A program made the translations under genes and the position numbers. This document shows positions 1 through 15,700 of a DNA stretch of 15,700 nt, one piece after another. The stretch comes from Promethearchaeota archaeon (GTDB lineage: Archaea; Asgardarchaeota; Lokiarchaeia; Sigyniarchaeales; SOKP01), in NCBI GenBank assembly GCA_018238625.1, contig JABCSY010000097.1, positions 1-15,700 on the forward strand, read 5' to 3'. The notes beneath the pieces were generated by a model. The model saw only the letters and a list, made by a program, of their open reading frames with translations. It did not search any database and was not told the origin of the DNA. Position 1 is the stretch's first letter, and each line of letters begins with the position of its first letter.

Positions 1-91
1 TGTTATGAAAGAAAAATTAAAAGAAAAGTTTTTAGAAAAAGTTTCAGATTTCATTTCTGATTTAACAGAGATTTTGAAAACTTTAATATAA
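1..91 (+). CDS. 3' end of an upstream CDS (partial, unknown product)
   Basis: Frame 2 is open from the window edge and reads VMKEKLKEKFLEKVSDFISDLTEILKTLI to TAA at 89-91. It is followed by a T-rich tract at about 99-116. Confidence 0.55.
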   Translation, partial: VMKEKLKEKFLEKVSDFISDLTEILKTLI

Positions 92-231
92 AAATTAGTT
101 TTTCTTTTTACTTTTGATGTTGTTTAATAAAGGTTATCTATAGAGAGATCAAATTTTAAAATCCTTAATATCTAATAAAAATAGTACATTTACTTTATTA
201 AATAATTTAAAAAATATTTTCTAATTTACAA

Positions 232-1398
232 ATGCCAGATTTTATAGTAACTCCATGGGAAGTTAGCGGTGAAGTAGATTATGATCTACTAATTAAAGAG
301 TTTGGAATAGAACCTATTAATGAAAAATTGATGTCCAATCTAAAGGAGATTACAAAGGAGATCCATCCTTATCTAAGAAGAAGGATTTTCTTTGCTCATA
401 GAGATTTTCAATGGATTCTTCAGGAATATAAAAAAGGAAATCCGTTTTACCTATATACAGGAAGAGGTCCTTCGGGTAATATCCATTTAGGTCATCTATT
501 ACCTTGGATTTTTACGAAATGGATTCAAGATAAATTTAATGTGGACTTATGGTTCCAATTAACTGATGATGAGAAGTTTTTATTTAACCAATCCATTACT
601 TTAGAAGAAACTCATAATTTTGGATATGACAACGCACTAGATGTTATCGCTTTGGGATTTAATCCAAAAAAGACATATATTTTTTCTGATATTGATCTTG
701 GTAATACCTTTTACAGAAATGCCCTAAAAATCGCTAAAAAAATAACCTTCTCTACAATCAAAGCAACATTTGGGTTCGATAATAGTACAAATATAGGTCA
801 AATCTTTTACACAAGCATTCAAACAGTTCCCGCCATCCTTAAAAGTTTGATTGAAGAGAAAAATGTTCCATGTTTAATCCCTCACGCTGTAGATCAAGAC
901 CCTCATTTTCGGTTATCAAGAGATGTATTACCAAAACTTGGTTATTACAAACCCGCCTCTATTCAATGTGTATTTCTTCCAAGTCTCCAGCAAAGTGGTA
1001 AAATGTCTGCATCAGTTGAAAATACCGCAATCTTCACAAAAGATGAACCGGATGTTATAAAAAGAAAAGTCAATAATGCATTCACGGGGGGCCAAGCAAA
1101 CGCAAAATTACAAAGAGAATTAGGGGGAAAACCTTCAGTCTGTTCGGTTTATAAGTATCATTTTATGCTTTTCACTCTGGACGATAATGAAATTAAAAAG
1201 ATTCAATCGAGATGCATAGGAGGAGAGTTACTTTGTGGAGAATGTAAAAAAGATTTAACACAAAAAATCAATAAATTCCTTAGTGAGCACCAAAAAAAGA
1301 GAGAAAAGGCAAAAGATGTTTTAGAAGATTATTTACTTAAAGAAAAGGTAGATTTGAAATATTTAATAAATGAAAAAAAAAGAAAATGGAACTCCTAA
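232..1398 (+). CDS. trpS: Tryptophanyl-tRNA synthetase, archaeal/eukaryotic type
   Basis: N-terminal VTPWEV..VDYDLLIKEFG, YTGRGPS, HIGH-like HLGH, QLTDDEKFL, DQDPHFR, KMSAS, AFTGGQ and a C-terminal LLCGECK motif. Confidence 0.97.
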   Translation: MPDFIVTPWEVSGEVDYDLLIKEFGIEPINEKLMSNLKEITKEIHPYLRRRIFFAHRDFQWILQEYKKGNPFYLYTGRGPSGNIHLGHLLPWIFTKWIQDKFNVDLWFQLTDDEKFLFNQSITLEETHNFGYDNALDVIALGFNPKKTYIFSDIDLGNTFYRNALKIAKKITFSTIKATFGFDNSTNIGQIFYTSIQTVPAILKSLIEEKNVPCLIPHAVDQDPHFRLSRDVLPKLGYYKPASIQCVFLPSLQQSGKMSASVENTAIFTKDEPDVIKRKVNNAFTGGQANAKLQRELGGKPSVCSVYKYHFMLFTLDDNEIKKIQSRCIGGELLCGECKKDLTQKINKFLSEHQKKREKAKDVLEDYLLKEKVDLKYLINEKKRKWNS

Positions 1399-1558
1399 AT
1401 ACTAAAGGGAACTATACTTGAAGAACTATTTAAGTACTCGAATAATATTTTAAACCCTTTTTTTAGATTTTAACTTCTTTTTGTTAATAGAATATGGATT
1501 TAATTAAGTGAATATAATGGCTAAATATATTAAATCTACAACTTACTCTTTTATTGTT

Positions 1559-1966
1559 ATGACAGCGAAAGATTCTAAATCTGAAGACGAATGGAAGCAA
1601 AAATTAACTAAAGAACAGTATCGCGTGTTAAGGTTAAAAGGAACCGAACGACCATTCTCAGGAAAATATTGGAATAATCGCGAAAAAGGGGTTTATTATT
1701 GTACTGGGTGTGGGTTTCCCCTATTTAATTCAAGCACTCAGTTCGAATCTGGTTTCGGCTGGCCTAGCTTTTCAGTCCCTATAAACGATAAAAATGTCGA
1801 AATACAGTCAGATCTCAGTTTAGGAATGAAAAGAGAAGAAGTATTATGCAACGAATGTGGAGGTCATTTGGGACATGTATTTAACGACGGCCCTAAACCT
1901 TCAGGCTTACAATATTGCATTAATTCAATTTCCTTAAATTTTAAACCAGAAGATAAAAAAGATTAG
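1559..1966 (+). CDS. msrB: Peptide-methionine (R)-S-oxide reductase MsrB
   Basis: GTERPF, two Zn-binding CxxC motifs (CTGC, CNEC), GWPSF, GHLGHVFNDGP and catalytic YCINS. The ATG at 1559 is preferred over the GTG at 1508 because the extension is AT-rich and contains a TATA-like tract. Confidence 0.93.
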   Translation: MTAKDSKSEDEWKQKLTKEQYRVLRLKGTERPFSGKYWNNREKGVYYCTGCGFPLFNSSTQFESGFGWPSFSVPINDKNVEIQSDLSLGMKREEVLCNECGGHLGHVFNDGPKPSGLQYCINSISLNFKPEDKKD

Positions 1967-2029
1967 CTTATACAACCTTTACTTTTGCTATAAAATAATA
2001 ATTGTGAATTTTTTACCTACTCTACAGTC

Positions 2030-2488
2030 TTAAAATTGAATACTTGAACGAGGGCGGTATTCTTTTAGAACCATATTAGAAATAGTCTTCGTTACGTATT
2101 CTGTCTCATTCAACACCCTAATAAAATGATGGACGTCTTCTGCTTCTTTAAAGCGACAAATTAAAGCAGCGGATTGCTCCCCTGTAGTATGGAAGACAGA
2201 ACAAACCTCCGGAATTTTTGATATTTGGTCCAAAATTTCAGCTGTGTGTTTACCATCAATTTGTATTCTTATTAAAAATGTTAACTTATAACCTAGCTTT
2301 TCGTTGTTGAGTTTAAGTGTATAACCCTCTATTATACCATTCTTTTCGAGTTTTGCAATTCTATTATGGATAGTGCCGATAGAGATGTTTAACTTATCTT
2401 GGATAACTCGATAAGACGTTTTAGCGTTTTTTTGCAAGATTTTTAAGATTTCCCGATCGATATCGTCTAAGCCTTTTTCTTTTGTCAT
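2030..2488 (-). CDS. Lrp/AsnC family transcriptional regulator
   Basis: N-terminal HTH (LDDIDREILKILQKNAKTSY...TIHNRIAKLEKNGIIEGY) and a C-terminal RAM domain (VCSVFHTTGE); 152 aa. Confidence 0.93.
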   Translation of the reverse strand: MTKEKGLDDIDREILKILQKNAKTSYRVIQDKLNISIGTIHNRIAKLEKNGIIEGYTLKLNNEKLGYKLTFLIRIQIDGKHTAEILDQISKIPEVCSVFHTTGEQSAALICRFKEAEDVHHFIRVLNETEYVTKTISNMVLKEYRPRSSIQF

Positions 2489-2532
2489 TTTTAAATTAGA
2501 CCAAAAAGAGTGATATATTCTTTAAAATTGTT

Positions 2533-2596
2533 CAACAATTCATTATTTTTTGTAAAATTTCTATTACAACAATTCAATATTTATTGCAAAATTTAT
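2533..2596. repeat. Imperfect tandem direct repeat, 34-bp period, in the divergent lrp/thermosome intergenic region
   Basis: CAACAATTCATTATTTTTTGTAAAATTTCT (2533-2562) vs CAACAATTCAATATTTATTGCAAAATTTAT (2567-2596); 26 of 30 positions identical by eye. Confidence 0.75.
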
Positions 2597-2706
2597 AATT
2601 TTTGCTATTGAAGCGTTTTACATATAAATGATCTCCAAATCATAAAATTATTATTTAATTCTTCTTATATTTCTTTATATTAAAAATAAAAAAAAAACGA
2701 AAAATT

Positions 2707-4293
2707 ATGTCTGTACCAATAATAATATTAAAAGAAGGAACTGAGGAAACTAAAGAAAAAGAAGCTCGAATGCAAAACATAAATGCGATTTTAGCAATTA
2801 CCGAATCTGTAAAGTCTACTCTTGGACCAAAGGGTATGAATAAAATGCTTGTAGATTCTATAGGAGACGTAACGATAACGAATGATGGTGCCGAAATATT
2901 AAAGAAGCTTGATATCGATAATGTTGCTGCGAATATGATGGTAAATGTAGCCAAATCGATTGACGACGATATCGGTGATGGTACTACTACAGCTGTCATC
3001 TTCTCTGCTACTTTATTGGGAAACGCTCTAGAATTAATTGAACAAGGCATACATCCAAAACCTATTACTCATGGATTTCGCATGGCAGCAAAGAAATCTT
3101 TAGAAATTATAAATGAGATCGCTGTTAAAATATCTCAAGACGACGATAAAATTCTTATTAATGTCGCTAAAACTGCTATGAACGCTCAAGATATTATAGG
3201 GGTAAAAGATTATTTTGCAGAATTAACTTTACAAGCTATAAAACACGTAAAGGGAGACGCTAAAGATACTTTTTCGAAAGTAGGGAACGTATTAATTATT
3301 AAGGTGCCCGGAAAATCGCTCAAAGAGTCAGAGTTAATAAATGGAGTCTACATTGCGAAAGAACGAGTCAATCCCGCCATGCCAGAAGTTGTAAAAAATG
3401 CGAAAATAGCTGTTATTAAAAGAAAATTAGATGTTGTTAAAACAGAATTCGATTCCCAAATTAGAATTTCTAACCCAGCTGACATTCAAAAGTTTCTCGA
3501 TCAAGAAGATAAAATCCTGCAAGATTACTTAAAGATCTTTAAAGATTTAGGAGTGAATATGATCGTTAATAATCAAGACATTTCCGATAAATTCGGTGCG
3601 TATTTAGTGAAAGAAGGAATCGTTGCGATAAAAAATCTCGGCGATTCAGACATAAAAGCAGTAACTAAAGCTACTGGAGCGAAAAAAATTGCTGATCTCC
3701 ACTCTTTATCCGAAGAAGATTTAGGATTTGCAGAAAAAGTAAAATTTGAAAAACTAGCTAACAACGATTATGTTTTATTTAGTGGATGTAAAAACCCTAA
3801 GTCAGTATCAATAATACTAAAAGGAGGCTTAGAGAAAATCTTAGATTCCGCAGAAATTACTTTACACGATGTACTCTCCGTAGTTGCTAAAGTAATGGAC
3901 ACAGAAGCCGTGGTTGCTGGTGGTGGCGCTATATATATCGAACTTGCGAAGAGACTGAGAGAATATGCGAATCAAATTAGCGGAAAAGAACAACTTGCAG
4001 TAAACGCTTTTGCTATAGCACTAGAAGAAATTCCAAAAACTCTAATCAAAAACGCGGGATTAGACGAAATTGAGAATATGACGGAATTACGCGCTGCTCA
4101 CAAAACAGATAACGAAAAATGGTTTGGAATTGATACTTTAACTAATAAGATCGAAGATAATTTTAAAAAAGGGATAGTTGAACCCGCTGCTCTTATTAAC
4201 CATGTAATCAAAGCGGGTAGCGAATTAGCAAATTTAATTTTAAGAGTAGATAGAATTATCAGCGCTAAAGGTTCTAAACTTCCTGGATTATAA
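2707..4293 (+). CDS. Thermosome subunit (group II chaperonin, TCP-1/cpn60 family), divergent paralogue
   Basis: STLGPKGMNKML, TITNDG, GDGTTT, LHD (catalytic Asp388), VAGGGA and LILRVDRII. Confidence 0.95.
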   Translation: MSVPIIILKEGTEETKEKEARMQNINAILAITESVKSTLGPKGMNKMLVDSIGDVTITNDGAEILKKLDIDNVAANMMVNVAKSIDDDIGDGTTTAVIFSATLLGNALELIEQGIHPKPITHGFRMAAKKSLEIINEIAVKISQDDDKILINVAKTAMNAQDIIGVKDYFAELTLQAIKHVKGDAKDTFSKVGNVLIIKVPGKSLKESELINGVYIAKERVNPAMPEVVKNAKIAVIKRKLDVVKTEFDSQIRISNPADIQKFLDQEDKILQDYLKIFKDLGVNMIVNNQDISDKFGAYLVKEGIVAIKNLGDSDIKAVTKATGAKKIADLHSLSEEDLGFAEKVKFEKLANNDYVLFSGCKNPKSVSIILKGGLEKILDSAEITLHDVLSVVAKVMDTEAVVAGGGAIYIELAKRLREYANQISGKEQLAVNAFAIALEEIPKTLIKNAGLDEIENMTELRAAHKTDNEKWFGIDTLTNKIEDNFKKGIVEPAALINHVIKAGSELANLILRVDRIISAKGSKLPGL

Positions 4294-4305
4294 AATGTAA
4301 ATTAC

Positions 4306-4356
4306 TTTGTTTTTTCTTAATTTTTTTATTCTTTTTGATTTATTTTCTTTTATTTT
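4306..4356 (+). terminator. Oligo-T tract, probable archaeal intrinsic terminator of the thermosome gene
   Basis: Several T4-T7 runs directly after the TAA at 4293. Confidence 0.5.
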
Positions 4357-4394
4357 AGAACATTGTTTAAAAATTTTTCAATTTTTCACTAACT

Positions 4395-4413
4395 TCAAAA
4401 AGTTTTTTATAAA
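4395..4413 (+). promoter_or_regulatory. Candidate BRE/TATA promoter for pckG
   Basis: Purine-rich CAAAAAG followed by TTTTTTATAAA, about 55 nt upstream of the ATG. The AT-rich background weakens the call. Confidence 0.35.
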
Positions 4414-4464
4414 AATTTCACTTTTTTATCCATAAGCTTAAAATATTTATTGAATTGAATTAGG

Positions 4465-6357
4465 ATGGACATTACAAAAGATTTTGTGAATTTTGTGGAC
4501 AGAGATTTAATATCTCAAGACGACGTCGAAAAATTGTTTAATTTAAAGAATGAACACGTGTTAAAGATTATAAAACAATTTGTTGACTTATGTAAACCTA
4601 GTAAGGTTACAGTGATTTCTGATTCTAATGAAGATATCGAATACGTGAGACAAAAAACCATCGACATCAACGAAGAAATTAAACTTCAGATAAGTGGTCA
4701 TACTGTTCATTACGATAGCTTTTACGATCAAGCAAGAGATAAAGAAAACACTAAAGTACTAATTCCTAAAGGCGAATATAGGAGCCCTTGGATAAACACA
4801 ATGGATAGGGATGAAGGACTCAAAGAAGTATTGGAAATTATGGATGGATCAATGAAAGGAAAAGAATGTCTTGTACGATTTTTCTGTCTTGGTCCAATAA
4901 ATTCTAAATTTACAATTGGAGCTCTACAACTTACGGATTCGTTTTACGTCGCACATTCAGAAGACCTTTTGTATCGTGTCGGCTACGAAGAATTCAAGGA
5001 TCTTAATGGTTCTGATGAATTCTTTTACTTCATCCATTCTGCCGGTGAACTCGATGGAAATCCCCCAGTTACTAAAAACATCAACAAACGCCGCATATAT
5101 GTAGATTTACAAGAAGATAAGGTTTTGTCCGTAAATAATCAATACGCTGGCAACTCTTTAGGATTAAAGAAATTAGCTCTACGATTGGCAATAAATAAGG
5201 CAAATAATGAAGATTGGCTCACAGAACATTATTTCATATTGGGAGTTCGTCCTACAGGAAAAAATCGCACAACTTATTTTACTGGAGCTTTTCCAAGTGC
5301 TTGTGGAAAAACTTCAACGGCTATGCTTCCAGGACAACTAATTGTAGGAGACGATATTGCATATCTTCGTATCTGGGAAGATGGATATACACATGCTGTA
5401 AATATAGAAAAGGGAATATTTGGAATTATAAAAGATGTAAATCCTAAAAACGATCCCGTAATTTACGAAGCGCTTATAACACCAAGAGAATTAATTTATT
5501 CTAATGTTCTCATAAAGGACGGAAAGCCATATTGGCTCGGGATGGGTAAGGACCACCCTAAAGAAGGCTTTAATTTCTCTGGTGATTGGTTTGAAGGAAA
5601 AACTGACGAAAATGGGAGTAATATCCTTCTCGCCCATCCAAATGCCCGGTACACAATAAATCTTTCCGACCTATCTAATTGCGATCCAAAATTAGAAGAC
5701 CCTAATGGCGTACCAATCCACGGTATTTTTTATGGCGGGAGAGATTCAGATACTATGCCGCCTGTCGTAGAAAGTCTAAGTTGGGAGTATGGAATCTTTA
5801 TGGGAGCTACCATTGAATCTGAAACAACATCAGCAACACTAGGGGCGGTAGGTGTTAGAAAAGCTAGCCCAATGGCGAATCTTGATTTCTTGGTTGTTCC
5901 TCTTGGTAAATATTTAAAAAATCACCGCAAATTTGGTAATCGATTAAAACATTGTCCAAAAGTATTCTCTACTAATTACTTTCTTAAAGGTAAAGACGGA
6001 AAGTATCTAAATGGAATATTGGATAAGAAAGTATGGGTTATTTGGGCAGAAGGCCGTACTCAAGGAGAGTTCGAAGCGATTGAAACGCCGATTGGATATC
6101 TTCCAAAATATGACGATCTGAAAGCATTGTTTAAATTAGAACTAGATAAAGATTATTCTCAAGAAGATTACACAGAGCAATTTAAGTTAAAAATCAAAAA
6201 ATTGCTTGATAAGTTGGATCGCATGGAAAAAATGTATAAGACAGAAAAAGATATTCCAAATTTTTTCTGGGAAGTTCTTACTAAACAAAGATCAGAATTA
6301 AAAAAATTATTGAAAAAATACGGTAAAGATGTTATCTTGCCCTCTGATTTGTCGTAA
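4465..6357 (+). CDS. pckG: Phosphoenolpyruvate carboxykinase (GTP)
   Basis: DQAR, YAGNSLGLKK, WLTEH, kinase-1a FPSACGKTSTAM, VGDDIA, HPNARY and YGGR motifs. Confidence 0.96.
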   Translation: MDITKDFVNFVDRDLISQDDVEKLFNLKNEHVLKIIKQFVDLCKPSKVTVISDSNEDIEYVRQKTIDINEEIKLQISGHTVHYDSFYDQARDKENTKVLIPKGEYRSPWINTMDRDEGLKEVLEIMDGSMKGKECLVRFFCLGPINSKFTIGALQLTDSFYVAHSEDLLYRVGYEEFKDLNGSDEFFYFIHSAGELDGNPPVTKNINKRRIYVDLQEDKVLSVNNQYAGNSLGLKKLALRLAINKANNEDWLTEHYFILGVRPTGKNRTTYFTGAFPSACGKTSTAMLPGQLIVGDDIAYLRIWEDGYTHAVNIEKGIFGIIKDVNPKNDPVIYEALITPRELIYSNVLIKDGKPYWLGMGKDHPKEGFNFSGDWFEGKTDENGSNILLAHPNARYTINLSDLSNCDPKLEDPNGVPIHGIFYGGRDSDTMPPVVESLSWEYGIFMGATIESETTSATLGAVGVRKASPMANLDFLVVPLGKYLKNHRKFGNRLKHCPKVFSTNYFLKGKDGKYLNGILDKKVWVIWAEGRTQGEFEAIETPIGYLPKYDDLKALFKLELDKDYSQEDYTEQFKLKIKKLLDKLDRMEKMYKTEKDIPNFFWEVLTKQRSELKKLLKKYGKDVILPSDLS

Positions 6358-6413
6358 AAGTAAAATTATTACCAAAAAACAGATTACATGACGAGAAAAA
6401 TAAATTTAAAACT

Positions 6414-7094
6414 TTATAACAATAGTTTTAAGCCATGTCGCACCTTGTAAGTTCTTTGGAGCCTGTCAACCTCAATAAACCTCTTTATTTCAAGGTTGTT
6501 TAACAAATCTCTCATCTCCATAGGATTTTTTTCTAGCTTTTCAGCCAATCCGTCAATATCTGATTCATATGAACGAAGTACTGTGAGAAGGGAAGAATAA
6601 TTATCGTATATCAGATTTACAAGATATTTTAAAGATTCTTTTAAATTTTCTCCTGTCCTTGTGCTTGTCGAAAAAATTACAGCTTCGTCTCGTAAGTAAT
6701 TCTGTGACCTTACTATCTCAGCGTGTCTCGCACCAGCAATATCTTGCTTGTTTGCTAAATAAACTATTGGCGTATCAGCCCCTATCGATTTTCTAAGGGC
6801 ATTTAATATGATTAATGCATCTTCATCTTTTTCGGGATGAGCTGCGTCAAAAATGAAAATAACCCCATCAGAACCTTGAAGGATTACATCTCTCATAACC
6901 TTGAATCTTAATAAACCAGGAGTTCCAAATAAAAAGACATCAAAACCATTTAATCTAACAATACCTAAATCCATTCCAACCGTATAAAACTTATTATCCC
7001 TAGCTTTTGCTTCGACATTTAAAGCTTTTTCGTCTAAAGATTTGATAAAACTCGACTTTCCGCACTGGAGAGGGCCTGATACAACTATCTTCAT
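6414..7094 (-). CDS. Small P-loop GTPase (MglA/conservon-CvnD-like) with a probable C-terminal winged-helix domain
   Basis: G1 GPLQCGKS, G2 TVGMD, G3 FGTPG, G4 NKQD, G5-like STST. The C-terminal ~60 aa show a helix-helix-helix plus beta-hairpin pattern (IDGLAEKL..MRDLLNNLEIKRFIEVDRLQRTYKV). Confidence 0.85.
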   Translation of the reverse strand: MKIVVSGPLQCGKSSFIKSLDEKALNVEAKARDNKFYTVGMDLGIVRLNGFDVFLFGTPGLLRFKVMRDVILQGSDGVIFIFDAAHPEKDEDALIILNALRKSIGADTPIVYLANKQDIAGARHAEIVRSQNYLRDEAVIFSTSTRTGENLKESLKYLVNLIYDNYSSLLTVLRSYESDIDGLAEKLEKNPMEMRDLLNNLEIKRFIEVDRLQRTYKVRHGLKLLL

Positions 7095-7321
7095 TTTGTC
7101 GGACTTTTTTTTTGATTACATGTTATTATTTGAATATTAACTTGTTTTATATTATTATATTGATTAATATCCATATAATATGAGCTTTTTCTTATAGAAA
7201 AAATTAAATCAATTTTTTTATTTTTTTAAAACCTATTTATTACTTTTTAATAAGTCAATTCTATTAATCGCAATATATTTGATTTCTAACTGCTTAGATA
7301 TCTGAAACCTTAAGAATCGAA

Positions 7322-7399
7322 AGATTAACGAAAATGTCATCATTCTTCTCAGAGAAGAAGCGCTCTATTGCCAAATTGACATTTTTCGAGCAAAAATCT
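7322..7399. other. Nested inverted-repeat element (possible structured RNA or operator array)
   Basis: AGATT(7322-26)/AATCT(7395-99) and AAAATGTCA(7331-39)/TGACATTTT(7377-85) arms, with an inner palindrome TTCTTCTC-A-GAGAAGAA (7343-7359). The segment is GC-richer than the flanking intergenic DNA. Confidence 0.5.
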
Positions 7400-7490
7400 A
7401 TTAAAATAAGAAAAAAAAAATCATAATTTTGATCAATAAAACATTTTTTTTATAAATTCTCGACATAAAACTTAACTATTTCGTCAAATA

Positions 7491-7507
7491 GAGAAATATT
7501 TATATAT
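7491..7507 (+). promoter_or_regulatory. Candidate BRE-TATA promoter for the hdr-met cluster
   Basis: GAGAAA (BRE-like) followed by TTTATATA (7499-7506). This would imply a 5' UTR of about 115 nt. Confidence 0.45.
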
Positions 7508-7644
7508 GCTTTTAACCTATTAAGTAAATTATAAAAATATAAGTTTTTCAATTAAACAATTATTTTCAAAAAGGACAATTAATTTTAGATAAGCAACGAA
7601 AATTAATAAAAAAACATTAAAAAATAATCAAAAACTGAATAAAT

Positions 7645-10600
7645 ATGCCAAATAGTAATATAATGGTAATTGGTGCTGGAATTTCGGGAATTGAAGCCAG
7701 CCTTACTCTGGGTGAGCAAGGTTATAAAGTAATTCTAGTCGAAAAAACATCCTCGGTTGGTGGACGTATGGCTCAGCTTGATAAAACATTTCCAACCTTA
7801 GATTGTTCGATTTGTATTTTAGCACCAAAAATGGTGGAAGTAGCTAGACATCCTAACGTAGAACTTCTCATGTATTCAGAAGTTCAAGAAATATCTGGCG
7901 AAGCAGGTAATTTTAAAGCAAAGGTCGTTAAGAAAGCGCGATATGTTGATTGGGATAAATGTACAGGTTGCGGCGCTTGTATGGAAAAGTGTCCCATGAA
8001 AAAGATTCCGAGCGAGTTCGAAGAAGAAATGGGAAACCGCACAGCAATATATATACCTTTTCCACAAGCCGTACCAAGAAAGGCAGTGATTGATGCTGAA
8101 AATTGCCTATATATAACGAAAGAAGCGTGCCAATTATGCGAAAAAGAGTGTGAAGCTGGGGCTATTACTTGGGATATGAAAGACGAAGTAGTTGAGTATG
8201 ATGTGGCATCAATAATAGTTGCTACAGGAATAGACCTATTGGATCCAACACCGATAGTTAGATATCATTACGGAGAGTATCCTAATGTTATTACAGCAAT
8301 GCAGTATGAACGTTTATTAAGCGCATCTGGTCCTACTGAAGGACAATTGCTTAGACCCTCAGATAAAAAACATGCCCACGAAATTGGTTTTATTGGGTGC
8401 GTTGGTTCTCGAAATGAGGATTTCTGTGCTTATTGTTCGAAATTCTGTTGCATGTATATGGCCAAAGAAGGGGTTGTCACTCGAGAACACGCTCCAGACA
8501 CAAATGTGACGATATTTTTCAACGATACTCGTGTAATCGGAAAAAATCAAGAAGAATTCATTGAAAGAGCAAAAGACGAATACAAACTGATTTATTATCG
8601 CGGCATTCCCGGTGATATTCGAGAAGATCCCAAAAATCATAACCTTTTTGTAAAACACGCGAACCTAGATACGGGAGACGTTGAAACTAGTGAATTTGAT
8701 TTAGTTGTGTTGGCCAACGCAGTTATCCCCCGTAAAGGAACCGAAAAACTTGCTGAAATGTTGAGTATTGAAACAAACGAATTAGGGTTCTTTAAAACAA
8801 AAAACTCGACCGAAGATCTAAGGTCTACTCGGGATGGGATTTTTGTAACAGGTTCTTGTCAATCTCCTGACGATATAGCTAATTCAGTGGCGAAAGCTGG
8901 AGGGGCTGCGTCTTTAGCAGCTTTACATGCCGTTCCTTTAAGTCCTGAAGAATTAGAGGTTATTTTACCTCCCCTGAAAGTAGTAAATCCCAGAGACGAA
9001 CCTAGAATAGGAGTATTTGTTTGTAAGTGTGGGGTAAATATAGGGGGATACATGGACGTTCCGGCGCTTGTTGAGTATTCCAAAACGCTTCCAAATGTAG
9101 TTTTCTCGATGGACAATAAATATAGTTGTTCAAGCCTCACACAAGACATTATTAAGGAAAAGATTGTGGAATTAGACTTAAACCGAGTCGTAGTTGCTGC
9201 GTGCACGCCAAGAACTCACGAACCATTATTTCAAAAAACTATTCGAGAAGCAGGACTAAACGAATATTTATTTTCTTTCGTAAGTATTCGAGAATTAGAT
9301 TCTTGGGTTCATATGAAGGAATATGAAAAGGCGACGGATAAAGGAAAAGATCTAATAAGAATGGGCGTAGCGCGTGTACGATTTCAAAAATCAGAAATTA
9401 GAATAAAGGGAAGCGTCGTCCCAGAAGCGTTAATAATCGGTGGAGGTATCGCTGGAATGTCTGCTGCTATGGAAATTGCCAAAAAAGGTTTTAAAGTACA
9501 CCTTGTAGAGAAAGATGATAAATTAGGTGGGCAATTAAACCTTATTTATAAAATCAATTTCGATAGAATTGACTCAAAACAGTTTTTAGAAGAGAAACTT
9601 AAAGAATTTAATGGGTTAAAAAATGTCACGGCTTACTTAAATTCAGAAGTTGCAGAAGTTAAGGGTTCAATAGGTGATTTTAACATCAAAGTTAAAAATT
9701 TGACTGATGAGAAAAGCACGGATTTAAATGTTGGAATAATAATCGCTGCTACTGGCGCTTACGAATATAAACCAAAAGGTTGGTACCATTACGGGGAAGA
9801 CGAGAGAATAATGACTCAACTAGAACTATCTCAAAAGTTAAGAGACGATGAACTAAAGGATGGCGAGACTTTCGTCTTTATCCACTGCGTTGCTTCGCGA
9901 CAACCTGAGGGTGGTAATGGAGTTACGTACTGTTCCTTAATATGTTGTTCTGAATCTATAAGACACGCTTTGTACGTAAAAGAAAATTACCCTAATTCGC
10001 AAATCTATGTTCTTTATAGAGATATACGCGTAGGAACTGATGAAGAACAATATTACTGGAAAGCTCGTGAAAATATCAACTACATTCGATTTAACGATTA
10101 CCCCGAAGTTGATCTCGTTAATGGAAAAATTAATGTCAAGGTTAACGATATTTTAACTCAAATAAATCTTAACATCGAAGCCGACAAGGTAGTCCTGTCA
10201 ACGCCTTTAGTACCTTATGATACTAAAAAACTTGGAGAATTCATAAAGTGCGCCAGAGACCAAAATGGGTTCTTTTTAGAAGCTCACGTTAAATTAAGAC
10301 CTGTCGATTTTGCGACTGATGGAATATACTTAGCTGGGACGGCTCACGGCCCAAAAGGTATTGCTGATTCAATATCTCAGGGAAGAGCTGCTGCGGCTCA
10401 CGCGCTAATCCCGTTAATCTCTGGAGAAGTAGAAAACGAACCACTGGTTTCAGTTGTCAATCCGGCGTTATGTATAGCCTGTCAAAAATGCGAGGAGGTA
10501 TGTAACTTCGGAGCTATTGGAGTCAATTTCGATAATGAAGTGTTGGTTTCAGAGTCTAATCCTTTATTGTGTAAAGGGTGTGGAGATTGTTCGGCAGAGT

Positions 10601-11130
10601 GCCCTGCAGGGGCAATTACCATGCAACATTTTGCTGACGATCAAATATACCCAATGATTACAGAAGCAGTCAAAGGAGCTTATATAGACGAAAGACCTAG
10701 GATTGTAGCTTTCTTATGCAACTGGTGCAGTTATGCGGGAGCAGATACTTGTGGCGTAAGTAGATTTCAATACCCCCCTAATATTAGACCTATTAGAGTT
10801 ATGTGTACTGGAAGAATTCCGAAGAGTTTCGTATTACAAGCGTTTTTGGAAGGTGCTGATGGAGTGATTATTGGTGGATGCCACATTGGAGATTGTCACT
10901 ATATAGAAGGTAACTACGACATGTTAAGACGTTATAACGAGATTGAAGAAACGCTAGAAAGCGTAGGAATTAATCCCGAACGTTACCGCCTTGAATGGAT
11001 ATCAGCCAGCGAAGGCAAACGGTTCTCTCAAGTTATTACCGAATTCGTTAATAAAATAAAAGAACTTGGACCACTAAGTAGAACAGGCGACAAAATAAAA
11101 AAAAAAGAAAAAGTTAAGGAGGGTGCTTAA
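7645..11130 (+). CDS. hdrA: Large heterodisulfide reductase subunit A-like flavoprotein: two HdrA FAD modules fused to a C-terminal MvhD [2Fe-2S] domain
   Basis: Module 1: GAGISG, DKTFPTLDCSICIL, inserted 2x[4Fe-4S] (CTGCGAC..CP; C..CQLCEKEC), CVGSR..YCSKFCC. Module 2: IGVFVCKCG..ACTPRTHEPLF, GGGIAG, CVASR..YCSLICC, C-terminal ferredoxin (CIACQKCEEVC, CKGCGDCSAEC). MvhD: FLCNWCSYAGAD, RVMCTGR, GGCHIGDCHY, WISASEG. Confidence 0.95.
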   Translation: MPNSNIMVIGAGISGIEASLTLGEQGYKVILVEKTSSVGGRMAQLDKTFPTLDCSICILAPKMVEVARHPNVELLMYSEVQEISGEAGNFKAKVVKKARYVDWDKCTGCGACMEKCPMKKIPSEFEEEMGNRTAIYIPFPQAVPRKAVIDAENCLYITKEACQLCEKECEAGAITWDMKDEVVEYDVASIIVATGIDLLDPTPIVRYHYGEYPNVITAMQYERLLSASGPTEGQLLRPSDKKHAHEIGFIGCVGSRNEDFCAYCSKFCCMYMAKEGVVTREHAPDTNVTIFFNDTRVIGKNQEEFIERAKDEYKLIYYRGIPGDIREDPKNHNLFVKHANLDTGDVETSEFDLVVLANAVIPRKGTEKLAEMLSIETNELGFFKTKNSTEDLRSTRDGIFVTGSCQSPDDIANSVAKAGGAASLAALHAVPLSPEELEVILPPLKVVNPRDEPRIGVFVCKCGVNIGGYMDVPALVEYSKTLPNVVFSMDNKYSCSSLTQDIIKEKIVELDLNRVVVAACTPRTHEPLFQKTIREAGLNEYLFSFVSIRELDSWVHMKEYEKATDKGKDLIRMGVARVRFQKSEIRIKGSVVPEALIIGGGIAGMSAAMEIAKKGFKVHLVEKDDKLGGQLNLIYKINFDRIDSKQFLEEKLKEFNGLKNVTAYLNSEVAEVKGSIGDFNIKVKNLTDEKSTDLNVGIIIAATGAYEYKPKGWYHYGEDERIMTQLELSQKLRDDELKDGETFVFIHCVASRQPEGGNGVTYCSLICCSESIRHALYVKENYPNSQIYVLYRDIRVGTDEEQYYWKARENINYIRFNDYPEVDLVNGKINVKVNDILTQINLNIEADKVVLSTPLVPYDTKKLGEFIKCARDQNGFFLEAHVKLRPVDFATDGIYLAGTAHGPKGIADSISQGRAAAAHALIPLISGEVENEPLVSVVNPALCIACQKCEEVCNFGAIGVNFDNEVLVSESNPLLCKGCGDCSAECPAGAITMQHFADDQIYPMITEAVKGAYIDERPRIVAFLCNWCSYAGADTCGVSRFQYPPNIRPIRVMCTGRIPKSFVLQAFLEGADGVIIGGCHIGDCHYIEGNYDMLRRYNEIEETLESVGINPERYRLEWISASEGKRFSQVITEFVNKIKELGPLSRTGDKIKKKEKVKEGA

Positions 11131-11133
11131 AAA

Positions 11134-11670
11134 ATGTCTGATAAAGTCGTAAAACAATCTAAAGATTTAGATAACAATTTTAGGTACGAAATTAGCGAAA
11201 AAGTGGGGGCAAAATCTTTATTGAAGTGTATTCAATGTGGAGTATGTAGCTCTGGTTGCACGGTAACGGAATATGTTGATTTACAACCTCACAGAGTTGT
11301 TGCTTCATGCCTTCTAGGATTAAGAGAAGAAGTTTTATCGAGCAACGCTATATGGACGTGCTCATTATGCCATCGGTGTACAGAAAGATGTCCAAAGAAC
11401 GTAGATTATTCGTTTATCTTAGCGCTTCTAAGAAACATGGCAGTGGAAGAAGGAAACGTGCCGATAGAATATTCTGCTACGATAAATACGATTTATAACA
11501 ATGGATTTGTAGTACCTTATACGGGTGGAATGAAAACTACTATAGACAGAAGAAGAAACAAAATGGATTTACCAGAAATCGTAGGTCCTAACTTAGATGA
11601 GATTCAATTCATAATTAGAGAGACTGGACTAGGAAACTTAATTAAAAAATCAGAGGAGGATGAAAAATAA
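11134..11670 (+). CDS. hdrC: Heterodisulfide reductase subunit C (2x[4Fe-4S])
   Basis: CIQCGVCSSGC and IWTCSLCHRCTERCP; lies between hdrA and hdrB; SD-like AAGGAGGGTG at 11116-11125. Confidence 0.93.
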   Translation: MSDKVVKQSKDLDNNFRYEISEKVGAKSLLKCIQCGVCSSGCTVTEYVDLQPHRVVASCLLGLREEVLSSNAIWTCSLCHRCTERCPKNVDYSFILALLRNMAVEEGNVPIEYSATINTIYNNGFVVPYTGGMKTTIDRRRNKMDLPEIVGPNLDEIQFIIRETGLGNLIKKSEEDEK

Positions 11671-12551
11671 TGGAATATGCGTTGTATTTAGGGTGTACGA
11701 TCCCTTTGAAAATGCCACACTTTGAAAAAGCCTTTCGAGAAATCTCTAAAATATTAGAAATAAAGTATAAGGAGATGGAGGGAGCGGGTTGTTGCCCCGA
11801 TCCTGTAGCAACTCAATCGCTCAATATTGATACTTGGCTAACATTAGGAGCTAGAAATCTAGCTATTGCCGAAAAACTTGGATTAGACATAATGACCGTG
11901 TGTTCTGGATGCTACGAGACCTTAAAAACGGTCCATGTTTTATTAGAAGAAGACAAGGCAGCATTTAAGAGAGTAAACGCCATTCTAAAAAAGCTAGGCA
12001 TCGAATATAAGGGGACTTCAAAAGTTCTTCATTTCGCGGAATTGTTTAGTCAAGATGAGATGCTTGAGAAGATTAAAAGTAAAGTTGTTAAACCGTTAGA
12101 TAGTTTAAACATTGCTTCGCATTATGGTTGTCATTTAATACGACCTTCAAAAATAATGCAATTTGACGATCCCGAACGACCTGAGAGTATGGATAAAATT
12201 CTAAGAGCTATAGGAGCTTCGCCCGTAGAATTTGCAGCTAAACTCGAATGCTGTGGATTCTGCGCTAGATTACAAGAAGAAATCGGAATGGATTTAGTCG
12301 AAGCGAAAATGACAGACTTAAAAAATCTCGACAAAGAAGTAGATGGAATGATTGCCGTTTGTCCCGCTTGTGCTACACAATACGATAGAAAAGAAAAATT
12401 GATCTCCAGAAAAAGTGAGAAAGAACTCGATATTCCAATTCTATATCTAGCAGAATTAATGGCAATCGCTTTTGGAGTCGATACAGCAAAGTTATCTTTG
12501 AAACAACGAAGCGTAAAACCAACGAAATTAATGGAAAAATTAAAAATATAA
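11670..12551 (+). CDS. hdrB: Heterodisulfide reductase subunit B (two CCG domains)
   Basis: YLGC..GCCPDP..VCSGCY and HYGCH..ECCG..VCPAC motifs; TAATG stop/start overlap with hdrC; SD-like GAGGAGGA at 11653-11660. Confidence 0.95.
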   Translation: MEYALYLGCTIPLKMPHFEKAFREISKILEIKYKEMEGAGCCPDPVATQSLNIDTWLTLGARNLAIAEKLGLDIMTVCSGCYETLKTVHVLLEEDKAAFKRVNAILKKLGIEYKGTSKVLHFAELFSQDEMLEKIKSKVVKPLDSLNIASHYGCHLIRPSKIMQFDDPERPESMDKILRAIGASPVEFAAKLECCGFCARLQEEIGMDLVEAKMTDLKNLDKEVDGMIAVCPACATQYDRKEKLISRKSEKELDIPILYLAELMAIAFGVDTAKLSLKQRSVKPTKLMEKLKI

Positions 12552-12635
12552 CAATAAAATTTTTTTTACGATTTAAACAAAATAATAAAAATCTAATAAA
12601 ATCTGAAAAAACAAGAATAAAAAAGCGTGTATGAT

Positions 12636-13331
12636 ATGATAGTTACACAACTAAAAGACATAAACGAAATTTATGAAATGATTAAGGGCTATAACAAGAT
12701 ATTAATAGTTGGATGCGATGGTTGCTGTCAACCACCTCGATCTATAAATGAAGCAAAAGTTCTTGGACAACTTTTAGAATTGAAAGCTCGAACTGAAAGT
12801 AAGGAGTTAAAATGGAAAGCAATAACGGTATTAAGACAGTGTGACGATAGAATCGCAGCAACAACAGTGAGACCTTACATCGACGACTACGAAGCTATAG
12901 TCTCTCTTGCTTGTGGGCTTGGAGTCGTAATGTTGAATAAAGTTCTTCCCAGTAAGCTAACTTTCCCCGCCCAAGATAGCATGTTTGGAGGCGTACAAAA
13001 CAGTGGTGAGAATAATTTCATCGAATACTGTGAGGAGTGCGGAGATTGTATAATTGGAGAGACGGGAGGATTATGTCCCCGAGCGGGATGTGCTAAACAT
13101 TTAAGTAACGGCCCCTGTGGGGGAATGGTAGATGGAATGTGTGAAGTAGGTGGTTATACGCTTCCTTGCGCGTGGGTGCGCATTTGGGAAAGGTTAAAAG
13201 AATTTAATAGACTAGATCTCTTTAAAAAATATAGACCTCCAAGGGACTTTCGCACTTCTACCAGTCCTGGATACTTAGTTATCAATAAAGAGTATACTAA
13301 CGAAGAAGAAAAAAAGGAGGTAGAAAGTTAA
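12636..13331 (+). CDS. metV: Methylene-tetrahydrofolate reductase small Fe-S/Zn subunit (MetV, MTHFR_C domain)
   Basis: IVGCDGC, RQCD, LACGLG, CEECGDC..TGGLCP..CAK.LSNGPCGG..G.CEV..CAW. The ATG at 12636 (MIVTQ) is preferred over the GTG at 12627. Confidence 0.9.
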   Translation: MIVTQLKDINEIYEMIKGYNKILIVGCDGCCQPPRSINEAKVLGQLLELKARTESKELKWKAITVLRQCDDRIAATTVRPYIDDYEAIVSLACGLGVVMLNKVLPSKLTFPAQDSMFGGVQNSGENNFIEYCEECGDCIIGETGGLCPRAGCAKHLSNGPCGGMVDGMCEVGGYTLPCAWVRIWERLKEFNRLDLFKKYRPPRDFRTSTSPGYLVINKEYTNEEEKKEVES

Positions 13332-14294
13332 ATGGCAAAAAGAAAGGCTTATAGTCAATTATGCAAAGCGATCGAAGCGGGCCATTTTGTTTTCACAGGC
13401 GAATTAGAGCCAAAGAAAATTCTGGATCTTAGCGAGATTATCCATTCCGCAAAGGAAATGAAAAAAACTAAAAGAATCGTAGCAGCAAATGTAACGGACG
13501 GTCCACAAGGCGATGCCTACATGGCATCATTGGTTCCAAGCTATAAAATCCAAGAAGAAGCGGGAATTGAAGCGGTATGGCAAGTCACAGTTAGAGATCG
13601 AAATCGAGTAGCGCTTTTTGGGGACGTGGTAGCTGGCGCAGTTTTGGGGTTGAAGAACATTCTAACTCTAACGGGAGACCATACAGCTCTTGGAGACCAC
13701 AAAAAGGCTCGCGCAGTTTATGACATTGATAGCACACAGTTCTGCGAAATGCTTTCTATTATGATTGATGAGGGAACTGACTACGAAGGAAACGAATTAA
13801 AGGGAGGCAAAATAGAAATGAATTTTGGTTGCGTTGCTAACCCTAACAGTAACCCTCGCGAACCTGAAATCCTTAAGGTTGGTCGTAAAGTAGATCGTGG
13901 TGTTGATTTTATCCAAACACAAACAGCGTTTGATATTGACGACGCAAAAGACTTCCTAAAAGATCTAGAACGATACAATGTTCCAGTACTTCTTGGGCTC
14001 TTTCCATTAAAAAGCCACGGAATCGCCTGGTATTTCGATAACTATATCCCTGGAGTTAGCGTCCCAAAAGACCTTTTGAAAGCTCTTAAAAAAGCAGAAA
14101 AGGATAATAAAGGAAACAAACCTGGCAAATATGCAGCTATTGATAAGATAAACATTGAATTTTTCAAGCCTTTTATTGCTGAGATCAAGAAATCTACTAA
14201 AGCAGCAGGCATTCATTGTATGGCAGTTGAATACGAAAGACTTTTCGCTCCATTACTAGGAGAATACCCCGAATATGTAAAATATTCAATGTAA
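13332..14294 (+). CDS. metF: 5,10-methylenetetrahydrofolate reductase catalytic subunit
   Basis: FVFTGELEP (catalytic Glu), AANVTD, QVTVRDRNRVAL, LTLTGDH, VANP, FIQTQ and GIHCMA; abuts the metV stop; SD AAGGAGGT at 13314-13321. Confidence 0.93.
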   Translation: MAKRKAYSQLCKAIEAGHFVFTGELEPKKILDLSEIIHSAKEMKKTKRIVAANVTDGPQGDAYMASLVPSYKIQEEAGIEAVWQVTVRDRNRVALFGDVVAGAVLGLKNILTLTGDHTALGDHKKARAVYDIDSTQFCEMLSIMIDEGTDYEGNELKGGKIEMNFGCVANPNSNPREPEILKVGRKVDRGVDFIQTQTAFDIDDAKDFLKDLERYNVPVLLGLFPLKSHGIAWYFDNYIPGVSVPKDLLKALKKAEKDNKGNKPGKYAAIDKINIEFFKPFIAEIKKSTKAAGIHCMAVEYERLFAPLLGEYPEYVKYSM

Positions 14295-14379
14295 AACTAA
14301 AAATATAATTTTTTAAAATTTTAATTAAAATTTTTTTTATTCATTTGTAAACAAAAAAAAACTATAGGAAAGAATAGAA

Positions 14380-14841
14380 ATGAAAAACCTAGATGAGAAA
14401 GATAAACGCATTTTAGAAATGCTTATCGAAGATTCACGGCGTCCTTATCGAGAAATTGCCGAAGAGGTTGGCTTATCCGAATCAACGGTAAGAAAACGCG
14501 TTATTAAATTACAAAACGAAAAAGTTATCGAAAAATTTACGATTCGAATATGTAGAGATGACGAGAGATGTATAATTGCTTTTTTAACGGTAATTCCCAA
14601 TAACGAATCGGAAATTAAAGAATTGATAAGAGAAACGCAGATTATCCCTCAGTGTGAGGAGGTTTATTTTCTCGCAGGCCAATGTGGCGTTTTAATAAAG
14701 GTTAACGTTCCAGAGATTAGCGAATTAGATGCGCTTGTTGAAAATTTTCGAGGGCGTAACGATGTAAAGAGCGTAGAAAGAATTTGTGTGGTTTTAAAGC
14801 CGATAAAGACGACCAATCGCGACGAGCGGTTACCTATTTAA
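14380..14841 (+). CDS. Lrp/AsnC family transcriptional regulator
   Basis: HTH LDEKDKRILEMLIEDSRRPYREIAEEVGLSESTVRKRVIKL and RAM domain EEVYFLAGQC; 153 aa. Confidence 0.93.
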   Translation: MKNLDEKDKRILEMLIEDSRRPYREIAEEVGLSESTVRKRVIKLQNEKVIEKFTIRICRDDERCIIAFLTVIPNNESEIKELIRETQIIPQCEEVYFLAGQCGVLIKVNVPEISELDALVENFRGRNDVKSVERICVVLKPIKTTNRDERLPI

Positions 14842-14879
14842 AGAGATCTTTTACATCAAATTACTTTTTTGACTAACGT

Positions 14880-15700
14880 TTAACTTTTGTAATAAATTTT
14901 TCCGCTTTTTTCAGATTTTTGCACAATTCCTTGATATTCAAGGTAAAATAGATGCCCTAATACTTCACTTAAAGCCATAAATGAATTCATTTCGTCTAAA
15001 TCCGTTCCAAAATGAATCTGAGAAATCATGAATGGCGTCATGGGCTTGTTTTTAATTAATCTCGAAATTTCAGATAACCTTTTCTCGTGGTGTTTCTTTA
15101 TCTCTAAAATTCGCTCGTGCGAATTATATATAATATCTTGATGAGCAGGAAAAATTATCTTTGAATTTAACTTATCTATTCGTTTTAGCGAGTTTAGATA
15201 ATGTTCTAAAATGTTGTTGAAGTTGTACTTCTCGTATTCTTCCTTAAGAGAATTAGGAATCAGGAAATTCCCGATATGTGGAGTGATTCTTGAAAGTATA
15301 TGATCTCCAGAGAAGAGATATTTCTTTTTTGTATTGAAGATACAGGTGTGACCAAAACTATGACCTGGCGTCCAAATTATTTCTAAATCGTCCAAAAGTC
15401 TATCGTTATCGCGTACAATTACGTCTGGTTTTTGGTAACGCAGAAGTTTCGGCCAAAATGTGAAAAATTGAACCACTCTTTTCCCTTGTTCTTCGTCAAT
15501 TCCATATTTTATCATCAGATCTGCAGCTTTTCTAGCTTCGGTTTTTATCTCTTCCATAGTTGAATCGTTTGTTTCCCATCTCAAAATTTTATGTGTTATA
15601 TCGTTCATTACGACTTTCAAGTTTGGATTTTTGCGTTTAAGAGTTTTTACTAATCCTATGTGATCCAAATGAATATGTGTTATAAAACAATAATCAATAT
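14880..15700 (-). CDS. Metallo-beta-lactamase-fold hydrolase (5' partial, extends past the window edge)
   Basis: The frame stays open upstream of the track start and reads IDYCFITHIHLDHIG (HxHxDH). It also has TPGHSFGH, FSGDHIL and FPAH, plus a C-terminal wHTH-like tail (ALSEVLGHLFYLEYQG). Confidence 0.92.
   Translation of the reverse strand, partial: IDYCFITHIHLDHIGLVKTLKRKNPNLKVVMNDITHKILRWETNDSTMEEIKTEARKAADLMIKYGIDEEQGKRVVQFFTFWPKLLRYQKPDVIVRDNDRLLDDLEIIWTPGHSFGHTCIFNTKKKYLFSGDHILSRITPHIGNFLIPNSLKEEYEKYNFNNILEHYLNSLKRIDKLNSKIIFPAHQDIIYNSHERILEIKKHHEKRLSEISRLIKNKPMTPFMISQIHFGTDLDEMNSFMALSEVLGHLFYLEYQGIVQKSEKSGKIYYKS

What the first reader, a model, noticed from the sequence alone, without database searches (positions are those of the whole stretch)
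7645..14294. Archaeal HdrA(-MvhD)/HdrC/HdrB/MetV/MetF cluster: candidate electron-bifurcating methylene-THF reductase
Seen: five co-oriented genes with tight coupling (3-nt gap, TAATG overlap, 84-nt gap, 0-nt gap) and internal SD motifs, embedded among clearly archaeal genes. Known: hdrCBA-mvhD-metVF is the gene set of the MTHFR complex of the acetogens Moorella thermoacetica and Sporomusa ovata, where flavin-based bifurcation has been proposed; methanogens typically use F420-dependent Mer for this step. Inference: this probable Asgard archaeon couples methylene-THF/methyl-THF interconversion to an Hdr module. That could serve energy conservation in a Wood-Ljungdahl methyl branch, or, in reverse, methyl-group oxidation. 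The gene order (A-D fusion, C, B, V, F) differs from the bacterial one, and no mvhA/G or fdh donor module is present in the window.
Basis: partly seen in the sequence, partly recalled or inferred. Interest (0 to 1): 0.85.

Follow-up and report, generated by a model that had tools for sequence, protein, structure and literature searches.

The report
Hdr-coupled MetVF reductase in Lokiarchaeia
A Lokiarchaeial (Asgard) genome that lacks the usual archaeal enzyme for one step of its carbon-fixing pathway carries a conserved gene cluster joining a folate-type reductase (MetVF) to a heterodisulfide-reductase electron-splitting module, a likely stand-in for the missing enzyme.

Summary
At 7645-14294 (+) lie five co-oriented genes: a 1161-aa tandem HdrA fused to MvhD, HdrC, HdrB, MetV and MetF, with the stated junctions. 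The contig is archaeal; near-identical proteins are named Promethearchaeota/Lokiarchaeota.

The linkage is not chance. All 53 distinct MetF sequences of this Lokiarchaeial clade have an Hdr or MvhD-bearing gene beside metVF.

The genome (97.9% complete) has Mtd, Mch, Ftr, CdhC/D and RFAP synthase. No Mer and no Fhs were found. True Mer was found in 0 of 69 genomes of the family against 70 of 301 in the phylum.

Best reading: an Hdr-type MetVF reductase that fills the Mer gap, probably acting on methylene-H4MPT rather than THF, and coupled to ferredoxin and an unknown disulfide. The wiring is inferred.

The kind is known: Moorella/Sporomusa Hdr-type MTHFR, Ca. Syntrophoarchaeum metFV-hdrA-mvhD clusters, and the 'MetF replaces Mer' idea. 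The Lokiarchaeial architecture is a new variant, with no NAD(P)H module and a retained ferredoxin domain. The missing mer of Loki-3 is a published gap. Interest is moderate to high.

The parts
7095..7644 (+). 550-nt AT-rich intergenic region upstream of hdrA; presumed promoter region
   Evidence: Sequence read. TTTATATA-like and TTTTCAAAAAGG motifs recur upstream of hdrA in several relatives. No Rfam family and no tRNA.
7645..11130 (+). hdrA-mvhD: tandem (double) HdrA fused to MvhD, 1161 aa
   Evidence: Three aligned stretches to HdrA of 5odc and one to MvhD of 5odc/8rvu. Orthologues of 1147-1165 aa occur in relatives.
7645..8964 (+). HdrA module 1 (about residues 1-440): FAD/TrxR-like domain with the DCSIC cysteines (C54, C57 = Cys194/197 of 5odc_A) and the inserted 2x[4Fe-4S] ferredoxin domain. 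It has no N-terminal domain and no C-terminal ferredoxin domain.
   Evidence: Colinear with 5odc_A residues 146-511. Cysteine map. All these Cys are invariant in 23 sequences.
8995..10659 (+). HdrA module 2 (residues 451-1005): N-terminal cluster domain (C460, C462, C495, C520), a second FAD/TrxR-like domain lacking DCSIC and the inserted ferredoxin domain, and a C-terminal 2x[4Fe-4S] ferredoxin domain (C943-C986)
   Evidence: Aligned to 5odc_A residues 2-161 and 510-646. Motifs; invariance.
10696..11073 (+). MvhD ([2Fe-2S] adaptor) domain, residues 1018-1143
   Evidence: PF02662 FlpD at 1.0e-53 level (2.4e-53). Matches to MvhD chains 8rvu_F and 5odc_D.
11134..11670 (+). hdrC, 178 aa, two CxxCxxCxxxC motifs
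   Evidence: GGAGG lies upstream and the gap to hdrA is 3 nt.
11670..12551 (+). hdrB, 293 aa, two complete CCG motifs (C9, C41, C42, C78, C81; C154, C194, C195, C231, C234)
   Evidence: TAATG overlap with hdrC.
12552..12635 (+). 84-nt AT-rich spacer that opens with a T8 run; possible partial terminator and/or internal promoter
   Evidence: A spacer of 46-99 nt occurs in all 18 relatives examined, and 17 of them carry a run of five to nine T (one has TTTT) near the hdrB stop.
12636..13331 (+). metV, 231 aa: Rossmann-like N-terminal half plus Cys-rich DUF5981 half
   Evidence: PF12225 at 6e-29. Twelve Cys are invariant in 23 sequences. AlphaFold model with pLDDT 74.7.
13332..14294 (+). metF, 320 aa, MTHFR-family catalytic subunit
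   Evidence: PF02219. Falls in the archaeal MetF clade. GGAGG lies upstream and the gap to metV is 0 nt.
14380..14841 (+). Lrp/AsnC-type regulator, conserved directly downstream of metF
   Evidence: Found downstream of metF in most related loci.

Best explanation
The five genes encode an Hdr-type MetVF reductase. This is an archaeal variant of the MetFV-HdrCBA-MvhD enzyme of Moorella and Sporomusa.

In this Lokiarchaeial family it most likely supplies the methylene-/methyl-tetrahydropterin step of the Wood-Ljungdahl methyl branch, the step Mer catalyses in other archaea. The carrier is therefore probably H4MPT rather than folate.

Proposed wiring (inferred): MetF (flavin) and MetV (FeS) dock at the MvhD / C-terminal-ferredoxin port of the fused HdrA. 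That is the place the hydrogenase occupies in Mvh-Hdr. The tandem HdrA acts as its own heterodimer and keeps one complete bifurcation path. From the flavin, one branch runs through the N-terminal cluster (completed by Cys57 of module 1) and the inserted ferredoxin domain to ferredoxin. The other runs through HdrC to the intact disulfide site of HdrB.

The enzyme would thus couple CH2=/CH3-H4MPT (about -320 mV, recalled value) reversibly to ferredoxin plus an unidentified disulfide/dithiol. It would use neither F420 nor NAD(P)H.

Shown: gene content, motifs, conservation, absence of Mer. Inferred: substrate, wiring, direction.
For: (1) Families and intact cofactor motifs in all five proteins. 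Every cluster-binding Cys is invariant in 23 sequences down to 46% identity.

(2) Linkage. In the clade defined by the MetF tree and by identity there are 53 distinct MetF sequences. Of these, 31 have hdrA-mvhD/hdrC/hdrB/metV and 13 have tandem hdrA-mvhD directly before metV. Three have another MvhD-ending gene before metV, six are cut by contig ends, and none lacks such a neighbour. Other orders exist: metV-metF-hdrAD-hdrC-hdrB in L061/L118, and hdrB-C-AD divergent from metVF in L115.

(3) The pathway gap. The own genome has Mtd, Mch, Ftr, CdhC, CdhD and RFAP synthase. It gives no Mer by TIGR03555 or by tblastn with an Asgard Mer (best E 0.79), and no Fhs. Mer over cut-off occurs in 70 of 301 Asgard genomes but in 0 of 69 of this family. 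Mch occurs in 68 of 71 genomes of the family. Yin et al. 2020 report that Loki-3 MAGs lack typical mer (PMC8027215, passages).

(4) MvhD is the constant partner of MetV. In G004/G007 the gene before metV is a GltD/NfnB-like flavoprotein plus 2x[4Fe-4S] plus MvhD, with no hdrBC nearby. Bathyarchaeial loci L107 and L137 have [Fd+MvhD] next to metV. In bacteria mvhD precedes metV, and S. ovata MetV pulled down HdrA and MetF but not HdrB (PMC9430772, passages).

(5) HdrB keeps both CCG motifs and module 1 keeps the inserted ferredoxin domain. No NAD(P)H-type insert is present.

(6) In this genome the same tandem-HdrA + MvhD chassis sits with other partner modules, FrhB-like and PyrK/NfnA-like, on C138 and C144.

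(7) In other Asgard families metVF lies 0.3-6 kb from mer, which ties archaeal MetVF to the H4MPT branch.

(8) Contigs from three metatranscriptome libraries, 90-99% alike, cover 28, 27 and 23 of 30 bins of the cluster. This is a weak hint only, because DNA carry-over was not excluded.
Against: No biochemical datum exists for any archaeal MetVF, so the carrier (H4MPT or THF) cannot be read from sequence.

FolD is present, so a folate pool probably exists.

The genome has three MetVF pairs. Genus g13 of the family has neither Mer nor the Hdr-linked MetF clade in the 4 genomes searched, so another paralogue may fill the gap.

The sister clade of MetF (Bathyarchaeia, 56-60% identical) has metF-metV without hdr within 7.5-10 kb.

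The hdrB-metV spacer starts with a T-run and metV lacks a GGAGG motif in the window, so metVF may be a separate transcript.

Published bacterial models route electrons HdrA -> HdrCB -> MetVF, not through MvhD (PMC9430772). S. ovata MetVF purifies without Hdr.

No disulfide substrate is known in Asgard archaea.
Confidence: 0.45

Rival explanations
1. Bacterial-style wiring. An external donor, encoded elsewhere, docks at the fused MvhD. Candidates are the group-3 [NiFe] hydrogenase or an FrhB-like F420/NAD(P)H module. The HdrA flavin bifurcates, sending one branch to ferredoxin. The other branch goes through HdrC/HdrB to MetV/MetF, so the methylene-pterin takes the place of the heterodisulfide as the high-potential acceptor.
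For: In the window hdrB is the gene next to metV. This is the model drawn for Moorella and Sporomusa (PMC9430772 passages; PMC6085437). [NiFe] hydrogenase genes lie on C95 and C109, and ten FrhB-like hits exist elsewhere in the genome. With methylene-THF (-200 mV, value quoted in PMC9430772) the energetics are favourable.
Against: No donor gene lies in the window or in any of the 31 full clusters of this type. Variants keep MvhD next to MetV while hdrBC is far away or absent. HdrB keeps a complete disulfide-reducing site. With methylene-H4MPT the reaction from H2 would have almost no driving force; this is an inference from recalled potentials.
Confidence: 0.25
2. Two neighbouring but separate enzymes. 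MetVF would be a stand-alone ferredoxin-dependent reductase, like the type-II MetVF of clostridia. HdrA-MvhD/HdrCB would be a separate Hdr working with other partners, and the adjacency would reflect co-regulation only.
For: The spacer is T-run plus AT-rich and metV has no SD motif. S. ovata MetVF purifies alone and uses reduced ferredoxin (PMC9430772). The Bathyarchaeial sister MetFV stands alone, and so do the second and third MetVF pairs of this genome.
Against: All 53 distinct sequences of the clade keep an Hdr/MvhD neighbour through at least three rearranged architectures. Hdr-MetVF adjacency recurs in other gene orders in other lineages. S. ovata subunits interact in pull-downs.
Confidence: 0.12
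3. A folate-specific, mainly anabolic or amino-acid-catabolic role. MetVF would interconvert methylene- and methyl-THF, for methionine synthesis or for C1 units from serine, glycine or histidine. Hdr would only supply or remove low-potential electrons.
For: The MTHFR family assignment. FolD is present. Cultured Lokiarchaeia are reported to use fhs, folD and metF in a partial H4F branch (PMC12222021 passage).
Against: Fhs was not found in this 97.9%-complete genome. The MetF of the order's other family (f2, genus g2) is only 27-29% identical and lies on a different, long branch. An Hdr module is a costly partner for an anabolic step. MetVF clusters with mer in other Asgard genomes.
Confidence: 0.1

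Closest known systems
Hdr-type (type IV) methylene-THF reductase MetFV-HdrCBA-MvhD of Moorella thermoacetica and Sporomusa ovata
   Same: The same six protein families lie in one cluster. The C-terminal part of HdrA is built the same way: N-terminal cluster domain, TrxR-like domain without the inserted ferredoxin domain, then a C-terminal ferredoxin domain. HdrB/HdrC motifs are conserved and there are two flavin sites (PMC9430772 passages).
   Different: The order is A::D-C-B-V-F instead of C-B-A-D-V-F, and MvhD is fused. Module 1 is a plain HdrA TrxR domain that keeps the inserted ferredoxin domain. It has no NfnB/GltD-like NAD(P)H-binding insert, unlike Moorella as described in PMC9430772. 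MetF belongs to an archaeal clade whose nearest 50%-identity cluster outside that clade reaches 38% identity or less. The host has an H4MPT branch. I could not fetch the acetogen sequences themselves, so the comparison rests on the paper's text.
MvhADG-HdrABC of methanogens (PDB 5odc, 8rvu)
   Same: HdrA aligns over all domains (672 bits), and MvhD, HdrB and HdrC align as well. Also shared are the Cys197-in-trans logic, the inserted and C-terminal ferredoxin domains and the two CCG motifs.
   Different: Two HdrA copies are fused into one asymmetric chain with complementary losses. No MvhAG lies in the cluster, and MetVF sits in the operon instead. No CoM/CoB metabolism is known in Asgard archaea (recalled).
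Archaeal 'ANME-1 type' MetF/MetV and the metFV-hdrA-mvhD clusters of Ca. Syntrophoarchaeum
   Same: The same archaeal MetF clade: a 100* branch that also holds Syntrophoarchaeum, Alkanophaga, Bathyarchaeia, Methanomethylicia and other Asgard sequences. The same hypothesis applies, that MetF replaces Mer (PMC9012536, PMC10322722). Hdr genes lie beside metVF in L127.
   Different: In Syntrophoarchaeum several separate hdrA genes and mvhD follow metVF. Here there is one tandem HdrA::MvhD plus hdrCB ahead of metVF, fixed across a whole Lokiarchaeial family. In ANME HdrA3/4 fusions, the N-terminal copy is described as carrying the N-terminal domain (PMC9012536). Here the order of the two modules is the reverse.
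Mer, F420-dependent methylene-H4MPT reductase
   Same: The proposed reaction step.
   Different: An unrelated family (luciferase-like TIM barrel against MTHFR) with a different electron donor. Mer was not found in this genome or its family.
HdrA2B2C2 of Methanosarcina acetivorans (HdrA-MvhD fusion)
   Same: HdrA is fused to MvhD, and the NCBIfam HdrA2 model is passed (1157 bits against a cut-off of 1100).
   Different: The score passes only because two HdrA modules add up over three stretches. The window's protein is a tandem of 1161 aa against a 777-position model. The partner gene is MetVF.

Membership tests
Hdr-type MetVF methylene-THF reductase (Moorella/Sporomusa) | MetF (MTHFR family) with an adjacent MetV | tested here: met
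   PF02219 at 86 bits; PF12225 at 100 bits; 0-nt gap.
Hdr-type MetVF methylene-THF reductase (Moorella/Sporomusa) | hdrA, hdrB, hdrC and mvhD in the same cluster as metVF | tested here: met
   Conserved in 31 full clusters among 53 distinct sequences.
Hdr-type MetVF methylene-THF reductase (Moorella/Sporomusa) | HdrA part built as N-terminal domain + TrxR-like domain without inserted Fd domain + C-terminal Fd domain | tested here: met
   Module 2, residues 451-1005, compared with the description in PMC9430772.
Hdr-type MetVF methylene-THF reductase (Moorella/Sporomusa) | NAD(P)H-binding (NfnB-like) part in HdrA / NADH as donor | tested here: not met
   No Fer4_20/GltD-type domain in the window's HdrA. 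Module 1 is colinear with methanogen HdrA residues 146-511. Such a domain does occur in the G007 variant.
Hdr-type MetVF methylene-THF reductase (Moorella/Sporomusa) | All genes on one transcript | tested here: inconclusive
   T-run plus 84-nt spacer. RNA-library contigs cover the spacer, but bridging and an RNA origin are not shown.
Hdr-type MetVF methylene-THF reductase (Moorella/Sporomusa) | Physical complex of MetVF with Hdr/MvhD; activity with methylene-THF | not testable with these tools
   Needs purification and assays.
Flavin-based bifurcating HdrABC (Mvh-Hdr type) | HdrA FAD/TrxR domain, N-terminal cluster completed in trans by Cys197, inserted and C-terminal ferredoxin domains | tested here: met
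   All are present once, split between the two fused modules, and invariant in 23 sequences.
Flavin-based bifurcating HdrABC (Mvh-Hdr type) | HdrB with two CCG motifs; HdrC with two [4Fe-4S] motifs | tested here: met
Flavin-based bifurcating HdrABC (Mvh-Hdr type) | MvhAG hydrogenase or Fdh as adjacent donor | tested here: not met
   None in the window. [NiFe] hydrogenase genes lie elsewhere, on C95 and C109.
Archaeal (ANME-1/Syntrophoarchaeum-type) MetF clade | Groups with archaeal MetF sequences apart from other MTHFRs | tested here: met
   A 100* branch of 66 rows against 10 outgroup representatives (quick IQ-TREE, outgroups unnamed).
Mer (TIGR03555) | Luciferase-like F420-dependent reductase | tested here: not met
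   MetF is PF02219. No TIGR03555 match in the genome. Functional analogy only.

The most novel reading that the evidence does not exclude
A whole Lokiarchaeial family runs its H4MPT Wood-Ljungdahl methyl branch without F420-dependent Mer. Instead it uses a reversible MetVF-Hdr enzyme in which methyl-H4MPT/methylene-H4MPT is the mid-potential couple of a flavin-based bifurcation, the other two partners being ferredoxin and an as yet unknown Asgard disulfide. This would be a new energy-coupling site in the archaeal pathway. In the oxidative direction it would let methyl groups, for example from methoxylated aromatics, yield reduced ferredoxin.
Probability: 0.3. Interest if true: 0.8.

Novelty: new variant of a known kind. 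Interest (0 to 1): 0.6.

Why it matters
Lokiarchaeia are central to models of eukaryote origins that rest on hydrogen or electron-dependent syntrophy. Their Wood-Ljungdahl pathway has a published hole: Loki-3 MAGs lack typical mer (PMC8027215).

A conserved Hdr-coupled MetVF gives a concrete, testable candidate for that step. If it is right, the electron carriers of the pathway change from F420 to ferredoxin plus a thiol, and so does its energy balance.

It also offers a simpler natural version of the Hdr-type MTHFR than the bacterial ones. It has no NADH module, and its fused HdrA is asymmetric with a single electron path. The mechanism of the bacterial enzyme is still unresolved.

Tried and rejected
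1. Complex prediction with MetF + MetV + the MvhD domain (residues 1006-1161) as partner gave no verdict: score 0.26 against a mark of 0.32, and the controls were not run. It says nothing for or against binding.

2. The MetV AlphaFold model (pLDDT 74.7) searched against the PDB gave only generic Rossmann-like hits (TMq 0.35 or less). Sequence search found no solved MetV. Only distant MTHFRs were found for MetF.

3. Rfam and tRNA scans of the window found nothing.

4. Neighbours of the two other MetVF pairs (C120, C161) gave no informative families: a radical SAM protein, a ferredoxin/TrmB-like protein and one protein without a hit. The idea that the second pair is tied to methionine synthesis was dropped.

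5. Read laying: some bins have no cover in X17 and X20, and metV/metF depth is lower there. No listed record bridges hdrB-metV with 31 letters on both sides, so co-transcription is not shown.

6. Acetogen (Moorella/Sporomusa) sequences could not be obtained. The best 80 genome loci were all archaeal-type, and the 50%-identity representatives carry no names. The requested MetF/MetV/HdrA phylogeny against acetogens was therefore not done; the outgroups are unnamed.

7. Supplementary files of the papers (for example the gene tables of PMC8027215 and PMC12222021) were not seen. They may list metF or hdr for Lokiarchaeia.

8. Literature searches for an Asgard/Lokiarchaeial Hdr-MetVF cluster found no description of it. 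The library lacks most subscription journals.

Full report
**What is there.** The window is a whole 15.7-kb contig (C68) of a 4.29-Mb MAG. The MAG has 201 contigs, 97.9% completeness and 7.6% contamination.

Five co-oriented ORFs fill 7645-14294. Pfam and NCBIfam identify them as follows:
- a 1161-aa HdrA-type flavoprotein ending in an MvhD/FlpD domain;
- HdrC, with two CxxCxxCxxxC motifs;
- HdrB, with two CCG domains;
- MetV (DUF5981);
- MetF (MTHFR family).

The 84-nt figure needs the ATG at 12636. The N-termini of 50 or so MetV homologues support that start. GGAGG-type motifs precede hdrC, hdrB and metF only.

The other genes of the contig are a class-I aaRS (W/Y type), MsrB, two Lrp/AsnC regulators, a thermosome subunit, GTP-PEPCK, a Ras-like GTPase and an MBL-fold protein. 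No RNA family or tRNA was found.

**Whose it is, and is the contig sound?** MetF proteins 94-97% identical carry NCBI names of Lokiarchaeota/Promethearchaeota MAGs. The nearest genome loci have the same names. A few MAGs of the same clade carry other Asgard phylum labels given by their submitters.

The GTPase, PEPCK, thermosome, Lrp and MBL neighbours recur around the cluster in related genomes. The contig's GC content (0.345) lies within the genome's range. Chimerism or a bacterial origin is not supported.

**Anatomy of HdrA.** The protein aligns to the solved HdrA of 5odc in three stretches.
- Residues 6-376 match 146-511: the FAD/TrxR domain with the inserted ferredoxin domain, including DCSIC, i.e. 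Cys194/Cys197.
- Residues 451-610 match 2-161: the N-terminal cluster domain and the start of a second TrxR domain.
- Residues 1017-1148 match MvhD chains.

The protein is therefore a fusion of two HdrA copies with complementary losses. Module 1 has Cys197 and the inserted ferredoxin domain, but no N-terminal and no C-terminal domain. Module 2 has the N-terminal and C-terminal domains, but neither Cys197 nor the inserted domain.

Chadwick et al. (PMC9012536, passages) describe this complementarity for ANME HdrA fusions and for the Moorella HdrA. They read it as a built-in heterodimer. Here the module order is the reverse of the one they describe for ANME HdrA3/4.

Both GxGxxG sites and all cluster cysteines are invariant in 23 sequences down to 46% identity. 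HdrB keeps both full CCG motifs.

There is no NfnB/GltD-like NAD(P)H part. Kremp et al. describe one for the Moorella HdrA (PMC9430772, passages).

**Is the linkage more than chance?**
1. In 41 genomes of the order, MetF homologues were found in 38. I fetched the neighbourhoods and mapped the five proteins on them.
2. I then did the same for other genera and families and for 79 named loci from one genome per species.
3. A MetF tree of 76 rows places the window in a 99*-supported Lokiarchaeial clade whose sister is a Bathyarchaeial clade. The tree is a quick IQ-TREE run with SH-aLRT support only and unnamed outgroups.
4. Within the Lokiarchaeial clade I counted 53 distinct MetF sequences. The group was defined by identity of 58% or more, excluding the Bathyarchaeial loci, and it agrees with the tree.

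The 53 sequences divide as follows:

| Architecture beside metVF | Count |
|---|---|
| the window's architecture | 31 |
| a paralogous tandem hdrA-mvhD directly before metV, with hdrB, split hdrA and mvhD further upstream | 13 |
| another MvhD-ending gene before metV | 3 |
| cut by contig ends but consistent | 6 |
| no such neighbour | 0 |

In two of the three 'other MvhD' cases the gene before metV is a 910-aa GltD/NfnB-like flavoprotein + 2x[4Fe-4S] + MvhD.

Outside the clade, Hdr-MetVF adjacency recurs in other orders:
- metV-metF-hdrAD-hdrC-hdrB in an Asgard MAG labelled Heimdallarchaeota;
- divergent hdrB-C-AD / metVF in a contig labelled Pirellulales;
- Bathyarchaeia L119 and L137;
- Ca. 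Syntrophoarchaeum L127;
- an mvhD 2.7 kb away in Ca. Alkanophaga.

The Bathyarchaeial sister clade has metF-metV alone. This genome's two other MetVF pairs (C120, C161) also have no hdr nearby.

**Pathway context.**

| Gene or marker | Result in the own genome |
|---|---|
| Fhs | not found |
| FolD | present |
| Mer (TIGR03555) | not found |
| Mer (tblastn with a true Asgard Mer) | best E 0.79 |
| Mch, Ftr, CdhC, Mtd | present |
| RFAP synthase (methanopterin biosynthesis) | present |
| CdhD | present |

Across 301 Asgard genomes, Mer over the curated cut-off occurs in 70. None of these 70 belongs to the window's family, which gives 0 of 69 with the own genome included. The family's best hits are weak luciferase-like matches at E 1e-31 to 1e-50. 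Mch occurs in 68 of 71 genomes of the family and MetF in 67 of 68.

Yin et al. 2020 noted that all six of their Loki-3 MAGs lack typical mer, and they could only point to a COG2141 candidate. Their text does not mention MetF or Hdr (PMC8027215, find).

In several other Asgard families metVF lies next to mer. Examples are metV-metF-mer in G047 and mer-metV-metF in G078. This ties archaeal MetVF to the H4MPT branch.

That MetF replaces Mer has been proposed for ANME-1 and Ca. Syntrophoarchaeum (PMC9012536, PMC10322722). Those papers include the idea that MetF may act on H4MPT-bound C1 units and may work with Hdr.

**How it most likely works.** Shown: every redox module of a bifurcating Mvh-Hdr is present once, except the hydrogenase. 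The only other redox proteins in the operon are MetV and MetF.

Inferred: MetVF occupies the MvhD port. Three observations support this.
- MvhD, with its ferredoxin domain, is the one partner that stays beside MetV through all variants, including one with no HdrBC.
- In bacteria mvhD precedes metV. In S. ovata, MetV pulled down HdrA and MetF but not HdrB.
- In this genome the same tandem-HdrA/MvhD chassis is combined with FrhB-like and PyrK/NfnA-like modules at two other loci.

With HdrB's disulfide site and the inserted ferredoxin domain intact, the simplest scheme has three substrates: methyl/methylene-pterin, ferredoxin and a disulfide/dithiol.

With recalled potentials (about -320 mV for the H4MPT couple, -500 mV for ferredoxin, -140 mV for a heterodisulfide) this would be close to equilibrium and reversible. 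With folate (-200 mV, quoted in PMC9430772) it would run towards methyl-THF.

The rival, bacterial-style wiring cannot be excluded. In it an external donor sits at MvhD and HdrCB feeds MetVF; [NiFe] hydrogenase genes exist on C95 and C109.

**Transcription.** The spacer after hdrB opens with a T8 run. A spacer of 46-99 nt occurs in all 18 relatives examined, and 17 of them carry a run of five to nine T near the hdrB stop. This suggests partial termination or an internal promoter.

Contigs from three metatranscriptome libraries of two studies, 90-99% alike, cover most of the cluster. In one run they also cover the spacer. Neither an RNA origin nor a bridging molecule is shown.

**Comparison and novelty.** The kind is known: Hdr-type MetVF MTHFR in bacteria, metFV-hdrA-mvhD in Ca. 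Syntrophoarchaeum, and the MetF-for-Mer hypothesis.

Several things are new here.
- A family-wide, fixed Lokiarchaeial architecture.
- A tandem HdrA::MvhD that keeps the ferredoxin-reducing domain and has no NAD(P)H module.
- A match between this cluster and a published gap, the missing mer in Loki-3.
- Natural 'module-swap' variants that point to MvhD as the MetV port.

My eight literature searches found no description of this cluster in Asgard archaea. Subscription journals and supplements were not searchable.

Noticed in passing
L148 (G047:C1:17000-24000) 2112-4919; L149 (G078) 2084-4942; L150 (G052) 1857-7316: In other Asgard families that do have a true Mer, metV-metF lies directly beside or within a few kb of mer. 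Examples are metV-metF-mer and mer-metV-metF. The same holds for G063, G065, G068 and G074 by coordinates.
   Followed up: partly
L020 3544-6276 (G007) and L019 (G004): Same-genus variant. The gene before metVF is a 910-aa fusion of a GltD/NfnB-like NAD(P)-type flavoprotein (Fer4_20 + Pyr_redox_2), a 2x[4Fe-4S] domain and MvhD, with no hdrBC nearby. It is a possible NAD(P)H-linked MetVF.
   Followed up: partly
own genome C138:2905-15682 (L146) and C144:3477-9422 (L147): Two further clusters are built on the same tandem-HdrA + MvhD chassis. C138: hdrC, hdrB, split hdrA, mvhD, tandem hdrA, mvhD, two ferredoxin-like genes, a PyrK/NfnA-like flavoprotein and an FrhB-like gene. C144: FrhB-like gene, CCG protein, tandem hdrA, mvhD. 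The genome has 10 FrhB/FdhB-like hits.
   Followed up: partly
own genome C120:9152-10824 (-) and C161:7305-8464 (+): Two more MetV-MetF pairs (38-46% identical) lie without hdr neighbours. In relatives the C120-type pair sits 5-18 kb (mostly 7-11 kb) from the Hdr-linked pair on the same contig, so C120 probably follows C68 on the chromosome.
   Followed up: partly
window 14380-14841 (+) and 2030-2488 (-): There are two Lrp/AsnC-type regulators. The one just downstream of metF is conserved in that position in most related loci and may regulate the cluster.
   Followed up: no
window 6414-7094 (-) and 7095-7644: A Ras/Arf-like small GTPase is the conserved divergent neighbour of hdrA. The 550-nt AT-rich region between them holds short motifs (TTTATATA-like, TTTTCAAAAAGG) shared with several relatives.
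   Followed up: partly
L113 and L115 (loci from the search for related loci): Contigs of MAGs labelled 'Patescibacteria group bacterium' and 'Pirellulales bacterium' carry archaeal-type metF/metV. In L115 there is also a tandem hdrA-mvhD/hdrC/hdrB cluster. The sequences nest among Bathyarchaeia in the MetF tree, so mis-binning is likely.
   Followed up: no
window 7645-11130: The NCBIfam 'HdrA2' exception model is passed (1157 bits against a cut-off of 1100) only because two HdrA modules add up. Automatic annotation would name this tandem protein CoB-CoM heterodisulfide reductase HdrA2.
   Followed up: no
phylum survey, genus g13 of family f1 (G059, G070, G149, G188): These four genomes showed neither Mer nor the Hdr-linked MetF clade. 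They have only the second MetVF paralogue, so that paralogue may also be able to serve the Mer step.
   Followed up: no
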